The notes below the pieces were generated by a model. It was given only the letters and a program-made list of their open reading frames with translations, was not told the DNA's origin and did not search any database. A stretch of DNA of 64,000 nucleotides, taken from positions 20,894,001 through 20,958,000 of the forward strand of contig OZ336901.1 of NCBI GenBank assembly GCA_965287045.1. Direction: 5' to 3'. Position numbers and translations under genes: made by a program. This DNA comes from Carcharhinus amblyrhynchos. Its lineage: Eukaryota. This document shows positions 1 to 64,000 of the stretch, one piece after another (within the stretch, counting starts at the first letter, position 1; each line of letters opens with the position of its first letter).

Positions 1-1839
1 CAGAAATGCTGGAAAAACGAGAGAGAAACAGAGAGGGCCTTCCCAAAAATGCACGGCATATTGGCTCAGGCGAGAAAACTGGTGTGAAGCTCGCAGGCTT
101 CACAGCTGGCTTTTCTCGCCATATTAAACAGAACTTTGTGCATTTTGAAAGAGATTACTGTCACTGGAGGGGCAAGACCTTGCTGGGTGTGAACCTGGTC
201 ACAATACAGTCGGAGATCACAAACTGAGATGTCACTGGTGCAAACCCCGTTTTGACTTTCTCGTGAGATTAATGGCCATTACAGATTTGTGCCTGCGGCG
301 GTCATGGCTGGAGTGAAGAAGTCCGTATGACTCTACTTTTAGAGTTAGAGGAGAAATGTGATGGATTTTAGGCTGTTTTAAGAGGGGTTGTAGCAGATGA
401 AGCAACATGGAAAGTCAATGATAGGTGGGAACTGAGGAGAGGTTTGACAAAGATGTCACGGGCACAACACAAGGAGAGTGTTAATGGCTATGTTAGCGAC
501 TAAAGAAGGTGGCATAAAGGTATGGTAATAATATTTTTGAGCTTTTATCTGTGCTGCCAAGTCTGTTAGCACATATAGAAATTTTTCCCTCCCCATTCAT
601 AAACTGATGTACTTTGACCTATTTAATTAGGAAAGCACATCTGCATTCAGTAACAGTATTTGCTCAGTCACCTTTTTCTTGAAAACGCCCTGCTTCAAAA
701 TGCTGTCATCCAGTCATTGTAATTAAGAATTTAAAAATTTTGTCATCACATATTTTGGGATTGATTCATCTCCCCCTTTCTGCTAAAGATGTTTGTGTTA
801 GTTTTATGTGCTGGTTGTTGTATAACACCAAAAGTAACCATTTATTCATGGATTAGCCTAGCAAGTGAAGGCCAAAAGGTGAATGAAGGACGCCCCAACT
901 AAGCTGGATCCTATCGTCAACCCAAGTCCACTTTTCAGTAGCAATCTGGACTTTGAGAGCTGGAATTCTGGCTCTTTTCCTTCCCCCATGTTGAGGTTTG
1001 TGAAGCACCTGATATCTCAAAATAGAATTTGAACCGGGATTTTTGCTCTCTGGCAGTGGTTTTACTTAGAATGAAATAGATATTACAACATGGAATGAAA
1101 CTATGAATCCCCACCGCCTCCAATCAGCCCATGTTGGTATTTATTTTCCATGTGAGCAGCCCATGTGTCACCCATCCCTTTATTCCTGCTTAGTTTAACC
1201 ACCTACCTGACTTATTAAATATTGATTGTCTCTGTTTCAATCACTATCCTGACTAATTTCACAGCCTCTCAGCAGTCTTTAGGTACAACCTCTCCCTTTT
1301 GTCCTGGAACGCTCTATCACAGAGATGCTCCATCAGTTCACAATTTCAAAACAGTTCTATCAAATCACTCCTTCATCCCTTCTATTTGATCAAAACAGCT
1401 CCAAACTTTCCAGTCGTTTGTATTTGCAGTTCTTTTATATCTGGTATCATCCTGGTGAATCAGTGCTATATCCTCACATCTTTCCTACATTGTGAGGCCT
1501 GAAAATGCATGTAGCCTCTAACTGCATGCACTTGTATTTTGAACATTTCTCATTAGAAAACCCTTTATTTGATTTTTTTAATGATCTTGTCCACTTGCTT
1601 TTAATGCCCACTACACATTACCATCCCCCATTCAAAATATAATTAATTTAGTTTTTTACTTGTTCTCCACCAAAATGTTCCACCTCTTGTTTGCTGATGT
1701 TTGCTATTATCTTTCTGCCCAATAACAATCTCTGTATCCACTTTGAGTTCTCAGAATGATTATATGGCAAATTTGGATATTAGACCTTGATGTTTCTAGT
1801 AGGCCAGTGCAGGTCTCCAAAGAAGTGGTTGAAATAAAC

Positions 1840-2025
1840 TGGCAGTATCAAAGCAACAAGTACTCAGCAGGTCTGGCAACATCTGTGGAGAGAGAAACAG
1901 AAATAACATGTCAGGTCAACATCCTTTCAGCAGAACTAGAAAATGTTAAAAAGGTAACAGATTTTAAACAAGCAGAGGCAGGGAAAGGATGGAGAAGGGG
2001 AAAGAATATGAGAAATCAATTAACT
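1840..2025 (-). mobile_element. Penelope-like short terminal relic (other copies near 11085-11200, 36140-36350, 36715-36830, 44460-44525)
   Basis: tactcagcaggtctggcaacatctgtggagagagaaacaga...tcaggtcaac...ctttcagcagaact is repeated across the window in both orientations. Confidence 0.6.
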
Positions 2026-2359
2026 GTTTCTTGTGTTTAACCATAATGAGCAGGACCACTTAGTGGGACAGTAGTCGGAGTATCTCTTGTTGAAAATATA
2101 TCCTTCAGTTATCACTCTGTTCCATTATGAGTTGAAATGAAATGAAAATCATTTTGGGCTGTATTGTGGCAAGGGCTTGCTACTTAAATGGATTAATGGA
2201 AGAAAATTGATTTTTTTTTAAGCTGAGGTTTTTTTTGACACTCAAAACAGTTCAACTGTTGCAAGTTATTTAATTGAATATATATTTAACTTTCAATAGC
2301 CTTGTGAATGTAGAGCTCATCAATTTTGTACCGGAGAAGGGAGATGTGTTTAGAAGATT

Positions 2360-2845
2360 AGTTTATTCATTCAAGGGATGTAGACGTTGGTGGCTAGTCC
2401 AACATTTGTTGCCCATCCCTAAATGCCCTTAAGCTAAGTGGCTTGCTACGCCATTTCAGAGGGCATTTTAAGAGTCAACTACATGTAGACCACACTGGGT
2501 AAAAATGGCCGATTTCTTTCCATTAAGAACATTAGTATGCTTCATTGTCCGAAGATGTGTACGTTGGGGTGGATTAGCCATGGTAAATGTACAGGGTTAT
2601 AGGGATAGGGCAGGGGGAGGGCCTGGGTGGGATGCTCTTCTGGAGAGTTGGTGCAGACTTGATGGGCCTGGATGTCCTGTGAATCAGATGAGGTGTTTTT
2701 TTTTTAACAATAGTTTCATAGTCATCATTAGACTTTTAATTCTAGTTATTTTTAATTTAATTCAAATTTCACTATTTGCTGTGGTGGGATTTGATCTAGG
2801 ATCCCCAGAGCATTACCTTATGTCTCTGGATTGCTACTCTATGCT
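2360..2845 (-). mobile_element. Second tRNA-head SINE family, interrupted by an HE1 fragment (about 2540-2675, +)
   Basis: gcccatccctaaatgccctt...ccatttcagagggca...ggtgggatttga...cagagcattacc; siblings at 3150-3282, 5665-6223, 29843-30010 and 43344-43520. Confidence 0.75.
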
Positions 2846-3799
2846 ATTGGAGTTAGAAAATTAACCCCAAAACATTAAGGACATGATTAACAAAGTTGCA
2901 TTTCCAAAAAGTTCAACTGTACACAATTAGTTTGCTTTAGGATGCTGTTAAAATCACTAACTTCTCCAAGCCAGCTATCCTAAAATGGCATCAATAAATG
3001 TGCAATAAGTAAAGATATCAACAAAATCAGTAGAAAGCATTAGATTATTTAGCACATTAGTATTAACATTTTTAGGAAGTCAGATATGCTTTAATGAGGC
3101 ATAAAACTTATTCACATTCCATCCATTACAAATAGTTTCATAGGCAGATTTGCCTTTTTTGTTCCAGATTTTTTTTCAATTCAAATTCCACCATCTGCAT
3201 GGTGGGATTTGAGCTAGGGTCCCTAGAGCATTACCCTGCATTCTGAATTGTTAATCCAGTGACAGTACCACTATACTACTGCTTTGAAATATAGATTGAT
3301 GGACAATTTTATTCCTGTATAACCATTGTTGCTGCATCAAAATGATAATTTTAGTTAGCATAAGATTAAATTTAACTGTTTTCCTTTGCTTCCCTCTCCT
3401 CATTTTTGTTACACTTCCTACATTAAACAATGAATGCATTTCTAAAAGTATTTAATTGTATGTAGTGTGCTTTTGGATGTCCTGAGGTTGTATAAGGTGC
3501 TGTAGAAATGCATGTATTTTTCAATTCAACAGAAGATAGGAAAATTGGATAGCAGTCAGTCTTTTCAGCGAAAAAAAAGCCCTGTATTGAAATACATCTA
3601 TTGTCAATCTTGGCCATAAAATTTAAGGGGCCAACGAGATGGCGTAGGTTTTGTACATGAGTAATCTTTCTTAGGGTACCCCTACAGCTGTGTCATTTTG
3701 CCAAAGATGGTAGACCTACTGACAGTACCTTTGTATATATTGTGTAGAATCCTTAGGTTGCTGTTTCAATTCCACTTGAAGGAAGACCAATATCTTCTT

Positions 3800-4117
3800 G
3801 GGGCTGCATAGTGGTTAGCACTGTTACCTCACAGCTCCAGGGACCTGGTTTCGATTCCTGGCTTGGGTCACTGCTGAGGCTGCATGTTCTCCCAGTGTCA
3901 GCGGGGCTTTCCTCCGGGTGTTGCAGTTTCGTCCCATAGGCCAAAGATATGCAGGTTAGATTGATTGGCCATGCTAAATTGCCCCTTACTGTCCCAGGGT
4001 GTGTAGGTTAGAGGAATTAGCGGGGTAAATGTGTGGGATTGTGGCGTTAGGGCCTGGGATGGGATTATGGTTGGTGCAGACTCAATGTAGGGATTTTAGG
4101 ATTCTGTTCTATTCTAT
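3800..4117 (+). mobile_element. HE1-type tRNA-derived V-SINE
   Basis: A/B-box head gtggttagcactg...ggtttcgattcc, core caaagatatgcaggttagattgattggccatgctaaattg. Confidence 0.85.
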
Positions 4118-4261
4118 GAAACTGGCTGTTCTAGGCTTGCAATCTGAAAAATACTTTTTGTAACACAGTCTACAACTGTACCTTTCCTTACCATCCATAT
4201 TTGTAGAACATTGTTATATTGAATTACCTTTTGCATTTTCTTGTCTGAAGATCTCAGCAGT

Positions 4262-5512
4262 CCCTTTTTAGATGAGGGAAGCAAAGGCATGGCAGCTAAA
4301 TTTGCAGGCAACACAAAGTAAGGAAGTATGCTGTGAAGAAGATATATGGAGTCTGCAGGTGGATATACATAAGTTGAGTGAGTGGGCAAAAATGTGGCAG
4401 ATGGAATATGATGTGGCAAAACATGAAGTTGTTCAGTTTGGCAGGAAGAATAAAAAAGCGGAGTATTACCTAAATAGAAAATGAATGCAGAATGCTGAGG
4501 TGCAGGGATATTTAGGAGTTCTAGTGCATGCGTCACAAAGGTCAGCATGCAATCAAAAAGGCTAATGGAATGCTATCCTTCATTACAAAAGGAATTGAAC
4601 ATAAAAGTAAGGATGTTATGCCTCAGTTATACAGGATATTGGTGAGGCCACATCTCAAATATTGTGTGCATTTTAGTCTCCTTATTTAAAGCAGGATGTT
4701 GGGAGGCAGTCCAGAAGAGGTTTACTGGAGAGATACCTGGAATGAGTGGCTTGTCTTATGAAGAAAGGTTGGACAGGCTGGGCTTGTTTCCACTGGAAGA
4801 GTGAGGGGGTGATCTGATTTAAGTATACAAGATCCTGAACGGTATTAGGCAGCTGGGCAGTATGGTGGTTAGTGGTTAGCACTGCTGCCTCATAGTGCCA
4901 GGGACCCGGGTTCGATTCTGGCTTCGGGTCACTGCCTGTGTAGAGTTTGCATGTTCTCCCCGTGTCTGCATGGGTTTCCTCCGGATGCTGCGGTTTCCTT
5001 CCACAGTCCAAAGATGTGCGGGTTAGGTGCATTGGCCATGCTAAATTGACCCTTAATGTCAGGAGGATTGGTTGGGTAAATTGTGGGGTTACAGGATAGG
5101 GTCTGGGTGGGATTGTGGTCGGTACAGACTTGATGGGTTGAAAGGCCTCCTTCTGTACTGCAGGGGTTCTATGAGTATTGACAAGATCCTGAAAGTATTG
5201 ACAAGATGGATGTGGAAAGGATGTTTCCTCTTATGGGTGAGTCCAGAACTAAAGGACACTGTTTTAAAAGTGGGTATACCCCTTTTAGGGCAGAGGTGAG
5301 TAATTTTTTCTGAAGACCTGTGATTTTGGAACTCTCTGCCACAGAAAACAGTGGAGGCTGGGGTCACTGAATATTTTTAAGGCAGTGGTGGATGGATTCC
5401 TGTTAGGAAATATTATCGGGAATGGAATAGCAACGTGAAAGTCAACATAAGACTGATTGATCACATTGAATGAGGAACCAAATAACCTATTTCTCCTCCT
5501 ATGTAGCATGTT
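4262..5512 (+). mobile_element. Older decayed CR1 3' fragment split by a SINE
   Basis: LQVDIHKLSEWAKMWQMEY...FGRKNKKAEYYL RT C-terminal motifs; CR1 tail cctatttctcctcctatgt. Confidence 0.85.
4855..5173 (+). mobile_element. HE1-type SINE inserted in a CR1
   Basis: Full head, core and tail (ggcctccttctgtactgcaggggttctatga). Confidence 0.9.
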
Positions 5513-5664
5513 TGTATACTTTTAAAAAAGAAAAGGAGGATGCAGAAAATGCAAGTTGAGCTATTTCCATTTTCAGGATGCATTGTAACTGCTTTTTAAA
5601 TGAATTTCCAGCTCAATAGCTGTACCCTCTCCCCTCTTAATTGTTGGCATTTTCTTAATGTAAT

Positions 5665-6223
5665 TAACTTTTTAATTTGTTTATGGGATGTGGGCATTGC
5701 CAGCTGGGCCAGCATGTATTGCCCATCCCTAATTGCCCTTAAACTTAGCGGCTTACTAGGCCATTTCAGAGAGCAGTTAAGAGTCAATCACATTGGTGTG
5801 AGTCTGAAGTCTCATGTAGGCCATTTAAGGATGGCAGAATTCCTTTCCTAAAGAACATTAGTGAACCAGATGGTTTTTTAACAACAATAAAAAATGGTTT
5901 CATGGTTATCTTTAGACTTTTAATTACAGATTTTATTGAATTCAAATTTCACTCTGAACTACCCTGGGTCTCTGGATTACGGGAATTGGGAGAATCCAGA
6001 CCTAGCTGAATCGAACCAACTTGGGATTTGCTACTGATTTTCAACTCATTTACAAACCTAACATTTTAATTTGCTATCTAATCATCTTGTACTTTTATAT
6101 CTTCAAATTAATAAGACATAATAGTGTATAAAGTCACTAATATTAGAAGTAAATAAGTTGTGACATTTGTATCCAAATCATTGACGCTTTTTGTTATCAA
6201 TACCACTATACCATTGCCTCCCC
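5665..6223 (-). mobile_element. Second-family SINE carrying a 217-bp templated insertion in its head
   Basis: The SINE runs to gggtctctggattac (5980) and resumes as aataccactataccattgcctccc (6199-6222). Confidence 0.8.
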
Positions 6224-6456
6224 TGAACGGTAATAAGCCGATAACAAAAAGTGTCAATGATTTGGATACAAATGTTACAACTTATTTATTTCTGATATTA
6301 ATGACTTTATACACTGTTATGTCTTATTAATTTGCAGAGATAAAAGTACAAGATGATTAGATAGCAAATTAAAATGTTAGGTTTGTAAATGAGTTGAAAA
6401 TCAGCAGCAAATCCCAAGTCAGTAGGATTTAGCTAGGTCTAGATTCTCCCAATTCC
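5982..6456. repeat. Inverted repeat: 217-bp arms (5982-6198 and 6240-6456), 41-bp spacer
   Basis: Arms align without gaps with about 15 mismatches by hand count (about 93% identity). Confidence 0.95.
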
Positions 6457-7297
6457 AGTTCAAGATTCCTGGGGCTGTGTGATGGTTCACATTTGAATCA
6501 GTCCCATTCAGAACCGGAGTTCATCGGATGGTGAGCAAATGAATGAATCAAAGAGGAAAAGATCAACTCATGTTGCTGAAGACTGGCCTAACGTAGAGGG
6601 CCATGCAGTTGCTTCCTGTAGAGTCACTGTTGTTGAAGTGATTTCTCATTGTTTGTTGAAAGGAAGTATGTGGGGTGGTGGTGAAGTAGTTGGGCTTGGG
6701 GGTGGGGTGGTGGTGTGGGGAAGCAGTTACTATATTTGGCAACTGTGGCAGGCAGGCTGGCCCAGTGGCGACAATCTATATCACATTTTCCCAGTTGACA
6801 CTCCAATGTAATAATAGAAACCAGTTCCTTTTAGGAATCTTTTTGTTATCAGTTGAAACTAGTCTCTTGGCATGTTATTCTGCAGTCTGCTAGGGAAGGA
6901 TCAGTCCATTTACATCCTCCTTTTTGGAAGCCATAATGAATCTCCATCTTTCGAAACAATTTGTACACAAGTTCAAGTGGCTATTTAGATGTGTCTGATC
7001 TAATGAAGATTAAAATTTGATGACTGTTTGCAGCCAGACGCAATGTCCCATTATGTTTCATTGAGATTTTACAACAATAACTTGCATTTATGTAATGCCT
7101 TTTAACATAGTAAAATGTTTCTAGGTGCTTCATAGGAGCAAGTTGTCAAACAAAATTTGATGCTAAGTCAGAAAAGGAGATATTGGAACAGATGACCAAA
7201 AAGCTTAATCAAAGACAGAGATTTTAAAAGGCAGCTTAAAAGAGGGATAAGAGATTTTAGAAGGAAAATACAACGGTAATGAATTAGAATAGAAGGG

Positions 7298-7932
7298 TAA
7301 TAGAATCCCTATAGTGCAGAAGAAGGCCATTTGGCCCATCGAGCCTGCTGTGATCACAATCCCACCCAGACCTATCCCCATAGGGGCAGCATGGTGGCAC
7401 AGTGGTTAGCACTGCTGCCTCACAGCACCACGGATCTGGGTTCAATTCTCAGCTTGGGTCACCGTCTGTGTGGACTTAGAACATTGTACATTCTATCTGT
7501 GCCTGCGTGGGTTTCTTCTGGGCGCTCCGATTTCCTCCCATAGTCCAAAGATATGCGGGTTAGGTGATTGGCCTTGCTAAATTGACCCTAATGTCAGGGG
7601 GATTAGCAAGGTAAATCTGTGAGGTTACAGGAATAAGGCCTGGGTGGGACTGTGGTTGGTGCACCGACCCTGTGGTGGGCCGAATGACCTTCGTCTGTAC
7701 TGGAGGATTCCACAACCCCACTATTAACCCCTTGACACAAAGGGACAATTTATCATGGCCAATCAACCTTGCACATCTTTGGACTGTGGGAGGAAGCCAG
7801 AGCACCTGGAGGAAACGCACACAGACGTGTGGAGAATATGCAACCAGCACACAGACAGTGATTCGTGGCTGGAATTGAACCCGGGTCCCTGGTGTTGTGA
7901 GGCAGCTGTGCGAACCACTGTCACTGTACTGC
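7298..7932. mobile_element. Nested HE1 SINEs: a + copy (7383-7710) inside a - copy (7298-7382 and 7711-7932)
   Basis: The minus-strand SINE breaks at ctatccccata and resumes at ccacaaccccac. Confidence 0.88.
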
Positions 7933-8969
7933 CCCTGGTCTCAGCAACTGCAGGCATGACTCAATTGAGTGATTGAAACCAGGGAATTGGGGATGGGTAA
8001 GAGCACAGATCTTGCGAAGGATATTGGGCTGGGGAAGCTTACAGAGATAGGGAGGGTAGAGATGATGGATGAATATTAAAACCAGGATGAGAATTTTAAA
8101 GTTGAGGCATTGGTGCATATAGTAGAAAGTAACATAAAGAACTTAATTTTATGGACAATGCATTTTTCCTCCTTTTCCTCATTTTTCGAAATTGCTGAGA
8201 TTTGCGTTTTGGGATATGGTTCCATGATTGCGGATATCAATTTCGTACTTCACACAGAAGACTATGCTTTATGTGTGAAATGTTATAATTGTCTGTTCTG
8301 TTGCACTCGTATCAACAGCCAAACTACTGCTTCACACTCCTTCATGTGTAACCAGTCTTTCAAATCTGCTTGGCTTTTCTTGCCCACTTTTGTTATTATA
8401 GTTTCCCATGCCCCGAATAGAGTATTAACTTAAGTTTATTTGTTTTCTGATACCTTTTGATTTCATTTCACACTTTTAAAATTTCTGTTAAATGTTAAAC
8501 CTGATCATGGCACATGGCTGTGGTACCATCCTCCCCTGTTGTTGGTTGCTTGTTGATGTTTGATGTCTAATGTCAAGTTTCACATGTGGCCACTTGGTAG
8601 AACAACTATCACTCTCAGATCTTTAACCCAATGTAGGAGGTGAATGAAGAGAAAAGGGAGGTTATGGGGCAGAGAAATGATAAAAACTGGTGGGCAACTT
8701 CTGTTTTGTATTGGGACATGGGATGACAGAAAAATTCAGCCAGAGTTCTCAGTTACAGTCATTATCCATTGATTCCTTGTGCAAAGTTCACTTATCAAAC
8801 ACCAGCGAGAGCAGGATTAGGCTTCATTGCATAGTGATACAGTTGAATTGCTGTCTTCCCTGCTGATTGGAAGAATAATTTGTTTGGTGATCTGCAAGAA
8901 GGTTGCTGGTGCCGTGACTTTGTGTCCCCAGATGACTTAACAGTTTTGAGAGGTGGAAAGTTTTTAACA

Positions 8970-9240
8970 TTTAAAAAGTTTATGTGTTAGTGTCCCAAGT
9001 AGGCTTACATTAACACTGCAATGAAGTTGCTGTGAAAATCCCCAAATCATTGTACTCCAGCACCTGTTCAGGTACACTGAGGGAGAATTTAGCATGACCA
9101 ATTCACCTAATCAGCACTTCTTTCAGACTGTGAGAGGAAACTTGACCACCCAGAGGAAACCCACGCAGACATGGGAAGAACATGCAAACTCCACACAGAC
9201 AGTGACCCAAGTGAGGCAGCAGTGCTAACCACTGTGCCAT
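8970..9240 (-). mobile_element. HE1-head SINE with alternative tail B
   Basis: caagtaggcttacattaacactgcaatgaagtt tail plus gaggcagcagtgctaaccactgtgcc head. Confidence 0.85.
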
Positions 9241-10516
9241 GGGAGTGAAACCCAGTTAAACAAAATCATCTTCACTCTGATCTGGTCAAATTTTGCATTT
9301 TTATTAGTGTCGAAAATTATGACCATTATGAAAATTAGGAACACAAGACAACAGACTCATTTGCTTGTATTCTCATTTTAGAACCTAAGAATGTCGCACA
9401 AAAGGCTAAAATTATTTGGGTGGATATTATGTAACAAGAGTGTCCACTAATCTAGTGAATCAATGTCTGAGCCGAGTGCTACTTTTATTATTCCAAGGTT
9501 GTATGTTGCTCAGTTTCTCTCTTCAGTTTTGAATGTATTTTGTCGTTTTGCCTGGGCTTTTAGATGTAGTTGGTAGATGGGATAGATAGAGCATTTTCAT
9601 TTTGAAGAACGAAAATTTGACATAGTCCAGCTCATTGTGCTGCATTTGTGCTTTGATGACGTGGTTCACAGGCCAAACTTTGCAGTATTCTGGGAGAAAA
9701 AGAACTGCCTGTTGCGGAACAGCCAGCAAGGGGAGGGGAAAATTGAATCAAAAAAGCCTTTGTGTGTGAAAACAGTATACTACTTAGAAAACTACTGTAC
9801 CGTAAATGGATCTGTTGCACTTGTGAAGAAGACTGTTTATAACCTACATGAACCAAGATCTTTCTTACTGATTCATTGACAAACCATGTGCAGTTTTCCT
9901 TGCCTAATTGTCTGTGTATGTGCAACAAGAATAAGAGAAACTGAAATTTTGTCAAGTGTTGCAGCAGTGCAAATATTTGATCTGGCTAGGAAAGGGTTTC
10001 TAGCTCTTCTGTTGATAACAATAGAGGGCCTGGTTGGTATGTTCTTACTTGGGTGGATTTTTTTTAACTGTTGATTTTGCTAATGTGCCTGACTAATCCT
10101 GTTGTCATTGCATGATTGCATTTTAGTGTGTAGTTCTATCCAGTGTTATTTATCTAAGCTTTGTGATAGCGTTGGCTACACTCTGGGAAATGGAGCCGAG
10201 ATCTTGCCAAATAAGACCATAGTGTACAAGGAGGAAATGATGATTGATGTGACTTGCTTCACCATTCCAGCAGGATTTGTGGAGCACGACAAATGGTATG
10301 TGGGTGTAGCATTGAGCAGTAGGCTCATCCCTCAGACTGAAGTGCCAGCCCCTTTCACTAATTTGTGATATTAATGCTTAACCTCTTTGGTATAGGTTTT
10401 AAAATAAACTCTGCTGAAAGAAAAAAGATGGAAGTTTCATCAGCATCACGAATGCTATAAGATGCATTGGACCCCTTTCAACACAGTGTCTTAGTTTTAA
10501 AGTGTATTAATGTAAT

Positions 10517-10790
10517 GGGGCGGCACCAGTGGCACTGCTGCCTCAGTACCAGGGACCTGGGTTCAATTCCCAGCTTGGGTCACTGTTTGTGTGGAGTTTG
10601 CACATTCTCCCTGTCTTGTGTGGGTTTTCTCCAGGTGCTCCGGTTTCCTCCCACATTCTGAAAGATGTACTGATTAGGTGCATTGACCTGAACAGGCGCT
10701 GGACTGTGGCGACTAGAGGAATTTCGCAGTAACTTCATTGCAGTGTTAATGTAAACCTTCCTTGTGACTAATAAATAAACTTTAACTTTT
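10517..10790 (+). mobile_element. HE1-head SINE with alternative tail B
   Basis: Head plus gtggcgactagaggaatttcgcagtaacttcattgcagtgttaatgtaa...aataaataaacttt. Confidence 0.85.
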
Positions 10791-11457
10791 ATCTTAAAGA
10801 CCAAATTAACTACACACCCAAGCTGATTGACATAGGGATTGCCTGTTCATTGAATGCAGCACAGTTATCCTGGAGCCACAAATAGTGATTGTAATTATGA
10901 TCTGACAACAGAGCGTAGGATGGCAACTGGTTTATGTAACATATTGGCGGCTTGTATTTTGTTTGCATTGACCTGGTGTTTGTGAGCATGCATTAATATT
11001 ACTGTGCACTGAAAGTGAGAAAAATTATGGGAGTTTCAGCAGTATGTGGAAGTTGCAAGGTCTGCATGGGCCTGTATAATGTCTGGTTCTGATGGAAAGC
11101 CGTGGACCTGAAATATTTGTTCCTGTCTTTACAGCCTGACCTGCTGAGCATTTCCAGCATTTTCTGTTTCATTTCAAATTTCCAGAACATTGTTACAGTG
11201 CTTTGCCTGAGAATATTTTATCTTTGTTTTTGTTTGAACTAGTGAGCTGACACATGCAGTTGTTGGTGAGCATTGGTGAGACCAGTGCGAGCATGTGCAA
11301 TTTTACTGCCATGGATGAGAGTGACATGAATGTTGGTGGTGTAACTAATGTTAGTTAATTCCACACTGCTCAGTACAATTACTAGTGTGAAACAGGTTAG
11401 CCAGAGATTTCCTCCTGCAGGTGATGAATTATAGCATTAAAATTTGTGTTAGGTTTT

Positions 11458-11625
11458 TCATGTCGTTCTCCTTGGTGAATACTGACACAAAGTGCTGATT
11501 AAGGATTTCACCCACTTCCTGTGGTTCCATGCATAACGTCCCTTTGTTGTTCTTAAGTGGCCGATTCTTTCTCTTGCTACTGTCTTGCTCTGAATATATG
11601 CATAAAGATCTTCTGGCCTCTGATT
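11458..11625 (-). mobile_element. CR1 ORF2 internal fragment
   Basis: LYAYIQSKTVARERIGHL resembles FYKYIKRKRLARVNVGPL in the intact ORF2. Confidence 0.75.
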
Positions 11626-11734
11626 TTTGGGTAAACGTTCTCCAAGGCAGCCTTCATGACACATGACAGTGCAGTGTCGCTGAGCAGAGACTGATAGCCA
11701 AGTTTCGCACACGTGAGGATGGCCTCAACCGGGA

Positions 11735-12062
11735 TCTTGGGTTCATGTCACACTATTTGTAATCCCCATGACTTGCCTGGGCTTGCAACATCTCACTTAC
11801 TGTCCTGTCTGGAGACAATACACATCTCTTTAACCTATGCTTAATGCTATCTTCACTCACATTGTCTGCACCTTTAAGAATTGATTAGCTGTAAAGACTC
11901 GCATTCTAATCAGTATTCTGTAAACTGTGTGTGCCTTTATATGCTCTGTTTGAGACCAGAACTCTCCACTCACCTGACGAAGGAGCAAACCCCAAAAGCT
12001 TGTGGGTTTACTATCAAATAAACTTTTTGGACTTTAACCTGGTGTTGTGAGATTTCTTACTG
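11735..12062 (+). mobile_element. Penelope-like element terminal (pLTR) fragment
   Basis: cacctgacgaaggagc...caaaagct...aaataaac...ttggactttaacctggtgttgtgagatttcttact; second copy at 15770-15872. Confidence 0.7.
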
Positions 12063-13399
12063 AGAGGAGAACAACCAATGGAGACTCCTGCCTTATCTGC
12101 CTGCCTCTCCTGGTGGTCACCCATCTACCTGTCTGAACCTCAACTCTCTTGTCAATCAAAAATCTGTCTAACTCTGCCTTGAATATATTCGATGAACCGG
12201 CCTCCACTGTGCCCTGGGGAAGAGAATTTCAAACAGAACCTCTGAGAGATGAAATTCCTCAACACCCTGACTTAAATGTGAAACCCTTTATTTTAAACTA
12301 GGTAACATTCAACAGCTACTCTGGCAAATCCCTCGGGTATCTTAAATGTTTCAATAAATGTGTAAGGGTAGCAGCAGTAGATCAAACTTTGATTCTTTTC
12401 CTTTTATCTTATGTAGTGGTATCTTGCTGTTGCTTTCCCAGTGAGAATTTGTGGTATCTTTAATCATTGAATCATTTGTCAAGCTCCTGGACAAACTTTC
12501 ATTTCAATTATCAGGTTAAATTCTTGCAAAGGAAAGTGGATAATGTAGATACAAACCATTTATTTAAGTGGGCTATGAGTACAGGGCTAGAGGTCATGAG
12601 GATAAAATTAACAAATCTCAAGGAAGTCTTGAAATTTGAGTTCCGCTCTGAGTTATGTACAGTATGAATGATCCACTCTCCTAGCAAGTTCTGAATCTTA
12701 TGTCAATTAATGTATTTTTAAGGAGTTTGAATATCTAGTTCTTATTCAGAATAATGTTTATGCAGTGACAATTTAACACTCATTTAAATAAAGAGTTAAA
12801 TATCAGGTTACTTGGAATGAGGTATTATGTACATCGGCAATTTAATGCTTCGTTTAACAATGGTTCCTTAGCTACTGGAGCCATAGAAATACCATACTAA
12901 AGAAGGCAACCAATCAGGAATAAAGTTGAAGTTTAGAAGAAGGGAAAATGCTTGCAGAACCTTGGCTAAATGGATGAAATGGGTTAGTTAGTGTGTATGA
13001 TAGATAGTGTGTGATCCATCTGCATTGTCACTTGGGCCATATGCACTGCAGCAAAAATGATATCAGTTGTCTTACAAAATGATCCCATTTTATCATCAAT
13101 GACTAACCACCCAATACTTTGTCCTCTTTTTATAAGCTTAATACTGGCGCTTGAGACTTTGAAAAAAGGAAAGCAATTATAATTGTATCATTGTTCAGGT
13201 TAGCATAGAATGGTGATTCAACCAGCCATTTCCTCAATATTGCTTTGTCTATAGATAATAAGAATGTAAAGAAACAGTAACTTTTGTAGGCTGACCTGAG
13301 GGTGATTTGTATTGCTACAGAACATTAAGTGCCAAATGGCACCAAGGTGTCATCATCAGAGTGGCTATGAACAAATGTTAGAGAAAGCTAACTGTGTTA

Positions 13400-13935
13400 G
13401 CAGCATGGTAGCACAGTGGTTAGCACTGCTGCTTCACAGCTCCAGTGATCTGGTTCAAATCCTGGCTTGGGTCATTGTCTGTGGAGTTTGCACATTCTCA
13501 CTGTGTCTGCGTGGGTGTCCTCCGGGTGTTCCGGTTTCCATCCACAATCCAAAGATTTGCGGACTAGGTTGATTGGTCATTCTAAATTGCCCCATAGTAT
13601 CCTGGAATGCAAAGGTTAAAGAGATCAGAGGGTAAATATGTAGGGATATGGAGATAGGGCCTGGGTGGGATTGTGGCTGGTGCAGACTCAATGGGCCAAA
13701 TGGCCCCTCTCTGTAGGCTTCTATGGTTGTATTAATGACCTTGAGATCATAACCATCATTGAACTTGTCATTCATAGAATCTGTACATGGCAGAAGGAGG
13801 CCATCTGGCCCATTGAGACTGCACTGATTCTCTGAAAGAATATCCCACCCAGGACCACCTCTGCCCTGTCCCGGCAACTCCCACATGTACCATGGTCACA
13901 AGGGGTCAAATTTAGCATAGACAATTCACCTAGCC
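13400..13935. mobile_element. HE1 SINE (+, 13400-13725) and partial HE1 (-, 13770-13935), tail-to-tail
   Basis: tgcagactcaatgggccaaatggcc and its reverse complement ggccatctggcccattgagactgca. Confidence 0.85.
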
Positions 13936-14944
13936 TGTCACCTTACTGTCAGAATTATCTCCTTTTGCTTTGATAGTTTTTCCCCTGTAAATGCTGCCAG
14001 GGTAGGATTCCAGGGAAGTCTGATGCTCTCCAGTAAATTGCCTATTTGGCTATTATTGACTGATGAGTGGATGGATCTATTGGCAGTTATTTGTCACGTG
14101 TGACATTCAGTCTAGATCTTGATTAGTATTTTAGGGGATCAAGGTCTGATTTATATTTTGTTCCTTTCCCTAGCCTAGGGTACGGATTTCAATTTGGTAA
14201 TTGACATTACTCAAAAAAGACTCCGCACAGACTTGAAATTGAATCTTGGACTGACCTGTATAATTGGGCAATATGTTCATTCAGTTGTCTAATGAGTGCA
14301 TCTATAAACAGCATGGCTGACTTTAGTGTTTGCATGTGCTTTTGTGTGAGGATAGTGTGACATTACTTTATTTTAAGAATTGATTTACATTCTGCACAAT
14401 GTTCTGCATTAGGTGAAAATGCCTGCAGTTCGTATTAATTGTGGATTAACTTTTGGTTTTCTTATTTATTGTGTAGTTAGAATTAAGGTTGGATTTTATT
14501 ACCTTCCTCCCAGTACAAATAAAGAGCTGTTCAAATAAGGTAAGTAACTAACACGGACAAAAGGAAGTTTGATATACATTTTATTGTACAAATTGGGATG
14601 ATTTGATAACTAATCATGAAAATTGTTTAGTTCAGCTTGCAAGTATTGAAATGTGCATTCAATGCTGTTTGGAAAAAAATGGCAAAATTAATTCTCAGTT
14701 TACCATTCCTTTTCACTGGGTTATCATAATAATGTAACTGGAGGACTGGATATTTTCGCTTTTGTCCTGGTGTGGACTGCTGAGGCCAATTATAATGGAG
14801 TCCCAACTATTATCCCAGCTGTTACCAGTTAATTCCAAACATTGTTAGAAAACTTGGAACCTTCCTGGAATTAATGCCTTAGCACCACACCAGAACATGT
14901 CTTGCATCAAAAAATAAAATCAGAATTTGAATGTTCTTAAAAAA

Positions 14945-15240
14945 TTATTTTATGGGATATGAGCATTGCTGGCAAGGCCAGCATTTGTTGCCCATCCCCA
15001 ATAGCCTTGGTGGTGAGCCGTCACCTTGAACTGCTAAGTTTATTTGGTGTAGGTACACCTAAACTGCTGGTAAAAAGGGAATCCGGGATTATGACCCAGG
15101 GACAGTAAATGAACAGCAACATATGCCAAAGTCAAGATGGTGTGAGACCTGGAATTGAACTTATAGATGATTGTATTCCTGTGCGTCTGCTGCTCTTGTC
15201 CTTTAAGTGGAGTTGATGTCAAGGAGACTTGGCAATTTGC
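14945..15240 (-). mobile_element. 3' end of the same LINE family as 52715-54360
   Basis: gctggcaaggccagcatttgttgcccatccc...ggtggtgagccg...ttgaactgct...gtaggtacacc is the reverse complement of the 3' region near 54100-54350. Confidence 0.7.
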
Positions 15241-15769
15241 TGTAATGAGTGTGAAGAAATAACGTTTGTGGTTGGCAGAGTAAGTGGTCCATGATCCAAG
15301 TTATGGCATCCTACCCTGAAACCTTTTGACTGGTGTTCCATCTATCTGTTGTTCATATTTGGAAAGGATGGAGCAATCTGAAGAACTGATCAAAATTACC
15401 AGCAAACAATATTTTATGTCATGGATTTTTGACTTTGTAAAAGGATCTGTAGTTGGTAGGAAGCAGGAAAAAATTAGCGTTTTGGGAGCCCAAGTCACTT
15501 ATTGAAGAACGGAGGAACATTACAAAAAGAAATGAACCATTCAGCCCTTCCAACCTGCTCTGTCATTTAGTACTTTTATGGCTGATCTCTCACTTTCCAC
15601 AAATAACCCTTATCCCTTGGTTCTCAGAGCAGCCAAGAATTTATTGAAATAGATTTGATGCCTTAGGTGGCTCCTGAAAAGGTAGTGCTGGTTGTGGTTT
15701 AGAACAACCTGTGATTCATGTTTGTTAGCTCTTAAATGTTTTTTGTAATTAACCGCATACCCTCATTCT

Positions 15770-15872
15770 TCACTCCATCCTGCGCTCACCTGATGAAGGG
15801 GCAGTGCGCCAAAAGCTAGTGCTACCAAGTAAGCCTGTTGGACTTTAACCTGGTGATAAGAGACTTCTTACT
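15770..15872 (+). mobile_element. Penelope-like terminal fragment
   Basis: cacctgatgaaggggcagtgcgccaaaagctagtg...ttggactttaacctggtg...gacttcttact. Confidence 0.7.
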
Positions 15873-16162
15873 AGTGAGAGTTGATAAATAGCTTCCTGTA
15901 AGTATTGGTATTTCAACCTGATTGCTGGGAAATAGTCTTTATAGTTTTCCTCTTTCTATTGTGCATCTGCAGTGCTTGGTTTTCTTTCTTGGGTGTAAAT
16001 AAAATCTGTGAGTGGGGGATTGTGATTGGAAATTTGTCTTAGCCAAACTTTAGGGGATTTTAACCTCTCTATTCACCTATGCTTTTAATGTCATGGCACC
16101 ACTTTCTCTGCCATCCACAAACATATCTTCACACTCAAGGCAGCAATTCAGAAAGTCTCCTT

Positions 16163-16572
16163 TTTGATTTGATTTATTGTTGTCACATGTATTAACATAC
16201 AGTGAAAAGTATTGTTTCTTGTGCGCTATACAGACAAAGCATATCGTTCATAGAGAAGGAAACGAGAGAGTGCGGAATGTAGTGTTACAGTCATAGCTAG
16301 GGTACAGAGAAAGGTCAACTTAATGTAAGGTAGGTCCATTCAGAAGTCTGATGACACCAGGGAAGAAGCTGTTCTTGAATTGGTTGGTACGTGACCTCAG
16401 ACCTTTGTGTCCTTTTCCCGGCGGAAGAAGGTGGAAGGGAGAATGTTTAGAGTGTGTGGGGTCCTTAATTATGCTGGCTGCTTTGCCAAGCCAGCTGGAA
16501 GTTTAGGCAGAGTCAGTGGATTGGAGGCTGGCTTGCGTGATGGTTTGGGTTACATTCATGACCTTTTGTAGT
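16163..16572 (-). mobile_element. Rex1/Babar-like LINE 3' fragment
   Basis: Minus strand encodes a KAASIIKDP.H...LPPGK..K.LRSRTN..KNSFFP remnant and ends in a (CAAAT)n tail. Confidence 0.75.
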
Positions 16573-16824
16573 TTATTAAATTTAACTAGTTAAATTTATT
16601 TATTATTAATTAAATTTATACTAGTTAAGGACCTACATTTGTCACAGTCAAACTGATTACAAAAATCTGTCATGTCTATGGACAATCTTGCCTAAGGGAA
16701 CCTTTACTTTGAGCTCTTTAAACCTGTCTACCTGCGCATTGCTCAGTCCAAAATAGATTTGTCTCAGGTAGGTCCACAGAGTCTTGAATACAGTGAATTC
16801 ATCCTCCAGGGCTACCTTCGCCAA

Positions 16825-17010
16825 CTTTTTTTTTTGTTCAATCGATGTGAAGATTAAAATTACCCCAGACTATTGCAGTACCTTTTTTACAAGCCCTCAA
16901 TACTTTATGTATACTCTGTCTTGCTGTGTAACACTGTTAGGTGGTCTATAAACTACTCTCACTAGTGACATCTCTTTTGCTATTTCTTATCTCCACCTAA
17001 ACAGATTTTA
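16825..17010 (-). mobile_element. Old CR1 endonuclease relic
   Basis: Minus strand reads S-V-(W)-V-E-I-R-N-S...YRPPN...GNFNLHID, matching the EN region of the young ORF2. Confidence 0.7.
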
Positions 17011-17011
17011 T

Positions 17012-17150
17012 TGGTAGGATTCTCCGGTCTCGTCCGTGGTGGGACCAACTATAAGCGAGGACGGAAAATTTGGCATTCCAGTCAAAACTCCATTCGCTGT
17101 CAGTGGCACCGGAAAATCCTAGCTGCAAACGCAGACAGCAGATTTTGGCC
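17012..17150. mobile_element. Putative short MITE-like insertion
   Basis: GC- and CpG-richer block with degenerate termini ggtaggattctccg / cagcagattttggcc and repeated cggaaaat, interrupting the CR1 EN relic. Confidence 0.45.
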
Positions 17151-18527
17151 AACATCTTGAACTTCTGAATTGAAGTCATTTCTCACTATTGTACTGGTTT
17201 TTGTCTGTTGTTAACAGAGCTACCCTTCCTCCTTTTCGTTAAAGCCTCTCTTTCTTGGTTTCACCTTATTTTCTGTGCCCTTTCTATAGTCTGATCTTTC
17301 TCAGATGATTCACTGGATACTGATGGGGAGAGGGAGCACTGATTGACTTTCCTTCCACTCCACCTCTGGGCTAATTGTTGAGTCCTCGTCACTGCTTGGA
17401 TTAGATCAATTAAAGCAGCCTTTTGGTTTGTCTGACTCAGTACTTCACTGGGCAGTGGCTCAAAGATTTCCCCCAGTCCAACGCCGGCACATCCACACAG
17501 TGGCTCAAAGCCACCAAAGGATCTGGTAAAGTTAATTTTGTAAGTCAATGCTGTGGCAGTGGTAGTAACAGCTTCTGCTATGTTTTCACAACTGCGATAA
17601 TGTATGCGTGTTAAGTGTTGATCTGTGCGATTCTGAGTTGTGCATAGCATGTCTCGAAAAATCTATAATGTTTTACCTCTTGCTGACCCACGCTCCTTGT
17701 CAACAAGATTTTACACTGGGTGTGTTGCATTCTGTATAATCCTATTTGATGGGAAAAGGCTGTGCATTGCAGTGGGTTTGAATATTTCATTACGTTTTCA
17801 AACTTGGTTCCTGGAGTTGGGACAAACATTTCTCTTTTAATTCAGTTGAGGTTTGATATAGACTTGACCCAGTTCCCCATGAACTTGACTGTATGACAGC
17901 TGATTCTCAAGATGGGTGTTAGACTGAGGGAATTTTTTAGTAGCCAGAATGATTTGGTTTAGTTAATTTAGTCTTTGTAATGAGCTGAGTGAGCTTCTCT
18001 GTCTGGACTTGCTGCTTGGCCTGTATTGGGAGTGGAGTTTCTGTATGATGTCATTCCCCTCTGCAGATGCTGACGTTTGCTGTCTGCACTGTTTTGTGTG
18101 ATGGATCCAATAATAACACAGAATGTTGTAACTGGGCAGGCTGCAGCAAAGTTTTTTAAAATCTCGTTTCAGGACATGATTGATTCCTGATAAAGGCTAC
18201 TAATCTAGTTAAAGCACTGAATGAGACATGACATAGGAAAGAAAAAGAGCAGTTGCACTTGGTGTGTGTAAGGTATTTATTTTCATAGTGATTTGAGTAG
18301 TTGGATCCATGCTAAAATGTGTATGTGGACATTAAGCTGTAAAATAATAACTTAAGTTTTCAACCAGAAAATTGTATTGCTTTCTTGAGCCACTACTTTT
18401 GAAATGGAGGGTGATTTGAGGGGAGGGCTAAGTCACAGTATAGTGAACTTCAGAATAGAAAATTAGCTTTGAAAAACCTTCATCTTAATGTGGAATTGCT
18501 GATCGCTGATGTGGTTCTGATGCTTTA

Positions 18528-18826
18528 GAGAATCATAGAATCGCCACAGTGCAGAAGGAGGCCCATTGAGCTTGCACCAACAACAATCCCACCCAGGCCA
18601 TACCCATAACCCCACATATTTACCCTGCTAATCTCCCTGACACCAAGGGGCAATTTTTGTTAGCATGATCAATCAGCCTAACCCATGCATCTTTGGACTG
18701 TGGGAGGAAAATAGAGCACTGGAGGACACTCATGCCGACATGGGGAGAATGTGCAAACTCCAAGGCTGGAATTGAACCCAGATCCCTGATACTGTGAGGC
18801 AGCAGTGCTAACACTGTGCCGCCCCG
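18528..18826 (-). mobile_element. HE1 SINE
   Basis: agaatcatagaa...cagtgcagaaggaggcc tail through gaggcagcagtgctaacactgtgccgcccc head. Confidence 0.88.
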
Positions 18827-18954
18827 TAGAAGGTTATATTAATCCTTTAAACCACAGTGAGAACTGTCAGTAGCTAGCAATGTAATCATGAGGACTTGGG
18901 GACTTCATTGATTTATGTTGTGGCTGGAAAAGTTGAATTTTGTTTGACTGTACA

Positions 18955-19115
18955 CTTTCCCTGTCCGAAAGACATGCTGGTTAGATACATTGATCATGCT
19001 AAATTCTCCCTCACTGTACCCGAACAGGTGCTGGGGTGTGGTGACTAGGGGATTTTTCACAGCAACTTCATTGCAGTGTTAATGGAAGCCAACTTGTGAC
19101 AATAATTAAACTTTA
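18955..19115 (+). mobile_element. 5'-truncated tail-B SINE
   Basis: gtgactaggggatttttcacagcaacttcattgcagtgttaatg. Confidence 0.8.
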
Positions 19116-19392
19116 GGTTGCTCAGTGAAAGTTGATGAAATATTTTTGTTTCTGTGCGATAAGTCAGCTGTACTCTTTTTTTTTGTCAGACCTCAGCCAA
19201 AGGAAGCTTGAAACATTTGAAGTTTACGGTCATGAAAAGTGCCATATAAATGTTGTTAAAATTTGTGGCACCTAAAATGTATTAATTTAGTTTAATTTAG
19301 TTGCTATTTTTCTTCTTCATATAGTGTTCTTCGTGTTTGTATTCTTGCATGCTTTTTTCATCTGAATTCTTCTCAGATTTGCAGAGGCAGTC

Positions 19393-20103
19393 ACCTTGGG
19401 GTCCCTGTGCATGAGTCGCAAAAACCCAGCTTGCAGGTGCAGCAGGTGGTCAGGAAGGCGAATGGGATGCTGGCCTTCATCGCGAGGGGGATTGAATATA
19501 AAAGTAGGGAGGTCTTGCTGCGGCTGTATAGGGCATTGGTGAGGCCGCAGCTGGAGTACTGTGTGCAGTTTTGGGTGCCGTACTTACGCAAGGATATTTT
19601 GGCCTTGGAGGGAGTGCAGAGAAGGTTTACTAGGCTGATGCCGGAGTTGAGGGGGTTGAGCTATGAGGAGAGGCTGAATAAACTAGGCTTGTACTTGTTA
19701 GAGTTTAGAAGAATGAGGGGAGATCTCATTGAGACGTATAAGATGATGAATGGGATGGATAGGATAGAGGTGGAGAGACTCTTCCCGCTCAGAAAGGATA
19801 GTAGGACTAGGGGGCACAGCCTCAAGATAAAGGGGGGGCGGTTTAGAACGGAGTTGAGGAGGAACTTCTTCACTCAAAGGGTGGTGAATCTCTGGAATTC
19901 TCTGCCCGTTGAAGTGGTGGAGGCTACCTCGCTAAATATTTTTAAGACGCGGGTTGATGTGTTTTTGATAAGAGAGGGGATTAAGGGTTATGGGGAGAGG
20001 GTGGGAATGTGGAACTGAGCCACGACAGATCAGCCATGATCTTATTGAATGGCGGGGCAGACTCGAAGGGCTAGATGGCCTACTCCTGCTCCTATTTCTT
20101 ATG
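19393..20103 (+). mobile_element. 5'-truncated copy of the same young CR1 family
   Basis: ORF 19407-20018 is nearly identical to the C-terminus of ORF2 at 59934-62741; same 3' tail. Confidence 0.95.
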
Positions 20104-20557
20104 CTCTCTCTTTGCACTTTTCTGCTTTTGATGGTTTTGTACCATTTACTTTGTAGATGTTCAATTTGCAATTGCAAATTAAGTTTAGCACAAGTTTGGG
20201 TGAAACAATTTCTACAATCGCCCAACGATATATCTTCACCCATTGTCAAAATAGCTATATATTGCACCAATGGTTTAGTTTAGCTTTTACTTATGAATGA
20301 TCCTTTTAGGCCTGTTTGAGATTTTGAATTTAAAAAACTCTGCAAAATTGTGTGTTGTTTTATGCTGTATCGTGACCAGCATAAGTCTTTGTTCCAGCTA
20401 ATGCTTGTTACATAGGTGTGGTGCCCTCCAGGAACTTGTTCAAGTGGCCTTTTGTCTCAGTAGGTAGCTGATGACTTTTAACAGGTTACTTGATTGTTTG
20501 AGACATAACAAATAAGCCTCATTCTGTCCATGTATATCTGTTTTGGTGGAGGAGCCA

Positions 20558-20910
20558 CTGGGTGGCACGGTGGTTAGCACTACTGCCTTACAACACCAGA
20601 AACCTGGGTTCTATCCTACCCTTGGGTGACTGGCTGTTGGAGTTTGTATCTTCTCCCCATGTCTGTGTCGGGTTTCCTCTGGGTGCTCTGGTTTCCTCCC
20701 ACAGCCCAAAGATGTGCAGGTTAGGTGGATTGACCATGCTCAGTTTTCCCCTTGGTGCCCAAGTTAGGTACAGGTTAGGTAGAATAGCCATGCTAAATGT
20801 GTGGGGTTACAGGGATAGGATGGAAGGGAGGGTCAGGGTTGGATGCCCTTTTGGAGAGCAAGCTCGATGGACTGGATGGCCTCTTTTTGATCTGTAGGGA
20901 TTCTATGATT
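20558..20910 (+). mobile_element. HE1 SINE
   Basis: gggtggcacggtggttagcactactgcc head; tail tgtagggattctatgatt. Confidence 0.88.
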
Positions 20911-21069
20911 ATAGGGATAATCAATTAAAATATATATATATCTGCCACTTTCCAATAAAAATCATTCAATCATCAATCTGCTAATTAAATTCTTATCATG
21001 TGCAGGTTGGCTGCCATTCTCGGCCCATAACAACAGTGATTGCATTTCAATAATCCATTGGACTAAAGA

Positions 21070-21472
21070 AAAAGACTTGCATTTATATGGCACTTTTCAT
21101 GATCATTTGATATCTCAACTCAACAACCAATGTTGTAACTTTTGAAATGAAGTCACTATTGTACTACAGTAAACACAGCAGTGAATTTGTTAATGACCAG
21201 TTGATATGCTTTTTGTGATGTTGATTGAATATTGACTAGGAGACTGGGGATAACTGCCTTGCTCTTTTTTGAAATAGTGCCATGGGACCTTTTGCACCCA
21301 CCTGAGCAGGCAGTTGGATTCGTTTTAATGTCTTGTCCAAATGACGACATCTCAGAGTGCATTGTACTGCATTGCAACATTAGCCTTGATTTTTTTGCTA
21401 AAACCCTGGCATGGGACTTGAGCCTAGAACCTTGTGATTTAGAGAGGAATGTGTTAACGATTTAATCACGGA
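21070..21472 (-). mobile_element. Deu-domain SINE (SacSINE1-like)
   Basis: ttgaaatagtgccatgggaccttt is the reverse complement of a Deu-like core aaagatcccatggcactatttc; tail acttgcatttatatggcac. Confidence 0.7.
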
Positions 21473-22181
21473 TGGGAAGCATTTTGGGATGGTCAGAGGA
21501 CGTGAAAGTATGTAAATTCAGAAGTTTTATTTTTATTTATGGCTCAAATGATCCAACTCTGTACAGATTGGAAACTGACGATGAGATATTTTGACGTGTG
21601 TGGTTCAGCATTTGCACATTGGCTTACTTGCTAAAGACATTACCGGTGCATTGTTCTGTTTCCATTACCTCAAACTTGTTGTCTTAGCCTAATGTTGTGC
21701 GTCTGATGTGTATAACATTTTGTAAAGCTTGATTACTGAGATTATGGTGTATGTGGTTTGTGCTAGTTTTATTACTGTAACCTGAGTGAAATTGGCTGAC
21801 TGGACGATTGGACAGTTTAAGATGTAAACTACATAACAGTTTAAAAATCTGTTTGCCTGAAACTCTCCAACACTCCAAATCACAGTGAGACTGGAGAATT
21901 TCCTCTGTTTGCACTTATTTACAGTTAGTTGCATATTGAGATCAGGCAAGCTGGCAAAAGAGGTCAGTTTTAAAAGTTTTTAATACTGATTAATATTTAC
22001 TAACGGATTAATGTACATCAATGAAACTAATATCATTTTCAGTGATTTTAAAATTGGGTTATTCACAGGTGAATATCCAAGATGGCACTGGAGTTTGACA
22101 ACTTCTTGCAAGCTGTGTCCAGCATATCTTCTAATTCTATCTTTTATTCTTGTTCTATGCCTACGTCCTGAACGCTCTCCT

Positions 22182-22269
22182 TTCCTTCCCTGTGTACAGT
22201 ATGCTTTGTATAGTGTGCGAGAAATAATACTTCTCACTGTATACTAATATATGTGACAAATCAAATCAA
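22182..22269 (+). mobile_element. Short 3' tail of the same Rex1-like family
   Basis: aatacttctcactgtatactaatatatgtgacaaatcaaatcaa matches 59152-59190. Confidence 0.65.
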
Positions 22270-22401
22270 GGTGGAGGAATGGACAATTATCAAAAATGTA
22301 TGATAAATCCATGTTGAGCTATATTCCTGTAACTAACTACTCTTGGCTACTATTAAATCAGTAGATATGTTTTGAAAGAAACCCAAATGAGTATGTTCCA
22401 T

Positions 22402-22662
22402 TAGAATCATAGAGACCCTACAGTGAGAAAGAGACCATTTGGCCCATCGAGTCTGCACCAACCACAATTCCACCCAGGCCCTACCTCCATATCCCTACAT
22501 ATTTTACCTGCTAATCCCTCTAACCTACGCATCTCAGGACACTAAAAGACAATTATTAACATGGCCGATCAACTTACCTGCACATCTTTGGGCTGTGGGA
22601 GGAAATCAGAGCACCCGGAGGAAACCCATGCAGAAAAGAGGAAAATGTGCAACCTCCACACA
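22402..22662 (-). mobile_element. HE1 SINE, 5'-truncated
   Basis: agaatcatagag...tttggcccatcgagtctgcacc...cacatctttgggctgtgggaggaa. Confidence 0.85.
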
Positions 22663-24059
22663 TTAGTTTGATTACATTGTATCACAGAAGATTTTACTTT
22701 AGTGATTATGTAAATTTTAACCAAAATTTTACCCTTAATTGCATCCAAAGCTGAAGTTTGTCTCCTTTACATTTATGTGAAAATCTGCAAATAAGTATGG
22801 TATCTCTTCCCTTGTAACTTTGGTTGCTCGTTTCCTAATGTAACAACAATACAAAACTGACAACTTTGCTGAAAAGTGATCAATTTAACCTATCAGTGGA
22901 ATTAAGAAAAAGTTACTTCTGATAAAAGTTACATAATTACTGCCTTGGTAATGCAAGTGCAATTATAAGGACTTCATAAATGCTGTCCTGCCACAGTTTG
23001 TTTTTAAGGAAAAATGAGTAGTGTATTATCCCTACAGTGAAGTAATACGTTTGGCTGATCAGCTGTTGGTGGGCTGAATTATAGGAGTAAAGCTGCATCA
23101 CTGGTACTGTGCGCTAATGTGAAATCAGTGAAGTGCTGTAGGGAATACTTCTTTGTCTGCATGGTGATTTGCAAGCAGCCCTTTGCTCTCTGTCACAGCC
23201 TGCTGTTAGCCTTGTTGCAGCAAGAACCAGAAGCGAAAGATTTAATTATGATCACATCCCTTGAAACCATTCTGTGGATGCGATCTTCCAACTGCCTTTT
23301 AAAATTGTGTACTTTTTTCACAGCTGAAATACTATGAAATGGTAATTGCTAAATGTTTAATTATATAGCTTAATGATATAGTTACATGTGATAGGTTTTG
23401 AGTCATTGTTGCTGTTTTTTTTTCATGTGCCTTTGTCTCTATTTGAAAATAATTTTGTAACTTATTGGGTAAGTAGTTTTTAAAATTTACTGTAGTGTTA
23501 GTATTGCTTATTTCTGCAATTTCCCCAATCTCTACACTTGTGCAGAAAATGTTTTGGGATCACTTAGATGAGAGGGTTGTCACTTTAACAGATGAGGAAG
23601 ATTACTGGAGGGAGCAGCTGTTGCGGTCATCGGGATCATTATGCTTTCTTTCGAGAGCAGCTGAGTTGGAGAGGTAGTTTTTCTCTTCCTGCAACCCTCA
23701 ATGGATGAAAGAAAGAAATGTTAATTATGGGCTGCATTTTCTTCACTCTTTGCCACAGACTGGTTGTTGCTTTTGTAGCACAGACTGAAAATTTAATTTG
23801 TTATGGTTTCTCTCTCCTTGCACCACACTCATGAAGTCTGTAATTTTGCTAAAGAAGAGCCTTGGGGACACTGACCACCATCCGGTACTTTGAGCAAATG
23901 GCCAATTTTCAAATTGATCTTGGGCAACGAGTGTTGATGTGGTTAATGCAAGAAGAAATCCTGGTCCTGATGAACATATTTTCCAATTAGATTACAGGCA
24001 AATGACCAGGAGCAGGAATCCCGCCATTTTTTCTTCCCTCTCCCCACTCTAGTCAATCT

Positions 24060-24270
24060 TTTAATTCTTTCCTGGGATGTAGATGTGCACTGGCTAGACC
24101 CGCATTTGTTGTCCATTCCTAATTGCCATTAAGAAAGTGATGTTGAGCCATCATTTTGAATAATTGCAGTCCATCTGGTGAGGTACACCCAGTGCTGTTC
24201 AGAAGGGAATCCCAGGATTTTGAGACCATGATTATAATTCCAAGTTAGAATTATTTGTGGCTTGGTATGG
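24060..24270 (-). mobile_element. 3' end fragment of the same LINE family
   Basis: gcatttgttgtccattcctaattgcc...aggtacaccc...gggaatcccaggattttga. Confidence 0.65.
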
Positions 24271-24619
24271 GACTTGGATTCATTTAGTCTCAAGCACATT
24301 AGGGGATTTCTGAGAGTTTTATTTCACGTTTTTCTTTGCAGGGATGTGGCTAAAGTTTGACAATGGGGAATCACTGAAAATCACATCTATATATATCTAC
24401 GAATAGTTCATTTGAGGGTTAGGATTTTTGAGGTGTTACCTGAGCTTGTGCTAAGAACTTGTTCTTGCCTTCCAAACTCAGCAGATCATACCTAGTATTT
24501 CCATCACCTGGAGTATGAAGCAATCACTAAAACTTTTTTCCCCTCTCCTTTCAGCATTGAGTAATTGGAAGAGATGTGATACCTTCCCCTTTTATCTCCT
24601 CCTTTTCTACTTTCCAGGA

Positions 24620-25220
24620 TTCCAGATGCACATTACAAGTGAAAGAGTGAATTTACCTGTGGCTGTTTCAATTTCATGTACTTGGTGCTTGCAATGAACC
24701 ATCCTCTGCATTTGGGTGACCAGTTGCTGAACATGTTTTCAGTCCTGGGTTTCCGGCCACCTGGTTATTTTAATTCTTTGCTCCACTCCCATTGTGACTT
24801 TATTGTCTTTTGTCTTCAATATTGTTCCAGTGAATTTCAACAAGCTCAAGGAACAATATCTCAACCTTTCGATGAAACTTTTTGCAACCTTCTGTACTCA
24901 ACAATTTCAGTCCAGAAGCACCACACTCATTTTTTTAGACAGGAGTTCTGATAATGATGGTTAACCCCATTTCCAACCCTCCTAGACTCTTTTGTTTAGT
25001 ATTTGTACCATTACCATCCTTTTTAGCCTTGAGGCTTCATGTATTTTGTCATTAATGTTACTTATCTTCAATCTAGTTACATTTCTTTTTTATTTTTCCT
25101 AACTTAGTACTTGTTAAAACCTGTACATCTCTAACCTTTTCCTTTTTCTGATGGAAGGTTATCAGCCTGAAATATTAACTTTTGTTTTATTGCCTGACCT
25201 GATTCAAGCATTTGTTTTTT
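24620..25220 (+). mobile_element. Penelope-like relic (GIY-YIG remnant plus terminus)
   Basis: Similar to the reverse complement of the 47075-47515 relic; terminus ttctgatggaaggttatcagcctgaaatattaac...cctgacctg. Confidence 0.6.
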
Positions 25221-27729
25221 TTAACTTTAAAAAGAGATACTGTCAAAGCTGTTAACCTTGCACTCATCAGGACAAATTTGTCAGAATACCTTTAGTAAAG
25301 GGAACAACAATTCATGCTGCGTGAAAAAAGAATGCTCTTTGATAGGACTCTGGTAGAAACATTGTCATGGAGAATTCACCAGGGAACAGTTAACTGCTAA
25401 GCTTTTGTTTAAACTCCTATCAGGCTGATTGGCGCGAGGCTTTGGGCTGAGGAATGAACCAGGGAATGGCTGTCCCCCCCAGCTTTTGATAATTGAAAAA
25501 AGGTGAAATGTGTGAACGTGTTTCTTATGTCTACAAAGGACTGTGTGGATATATATCACTTTTGGCACATGTAAATGCACCACACTAAGGGTAAGACTTC
25601 TGCCCTATCTCAGGAGGAAGTCCTGTCTAGGAATGTTGTCAGTTGGCAGGCAACTCTATTCCCAGAAATGCCAGGTTTGAGCAGTGCCTTCTGACTAGAC
25701 TATAGCCAAAGAAGGGGTTATAAAAGCTGGACAGGGGGGTGAAAATGAGCCCCAATGGCCTTCAAACCTACTGGTGGAGAAAGAGTAAAATCTAGCCCCA
25801 AGAGTTTAATTTGGGATTTGGAATGTTTATGTGAAAAACTAAAGTGGATATGAATTAGGCAAAAGTTCCAGCTGTGGGCAGTTTTTAGATTTCATAACAG
25901 TAACTTCAAATCCTGAACAGAATGCAGTGGTCTGAAATTGCATGTCCTGTTTGGTCAACACTTTATCTGTTGTGAATAATGGGTGTGTTTGCTGCCACTG
26001 GACTGATTCTTTAGCAAGACAAATTTGCATTAATAAACCTTAAAGAGTACATTACAAAATGGTTACTCTTTTGTGAAGGAGAGGATGAGAGGAGTGTCGT
26101 GTTTGCTGATAGTGTTCTATTTTGTATGCTGGCAGTGTGTGAAAATCTAGCATCCATCCAACTGTAGGAATGCGGCAAATATCCCAGATTCCAGAAAGGA
26201 AATTATTTATTTTATTAGCAAAGTATATTTAAGATTACAGGCATTTTTAAAATTATTTTTGGATAATCTTTTTGACGTTTTGGGGACTGCTTTGAATGTA
26301 AAGGTCATTAACAGAGTTGAAGTTGGATGATTGTTCTTTGCATATTTGGCTTTAATCTGCAATGTTGTAAAGGTGGATGGACTGTACATTTCTAATTTGG
26401 GTTAGCTGGTGCCAAGTAGTACAGTTCACATGGGCTGACTAAATGCAAGAGCTCTGAAATAGTCCAAAGTACATAAGGTGGATCATGTTTCTCTAGCCAA
26501 GGCCTCACTGCGTGGAGTAGCTTGTGATGATTTAACAGGATGCTTTCAACTGTAGACAATTCTTGGTCATTGTGCAGGGTCCATGTTGCAGGCAGATTCA
26601 AGAATGCTGTGATTTTGGTGACAGTTTCAAGAGGGATGAAGCTTTAGTAAGGGTGAAACTTTCTCAAATTCCTTGTGAGGCATGCTTTCTAACAAATCAA
26701 TATTGCACTTATTACCACGTGGGAAAATTAGTTCAAAAATCTTTGTTTTAATGCATGCCAGAATATGTGCCATGTTTTAATTTTATATTCTCTTGCTTTA
26801 TTGTAAAACTTCTGTGCTGCTCTAACATTTTCTGAATTGCTCTAAATATTCAATATTTGAGCGACCCTAGTTGTGGTGTATTATCCTACTTAAGTTGGTA
26901 GTTTCAGTTTTGTTGACAAGTATCTAATTAAGAATTTAGTGTGGTTAAAATGGACACAGGCTGTTTTGCAAAAATTAACTATCAACAATACAAGAATTAC
27001 AAACCAGACCACAAAATATGTAAAAAAAAATGCACTGGACCACAGAAGGAAAATTGCAACCAATATTTGATGATGCTGTACGTCACAGGTACTTTTCCAT
27101 TCCATGAATTTTCTAACTCGGGTAACTGAAGACAACTGCAGATCACTTTTGCACTGTGGTAAATGCTTCATTATACTTACAACTATTAGAAATCAGATGA
27201 AGAATTTAAATTGACTTCATTTCTCCCCAATCAGGAGCTGAGTGACTGCTGATTCATTGTTTGGTGTCACCATCTGGTCTGACATTGAGAGTTCAAATAA
27301 GATGAATGGTTGAAATTACACATTTAATGAAAAGGTCTTGGGTTAAGAATGGACCTTCGCTGTTCAAATAAGTGATTTTCTGGTTCAGTTATTTCTCCTT
27401 GATTGGCTGCTCTTGGCAATCAGCAGTTAATTCAAAAATAAATAGGAGAGAAACGAAGCAAAAGATGGCAAAATTTTCCAAGATTTCTTCAGAATTTGCC
27501 AAAGTGGCTGTAATTCATATATGTACATGAACTTTGATCTATGAATATTGGTCCCCTCTTAAACCATGGAGAATATTTGGCTCTGCTGTAGTTTCTTTAC
27601 AAACGCACTCTTTTTCAGTACCTGTCTAGGTGATATCAAAGAAAACAATCATTTTCTTTTCAAAACATGTAATGAGGCCCCTCATTATTTCACATTGCAT
27701 AATGAACAGAGTCCTTTGAGATGTAACAA

Positions 27730-29235
27730 GCAAAGAGGATAAAGGGGAACCAGTAGATTTATTTGGATTTCCAAAAGATATTCGATAATGTGCCCCTTAA
27801 AGGTTACTCCACATGGTAAGAGCTCATGTTGAGTATGATGTATTGGTACAATAGAGGATTGGCCAACTAAAAGGAACTTGAAGTCAGGACTAATGCATCA
27901 TCTGCGCTTTGGCAAACTACAACTAATGGAGTGTTACAGCGTTCCATTCTGGGGCCTTAGCTACTTACGATCTACATCAAAAACTTGGATAAAGGGACTG
28001 ACTCTCTATTGTAGTCAAATTTGCTATTGATGTACAGAAGAGGATTAAATCAAGCTATGAGGAGGATACAAAGAGTCCGCAAAGTGGCATAGATATGTTA
28101 AGTGAGTGGGCAAAATTTTGGCAAATGCAGTATCATGTTGAGAAGATGTGAACTTGTCCAGTTGGGTAGGAAGAACAGAAGAGCAGAATATAATTTAAAT
28201 GGACAGAAACTGCAGAATTCTATTGCAGTACAGAGGTGTCCTTGTACATGAATCAGAAAATGTCATCATGCAGACACAGCAAGTAATTAAGAAGGCAAAT
28301 GGAATGTTGATCTTTATTGCAAGGGAGACAAAGTTTTAGTAAAAGACAAGTTGCTTCAACTGTGAAGGCATTGGTTAGACCACATCCAGAATACTGCATC
28401 CAGTAAGATGAAAGCAAAATACTTCTGACAAAGGGTCATCTCTCTTTTCTCCCCACAGATGTCAGACCTGCTGAGATTTTCCAGCATTCTCTGTTTTTGA
28501 CACCATGTACAGTTTTGATCTCCTTAAGGAGGGACGTTGTTGAATTGAAAGTATTTTGGGTGTTGGGTGAGGGTATTATTTTAGGAGGAAAGGTTGGACT
28601 AACAATCATTGGAGTTGAGAAGAGTAATCTTAATGCAACGTTTAAGATCCTGAGGGGGCTTCACAGGGTGGATTCTGAGAGGGTGATTCCTTTGATGTAA
28701 TCTAGAACCATGACCATAGTTTTAAAAATAAGTTGTCTCCCATTTAAAATGGTGATCAGAAAAAAATTATTTGAATGTTGTTGGTGTAATGGCCAAACTA
28801 TGTTAGCGTTTATGGGGTATGTGTCACGTTGAACTACATTGCAACATGTGCAAACCACATCTTTTATTTTTTTTAAAAAGGCAACCTGTAATTGGTTTAT
28901 TGAATGAGATGTTCTCTGCGCAGAACAGGAAATGAAATGAAGACCAAAGCTTGTGAAATGCTCCAATGATCAAATCATGCCACCTGCTCTTAAAGCAATC
29001 ATCCAACCACTTAAATATATAACAGTTAGCCTTTGTAGTTCTCTTCCATAGCGAGCCTGTGTCCTTGAATATATTCAAGGCTGAGGTAAATGCATTTTAG
29101 ATTGAGCCAGTTGAGGATTAGGAAGGGCAGGCTAGAAGGTGGATTTAAAGCTACAATCAAACTCACCATGACCTTATTAAATGGCAGAGCAGGTTCAATG
29201 GGTCAAAAGGCCTACTCCTATTTCTTATGAACTTA
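27730..29235 (+). mobile_element. Old decayed CR1 RT-to-3' fragment with internal insertions
   Basis: Remnants of GEPVD, LDFQK and EWAKFWQM motifs; tail ggcctactcctatttcttatg; Penelope-like piece inserted at about 28405-28500. Confidence 0.85.
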
Positions 29236-29842
29236 TGGTCTTATTGAACTGCAAGCTGATTTTGGAAGTAATATTTTAAAATCTGGTTTACTGATATGTG
29301 TTTACAGGTTACTTTATGAATAAATTTTCTCTAAGTCTGGATAATTAAAAAATGATTTGCTTGAAAATTAAGCCAGATCTTGCCGTAATTGTCAGCATAT
29401 TACAGCAGTTATTGGAGCCCCTCCCCCCAACCCCACAAATAAAGGTTTAGAAGGCTTAGAAAATAAACTTAAGTCTGCCAAGTCTGAGTAGTAACTTTTT
29501 GCATAGTTGAAACTAATATAATTGTATCGCCATCAACGCCGATTTCAGATTCTCTTGTGTTGAAGAAAAACACGGTATTCATTATCAGAGTCATAATATT
29601 CCTTCAAAGCAGAGTTTGGAATGAAATATTATTCATAATATTGTTTTACTAGAAAACAGCTTACTGCATCTTCTATAACTTTCTAAATTTGATAGCAAAT
29701 TGAAATGTAATTTTGTTTGAATTGGTCCTTTGAATTGTGTTGCTTGTTTTGAAGTATCGTGTTTTGCTGTGTAGCTAATGATGAATGTGCTACAGCCAAT
29801 CCTTTTATATTACCATAGCAACAGTTACTTTTAGTGGGTTGT

Positions 29843-30010
29843 GGGGAAGCAGTAGCGTAGTGGTACTGTCACTGGATTGGTAACCCACAGATGCAGGTGA
29901 ATGGTCGATTTCTAATCCTACTATGGCAGATGGTGGAATTTGAATTCAATAAATGGAATTTTAGAGAAGCCAATGCTGCCCATGAAGTGATTGTTGTAAA
30001 GATGGTTCTA
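29843..30010 (+). mobile_element. Second-family SINE 5' fragment
   Basis: gcagtagcgtagtggtactgtcactggattggtaacccacag...ggcagatggtggaatttgaattcaat. Confidence 0.7.
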
Positions 30011-30888
30011 TTGGGAGAAATTTGAAGAGTTGAGTTTTGTGCCTTATTCTCAGGAAGTCAAATATGCTTTAATATGTAGTACTAATATGCTAAATCTGAT
30101 GCTTTCTATTGTTTTTCTGGATATCTTTGCTTATTGCATATTTATTGATGCCATTTTAAAATATCTCCCTCGGAGAAGTTAATGATTTTAACACCATCGT
30201 AATGCAACTTTGTTAGTCATGTTCTTATTTGCTTTGGGGTTAACATTCTGCCTCCAGTAGCATCAAAGATCTGAACCAATATATTCAATAAGCATTAGTG
30301 ATGTCCAGCTTTAAGAATGACACTAAGAAGTGAGTCCTAAGTATTGGTCTCCTGTGGGGGAGAGAGAACCTAAAGACAGTATCAGGCTATCTGACATGAC
30401 TCGTGATGGTGTGAATCACCCAGGCCAAGTTGCTGTGGCAGCAAGCACTTTTACATGCATGTTATGTTCGGAAGCTATGGATAGTGATGGTAGAGACTCC
30501 AACTTTCTTTACACCACATGGCTAATGAGGAATCTATCCCTCTCATCCTGCTGATGTGTGTTGGAAGGATTTTCAAAGTGATCATCTGTACATGTTTGGC
30601 TACCTTACGAATGCACCTTTCTTGACCATCAAGCCTCAGAATCCTGAGCTTCTGGTTCAAAGGCAGGAACTCTACCCATTTTGCCACAGGTGCTCCCTAG
30701 GACTTATGTAGACCCTTGCAGAATACCATTGTCATTTCCGTGTGATGTTAATTGGAAATCTGTATTATAGATGTGCAAAGATTTTCCTTTTCGTTAGAGA
30801 CCTATGCATATGGTGGTGTGGTGATGCAATTTTGCATGATTGAATGCAGCTAAAAATTTGATTTCTGCTCCTGTTGATTTTGTTTCAG

Positions 30889-30952
30889 GTCTGATGTCAT
30901 GAATCCTACCGTATGGATGTGCTATCGATGCTGATGGCACAACTGATCCAAT
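30889..30952 (+). other. MYO9A: 5' UTR portion of the MYO9A first coding exon
   Basis: Pyrimidine-rich acceptor ctgttgattttgtttcag| ends at 30888, 64 nt upstream of the ATG. This implies a non-coding exon 1 upstream; no CpG island or promoter is visible in the window. Confidence 0.8.
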
Positions 30953-31795
30953 ATGAATGTGCACGATGTTGGAGGAAGACGACGCTATGAAGATAATGAG
31001 TTTACATTGCGGGTTTACCCGGGGAATATAGCAGAAGGCACCATTTACTGCCCTGTCACTGCAAGAAAAAATACTAGTGCAGCAGAAGTTATAGAAACCC
31101 TTATTTACAAGTTGCAGCTAGAGAAAGCAAAATGCTACGTCCTGGCAGAAGTGAAAGAGTTTGGTGGGGAGGAGTGGATTCTCAATCCAACCGATTGCCC
31201 GGTGCAGCGCATGATGCTTTGGCCACGCAGTGCCCTGGAAAATCGTTTCAGCAGCGAGGACTATCGGTTCTTGCTTCGAGAGAAAAACCTCGATGGCTCA
31301 ATTCATTACAACAATCTGCAGTCATGGCTCAGAGTGACGGAGGAGCGAAGGAGGATGATGGAGCGGGGATTTTTGCCTCAGCCCCCACAGAAAAATTACA
31401 ATGATTTGTGCAATCTACCAGACTTGAATGAAAAAGCACTCCTGGACAACCTGCGCAACAGGTTTAAACAAGAGAAAATCTACACCTACGTGGGAACGAT
31501 ATTAATTGCCATAAACCCTTTCAAATTTCTTCCTATTTACAACCCCAAATATGTAAAAATGTATGATAATCACCATCTGGGAAAACTGGAGCCCCATATA
31601 TACGCAATCGCTGATGTGGCATACCATGCCATGCTACAACGCAAGAAAAACCAATGTATAGTTATTTCGGGTGAGAGTGGTTCAGGAAAGACACAAAGTA
31701 CAAATTTTCTTATCCATCATCTTACCGCTCTGAGCCAGAAGGGATTTGCCAGTGGAGTGGAGCAGATTATTCTTGGAGCGGGACCTGTACTGGAG
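30953..31795 (+). CDS. MYO9A: Unconventional myosin-IXa, first coding exon (281 codons: N-terminal Ras-association domain and start of motor domain); gene continues beyond this exon
   Basis: Translation MNVHDVGGRRRYEDNEFTLRVYPG...EEWILNPTDCPVQRMMLWPR...IYTYVGTILIAINPFKFLPIYNPKY...GESGSGKT (P-loop, 31670-31693)...GAGPVLE matches vertebrate MYO9A rather than the MYO9B N-terminus. Phase-0 donor GAG|gtaagg at 31795/31796; the track ORF's extension to 31825 is intron read-through. Confidence 0.97.
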
Positions 31796-34231
31796 GTAAG
31801 GTGCAGTCACGTTTTTCTACGTTGAATTGAAATAAAATCATTCTTAAAAATTAACAGTTTGAGTGAAGTGTTTCTTTTGTTCTAATTCAGCCAATTTTGT
31901 ATAGCAAGCAAGTACTGTAATATGCTGATTGAGAGGTATGGAATACCATTTGTTAGATCTGTAAAAATCTGAAACTTCAGTTCATGTGATCACATAATAA
32001 TCCATGAAAATAAGTTTGGCATTACTTAATTGTTTTCAACTCCGCATTTTCTGCACTAATTTTCCCAATATACCAATTTCATCAGGTGGAATGATCCAGT
32101 CTATAATTGTGTTGATTGCTTCTGAGGCCTTTTTAAAACAATGGCGTCAAATGTTTGTGTGATGAGAGATTAAGCTACTCCTTTTCTCCCTGTGTCTGGG
32201 TCAATGCAGTGCTCCATTTAGCAATAGGGGTGAGAATTGTACAATGTGTCTACCAGAGAGGCTAGAATTGTGAGGAACAGCAAGAGGTTATCCCTCCCAA
32301 TAAACCTCTCTTTCTGAGTCTATTTAAAAGCTTGGTTTTTCAGTACAACAGGGGTAGCTAGTATCCAGCATGATGGGGGAACAACTGCCTTGTCTCATTT
32401 TTGTTTCTCTTGATGGACAACCGTACTCCTTTCCATCTGAAATGTCAATCACCCTACCCACCACATCCCTCAATCTCTTCTCCTTCGAACATGTATTTAA
32501 TTGCATCTTGAATCCATCTGTGCTGCTTAAATTACCGGTTGTATCACAGCTAACAACCTGCTTGCAACCTATGCCATTAAGCCATGCTATCTGAATTAAA
32601 GTCAATTGTAGTTCTGTTCAGACAACAAGATTAAAGGTTGTAAAATAAAATATCTCAAAGTTCAGAAGATTAACTTAGATGTTCACAAGCTTATAGATGC
32701 GGGTAACATGAGTAATAAAGGGTATCATTAAAATTCAGTAGATTGAGAAATTATGAAAAAAAATCACAAAGTTATGGTTAGATGATGAAGCTTCTAGATT
32801 GAAGGAGACAGGGTGTTTCAGAGTTGTGAGGCCTTGTGAAGGAATTAAAGTGCATTGAGTGTTCATTCAGTCATGCAAGGGCTCTAAACCACAAAGTAGT
32901 CACTTTCCAAAGCTTTGACTGTTAAGTCAGAAATTGAAGATTTCTGTTCTGCCTTAGTAAGGGGAATACTGTGAAATAATAAGGGGAATTTCAAAGTGAC
33001 TTCATTGCAGTGTTAATGTAAGCCTTACTTGTGACGAATAAAGAAACTTTAAATCCAAAGTAAGAGATCTGTGAATTTGAATTTGGTTCTGCCTTTCTTG
33101 ATGTTGGCTTCCCACAAATTTCAGTAAGCACAATTGGTCCCTGTGGTGGGAAAAAGTTCAGTTTGAAAATTAAATTCCCTGGATTAAACCGTGTGTGTAA
33201 ATTGAGTGTTAAGGCAGGAGAACCAATTTGCATCAGGATTGATCCCAAAGAGCAAAGTAAAATGTGCTACAAAATCTCTTCAGTTTTCTCAGAGGCTAAG
33301 ATGGAGAGTGAGAGGCATAACAATATGGGCTGCAAGACTAAACATACTGCTCATCACCAGACAGCAAGGGAAGTAATATCTCCCCAAAGATGTTTTCAAG
33401 AATGTGCACATCTTATCGTTGATGCAAATGTATTTTTTTCATTTATATTGTGTAGAAACTAACATTTCCCAGCATCCTCTCCACCTTTGTCTACAGCCCC
33501 TTGTCACCTTGGGCTTTTGGCCCAGCTTGATGTGATGCAGAAACACTCAAAGTTTTGAACTCCAAGCTGGTCAAATCTTGAGTTTCATTGAGCTAATGGA
33601 AGCTCTAGTTGTTGCTCTCCTTTCCTTTTGAGGCCTTATCACTTTAAGGGAGTTTGTAGGCAGATTTAGTTTCTGATGTAGACATGGAAAGGCTGATGTG
33701 GAAGCACTGTCATGCAGACATTTGAAAATATTATTGCAGTACTTTTGGAATGTGTTTTCTGTTGGTCTTGGTTTCAGATTTAATATTTTTAGATCCTTGC
33801 GTCAGCAAGAGTTTATGGCTTTCCTGATTTGATCAATACATGCAGCATATAAATGTAGAGATCATAAGCTACAGAATCAGTTGTTCTGTGCTAAATTAGC
33901 TCATTTGAGCCTGAATGTTTGTAAGAATGCAACAATTTACTTCAATGTCTACATGAAGAAAAATGTTATTTTGCTGTCCACAGTCTTGTGATCCACATAT
34001 CACAAATTAATATGTGGTTTCCAGGATGCTCCCCACTCCACATTAGTTGCCAGTGCACGGTGTCTAGATTTTGCATTTGGGAAAGATCGCGTATTAGATA
34101 TTAGGATGCTGCTGGTTCCTGTGAAATTTGCCCCAGCACAAGTCAGCATATTCAGGTACAGAAGCAGAGAAGATTTACAAAGTAAAATGAGAATGCTTAA
34201 AAATACTGTGTTCTCTGAGATGAATTAACAA

Positions 34232-34513
34232 GTTTAAGTTTATTTTTTAGTATCACAAGTAGGCTTACATTAACAAGCAGTGAATTACCGTGAAAATCCC
34301 CTCATTACCACACTCTGATGCCTGTTTGGGTGTACACCGAGGGAGAATTTAACACAGCCAATGCACATGATCAGCACATCTTTCGGACTGTGGGAGGAAA
34401 CCGGAGCACCCGGAGGAAACCCACGCAGATATGGGGAGAATGTGCAAACTCCACACAGTCACCCAAGCCGGTCCCTGGCATTATGAGGCAGCAGTGCTAA
34501 TCACTGTGCCACC
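34232..34513 (-). mobile_element. Tail-B SINE
   Basis: cacaagtaggcttacattaac...ggaggaaaccggagcacccggaggaaacccacgcaga...gaggcagcagtgctaa. Confidence 0.88.
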
Positions 34514-34540
34514 TAGTTGACAGCAGGTCGACGTGAACAA

Positions 34541-34562
34541 GTGTGTGTGTGTGTGTGTGTGT
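34541..34562. repeat. (GT)11 microsatellite
   Basis: Read directly from the sequence. Confidence 0.95.
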
Positions 34563-37500
34563 AAATATGAATGCATGATAGAGGCTGGTGGTTAATTTCC
34601 CGTTATAAAACTGAGTAGTTCTTAATTTATCTGTTGAAAAAGGTAGTCCTTAGAATTGTATATGATGTATATCAGTGGTTATGTAGGTTACACTCTTATT
34701 CATCACCACCATATCCAGAGATTTTCAGTGCATCAATATTGCTTTGAACATAGGTGCTGGAAAGGTATTCTGTATAATCATAATTGATCTGTATATAGAT
34801 GGCTTGATTTGTTCCAAGCTTGTCTTCAAATAATTTCTTTCGTCCCAATCTCTAGTCAGCTTAATTAATGGCTTCATGCTGAGAAATGCATTCTGGAAAT
34901 AACTAAAGATCATAAACATACCTTGTGAACTAATTGCTGATGAATTAATTGCTTATGAATCTGGTAAAGAGCCCACAAGCTGAGCGCACGGGGAGGGGAT
35001 ATGGTAAGTAAGTTGCATCATTTTGTTCTTGCATGCTTCAGAGTTTTGAGGCTTTGGAAATGGCTTGTAGTGTTTGTTGGTTTTAGGTTTTGCCGCACTG
35101 GCTGAATTTGGGCTATGGGGAAGAAAAGTTGATGGATCTTTTATTTGTGGAACTGAAAGAGATGAGTTAAGTCGTTGGGTTTTTGTCAGAACCTTTTGAA
35201 ACAATAAAACATCTTTTCTAAAAGTCCATATTAATACATAAATGAGAAAAAACTGCAAATATTTTCAGTAAGTGACCTGCATCCTATTAAATAAACGTCA
35301 ATTTGCCATGTGTAAAGTTCGGAAAGGTTTCTTGTTTGGAATGCTGTTGGCACATAATCTGATGTCATTTAGTTTTCATCATGGTTGTTAATTTGAAACT
35401 AGTTGGGTTAATAACATAGCTGAAGTGCTCTGCATTAGGGGCAATTGTTTGAACAGCGTGATTTGCTATCAGCCTATCACTGATTAACCTGGGTATTGGA
35501 GTATTCAAGTGCAGCTTTGAGAATGTGTTTTGTTAGCCTGCCTGCACTGAAGGTCACCATATCGCTCTGAGTTCACATTTGTTGGACAGGTGGAGCACAT
35601 CCAGTGTGTTTAGTGTAATGTTCGGTTTTATGGTTACCATTCTTTTTAAGAGATTCTTGCATGTTTACATAGTTCAAATTTCTTAATACCCTACTACAAA
35701 ATATTGCGATGTGTCTCTATTGTGGTCTTGACTGACAATGCTGCGCTTTGTCAAACTAATTAGAATATGACTAATAATTGCTATGTTTTGGGACATGGTT
35801 TCATTAATGCTGACTGCTGACAGTATTTCATCCAAATGATTAGTTTTCATTTGTTAATCTAGACCATACATGCTAAAAAACAATTTTATTATGGGCAGCA
35901 TCACAGCCAAGCCTCAATGTCCTTAGCTGACATTCAGATGCACACTGCATGCAGGGATCAGTGGATAACTACCAGGTTTAAGAACCTTCATTGTCCCATT
36001 CACACAGCTCACCCCTTACCTTTCCCATTGGCATTGAGGATTGCTGTAATAACCAACTGCAGAAAACCTAGTCTGATAGAATTATTCCAAGATTAGGTTT
36101 AGTGTTGAACTGCTTTTAGTGAATATTACTGGCTTCAAACAGAAGCAAAGTACCATGGAATCTGGAAATCTGAAATAGGAACAAATATTGTTGGAAAAAA
36201 ATCAGCAAACCACACAGCACCTGTGAAGGGGATAAAAGAGTTAATGTTTCAGGTTGATGACCTGTCATCAGAACTAAAGAAAAACAGACATTTTAAGCCA
36301 GTGGAAGGGGTGAGGGGGGTAGGAAGTGCAAATAAGATGGCCTGCGAGGGTGACCACAGATGTTTCCTGCCCCTCCCCTTTCTACTGGCTCAAAGATTCT
36401 TACATTTCCATCTTCTTGAATATCTAAAGGCTATACAGAATTAATATACTTCACATAAATAATTACAATAAAATTGCTGTGCCTCTTTTAAACATAGAAG
36501 CTATCTTGCCACTGAAATTGTACAAGCAACATGCTGTTCATGCATTGACAACTCATTTTGGAAATTAATATTTCTGTATCATTTTATTCTCTTAATGCTA
36601 AGAAATATTTACTGATATCCCAGTTTTTTGCCAGAGTTAGGACAATACATCAGCCCTCAAAACTTAGTTAACAGATGTTTGGTTACAATCAAGAGAAGAG
36701 TTTGAAGCCTGTAACAGAAATTGCTGGAAACATACTCAGGAAACCAGGCAGTTCCGATGAAAAGTCAGATCTCCACAGATACAACTTGGTCTGCTGAGTT
36801 TTTCTCCAGCAACTTTTGTTTTTGTTACAAGCTTCAAACACTTCTTTTGGTCATAGCTAAATATCTGTTTCCTAAGTCTGAGGGCTGCTGTATTGTCCTA
36901 ACTCTGGTGAAAAATTAAGACATCACTGAATATTTATTATTAACAAAAGAAAATGATACAAAAATATTAATCTCCAAAGTGCGATCTAAACTAAGTAAAT
37001 TAACAGCACGTTGCTTGTACAATTTCAAAGGCAAGATAGCTCCTATGTTTAAAGCCGCAGCAATTTCATTGCAAATAGTTATGTGAATTAAGTGTATTAA
37101 TCGTGTATAGTCCTTGGATATTCAAACATGTATGAACACATTACGTTCTTTTGTTGTTTGCCAGGGCGTAAACATGAACTTTCTGCAATGTCTACCACTA
37201 AAATGGCTGCATTTTGCTTAAGTTAATCTGGCAAATGCATATTTCTTGCACTGTCTAGTTTTAATGGATGTGGGCAGTTATTTACGTTTTGCAGTATACA
37301 GCAGGAAAAATAATTAAACATAATCTTTGCAGGATAGAAGTTCTCACAATGATTTTAGCTAAAAAAAAATTATTTAGTGTGCGTCTAAGCCATACAGATG
37401 AGAAATTTAGAGTTGGTCGCATATAACATGAACAGTACTAGACCAGAGAAGGGAAAATCAGTAAGCACAGGTATTCAAAATTTTGTTCAAACTGTCTAAT

Positions 37501-37803
37501 GACTCCTACTGGATAATGGAAAAGTTTGAATGATGGGTGAGGGCAGTGTCATCAGTTCGGGAGGGGAATGCACTCTACTTGACGATGCAACAAACTGAAG
37601 TCTTCTGTGGTTGCGTGTGTTTTTCAGTTAGCTGCAGTTGGAATTTTTAAAAATCTTTCTTTAAATAGATACTTAAAAGAAAGATAGACTTGCATTTGCA
37701 CAGTGTCTTTCACAATCAACGGATGTCACAAAATACTTCATAGCCAGTGAAGTACATATCCATTCGGAGATGAGTAACTTGCTGACTCCTCTTTGCAATG
37801 CCA

Positions 37804-37939
37804 NNNNNNNNNNNNNNNNNNNNNNNNNNNNNNNNNNNNNNNNNNNNNNNNNNNNNNNNNNNNNNNNNNNNNNNNNNNNNNNNNNNNNNNNNNNNNNNNN
37901 NNNNNNNNNNNNNNNNNNNNNNNNNNNNNNNNNNNNNNN
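37804..37939. other. Assembly gap (136 N)
   Basis: Run of N. Confidence 1.
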
Positions 37940-37954
37940 TTTAATGTCTCACTG

Positions 37955-38122
37955 ACCTAACCTGAATGCCTTTGGACTTTGGGAGGAAACCAGAGCACCC
38001 GGTGAAAACCCACGCACGCGTGGGGAGAATGTTCAAACTCCACACAGACCGACAGCGAGGCTAGAATCTAACCTGGGTCCCTGGACCTGTGAGGTAGCAG
38101 TACTAAACATTGCACCACCGTG
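37955..38122 (-). mobile_element. HE1-head SINE next to the assembly gap
   Basis: gggaggaaaccagagcacccgg...ttgcaccaccgtgc. Confidence 0.8.
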
Positions 38123-38166
38123 CTCTCTCTCTCTCTCTTCCCCTCAGCCCCCCCACACACACACAC
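38123..38166. repeat. Compound (CT)n/(C)n/(CA)n microsatellite
   Basis: Read directly from the sequence. Confidence 0.85.
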
Positions 38167-39187
38167 TTAATATTATAATACTCATTAATTAGAAAAAGAT
38201 TAAAATAATGAATTTTCAAAAGTTAATGAATATCAGAATATTCCTGCTAAAACACATTATTTTAAGAGTGCAATGGTGACATTTGTTGTTGTATTAATGC
38301 ATTGAAGCAGGAATTCATATGTATCAATTAAATCATTGGCTGATTATTTAATTACAGAAGAAAATTAGCATTAAAAAGTTGATCTTACAGACAGTTTTCA
38401 AGGCCCACATTCCCAAGCATTATTTTGCTCAAGGGAATGGCTTGCTGATTATTCTATTATGTACTGAGTTCTATTTTTGAAGAGTTCCTCATTTCAAACA
38501 TTGCTACCTTGGATGGGTGTCGAGGCAAAGCATTTCCTTAAAGGAAGGTGAAAATAAATCAAAATGATAAGATTATCAACCCTTTAACTGCAGTGGGGAC
38601 CTTTATATTTGTTCTTTGAGATGCTGGGATAGCCGCATCTTATAAATAGGATATCCTGTTTGATTTTCTCTGGATAGCAAAGGGAGAGGGAATAACACTG
38701 AGTACAGCCCTGATGTATTTCACTGCCTGGCTATATCTGTACTGAGGCTCTTGGAGCAGCGCATCTGTATGAATTACTGTGCTGTCACAATTCATGACGC
38801 TCCATTTATACGAGTGAGCAGACAACAGTTTAAATCTAATAAGCAGAGGTGATAGTTTGATGGTTGAAATTGAGTTCGCAGTATCCCACCATTTATAATA
38901 GCTAAAATATTGAACTAAATAGAAATCATTTTTATGTTTCAATGAAGGAAGTATAAAAGAATCTCAAACCATCCTCTCACTGCCCTCAAGCTGGAATATT
39001 TGCCTTTTTACAGGCTTGAGAAGGAATGTGGGACATGGGAGCATGACATTTAGCCTCAAGTTGTCCTTAGGTTAATGAGGGAAAAATCAACTCAGATTCA
39101 TGCTCCAAATAACTTTCTAGGCATGCCAGCTGGGAGTGTATGTGGTTTGATATTGAGTGAAGGTGGAAACAGGATCGGGTGTAACTA

Positions 39188-39460
39188 TAGAATACCTACT
39201 GTGCAGATGAGGTCATTCGGCCCATCGAGTCTGCACCGACTCTCACAGAGTGTCCTATCCAGGCCATCTTCCCCATCTTATCCCTGTAACCCTGCACATT
39301 TAGCATGACCAATCCCCCTAACCTGCACATCTTTGGACTGTGGGAGGAAACTGGAGAACCCATGCAGACATGGAGAGGAAGTACAAATTCCACACCGTCT
39401 GACAAGGCTGCAATTGAACACGAGTTCCTAAAGTTGCAGTGCTAACAACTGTGCTACCAT
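39188..39460 (-). mobile_element. HE1 SINE
   Basis: cattcggcccatcgagtctgcaccgac...aacctgcacatctttggactgtgggagg. Confidence 0.85.
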
Positions 39461-42397
39461 GTGAACATACGAATTTTTAATCAAGTCATATGAACATTTT
39501 TGGATGTTCCTAAAGTTCAGTAAACCATTAATAACTAGATGAATGTTATACAATTGTCTTCAAAATGTAGCCACCTCAGTACAAAGAGAATGGTGGCAAT
39601 ACAAAGTTTCTGGTAACAAACGTATCTGTATCAGTCGTTTGTGTCCTTGAGGATGAAACTTAATAACTGAAAGCATTTAAGTTATGGGTCGATAACATAC
39701 GTGCCCTCCTGTCTCTAACTATTTTATTCCTATGCATTGATGTGAAGTTAACTCCTGGTTTTGCTATTCACCAGGTGTTTGATATGTTGAAAACTGATGT
39801 GCTTTCTTTCCACTACTGTGATGTATATAGAACACAAAGACAAGATAGAATTAAATTCTGCCTTTTCTGCTACAAAGTCTATTATCTTGTGCAGCTGACT
39901 TTGGTTTAGTAGCCTCATGATGTTCAGCTGCAAGCTTTATGTTGGTGACGACCATGATGTGGTTCTAAGATTCTTGCCTCTGTTCACAGTTGAACCAGTT
40001 TTGGATGCAGTGCTGTACCTTTTCCTTTGCTGCTCTTCTGCAAAAGCAAGCAAGCGGTGCTTTTGAGCTGTAAGGTTTTAATAAAATTTCCAGTCCTTTA
40101 ACATTTTTGACCTTCTGTGGGGGAGTGCCTGATCTCTATTTGTCAGACCACAATTTGGTAGTAATTGATTCTTGAGATATGAGTGGTTTGCATTCGAGCT
40201 TGTTACTTGCATTTTAGGGTAGAGACAGTTCTACATTTTTTGTCTAAGAAGTAGGGGAAAGATTTTTAGAGTTTTTTTAGAAGTATGTTCAAGGCTGAGT
40301 TAGATTTTTAACCAGTAAGGGGATCAAAGATTATGGGTGTAAAACAGGAGGAAATTGGATTGGAGGATTATATCAGATCAACCATGGTCTCATTGAATGG
40401 TGAGCAGACCCGATGGACTGAATAACCCTCTACTGTTTCTAGGTCTTGTGGTCTCAATCATCTTACAAGGTTTTTGCAGATGTATTATCTTGATGTGAAT
40501 AACAAAAAGTAGTGAACGTATTGCAGCATCTTTGTTCCTGAGGGGCAATTGATGTGTTTTTCATAACTTTGCCTAAAAAAGCTACCTGCAAGTCTTTACC
40601 TCTCAACTGCAAATAAATAACTTTCTTTTAAACATTGTCCATAAACTAAATATCCATAGCTCGTATACAATTAATGAGCATAGTGTGTAGTCACTGTTAT
40701 GCAGCTGAACACTGCAGCCATTTTGTGCACAGCAAGGTCTTGTGCAGAAATTAAATTAATCAGTGGTCTAATTATTTTGGTTGATGGAGGAGGAAGCTTA
40801 GATGAGGCTTGGTTTCATTTTTATCTTGAAGGACGATCTCTGACAGTGCAACAGTCTGTTGGTGGTCCACTGAAGTGTTTATCTGGATTATGTGATCAAA
40901 TCGTGGATTGAGATATGAACAACTTCCTGAGTTAGAAGTGTGAGTACTACCAGCTGAGCCACTTTGAAGTGTAGTTAGGTGCCCTCAAGGCACAATCCTT
41001 CCAATATCCACTGGATGGAAGTGAATTCATGGATCTAGTTGGAATGTGACAGTTTTTTTCCAACATTCCCAATATCGTTTCTATTTTGTACCAGGATTTC
41101 TGCATACTTATTCATTTAATTGCATGGCAAGGTGATTTCCATTTCTTTGGTCAGTTTAATTCTGCCATGTCCATTCATGTATGAAAATGCAAAAACAGTG
41201 AAATTCCATGTGGCAGAAAATTAATGGAGAACCTGGACTTAAAACAGAGGGACGTTTAGAGAGAGTACTTTCTGTTTGAAGTTAATGGAAAATTTGTAGT
41301 TATTGGTGATGGGCTTCCAAGATGGTCCTAACTGTCAGTTCTATGAAAAAGTTGTTCCAGGCGCATGCAATTTCTCTTTTTAACTGATGGCTTAAAAGAA
41401 GGGGACTGAAAATGACTAGTCCCCATAAAGCAGCAAAATTAACATTGTTTCTCTTAAAGATTTTTGTATGAGTGCTTTTCCCACCAGAGATTCATCTACT
41501 GAAAAATAAGTTGAATTCTGTACTGTGCTGTTCCGTGTTCTATTACTGTTTTATTGTTGCAGCCTGATCTTTTATTTTAATAGCATGTGCGAGCTGGGAA
41601 GGTTGAGTGGACAGGCGCTTTAGAATTTGAGCACAGGTACAAAGAACAAAAAATTACAGCACAGGAACACACCCTTCGGCCCTCCAAGCCTGCACCGACC
41701 ATTCTGTCTGGCCGAACTAAAGTCAGTATAGAGTGACAATCCACTACTGATTGCCATTCTGAGGAAGTTATGGCAATATTTCCTTTGAAAGTGCAGTCAG
41801 TTTTTTCTGCCCTGAGTTGTATATGTCAACAGAAATTATTTTTGCCGCTAATTATCTATACTTCTAATGTAGCTCATTATTGGTTCTTCAATAAGGCTTT
41901 CAAATTTCTCCCTTTTATTTTTCTTAAGAAAGCAATTAATTTACTGGTGAGAACACGGCCTCTATCTTCCACACTCAAATAATGATGTGCAGTTACTAGT
42001 CATATCTCTATTGGAGTAGAGTTTGAGAGACGAATGTCTCTCTCAAGAATTATTAATATCCAAAGAACTGCATCATAGAAGAACTGATTTCAGGAAACGG
42101 GAATTGAGAAAAGAAATTGAAGGAAGGATAATCGTTTGTTGAGAACCATGTGTAAACATAATGAGGTGGATAAAAATTAAATGCATTTACGGTTGTAATT
42201 AACATGTTGGAGGGAAGGGAAAAGAATGCTTTAATCGGTCACTGGAACCAGTTTTAATTTTACAGGCTGAAGATCATGCAACAATGCAGTAATATGATCA
42301 ACATGATGACCTTTCGTTTAGCTGCCTTAGCAAGTTTGGGTCAATTATTGTTGCCTAGGCAATAAGAGTTGAGGGTTAAAAGCAAGTGGTTCATGTA

Positions 42398-42690
42398 AAC
42401 AACAACATATTTTCATATAGTACCTTTAAAATAATACAGCATCCCAAGGCAATTCACAGGGGTATTACAAAGATATGGCAACAAATCACTTGAGGTGTTA
42501 CTTAGAGCAGATGACCAAAAACTTGACCAAGTTGTTGGATTTTAAGAATTGTCTTAAAGGGAGAAGAAGTGGAGAGGTAGAGATGTTTGAAAGGGAATTC
42601 CAGAACTTAGGACCCCCACAGCTGAAGGCATTGCCACCAATGAATAATATTGAGGATGCTGAAGAGGCCAGAATTAGGGGAGCTGAATTT
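42398..42690 (-). mobile_element. L2-like LINE 3' fragment (another copy at about 7072-7280 and 7940-8108)
   Basis: aacaac...atatagtacctttaa...atcccaaggc...cagatgaccaaaaacttg...agggaattccagaacttagg is shared with 7072-7280. Confidence 0.6.
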
Positions 42691-43343
42691 AAGTTTTTTG
42701 GTGTTTCCAGCTGAGTTTATACTTCATGGAAATGGTAAAATCAAGACTTTATGGTTTAATAGTAGATCTTATCCTTTGAAAATTAAGGTGCATTTGGAGA
42801 ATGCATTTGGATCTATATAATGCCAAGGTGTTGCAGTGATGGAAATGATTTGAGAAAGTAACATGAACATCCTACAAGAATCATATCTGTGCATCAAAAC
42901 CTTTAAATTGTGCTATATTCCCAAAGTTCATGTGAACCAAATATACTGAATGAAAATGCTGCTGTATAATTATTAAGAAATCACAATTTAAATTATTTAA
43001 ATGGCTTCTGACAATTCTTGGAAAATCTTGCATACCTGGAGAAACCTCAGCAAGTCAGGAGGATATTATTGTACTTATGAATCCAGATTTGTACTTCATT
43101 CTAGTTTCTCTTTAGCTGCTTCTCTGTTGTTACTCTGAATAGTTCGCTCTCACCTCCAGGCAGCTGTTTATAGCTCCGCTATCACTTAGAGCTTTTCCAC
43201 ATTCTGCCTGATTTATTTGAAGTGTTGCCTGTTTTGTAAACTTGAGTGTTTACAATCCAGAAGTTTTGTTTCTAAGAAATGGTTTCCTGCTTTTCTTTTT
43301 TAGTGCTGCATAGATGTTTATATTTGGCTACAGATTAGGGATA

Positions 43344-43520
43344 GAGGCGATGGCCTAGTGGTATTATCGCTTGACTACTAATCCTGAAACTCAGCTAATG
43401 TTCTGAGGACCCGGGTTCGAATTCCAACACAGCAGATGGTGGAATTAGAATTTAATAAAAAGTAACTAGAATTAAGAATGATGACCATGAAACCATTGTC
43501 AATTGTCAGAAAAACCCATG
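43344..43520 (+). mobile_element. Second-family SINE 5' part with well-preserved Pol III A and B boxes
   Basis: TGGCCTAGTGG (43351-43361) and GGTTCGAATTCC (43414-43425). Confidence 0.75.
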
Positions 43521-45014
43521 GCTAGAAAATAATTGAAGTCAGGTGGAGATTCGGGAGAGGCGCAGTGCATTTTTGGGGCACTTCAATGTGAATGACACAA
43601 AGCTAGTTTAGTCAGTCTGTTGATAAGTCAGATTAGTGTCGGAGTAGGTATAATTTTGGCAGGGTTGTGATTCATGTGCAGAGCTCTCCAAAGTCATCAC
43701 AATTTTCACCCTTTTGAGGAGTTGAATTTTGTCCTTACGCAGTTGATTCAAAGCTGCTGAATTGATGGGAATGGCAAAGGCAAAGGCTGAACTTGAAGTT
43801 GGCAGACAGCAAGGGCCGATAATGTTGCAGGTAATATTTTCCAGAAAATTCCAACAGCTACATTGGTACCGAGCTTTTTCTTTGCATGAAGATGTTTGGA
43901 AGCACTTAACATTAGGACGAAACAGTGGGTAATAAGAGAAAAGGTAAAAGGGAAAAATAGTTGAGATTGGAGTGGGGGAAGGAGAAGGGTTTTGATGAAG
44001 ATTTTAAAAATGAGGGAGATGGCAAGATGGAAGGAACTGGACAGAATTCCAGAGAGGATGGGAGCGTAGAGCTGAATGACTGCCTACCAATGTGACTGCC
44101 AAGGGACAAGAGGAAGGGAACAGTTTTTGTGGGGGAAGAGGCAAAGGGAGAAATTTAGGGCAGGCCACTGCCACTCATGTTGCATTCAGGGTGGTAGTTT
44201 TTGAGAATGAAAATCCTCCATATTTAAAGTATCTGTCCAGATTAGGAGCTAGAATCTTGAGTGGTGCTTGAACCCAAGACCTTCTGCCCTGAAGATGACC
44301 ACAGAGTTGCAACTGAATTCCAAATGACTAAAATATTTTGGTTAACATAAGAATGCAGGTTTTGTTCTCCTCCTATTTGACTTGGTTCTGATCCAAATAG
44401 CATTGTTTGGTATGGAAGAGAAACCTGGTTAAGTTTGGAAAAAGTGTCATAGTCGAACCACTCTTTCTCTCTTCATAGATGCTGCCAAACTTGCTCAGTA
44501 TTTCCAGAATTTTGTTTTGTTTTCATACCTGGTTAAGTAGGATTTCTGGAGTGCTTGTATGTCTGTTGTGGCTGCCTGATAAAAATAACAGTTTTCTTAC
44601 TGAGGGCATTTTGCTTCCGGATCAGTATTTAGTGATGGTAATTCTACATGAACTGTCCTGTGCATCCTCAACAAACTCAATTCTAGACAGACGTTGTGAA
44701 GGAGAGGTGATGCAAGTGATCATTAACGTGGGTTCTTTCATTTCAATTTGGAGGGACAATAAGTAAAGAAAATCTGCTCAATTTGGGGCTGGGGGTGGAA
44801 TTGTGCAGGCACTAACTTAAGTAATATAAGTGTGTAGGTTGATATGTGTCACAATGCATGAGTGATATCAATCTGTAATTTCGCTGGCTGATCAAACATA
44901 TATTGAACTGGGAATTGCAGTTATGAATGGACTTCAACTTCTGAAACTTCAAGATTAGCATGGAGAAAAATCTGCTGCAGCCAAGGACTCATAAACAATG
45001 AATTTCCATTTAGT

Positions 45015-45390
45015 TTTACTATTCAAAATAATGAGGAGATTGAACAGAGTAGATGGATAAAAACCGTTTCTGCTCCTAAAAGGATCAAGACCGAGAGGGC
45101 ACAATTTTAAAATGATATGCAAAAGAAGCAAAGGTAATGTGAGAAAATTTTTTTTTCTCACAGTGAGTAGTTCAGGTCTGGAATGCACTGTGTGGAAATG
45201 TGGTGGAGGCAGGTTCAGTTGAGGAATTCAAGGGGCATTAGTTGACTATTTGAATAGAAATAATGTGCAAGGGTATGGGGAAAAGGCAGGAGAATGGCAC
45301 TTGGCCATAATGCTGATTTGGAGAGTTGGTGCAGACACAATAGCCTGAATGGCCTCCTCCTGTGCCGTAACAATTCCGAGATTCTGATTC
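45015..45390 (+). mobile_element. LINE 3' fragment with HE1-like tail (HER1-like CR1)
   Basis: CR1-type C-terminal remnant ending ggtgcagacac...gaatggcctcctcctgtgccgtaacaattccgagattctgattc, similar to the HE1 SINE tail in this window. Confidence 0.7.
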
Positions 45391-46254
45391 AGCATTGAAC
45401 TTTAAATTGGCTCAGAAAGTAACTACTTCCAGTAAACTTGTAAATGCTGCTTGCTTGTGTGTGCGTGAATGTGAGTTGTGAGGATCGAGACACAGGTTTA
45501 CCTTTTAGAATTTTTAGAATATCTTTTAGCTGCATGGGTTTCTAACTCAAGGGTCAACTCCTTTTTCTTTGTTTACTCAAGAAAGCCCACCAGATTTGTT
45601 TATTTACAATTAGCACACAAATAATTAAGCACTGACATTGAGTAAATACCTTCATCCTTCTAAATTCACAAAAAGTCCTGTTATGGTCAGACTCAGAGTG
45701 GTACACTAGGGACGTCATTTGTATCCCTTTTTCATTTGGCCATAACAAATGGAAGAAGATAATACACATGAAGCTAAAACAATAAATTATCTGATACGTA
45801 TTGCAAAGCCTTATCGCAGCCAGATTGCCAGACGTCTGCCAGAATTCAAAATTTTCTGGAAGTGTTTAAACTTGGTCATGTACCATACTTTCTTTGTACT
45901 GAATTTGAGAAAATACAGGAATTGTATAATTATGCAGAAAGGTCTGTGATGGTCATATGGACTTAACGTTAAATTTGTTTCCCTCCACAGATGCTGCCAG
46001 TCCTGCTGGGTTTTAACAGCATTTTCTATTTTTAGGCCTGGTAGGCTGGAGGGTAGGAGAGATTAAATGATAAATGGTTTCATGCTACTAAAGCCAAAGA
46101 GAATGATAGTGGGTATAATAAAGAAACAAAAAATGTGTCCAAATGCGGTGTGAATGGCTGCATAACAGCGGTTTGAATGCAACATGAAGGGTTGCTAAAT
46201 TTGCTGTTAACACAAAGATAGGTGGGAAGGTAAGCTATGAAGAGGGTTTACCCA

Positions 46255-47072
46255 AATCAAAGGGATATAGATACATGAAGTGAGTGGGCAAAGACCTGAC
46301 AAATGGAGTATAATGTGGGAAAATGTGAAATTTTCCATTTTGGCAAGAAGAATAAATGAAAAATCAGTATTTAAGTGATGAGAGCAGAGCTCTGAGATGC
46401 AGAGGGATCTGGGTGCCCGCATGCATGAATTGTAAAAGATTAGTGTGTAGGTACAATAAGTAATTAGGAAAGCCAAAGCAATGTTATCATTTATTGCAAG
46501 GGGAATTGAATGCAAGAGTAAGGAGGTTATGCTTCGGTTATATAGGACGTCTGGAGTACTTTGTACAGGATTGGTTTCCTTGTTTGAGGAAGTACGTAAA
46601 TTCAGTTTGAAGAAAGTTTATTAGATTAATACCTGGAATGGGCAGGTTGTCTTATGAGGAAAGGCTGGACAGGCTAGGCTAGTATCTGCTGGAATTCATA
46701 GTAAGCAATGTCTTGATTGAAGCATAAGATCCTGAAAGACTTGACAAGGTGGATGTGGAGATGATGCTTCCTTTTGTCGGAGAATCTAGAATTAGGGGTC
46801 AATGTTTAAAAATAAGGGGATGCTCATTTAAGAGTCTTGAGGGTTTCAGAGCCTTTGAATTCTCTTCCTCAAAAGGTGATGGAAGTAGAAACCTTGAATA
46901 CCTTTAAGACAGAGGTAGCTAGATTCTTGATAAGCAAGGAGGTGCAAGGTTATTGGGAGTAGGCAGGTTTGTGGAGATGAGGTTCAAATCAGTTCAGTCA
47001 TGATCACATTGAATGGCGGAGCAGGCATGAAGGGCTAAGTGACCTATGTTGTTCCTAACTTGTATATTCATG
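46255..47072 (+). mobile_element. Decayed CR1 3' fragment inserted into a Penelope relic
   Basis: gagtgggcaaagacctgacaaatggagtataatgtgggaaaatgtg (EWAK.WQMEYNVGKC) and a CR1 3' tail near 47000-47070. Confidence 0.85.
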
Positions 47073-47074
47073 TG

Positions 47075-47515
47075 GATGAAGCCAGAAATGAGACAACAAA
47101 GAGAACAAGATGGAAGCAGAGGTCGTGATCTACAATCGTTGATCTGCGTGGAATCCAGAAGAATGTGGAGTTGAAATATAAGGTGCTGTTCCTTGAAATT
47201 GCTTTGAATTTTACTGGGATACTACAGAAGGCCAAGGATGTAGGAGCAAGGTAGAGAATTGAAATAACAAGTGACCCAAAAGCCCAGGGTCATTCTTCTG
47301 GAATGAATGGAGGTGTTCTGCAGAAGTGGGCACCCAGTCTTGTGTTTAGTCTCTCGAGTGTAAGGGAGACCATATCGTGAGCAGCAAAAACAAATTGCAA
47401 GAAATACAAGTAAAATGGTGTTACGCTTGGGAGGACTGATTGGGGTTTTGGATGGTATGAAGGGAGGAGGCAAAAACGACAAGTGTTGAATCTCTGTACT
47501 TTCAAGGAAACATTT
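47075..47515 (-). mobile_element. Penelope-like relic with decayed GIY-YIG endonuclease
   Basis: ORF 47222-47533 ...FCCSRYGLPYTRETKH...VTCYFNSLPCS resembles the PLE motif YCIRCS.CGLLYIGETKR...VACHFNS. The element appears to continue at about 45945-46200 on the other side of the CR1. Confidence 0.7.
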
Positions 47516-49019
47516 CACTCTATACCCTTTCACCTTTATTTTAAAATCTGATTGGGGTGATGGAGATATATGTCATAAAGTTCCAGATGTTGACACTGTT
47601 AAACCCTAAATTTTGTCTACTCTTCTGATCGGTCAATCAGAATTTCACTAGGTTCTTCCGGTGTCATCCACCCAATTCAAAGTTATTTAACGAAGTTACC
47701 TGAAAGGAGAACAAATAGTAAGCACTCGAACCATAAAGGAAACTGAATAGATTAAATGAAAATTCTGTTATGTGGTCATGACGCACTCCAGTCCCCTGGT
47801 GCTTTGCTCAGGACACCTACAATCCCAGTAAGAATTAGTTTCAAAAACAAATACAATGTAGGGCAGCACTATTTGAGAAATTCCCTCGGGTGACATCAGG
47901 CTGAATATTGAGGGTGGGAGGGCTAGAGAATTTGAAGAACAAGGTAACATTTTTTTGAATATTTTGCTTTATACGTCATGTTATTGAGATAAATGTGGCC
48001 TACTGACACACTTATCTCCACATATATCATGGGGAAAATTATGTAATGCTAAACACTGGTTATTACAGATCTGTCATTGGTGGAAATGGGACTACTTGGG
48101 TGATGAATAAAGAACGTTTTGCAAGCCTTGACATTAGTGAATTGATTTTGTGGAAATAAGTACCATCATTTATATTGCATACGTCATCTCATCTGGTCCT
48201 CCAATAACACATTGGAGCCAATGATTTACTTGGTGACTGTATTCACTATTTTGGAAGCCAGCTTGGCAGCTAATTTGTTGTTCACAACAAGTATCGCCAA
48301 CTGATTGGATGATTGATCTGTTTTTATTGTTACAGAATAAATTTTGACCTGAAGATTCCAGCTCTTGTTTGAATAGTGTAATATACCACTCAAGTCTTGT
48401 GACAACAATGTCTTTTAATTCAATAGGTTGTAATTTCACAGAATAGGAGAAAAGCACAGGGACTTTGGACTCTCCTATAGTCTTTCTAAAGAGCCCATTG
48501 TACCGAATAGGGTGTATGTGTTGACTTGTGTGAGAATGCAGTTTGTAATGTTGCAGCCTGTCCCAGTGAAACCTGCTAATCTTGTAGCAGTTTCACTGAA
48601 GGCCCTCCCTTCTGCATGCATTTATTGGAATCTGGACTCAGTTTGAGCTAGTATTTCTCTTTCTTTCACATTCCCTTGAATGCTAACTATGTTTACATGC
48701 CCCAGATGTGAACTCCATCAGGGGTATGTGGGTAAGGCTAGTGCTTAAATGGGGAAAACAAGGCTTGTTCTCAATGATCTCCATATTTTTTTCCTTCAAA
48801 ATGGAGACCCAGGGGCATAAAGCAATAATAAAGCTTGTAGGATATCAACATCAAGGTACGAACTTTCCTCGGTCAAAAAAGGTCACAGTTGGTTGCCCCA
48901 TGTTGGGTAAAATTAATTTTCACCCCCTTTCTGTGCACCTCTCAAAAACTAGTTGTGTGAATTGATTATTTAGAAAACCTATTTTCTAACTTCAAAAATT
49001 ATCTTTATTTGCACCAGTT

Positions 49020-49258
49020 GGGCTAGCACAGTGGCATAGTGGTTGGCACTGCTGTCTCACAGCACCAGGGACTCAGGTTCCTGCGTGGGTTTCCTCCCAG
49101 TGCACCAGTTTCCTCCCACAATTCAAAAGACATGTTGGTTAGGGTGCATTGGGCATACTAAATTCTCGCTCAGTATCCTGAACAGGTGGTGCTGTGGCGA
49201 CTAGGGGATTTTTACAGTAACTTAATTGCAGTGTTAATGTAAGTCTACTTTTGACACA
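49020..49258 (+). mobile_element. Tail-B SINE with internal deletion
   Basis: Head jumps from ggttc to ctgcgtgggtttcc; tail gtggcgactaggggatttttacagtaac. Confidence 0.82.
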
Positions 49259-50013
49259 GTTTTTTTTTGATTATATAGTTTGTTGAATAGCTGTCCGAAT
49301 GTAGTTCAGATGGCATACTAACCCTCTGCCCTGAAGTTTCAGGAATGAAACTTTAATCATGAAAGTAGTGCTGCATTATTCATACTCGTTGAACACTTCA
49401 GATTATACATTAAAATATTGCAGATTTGAGAAGTGGGAGAGGAGAAAAGACTGATTGACAGGGTGAAACTGAAGGTCTCTTGATGAGATCTCCAGGAATA
49501 CATCCAATAGAATTGGTAATCTGAATGTCAGATACAATGTATGGAACAGTGAAAACTTGGTAACACTTACTTCTGATTCAGAAGAATGTGGGTTCAAGCA
49601 CAAAGTTATTGAATCTAGATTGGCAGTCTGGTATAGAGACAATGCAGTCAGATCTCTTTCAGATAAGGCATCGTTTATTTAACAGAGGGATGAGGAGATT
49701 TTTTTCCTGAGGTGTGAATGTCTTTGGAACTCTTTCTCAAAAGGCAGATTGCAGCAGCCTTTGAATATTTTTAAGGCAGTGCCCCATCAATCTCCTCATA
49801 GATCAACCCCGAGATCCAGGTGGCGAGCTGTTGGCTGTTTTGGGTATGCCCTATATGTTATAATGATGCACCTTGCGATGCTACTTTTTTTCTCCAGTCC
49901 TTTGCATCCTTTTCCTCTGTCAGTCAGGGAGAATGTAGTTTCCTGTCCTCTCCATGGCATTGCCTTTATCAGTCAGAGCCCACTTGCAAAACAATCAGCA
50001 CTCTCTTTTAGCT

Positions 50014-50605
50014 CATAAGACACAGGAGCAAAATTAGGCTACTCAGCCCATCAAGTCTGCTCTGCCATTCAATCATGGCTGATATTTTTCTCATCCTGAT
50101 TCCCCTGACTTTTCCCCATAACCCCGATCCCCCTATTAATCAAGAATGTTGATTAATCTTAAAGACGCTCAATGACCTGGTCTCCACAACCTCCTGTGGC
50201 AAAGAGTTTCACAGATTCACAACACTCTGGCTGAAGAAATTCCTCCTCATCTCTATTTTAAAGGATCATCCCTTCAGCCTGAGGTTGTGCCCTCTGGTTC
50301 TAGTTTTTCCTGCTAGTGGAAACATCTTCTCCACGTCCACTCTATCCAGGCCTCGCAGTATCCTGTAAGTTTCAATAAGATCCCCCCCCGTCCTTCTCAA
50401 CTCCAACAAGTGCAGACCCAGAATCCTCAACCGTTCCTCATACAGCAAGCTCTTCATTCCAGGGATCATTGTTGTGAACCTCCTCTCGACCCTTTACAAG
50501 GACAGCACATCCTTCCTTAGATATGGGGCCCAAAACTGCTCACAATACTGCAAATAGGGTCTGACCAGACCTTATTACAGCGTCAGAAGTACATCCCTGC
50601 TCTTG
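50014..50605 (-). mobile_element. CR1 3' fragment (different subfamily)
   Basis: ORF 50266-50469 YEERLRILGL...GDLIETYRILRGLDRVD...RTRGHNLRLKG; tail cataagacacaggagcaaaattaggc. Confidence 0.9.
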
Positions 50606-51626
50606 CAGTATAATTTGTTGCTTTTCACTTTACTGTTGGTTTATGTTGCATAGCTAAGCTGATGAATGCAAAGTAAAAAGCTTTGTTAGTATGTCTCTGT
50701 TTTTCCCTCTGCTACTCCAACATTGGTGGTGATGAGGGAAGTGAACAGCCAAGAGTGCACCTAATGATGGCTGAGATTGATTATCTTTACGTACTAGAGA
50801 TTGAAGCTGTGACCTTCCTGGTCTGTATTTTGTGTGTAGTATATTTACTAACTTAAATAAAAATGGGAACCTCGTTGAATATAATTTTTAATTGGAAGCT
50901 ATTTTGTTTCTCAATATCTGATTACTAGAACAGTCTCTGGCATGTATGATATAATTGGTGTGTGTTTATCTTGATGGCCTGCAGTGGAATTGGAAAATAA
51001 CACTGGCTGTCAGCAATATAAAATTGTGAGGTAACGCCATTCCTTTTTGCCTGAAAGAATGCAGAAGCAAGGTTAAAGTTCCAAACACAAAGCTCTCCTT
51101 GTCATCTGAAGCATTCATACTCCCACTTCCAGTTGGGACGTTGTTGCTTAAAACAAGACTGTTGCAATTTCTTGCGACTTTTCTGAAATTGTATATTTTC
51201 TGAGGGAGATAGTAGTAATGATTGGCACAGCTAAGTGGCAGCATGAGCAGCGCAAACTCTCGCAAACAATGAGAATCACTTCTTTCCCCTCATCTTTATA
51301 TAAATTTTAAAAACATACAGTAAAGCATTTGTGAATCTAGCGCTTGAATCAGGGTGTGTTAAAGCAATTGGATAGTGACTTTAACAGTAGGATTGTAACA
51401 AAACATTTTGTAATTTAATTGATGTTACATGTGAAGGTAGTGGTACATATTTTGTAGAAATGATAGAAGACTGTTGACCCCATTTTGTTCTCATTAATTT
51501 TATCCGCAATCAGAATCTGCAGAGACCTATTTCATCTGCTCCCTGCCTTGAGCGCTAAGTCTTGCACCCCTATGCTTGTCATTTTAACAAGCTTCTAATT
51601 TTCAACCTAACTATATGGAATGTGTG

Positions 51627-51948
51627 GGGCACAGTAGCACAGTGGTTAGCACTGGTGCCTACAGCGTCAGGGAACTGGTGTTCGATTACTGGCTTGGATC
51701 ACTGTCTTTGTGGAGTTTGCATGTTCTCCCTGTGTCTGCGTGGGTTTCCTCTGGGTGCTCCAGTTTCCTCCCACAGCCTAAAGGTGTGCAGGTTAGGTGG
51801 ATTGGTCATGCTAAATTGCCTCTTAGTGTCAGGGGAACTGGTTAGGTTAAATGCATGTGGTTACAAGGATAGGACCTGGGTGGGATTGTGGTCGGTGCAG
51901 ACTTGATGGGCTGAATGGCCTCCTTCTAGACTGTAGGGATTCTACGAA
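51627..51948 (+). mobile_element. HE1 SINE
   Basis: Complete head, core and tail ending tgtagggattctacga. Confidence 0.88.
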
Positions 51949-52714
51949 TAAAGAAGTGTTAGGGAATGGGCTCATCACTTGCTTTTGGAAGGGAAGGGGT
52001 GTACTGTGGGATTTTTCAGTGATTATAAAACATAATGATTTCATTGCTGGATAAATCTCTGCACAATTTATTATAAAAAATAAATACATCACTAATTGCT
52101 GTTTGTTCAACTGCCATACGTAAGTGAGATATTCCCATCCTCTTGTGAGAGCTGGGTAAGAATGAGAGTGAGCTATAGAGATTATCTGTAAGTATGATTG
52201 GGTGTTTTTGACCTTGACTGTCTAAAAGACCTTGTTCTAAGCCTTGTCTTTATTTTCTGCTGCTGACAGTAACTGTTCAAATTAGTGTTTATCGGATTGT
52301 GGCTCGGGATTTTTCTTGGTCATGATTTTTTTCCATTTCCATTTTGTACCGTGTCCTAACCATACTACAGCGTAATTTCTGAATTCAGCAGAAATAGTGT
52401 TTACATGCGGGTTTGTTTCATGTTTAGGGCACCGATATCAGCTGGTTGCATTTGATACAGAATTTTTTGCTCAATCTTTTATGTGAGAGTGCCAGTCAGT
52501 TCTGAAGCTGTTTTTATTCGAATCTGAATCATGCATACAGCACACCTACCTTTTAAAGTATTTTGCCTGAAGCATTGGCATTTAAATTTTAACAGTCAAC
52601 TGTTAATCATTTATGAATAAGCTAGCTCATCACACCCATCCACAGCAATTTTAAGAGCTGATCTCTGTTTATTGGGGCCACAGTAATGATGCATTTGAAT
52701 CTTGCATGGTATGT

Positions 52715-54360
52715 CCTTTACTGATGCCCTTTAGGGAAGGAAATCTGCCATCCTTACCTGGCCTGGCCTACATGTGACTCCATCCACAACGATGCATACG
52801 ATGCCAAAATGCTCTTTAAAATGGCTGACATCAAACCACTGAATTGTCTAAAAGAAATGGAACTAGACAGACTACTGGGCATTGACATAGGCACCAGGTG
52901 TAACAACTGCAAACTTCACTCTGTTAATCTTGCGAAGTTCTCCTTATTAATATCTGGGGCCCTGTGCCAAATTGGGAGTGCTGCCTCAGAGACCAGTCAT
53001 ACTGATGGAATTATAGCCTATAGATCATGGCCTATGTCCCAGACATCACCATCACAGTCACCATCCCTGGATATGTCCTGTCCCATCGGCATGACAGACT
53101 TAACAGAGGTGGGGGTTCCCAGTCAGAGGGAATTAGAATAGAAACGTAAAATCCCTACACGGCACAAAGAGACCATTCAGTCCATCAAATCTGCAACAAC
53201 TCCCCAAAAGAGCATTTCAGGACAGTGTCCTAGGCTCAACCATCTTCAGCTGCTTGATCAATGACCTTCCCACCATCATAAGGGCAGAAGTACGGATATT
53301 TGCTGACGACTGCACAATGTTCAGCAACATTTGTGACTCTTCAAATACTGAAGCACCAATACTCAAATGCAGCAAGACCTGGACACTATCCAAGCTTGGA
53401 CTGACAAGTGGCAACTAACATTTGTGTCACAGAAGTGCCAGGCAATTATCATCTCAAACAAGAGAGAATCTAACTAACTGCCTTTGGCATTACCATCTCA
53501 ATCCTACAGTGCAGAAGGAGGCTATTTGACCCATCAAGTCTGCAACGACTCTTCAAAAGGGCATCCAACCCTATCCCCATAACCATGGTAAATGTGTGAT
53601 GTTAATCCACCTAAAGCGCATACCGTTGGAGTGTGTGAGGAAACCGGAGTACCTGAAGGAAACTCATGCAGACACGGGAGAATGTGCAGATTCCACCCAG
53701 TCACTTGAGGCCAGAATCAAACCTGGGTCCCTGGCATTATGAGGCAGCAGTGCTAACCACTGTGCCATCCACCCTAGGGCATTATCATCGACCAGAAACT
53801 GAAGTGGACTAGTCATGTGATACTATGCCCATTAGAGCAAGTCAGAGGCACAGAATCCTGTAGCACATAACTTGCCTTTTGACTCACCAATACCTGTCCA
53901 CCACCTATTTATCAGGCCCAAGTCAGGAATGTGATGGAATACCCTCCACCTGCCTGGTTGAGTGCAGCTGCAACAACGAGCGCACACCATCTAGGACAAA
54001 GCAGCTTGCTTGACTGGTACCACAAGCATTCACTTCCTGATCACCCAACACATAGTGACTGCAGTGTCACCAAGGCTCCTTAAACTTGCCTTCCAAACCC
54101 ATGATTTCTATCGTGTAGAAGGATAAGGATGGCAGACATATGCGAACATCACCATATAGAGATTCACCTTCAACCCACTCACCATTCTGACTTGGAAATA
54201 TATCGCCGTTCCTTCTGGGTCAAAATCATAGAACTCCCTCCTAACAGCACTGTGGCTGTACCTACACCACATAGACTGCAACGGTTCAAGGATGCAGCTC
54301 ACTGCCACTTTCTGAAGAGTAACTGGGCATCGAGAATAAACCCAGTGAATGAATAAAAAC
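52715..54360 (+). mobile_element. Decayed, internally deleted LINE (L2/CR1 group) with SINE-like 5' part, split by an HE1 SINE
   Basis: EN-like remnant near 52945-53070; RT gatatttgctgacgactgcacaatgttc (IFADDCTMF) and DKWQLTF; 3' region shared with the relics at 14945-15240 and 24060-24270. Confidence 0.75.
53500..53770 (-). mobile_element. HE1 SINE inside a LINE relic
   Basis: aatcctacagtgcagaaggagg...gaggcagcagtgctaaccactgtgcc. Confidence 0.85.
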
Positions 54361-54864
54361 AAGTAGTGATTTAACTGTAGTTGGTAATACTGTGATGTTG
54401 AAGTATTAAATTCTGAAGTATTCACACCACATCATCCAGACCTGAGGGTGTACTCTTTTGATGCGCACTGCTGGAGATTTTGGAAGGTGTAGGATGTGGC
54501 TGTTGAAGCTTCCAGTGCCTTTCTCAGTAACAGTCCACTGAACCCCTGATCTAAAAATGTAGTTCTGAACCATTGGATGTGGACTGTTTACTCAAAATAA
54601 TAACAAACTTGCTGTTTCATTTTCAGCTATAGCTGATGGAAGGTCAGGGGAGGGAAGGGTGTGTGAGAGATTCTGCAATTAATTCAGGCTTTAAAAACAC
54701 TTCCACCATTAAAACTGGCCACAAGAAAGGTGCTTATAAATGGAAGTGCTGCTAATTGAATTGGCGTTGGGATTGAAATTAGTTTGCTTGTCTCGATCTG
54801 GTTAAAGAAATGCCATTTACAGGAGAGATGTTTGTTTTTGAGGAGATAGTGGTGGGAGTTCTAA

Positions 54865-55235
54865 TTTAGAGTCATAGAGTTCTACAGTACAAAGCGAGAC
54901 TCTTCGGCCCGCTGTAATAACCATCAAGCTGCTCTCTTTTCCAATCGCATTTCCTAGCACTTGGTCCACAACCTTGTATGCTATGGCATTTCAAGTATTC
55001 ATTTAACTGCTTTCTGAATATTGTAAGGGTGCCTGCCTCTAGCACTCTTTCAGACAGGGAAATCTTTCAGATTTCCTTCACCCTGTGGTGAAAAAGTTTT
55101 TCCTCGGATCCCTTCTGAATTTCCTGCTCCTTAATATAAAGCTATGTCCCTCTGGTTATTGATCACGCTACCAAGGGGAAAAATTCCTTCCTAGTTATGC
55201 CCCTCAATTTTGTATTTATCTATCAGATCTCCCTT
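54865..55235 (-). mobile_element. Decayed CR1/HER1-like 3' fragment
   Basis: agagtcatagagttctacagtac...ttcggccc tail, then aaaaagtttttcctc and tgtccctctggtt (RKNFF/RTRGH remnants on the - strand). Confidence 0.65.
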
Positions 55236-56029
55236 GGATAGATTTCCCTTTAAATTTGGCATCTCAATGTCTATCTGGCTGTATGTACCTGTAACGATGG
55301 AATAGACTGCTTCTGCAGCCAATTACATTAAAGTAGTTTTGATCCTTTCGCTTATTTTTACATTTTCTGTTGCATTCAGCATTGTGCTAATGTCACTATG
55401 GCAGTGCACGCATATTTCACCTCAAATACTATTGGGAGAGTGGGGAGTTATTCCATTGCTACTAAATTGCTTTTGTATAATGGAGGAAGTTGCGCACATA
55501 CTTTCCTAGTAGCAAAACTTTGTTCCTTGTCGACTTGGTTTCAGAATTGAAGCCAATTATCTCAGAAAATTGAGTTTGTGTTTTAAGTTTAAAAGTAATT
55601 ACTATGAAATTTTGGATTGAAAAGTTGCTTGTTATATTATTACAAGAGGAAAGGTTTTATATTCATAATTGGATGATTAGTTGTGAGATTAAGTAGTTGC
55701 ATTCCATTTTCTGTCATCATTTATGCTGATGATGGCCTTCATTGAAAGTGTGCAAACATTAACTGAAAACATTTGTTAAAGTTTTATTGATGACCCATTC
55801 ACTTAGTTGTATTATATTTACCTTATTATTATAATGTCATTATCCTCTAGTGTGGAGTTTGGTTCTTCAGCAGCTAGATGAAGCTGGTGGCACTGAATGT
55901 TTTTACATGATCAACTTTACCTTAGGGAAATTCTTAGAACTAATATTGAATGTTGCTGCATTCAATGCTATATGAAGACCATGAGAAGATTTTACATCAG
56001 TCACAGTTTTAAATGATAGAGTCAGAAGT

Positions 56030-56890
56030 ACATAAGAACATAAGAAATAGGAGCAGGAGTAGGCCATCTAGCCCTTCGAGCCTGCCCCGCCATTCAATAA
56101 GATCATGGCTGACCTGTCGTGGCTCAGTTCCACATTCCCGCCCTCTCCCCATAACCCTTAATCCCCCTCTTATCAAAAACCCATCAACCCGCGTCTTAAA
56201 AATATTTAGCGAGGTAGCCTCCACCACTTCAACGGGCAGAGAATTCCAGAGACTCACCACCCTTTGAGTGAAGAAGTTCCTCCTCAACTCCGTCCTAAAC
56301 CGCCCCCCCTTTATCTTGAGGCTGTGCCCCCTAGTCCTACTATCCTTTCTGAGCGGGAAGAGTCTCTCCACCTCTATCCTATCCATCCCATTCATCATCT
56401 TATACGTCTCAATGAGATCTCCCCTCATTCTTCTAAACTCTAACGAGTACAAGCCTAATTTATTCAGCCTCTCCTCATAGCTCAACCCCCTCAACTCCGG
56501 CATCAGCCTAGTAAACCTCTTCTGCACTCCCTCCAAGGCCAAAATATCCTTGCGTAAGTACGGCGCCCAAAACTGCGCACAGTACTCCAGCTGCGGCCTC
56601 ACCAATGCCCTATACAGCCGCAGCAAGACCTCCCTACTTTTATATTCAATCCCCCTTGCTATGAAGGCCAGCATCCCATTAGCCTTCCTGACCACCTGCT
56701 GCACCTGCAAGCTGGGTTTTTGCGACTCATGCACAAGGACCCCGAGGTCCCTCTGCACCGTCGCCTGCTGCAGTTTTTCGCCACGTAAGTAATAATCCTT
56801 CCTACCATTATTCCTACCAAAGTGGACCACCTCGCACTTGCCAACATTAAATTCCATTTGCCATTTCCTGGCCCATTCGCCCAGCCTATC
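56030..56890 (-). mobile_element. 5'-truncated copy of the same young CR1 family
   Basis: Near-identical to about 59833-60701; the match stops abruptly at 56890 (cccagcctatc). Confidence 0.95.
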
Positions 56891-57949
56891 GTGTGGTGTG
56901 ATAAATTTACAATACTGCAGAAACTTTACAGCAACATTGTAAAAGGCTGAACGTCTGACAGTTGGGGTCTCAGATGTAGAATCACAAGACCAGGTAGGAT
57001 TCAATAACTTATTTATTGAGAGCTGTTGTGTTTACACTCCTTTATAGAGCATCACAACTGGCACTAACTGAAAGCATATGTGACATACGGAGGTTGTTCG
57101 TCCTCGATTGACTGATAGAAAATCAGTGGCAAAAACATTTTACAGGTGAAACGTGACTGAAATAAATGTGCCAATGCTGGAAATGTACAGCGTCTGAATG
57201 GGATACTTTATTAGATGGAAGTAAAAATTAATTTTTATACAAAAGCTATATTGATGCAAAACTGGCAAAATTAGTGTAAATTTGTCTAAACATCTCTCCC
57301 CTCATCTCATGCATGAAGTCCAACTCCTCCAGTTCCCTGCTGTTGCAAAATTCACTTTCCTTCCCAGATGCGTTAATTTCAAATTTTCTAATCGGGGTTC
57401 CTCCATGACTTTGTCCATACCTATTTCTGCAACCCCTTAAAATTTTTACAGTTTCCTTTCTATTCCCTTCCCGTTTGCTCCATCTTTTGATCCTAGCATC
57501 TTCAACTATCTCACCTTGACTTGATGAAACTTGCTCCTTAAACCCTTTATCTTGCTGCGGCTCTTCTGTGCATCAGAAGCCTGAATCTAGTTGTTCAATT
57601 ATATTTTTGGCCATCACCAAGTTCATGAACGAACGATTTTCAGTGCTTCAATAATTTTACATGTTTGAAGTGCTTTGGGACATTGTTCAATTTTATGCAT
57701 ATAAAATGTGTAGGAACAGCGTTGCTCACGTTCTGCCTCTAATTGATATTAAAAAAGTTGTATACCAACATAAGATATCCATTAATATTAGTTGACGACT
57801 ATAGAGTTTAAGCTGAAAAGAAGTATGTTTCTCAGGCTCAATAATTGCACTCTGAACTTTTGGAGTTGGCTTAATTTTTTTGTGACTTGACCCTTAAAAG
57901 TCTGCTTGGAGTTTTGTTATGTGCTGTATGTATTCTATTATTTATTTTA

Positions 57950-58212
57950 TTGATTATTGTCACAGGCCTACGTTAAAAATGCAATGAAGTTCCTGTGAAA
58001 ATCTCCTAGTTGCCACACTCCGGCACCTGTTTGGGTACACTGAAAGAGAATATAGCATGGTCAATACACCTAACCAGACTGTGGGAGGAAGCCGGAGCAT
58101 CCAGGGGAAACTCGTGCAGTCATGGGGAGAGCGTGCAGCCTCTGCAGAGATAGTGGAAATTAAACCCGGGACCTTGGTGCTATGAGGCAGCAGTGTTAAC
58201 CATTGTGCCATC
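57950..58212 (-). mobile_element. Tail-B SINE
   Basis: ttattgtcacaggcctacgttaa...tgcaatgaagtt...gaggcagcagtgttaaccattgtgcc. Confidence 0.82.
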
Positions 58213-58654
58213 ATTCTGCCCATTGTATTCTGTGTGCTGTCTAGGGCTATCTGTTGTGCAGTCAAAGTTATCCACTTACTCTGCATTTGTAACCAGCAAA
58301 CACATAGGTGATGCTTCAAATTATGGAGGTCAGAGTGGGATGAGCTGACAGAATGGAAACACAAAGCAATGTGCTTAAGTTAGCTTTGGATAATTATATT
58401 AATTTTCATATTGTTTTGTACTTTTAAAAATAAATTAAACGTTGATGCTAAGAGAGAAGTCCACGGTTTTGTTTTGCTAGTTTTTTTTTGAAAGCAAAGG
58501 TTAGTATCCAGCAAAGGTAGAGTGGCTGCCATGACCACTTGCTTTCACATATTTGCTGTGCACTGACTCAAACTTGTAGCTAACTATAGTGAATCAAAAT
58601 TATGTCCTAATTTCAGATCATTCCCAGAACTTAATATTAAATATTAATTATTAG

Positions 58655-59420
58655 CTTTGGCTCAGTGCTAGCACTCCTGTTTTTGAGTTGGTAGATCGTG
58701 GGTTCAGGTCCTATTCCAAAGACTTGGACACTAAATTGTCAGCATTTTATTGCACTGCTGAAGCAGTGCTGCTCTGTTGCTGCTGATTTTTGAATAACAC
58801 ATTAAGCTGAGACTTTGCTGTTGTGGAAGTTGTGAATGTAGCCCAGTCCATCACACAAACCAGCCTCCCATTCATCAACTCTGTCTACACTTACTGCTGT
58901 CTTGGAAAAGCAGCCAGCATAATTTAGGATCCCACGAACCCTGGACATGCTCTCTCCCACCACCTTCCGTCGGGAAAAAGATGCAAAAGTCTGAGGTCAT
59001 GTACCAACCGACTCAAGAACAGCTTCTTCCCTGTTGCCATCAAAATTTGATCTTTCTCTACACCCTAGCTATGACTGTAACACTACATTCTGTACCCTCT
59101 CCTTTCCTTCTCTATGGACGGTATGCTTAATCTGTATGGCATGCAGAAAACAATACTTTTCACTGTATGCTAATATATGTGACAATAATAAATTAAAGCA
59201 AAAGTAAAAGATCCTATGGCATTATTGTAAGGAGCATTTCCTCTGGTGTTGTTCAATATTTATTCCTGAAATAATGCTAAAAACACGTCATATCTTTTAT
59301 CTCACTGCTGTTTGTGGGCTGTTCCTTTGGACAAATCAGCTGCCATGTTTCCTACATTTCATCAATGCCTACCTTTCAGAAATACTTAATCGGTCACAAA
59401 ATGTCATGGATTACTCAGAA
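58655..59420 (+). mobile_element. Deu-domain SINE split by a Rex1-like fragment
   Basis: tRNA-like head tggctcagtgctagcactc...gggttcaggtcc; the SINE resumes at gtaaaagatcctatggcattatt after 59202. Confidence 0.65.
58820..59202 (+). mobile_element. Rex1/Babar-like LINE 3' fragment inserted in a Deu-domain SINE
   Basis: aaagcagccagcataat...cttccgtcgggaaaaagatgcaaaagtctgaggtcatgtaccaaccgactcaagaacagcttcttccc; same family as 16163-16572. Confidence 0.75.
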
Positions 59421-59933
59421 ATTGGGAAACATAAATACAAACCTTTTATGCATCAAGTATGAAGCTGTTTTTGGTGTGATTGGTTTATAACTGAATTGCA
59501 GATATCATTGGGTAACATTGTAGAACTTGGTCCTGGGAAAAATTCAAAAGTTGATATTGTCATAGACATACAAAGGAGCAGTGGGGTGTAGCCAATAATG
59601 CCACAGTGAAAGTGTGCAATGAATGTCATGAATAATCTGTTCCAATTACAATGCAATTGTCTTCAGAAGGCTGGATTGACTACAAATTACAGCAACTACA
59701 CATACACCCAGCAATTTAAGAAAAGTATGAGAGCTGCTGTTTTTCCACTCCCAGCAACTGCTGCTGTTCTTCTGCCATTCACTGATATTCCCAGAAGCTC
59801 AGCATTTCTTGGGGTTCTTATCAGCTTTGAAATAACATAAGAACATAACATAAGAAATAGGAGCAGGAGTAGGCCATCTAGCCCTTCGAGCCTGCCCCGC
59901 CGTTCAATAAGATCATGGCTGATCTGTCGTGGC

Positions 59934-62741
59934 TCAGTTCCACTTTCCCGCCCTCTCCCCATAACCCTTAATCCCCTCTCTTATCAAGAACCCATCAACC
60001 CGCTTCTTAAAAATATTTAGCGAGGCAGCCTCCACCACTTCAACGGACAGAGAATTCCAGAGATTCACCACCCTTTGAGTGAAGAAGTTCCTCCTCAACT
60101 CCGTTCTAAACCGCCTCCCCTTTATCTTGAGGCTGTGCCCCCTAGTCCTACTGTCTTTTTTGAGCGGGAAGAGTCTCTCCACCTCTATCCTATCCATCCC
60201 ATTCATCATCTTATACGTCTCAATGAGATCTCCCCTCATTCTTCTAAACTCCAACGAGTACAAGCCTAGTTTATTCAGCCTCTCCTCATAGCTCAACCCC
60301 CTCAACTCCGGTATCAGCCTAGTAAACCTCCTCTGCACTCCCTCCAAGGCCAAAATATCCTTGCGCAGGTGCGGCGCCCAAAACTGCACACAGTACTCCA
60401 GCTGCGGCCTCACCAATGCCCTATACAGCTGCAGCAAGACCTCCCTACTTTTATATTCAATCCCCCTCGCTATGATTGCCAGCATCCCATTCGCCTCCCT
60501 GACCACCTGCTGCACCTGCAAGCTGGGTTTTTGCGACTCATGCACAAGGACCCCGAGGTCCCTCTGCACCGTCGCCTGCTGCAGTTTTACGCCACGTAAG
60601 TAATAGTCCTTCCTACCATTCTTCCTACCAAAGTGGACCACCTCACACTTGCCAACATTAAATTCCATTTGCCATTTCCTGGCCCATTCGCCCAGCCTAT
60701 CTAGATCCTTCTGCAGACTCTCCACACCCTCCGCACAATTTGCCTTTCCCCCAATCTTGGTGTCATCAGCAAATTTCGACACCCTACACTCGGTTCCCTC
60801 CTCCAGATCATCTATATAAATGGTAAATAGCTGAGGCCCCAGCACCGACCCCTGGGGCACCCCACTAGTCACCAACCGCCAATCCGAATAGCACCCATTG
60901 ACCCCCACTCTCTGCCTCCTATTTGACAACCAATCCTCTATCCACGCTAACACCCTACCCCCAACTCCATATCCCCTGACCTTCTGCAATAACCTCTTGT
61001 GAGGTACCTTGTCAAACGCCTTCTGAAAATCCAGAAAGACCACATCCACCGGCTCTCCTCTATCCACTGCCCTAGACACATCCTCATAGAACTCCAGTAA
61101 ATTTGTCAGACACGACTTCCCTTTAATGAAACCGTGTTGCGTCTGCCCTATCGAGGAATTCCCTTCAAGATGCCTCGCAATTTCCTCCTTAATGACGGAT
61201 TCTAACATTTTACCTACCACAGACGTTAAACTAACCGGCCTATAATTCCCCGCCTTTTGCCTGGCACCCTTCTTAAACAACGGCGTAACACTAGCCGTTT
61301 TCCAATCTTCCGGCACTTCCCCGGAATCCAGCGACGTCTGGAAAATAACCACCAAGGCATCCACTATCACCTCTGCCATTTCTTTCAGAACCCTCGGATG
61401 CATTCCATCCGGTCCTGGGGACTTGTCCACAATCAGCCCCTCCAGTCTGTCGAGCACCACCTCTCTAGTAACAGTAATGTCATTAAGACCCTCCAGTCCT
61501 ACCACCTTTCCATCGCTAACACCCGGCAAATTATTCACGTCCTCCTCCGTGAAGACAGAAACAAAAAAGTTATTCAAGACCTTAGCCATATCCCCATCCC
61601 CTACCACTAGGTCCCCTTTCTCATCCTCTAAAGGACCAACATTCACCCTAGCCAGCCTCTTCCTTTTTATATATTTATAAAAACTCTTGCTATCCTTTTT
61701 TAAATTAAGCGCTAGCCCAGCTTCATAGCTTCTTCTACCCTCCTTTATCAACTTCTTTGTCAATCTTTGTTGACATTTAAACCTTTCCCAATCCTCTTCT
61801 TGCCCACTGCTCTTAGCTACTCTAAATTCCTCCACTTTTAATTTAACACTTTCCTTCACCTCCTTCGTTATCCACGGCTTATTACCTCTCCTCCTACGGT
61901 CCTTTTTGACCATCGGAATAAATTTCTGCTGAGCACCAAGAAAGATCTCCTTAAAGATCCTCCACTGCTCCTCAGCAGACCTACCTTCCAACGCGCTCCC
62001 CCAGTCCACATTCACCAATTCTTCTCTCATCCTACCATACTCCCCTCTATTCAAACAAAGGACGCGTGTCCGGGAACCCACTTTCTCCTCCTCCATCTGC
62101 ACCAGAAACTCCACCATACAATGATCACTCTCTCCAAGAGGATCCTTCACCACAAGGTCCCTAATTCTACCCGCCTCATTACATAGCACCAGATCCAAGA
62201 TAGCTCGCTCCCTCGTCGGCTCCAACACACACTGTTCAAGGAAATTATCCCGGCAGCATTCCAAGAACTCCTCCTCGAGCCCACCTCGTCCAACATGGGT
62301 CGACCAATCAATATGCAGATTGAAATCCCCCATAACTACTGCCGTCCCATTCCTGCACGCCGCACTTATTTGCGAGTTAACAGCCTGCCCCACCTCCAGA
62401 TCATTATTCGGGGGCCTATAGACGACACCCACCAGCGTCTTCCTCCCTTTGCTGTTCCTAATCTCCACCCACGATTCCACTTTCTGCTCTTTGGCTCCGA
62501 TATCATCCCTTGCTACCACCTTGATACTATCCTTAATCAGCAGAGCTATGCCACCCCCTCTTTCCTCCTCCCTATCCTTCCTAAACACTTGATAGCCCTG
62601 TACATTCAGCTCCCAGTCCCTGTCACCTTGCAGCCACGTCTCTGTAATGGCCACCAGATCGTATCCATTTGTGTCGATCTGCGCCACCAGCTCATCCACT
62701 TTATTCCGAATGCTTCGTGCATTCAGATGAAGCGCTTTCAT
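59934..62741 (-). CDS. CR1 ORF2: APE-like endonuclease plus reverse transcriptase
   Basis: EN motifs NARS, AITETWL, VVYRPP, GDFN, LDLVL, SDH; RT motifs YRPVSLTS, QHGF, DFQKAFDKV, GVPQGSVLGP, FADD. No stops. First ATG at 62741 (the track start 62753 is GTG); the frame is open upstream to 62882. Confidence 0.95.
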   Translation of the reverse strand: MKALHLNARSIRNKVDELVAQIDTNGYDLVAITETWLQGDRDWELNVQGYQVFRKDREEERGGGIALLIKDSIKVVARDDIGAKEQKVESWVEIRNSKGRKTLVGVVYRPPNNDLEVGQAVNSQISAACRNGTAVVMGDFNLHIDWSTHVGRGGLEEEFLECCRDNFLEQCVLEPTRERAILDLVLCNEAGRIRDLVVKDPLGESDHCMVEFLVQMEEEKVGSRTRVLCLNRGEYGRMREELVNVDWGSALEGRSAEEQWRIFKEIFLGAQQKFIPMVKKDRRRRGNKPWITKEVKESVKLKVEEFRVAKSSGQEEDWERFKCQQRLTKKLIKEGRRSYEAGLALNLKKDSKSFYKYIKRKRLARVNVGPLEDEKGDLVVGDGDMAKVLNNFFVSVFTEEDVNNLPGVSDGKVVGLEGLNDITVTREVVLDRLEGLIVDKSPGPDGMHPRVLKEMAEVIVDALVVIFQTSLDSGEVPEDWKTASVTPLFKKGARQKAGNYRPVSLTSVVGKMLESVIKEEIARHLEGNSSIGQTQHGFIKGKSCLTNLLEFYEDVSRAVDRGEPVDVVFLDFQKAFDKVPHKRLLQKVRGYGVGGRVLAWIEDWLSNRRQRVGVNGCYSDWRLVTSGVPQGSVLGPQLFTIYIDDLEEGTECRVSKFADDTKIGGKANCAEGVESLQKDLDRLGEWARKWQMEFNVGKCEVVHFGRKNGRKDYYLRGVKLQQATVQRDLGVLVHESQKPSLQVQQVVREANGMLAIIARGIEYKSREVLLQLYRALVRPQLEYCVQFWAPHLRKDILALEGVQRRFTRLIPELRGLSYEERLNKLGLYSLEFRRMRGDLIETYKMMNGMDRIEVERLFPLKKDSRTRGHSLKIKGRRFRTELRRNFFTQRVVNLWNSLSVEVVEAASLNIFKKRVDGFLIREGIKGYGERAGKWN

Positions 62742-62877
62742 CCCAGCCTTCACCTGGACCCTATTTGCCGTAACGCCACCAATTGGGACATCCTCGGCCT
62801 CTTCCCTTACCTGTACCCTATCCTTAACTTTAGACCTCGTAACGTCACCTACCCTCGCACCCTCCCCCCCCCCCCAA

Positions 62878-63810
62878 TTAGTTTAAAGCCCTGTCTACAG
62901 TCCTCTTTACTCGATTCGCCAGCACTCTGGTCCCAGCACGGTTCAGACCAACCCCATCCCACCCGAACAAGTCCCACCTACCCCAATACTGGTGCCAATG
63001 CCCCATAAATTCGAACCCATTCCTCCCACACCAATCCCTGAGCCACCCATTCACTTCCTTTATCCTGTTAACCCTACGCCCGTCTGCACTCGGTTCAGGC
63101 AGTAGCCCAGAGACGACCACCTTGTCGGTTCTACTTTTTAATTCCATTCCCAGCTTCTCATACTCCCTCCCCAGATCCCCAGTCCGCACTTTGCCTACGT
63201 CGCCGGCACCCACATGTACTACAACGACCGGGTTCTCACCCTCCCACTCCAGATTCCTCTGCAGCCCAGCTGCGACATCCTGTACCCGAGCACCAGGCAG
63301 ACAACACACCCTTCTGTGCACTTTGTCATTGTGACAAAGGACAGTGTCAATACCCTTCACCCCACTATCCCCAATCACTACTACGTTCCTTTTCCCCTTC
63401 TCTTTGCCTATGTCCTGCTGCATCACTGTACCGTGTGCAGTTTGCTCACCAACCTCACCTGCCTCGTCCTCTTCCAGAGTGGAAGCAAGAACCTCAAACC
63501 TGTTATGCAGATTAAGAGGCTGAGGCCTCCGCTCCTCACCCCCCTTCCTCCTCCCAGCAGCCCCCTTTTGTCCCTGACCCTTAGATTTAGCCAGCCTAGT
63601 GGGGGTGGATGTCACTTGCACCCCATTGACAATGGCACCCTCTCTCCTCCTGATGAGCCTCAGTGTCTGTAGCTCAGAGGCCAGCTCATCCACCCTGAGC
63701 TGGAGCTCTTCCAGCAACCTGCACTTACTGCAGACATGGTCACTGGGAAGGACCCTGGGGTCCACCAGTTCCCACATCATACAGAAATCACACATCACAT
63801 GCCCCTCCAT
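62878..63810 (-). CDS. CR1 ORF1: CxxC...CxxC zinc finger/leucine zipper plus SGNH/GDSL esterase-like domain
   Basis: CDFC...CSKC followed by the heptad LLEELQLRVDELASELQTL; VVVIGDS, CLPGA and VVVHVG blocks; ends RALN*. Confidence 0.92.
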   Translation of the reverse strand: MEGHVMCDFCMMWELVDPRVLPSDHVCSKCRLLEELQLRVDELASELQTLRLIRRREGAIVNGVQVTSTPTRLAKSKGQGQKGAAGRRKGGEERRPQPLNLHNRFEVLASTLEEDEAGEVGEQTAHGTVMQQDIGKEKGKRNVVVIGDSGVKGIDTVLCHNDKVHRRVCCLPGARVQDVAAGLQRNLEWEGENPVVVVHVGAGDVGKVRTGDLGREYEKLGMELKSRTDKVVVSGLLPEPSADGRRVNRIKEVNGWLRDWCGRNGFEFMGHWHQYWGRWDLFGWDGVGLNRAGTRVLANRVKRTVDRALN

Positions 63811-64000
63811 TATTCACTGTAATTTTTTATGGGGAAAAAATTTTTTTCCTTGTTTCCTGCTGTAGTAGTTTTGAAAAAATTTTTTTTCCTTGTTTTTTCA
63901 AACAAACTCACCTGGCCTTTTTTCCTTCAAGCCCTTTTTGATATTAAGCCCTATTAGCTCACTCTGCTTCCCACTCACTCCGCTGCCCGCTCAGACGCTG

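Follow-up and report, generated by a model that had tools for sequence, protein, structure and literature searches.

The CR1 LINE family of a copy found in the window, which is the whole 64,000-nt stretch of DNA that was analyzed, probably produces an ORF1-ORF2 fusion by programmed -1 ribosomal frameshifting (probability of roughly 0.8, judged from sequence comparison). The slippery heptamer U_UUA_AAC and a stop codon are kept at the end of ORF1 and ORF2 is open in the -1 frame, so ORF2 is likely obtained by frameshifting of this type.

The window copy (Table 1) carried an ORF2 that encodes an APE endonuclease followed by a reverse transcriptase, and an ORF1 that encodes an SGNH esterase, as do esterase-type vertebrate CR1 elements. 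The esterase match of ORF1 to PF13472 (E 2e-5) was short of the curated cut-off, and the ORF1 alignment profile matched the ZfL2-1 ORF1 esterase 4C1B with an E of 5e-41. A short 3' UTR with tandem short repeats at its end and frequent 5' truncation were also CR1-like. The assignment to CR1 is based on this anatomy and on ORF1 relatives that are named from sharks, rays, and birds. The 5' boundary common to other copies was located at window-equivalent position 64215, and two copies whose -1 frame stays open up to the end of ORF2 shared 98.2-98.3% identity with the window copy.

Table 1. Features of the CR1 copy, in window positions.
Feature	Position	Strand	Remark
Young full-length CR1 LINE copy	59834..64000	-	5' end about 215 bases past the window end
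5' UTR, 3' part	63811..64000	-	
ORF1, 310 aa	62878..63810	-	Cys-rich N-terminus and SGNH esterase domain; ends Ala-Leu-Asn-stop
Slippery heptamer U_UUA_AAC	62881..62887	-	in phase with ORF1; fixed at codon level across families
ORF1 stop	62878..62880	-	TAA in the window copy; adjoins the heptamer
G-tract	62860..62875	-	G12 then A-GGG in the window copy; A+G9 is the family mode
TAG closing the -1 frame, window copy	62849..62851	-	
Linker	62742..62877	-	136 nt in the window copy; expected to code in the -1 frame
First in-frame ORF2 ATG	62739..62741	-	where the endonuclease domain starts
ORF2, APE endonuclease and reverse transcriptase	59934..62741	-	intact in the window copy; PF03372, PF14529, PF00078
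3' UTR	59834..59933	-	ends in short TTCTTATG-type repeats

The original prediction placed TTTAAAC at 62887-62881 of the minus strand in X_XXY_YYZ phase, with ORF1 ending in GCT TTA AAC TAA, and this was confirmed letter for letter, together with the downstream order of TAATT, 12 G (62875-62864), and A-GGG-TGCGA-GGG, and the TAG at 62851-62849. ORF2 was in the +1 frame relative to ORF1 in this copy, and the TAG closes the -1 frame here for no other reason than a G-run with two bases too many; this copy is predicted to be incapable of making the fusion now. The ORF2 frame described as running from 62882 through 47 codons ahead of the ATG at 62741 holds for the window copy and does not hold for the commonest form of the family. 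Slippage, either in reverse transcription or at a later replication, is the most likely source of the two bases, and the G12 at this locus may be an assembly error.

Pattern counts showed that 1600 of the 3058 genomic junctions of this family were two bases shorter, mostly with A+G9, and an A ahead of nine G closes the +1 frame with a TAG and opens the -1 frame. G12 was therefore off the mode, and the modal 10-base spacer brings the -1 frame into ORF2, as had been predicted for a run of different length. When the junction itself was the query, a DNA search favored G12-like copies and over-represented the +1 frame, so pattern counts and an ORF1-only query were used. Junctions off the modal length made up 48% of the family, and off-frame copies were spread over the family tree (30 changes vs. 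32.7 when shuffled; 73 rows, reference-projected alignment columns). Two of seven modal-type copies that were read to the end were stop-free throughout, with copies L298 and L299 lacking any stop from the heptamer through to the ORF2 stop codon. Among loci that are not independent, coming from some seven lineages of sharks plus a few of bird type, the -1 frame was found in 11 of 11 bird-type loci with an ORF2 match (10 of them open) and in 9/12, 14/20, 14/20, and 19/20 members of diverged sets from the same genome. In each of two sets of older copies, most members were out of frame (-1 in 4/12 and 4/18), and the second had 11 of 18 copies in frame 0, with mixed lengths. Hence a downstream ORF that is in the -1 frame and open from the heptamer, as a programmed -1 site requires, was present in the modal form and its relatives and absent from the window copy. 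The A+G9 form was also carried by the lone junction-spanning contig of each of two runs, whose status as RNA is a guess. The frame-0 copies are what a joining of the ORFs by stop-codon readthrough would leave, and G-quadruplexes are able to promote readthrough too (PMC3919603, in the text available). However, these copies differ in linker length, as decay would give, and all three stop codons are in use. RNA-level slippage within the G-run cannot fuse the ORFs since the run lies behind the stop, and neither slippage nor splicing left a joint in the contigs of the two putative RNA runs; all three routes are considered extremely improbable.

Programmed -1 frameshifting is further suggested by the heptamer, which was in phase and conserved at the nucleotide level beyond what protein coding demands. 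Among 179 loci, 132 ORF1 ends read Leu-Asn-stop (L220-L296, which are bacterial SGNH hydrolases, were left out of all counts). Leu was encoded by TTA in 131 and Asn by AAC in 131, a T preceded TTA in all 132 across nine different codons, and the heptamer was kept at the codon level in 131. By comparison, TTA accounted for 8% of ORF1 Leu codons (23/288), and a control invariant Leu used five different codons. The residue ahead of Leu-Asn varied, as did the stop codon (60 TAA, 53 TAG, and 19 TGA, all giving Leu in the -1 frame). The claim that the heptamer is kept beyond Leu-Asn coding was thus borne out both in diverged shark families and in bird-type CR1s, and neither of the sequence outcomes named in advance as contrary to the prediction, an ORF2 off the -1 frame or synonymous breaks of the heptamer in relatives, was encountered. 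It is very unlikely that the heptamer is kept for the C-terminal Leu-Asn of the ORF1 protein, or as a packaging or processing signal in RNA or DNA, with the frame as a by-product. The C-terminal Asn hardly varies between sharks and birds, but a protein requirement permits six Leu codons, two Asn codons, and any preceding third base, and such variation was not seen. Furthermore, the distance of LN or GN from the last helix varies in distant relatives, and the solved ZfL2-1 esterase folds, yet its alignment extends no further than profile position 314 of 318.

In copies with the ORFs in frame, the linker was either 134 or 164 nt long, with two subfamilies set apart by a 30-nt indel. Representative linkers ranged from 89 to 344 nt, and 17 of 17 were 2 mod 3, these representatives having been picked as in-frame copies. 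Shared linker variants introduced no stop in the -1 frame, vs. four and five in the other frames, and the synonymous excess was modest (16/38 shared vs. 31/113 rare variants, Fisher p 0.11). The ATG at 62741 was not conserved: its site was Met in 3 of the 17 representatives with an ORF2 match, and Leu or Ile in most other families. ORF2 could also be a separate product of termination-reinitiation, with translation restarting on an AUG or a near-cognate codon of the linker, the open linker being an N-terminal extension; this is an established route in other LINEs, and has been proposed for L1 and SART1 (available text of PMC5972666). Because the ATG at 62741 has a purine (G) at -3 and some Met precedes the first endonuclease motif, inside the linker or at its end, in 12 of 17 representatives, reinitiation would be feasible, and 6 of 14 off-frame copies, in which the junction is broken, retained an open ORF1 and the 5' part of ORF2. 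On the other hand, reinitiation explains neither the codon lock of the heptamer nor the -1 frame across many linker lengths. The positions of Met were not common to families, 5 of 17 representatives had none ahead of the first motif, and an out-of-frame ATG at 62791 comes earlier than that at 62741. A SART1-type AUG at or overlapping the ORF1 stop was absent from the window copy's family, in which the first ATG in any frame was 84-86 nt past the stop. Reinitiation is therefore regarded as rather improbable.

A -1 site typically has a stimulator, such as a hairpin, pseudoknot, G-quadruplex, or bound protein, 5-9 nt behind the heptamer. As for the stimulator of the proposed frameshifting, the conserved core behind the heptamer consisted of G5 at +11 to +15 (in 103 of 129), followed by R-N-GG. 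The frameshift reading of the original prediction was supported, whereas the G-quadruplex that it invoked did not hold as a general stimulator: only 4 of 19 representative junctions allowed a three-tier pattern, and 9 of the 19 a two-tier one. On the sequences compared, the conserved feature is the G5 tract 11 bases on, rather than a G-quadruplex. A G-quadruplex 5-8 nt behind UUUAAAC gives up to approximately 7% -1 shifting in vitro (PMC3919603, in the part available), and the window copy's family has the three-tier pattern at a spacing of 5-8 nt. However, all three B-type shark families lacked the pattern, as did 7 of the 8 bird-type junctions, and the long G-run was interrupted in older subfamilies; frameshifting with an RNA G-quadruplex as its general stimulator is thus unlikely. 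For 18 of the 19 representatives, folding z-scores lay close to 0, revealing no stable downstream hairpin, and a local hairpin search and Rfam yielded nothing convincing. That the G-tract pairs at long range with the 3' UTR of its own element was rejected as a general mechanism, as there was no matched-family excess over eight groups; the family A UTR was the best partner in its own family, but also paired best with the tracts of most families.

In the proposed mechanism, most ribosomes would terminate at the ORF1 stop, and a few percent would shift backward by one base, with the heptamer occupied by tRNA-Leu and tRNA-Asn, and continue into a fusion of about 1290 residues. This would result in a high, Gag-Pol-like ratio of ORF1 to ORF2. 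By the standard tandem-slip rule, the peptide across the junction should read Ala-Leu-Asn-Leu-Ile, which replaces the Phe-Lys-Leu given originally. Less firmly, the pause may come from the adjacent stop codon and the G5-R-N-GG tract at a fixed distance. The tract is probably a protein-binding site or some structure, and a G-quadruplex could add to the pause in the window copy's family.

Among distant relatives, 76 of 108 complete ORF1-like proteins from the best 150 matches ended in LN, GN, or KN, the dipeptides encodable by heptamers of this form (background for compatible pairs, 4.5%); G_GGA_AAC would encode the Gly-Asn ends and A_AAA_AAC the Lys-Asn ends. DNA of the Gly-Asn relatives was found neither in viral contigs nor among 20 loci of the same genome, and a genome-contig search for them returned bacterial SGNH hydrolases only. 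The longer ORF1 relatives were eight bird gene models with partial ORF1 and RT domains, which are probably gene-prediction joins and were not used. It is tentatively proposed that esterase-type CR1s across animals may make a Gag-Pol-like ORF2 fusion by a -1 shift, at a site of at least jawed-vertebrate age and probably older, where the stop codon and a G-tract bound by protein act as stimulators without RNA structure, with the mutability of the tract costing about half of new copies the fusion.

The literature covered gave no account of ORF2 frameshifting for CR1; the early chicken and turtle CR1 papers may mention the ORF overlap. The way in which LINEs' second ORF is translated has been called an open question in a review that names reinitiation, IRES, and 2A routes; frameshifting is not among them in the parts covered (PMC3894237). 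Among retrotransposons, CR1 is dominant in most vertebrates (PMC13343379). In the main text of that survey, "frameshift", "overlap", and "translation" do not occur and the junction signal is not described. If the proposed reading is true, CR1 ORF2 annotations have an incorrect start, the RT is accompanied by the esterase and RNA-binding parts, retrotransposition constructs must keep the junction intact, and vertebrate genomes contain a natural frameshift site that is very abundant and has an unusual stimulator.

The element resembles the canonical vertebrate esterase CR1 LINEs in its two ORFs, SGNH esterase ORF1, APE and RT ORF2, and short repeat tail (PMC13343379). Dictyostelium TRE5-A and TRE3-A are APE-type non-LTR elements whose ORF2 is said to require a -1 frameshift, and they differ from CR1 in clade, host, and ORF1 (PMC5911963, in the part available); TRE5-A is a precedent for -1 frameshifting in a non-LTR element. 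L1 and SART1 share with CR1 a bicistronic LINE RNA with low-level ORF2, but yield a separate ORF2 protein, for which SART1 has UAAUG, whereas CR1 fixes the frame and the heptamer and not an AUG (PMC5972666, text available). Coronavirus 1a/1b and retroviral Gag-Pol have, like CR1, an in-phase site of the U_UUA_AAC type that closes the structural ORF, with the polymerase ORF in -1; in contrast to these viral sites, no hairpin was found downstream in CR1, the stop is immediate, and a G5 tract at a fixed distance is kept. The protein-activated frameshifting of arteriviruses and cardioviruses likewise involves a short motif behind the slip site, approximately 10 nt away, with no evident strong structure. 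Their motif is C-rich and protein-activated, whereas that of CR1 is G-rich and its binding protein is only putative.

The CR1 LINE copy in the window lies on the minus strand, and its 5' start is approximately 215 bases past the window end. A profile comparison matched its ORF1 to the solved ZfL2-1 esterase, and named ORF1 relatives came from sharks, rays, one chimaera, and birds. The minus-strand sequence at 62887-62849 agreed with the original prediction of a U_UUA_AAC heptamer followed by TAATT and G12, as did the +1 frame of ORF2 and the 47 open codons ahead of ATG 62741.

Features of the CR1 element and its surroundings in the window
Feature	Position	Strand	Description
ORF1	63810-62878	-	SGNH esterase domain
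Slippery heptamer	62887-62881	-	End of ORF1
ORF2	62741-59934	-	APE endonuclease and RT
Gap in ORF1	63580-63640	-	Past coiled-coil region; 310 aa vs 318 in related proteins; shared with ORF1-like protein P0001
5'-truncated copy, same CR1 family	56030-56892	-	ORF2 C-terminal part and 3' UTR; same orientation, 3 kb downstream
Candidate SINE	~58000-58225	-	Resembles tRNA-derived SINE (by eye only)

Sequence comparison supported the predicted programmed -1 frameshift; the junction is a real feature with the heptamer as candidate slip site, and the comparative case is judged strong (probability approximately 0.8). The ORF1 protein terminated in Leu-Asn in 24 of 28 cases, from sharks to birds, and distant relatives mostly in Gly-Asn. 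The 108 complete proteins within the 150 best profile matches included 54 ending in LN, 19 in GN, and 3 in KN; a dipeptide encodable by a slippery heptamer ended 77 of them, compared with 4.5% of internal dipeptides. Three Gly-Asn-type proteins that had lost the stop (P0042, P0043, and P0157) continued into Gly-rich residues, suggesting that Gly-Asn-type junctions may likewise be followed by a G-rich tract.

Codon usage was examined in diverged families of the shark's own genome and in bird-type CR1s from metagenome contigs. Selection solely on a Leu-Asn-stop protein end retained 132 of 179 loci. Because these loci group into about seven shark lineages plus a small number of bird-type lineages, the counts drawn from them are not independent. 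Leu was encoded by TTA and Asn by AAC in 131/132 loci each, and the preceding codon carried T at its third base in all 132 despite nine codon forms, with any of TAA, TAG, or TGA as the stop. A control invariant Leu used five codons, and TTA accounted for 8% of ORF1 Leu codons. Conservation of TTTAAAC thus extends to the nucleotide level, as the original prediction had proposed to check.

Within the window's family, a pattern allowing a free-length spacer between the heptamer and the post-G-run sequence had 3058 genomic matches. In 1600 of these (52%) the spacer was 10 bases long, most often one A followed by nine G, and a spacer of that length places ORF2 in the -1 frame. In two DNA runs, contigs with the A before the G-run accounted for 59% and 67% of the depth; the single bridging contig in each of two presumed RNA runs carried the A+G9 form (weak indications, from contigs only). 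Among the first 30 pattern loci, 29 were mapped; ORF2 was in the -1 frame without any stop in 12 loci and with a stop in 2, in +1 in 7, and in frame 0 in 8. For 30 loci picked by ORF1 DNA alone, the -1 frame was open in 16, and ORF2 lay in +1 in 10 and in frame 0 in 4. Seven copies were retrieved at full length, and two (L298 and L299, 98.2-98.3% identical to the window copy) were stop-free from the heptamer through the ORF2 end; L297 had one stop and three others had many; the ORF2 end was missing from the seventh. On a 73-row tree built with the G-run left out and biased toward window-like copies, frame labels changed 30 times versus 32.7 in shuffles, with +1 slightly clustered (22/500 shuffles equally low). 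The label changes and family frame counts suggest that frame loss was mostly recurrent slippage within the G-run. The source elements would have been in the -1 frame.

Among all loci with an ORF2 match, ORF2 was in -1 in 11/11 bird-type loci (of 45, 18 lacked an ORF1 end, 3 ended at a contig edge, and 13 lacked an ORF2 match) and in 9/12, 14/20, 14/20, and 19/20 of own-genome sets. Two sets of older copies gave 4/12 (dominated by one contig) and 4/18. The older copies L180-L199 were in frame 0 in 11/18, above the family-wide share; decay is assumed because their linker lengths differ. Seven similar copies (L148-L153 and L155; family linker 346-348 nt) cluster on one small contig (G000 contig C46), and four have one frame change in common inside the linker; these copies were probably duplicated post-insertion. 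In B-type (diverged shark) families, represented by copies L137, L139, L160, L174, and L175, a second G-run lies directly 5' of the heptamer, expanding in old copies and exceeding 150 bases in L174 and L175.

Linkers of 17 representatives, picked as in-frame copies, were 89 to 344 nt long; 16 were stop-free in -1 and all 17 had stops in both other frames, with shuffled linkers stop-free in 0-37% of trials. Shared variants among 106 related copies introduced no stop in -1, compared with 4 and 5 stops in the two remaining frames, and their synonymous excess was not significant (p 0.11). The window copy, being out of frame, cannot make a fusion; reinitiation at ATG 62741 might in principle still give access to its ORF2. 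An ATG at the endonuclease start is found in the window's family alone among shark families; this position was Met in 3/17 representatives and Leu or Ile in 14/17, and 5/17 had no Met ahead of the first endonuclease motif. Under programmed frameshifting, the majority of ribosomes would terminate at the ORF1 stop, and a minority would slip at the heptamer, yielding a predicted fusion of approximately 1290 residues (310 + 982).

The G-quadruplex of the original prediction is unlikely to be a general stimulator, since the three-tier pattern occurred in only 4/19 representatives, every one of the window's lineage. Folding of the junction gave no stable local structure (z near 0 for 18/19 representatives), no Rfam family reached its threshold, and no family-matched pairing of the G-tract with the 3' UTR was found. 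GGGGG occupied +11 to +15 past the heptamer in 103/129, followed by R-N-GG, and the conserved tract has G even where the -1 frame would allow a synonymous third base. A pause would arise from the ORF1 stop codon and the G5-R-N-GG tract jointly. For a ribosome whose A site holds the stop codon, the tract would start approximately 7 bases further on, a usual stimulator distance. A G-quadruplex may add to shifting in the window's family, given up to ~7% in vitro behind UUUAAAC in an excerpt of PMC3919603.

No paper describing a frameshift at the CR1 junction was found among openly available main texts. The term "frameshift" was absent from the main texts of PMC13343379, PMC3905857, PMC8665684, and PMC3708506, and in the accessible part of PMC11835228 it is used for retroviruses alone. 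The term "CR1" is absent from the accessible part of the frameshifting review PMC5009743, which regards ORF2 of mammalian LINEs as a novel initiation. Excerpts of other papers describe reinitiation in SART1 and L1 (PMC5972666) and state that a -1 frameshift is required by TRE5-A and TRE3-A (PMC5911963).
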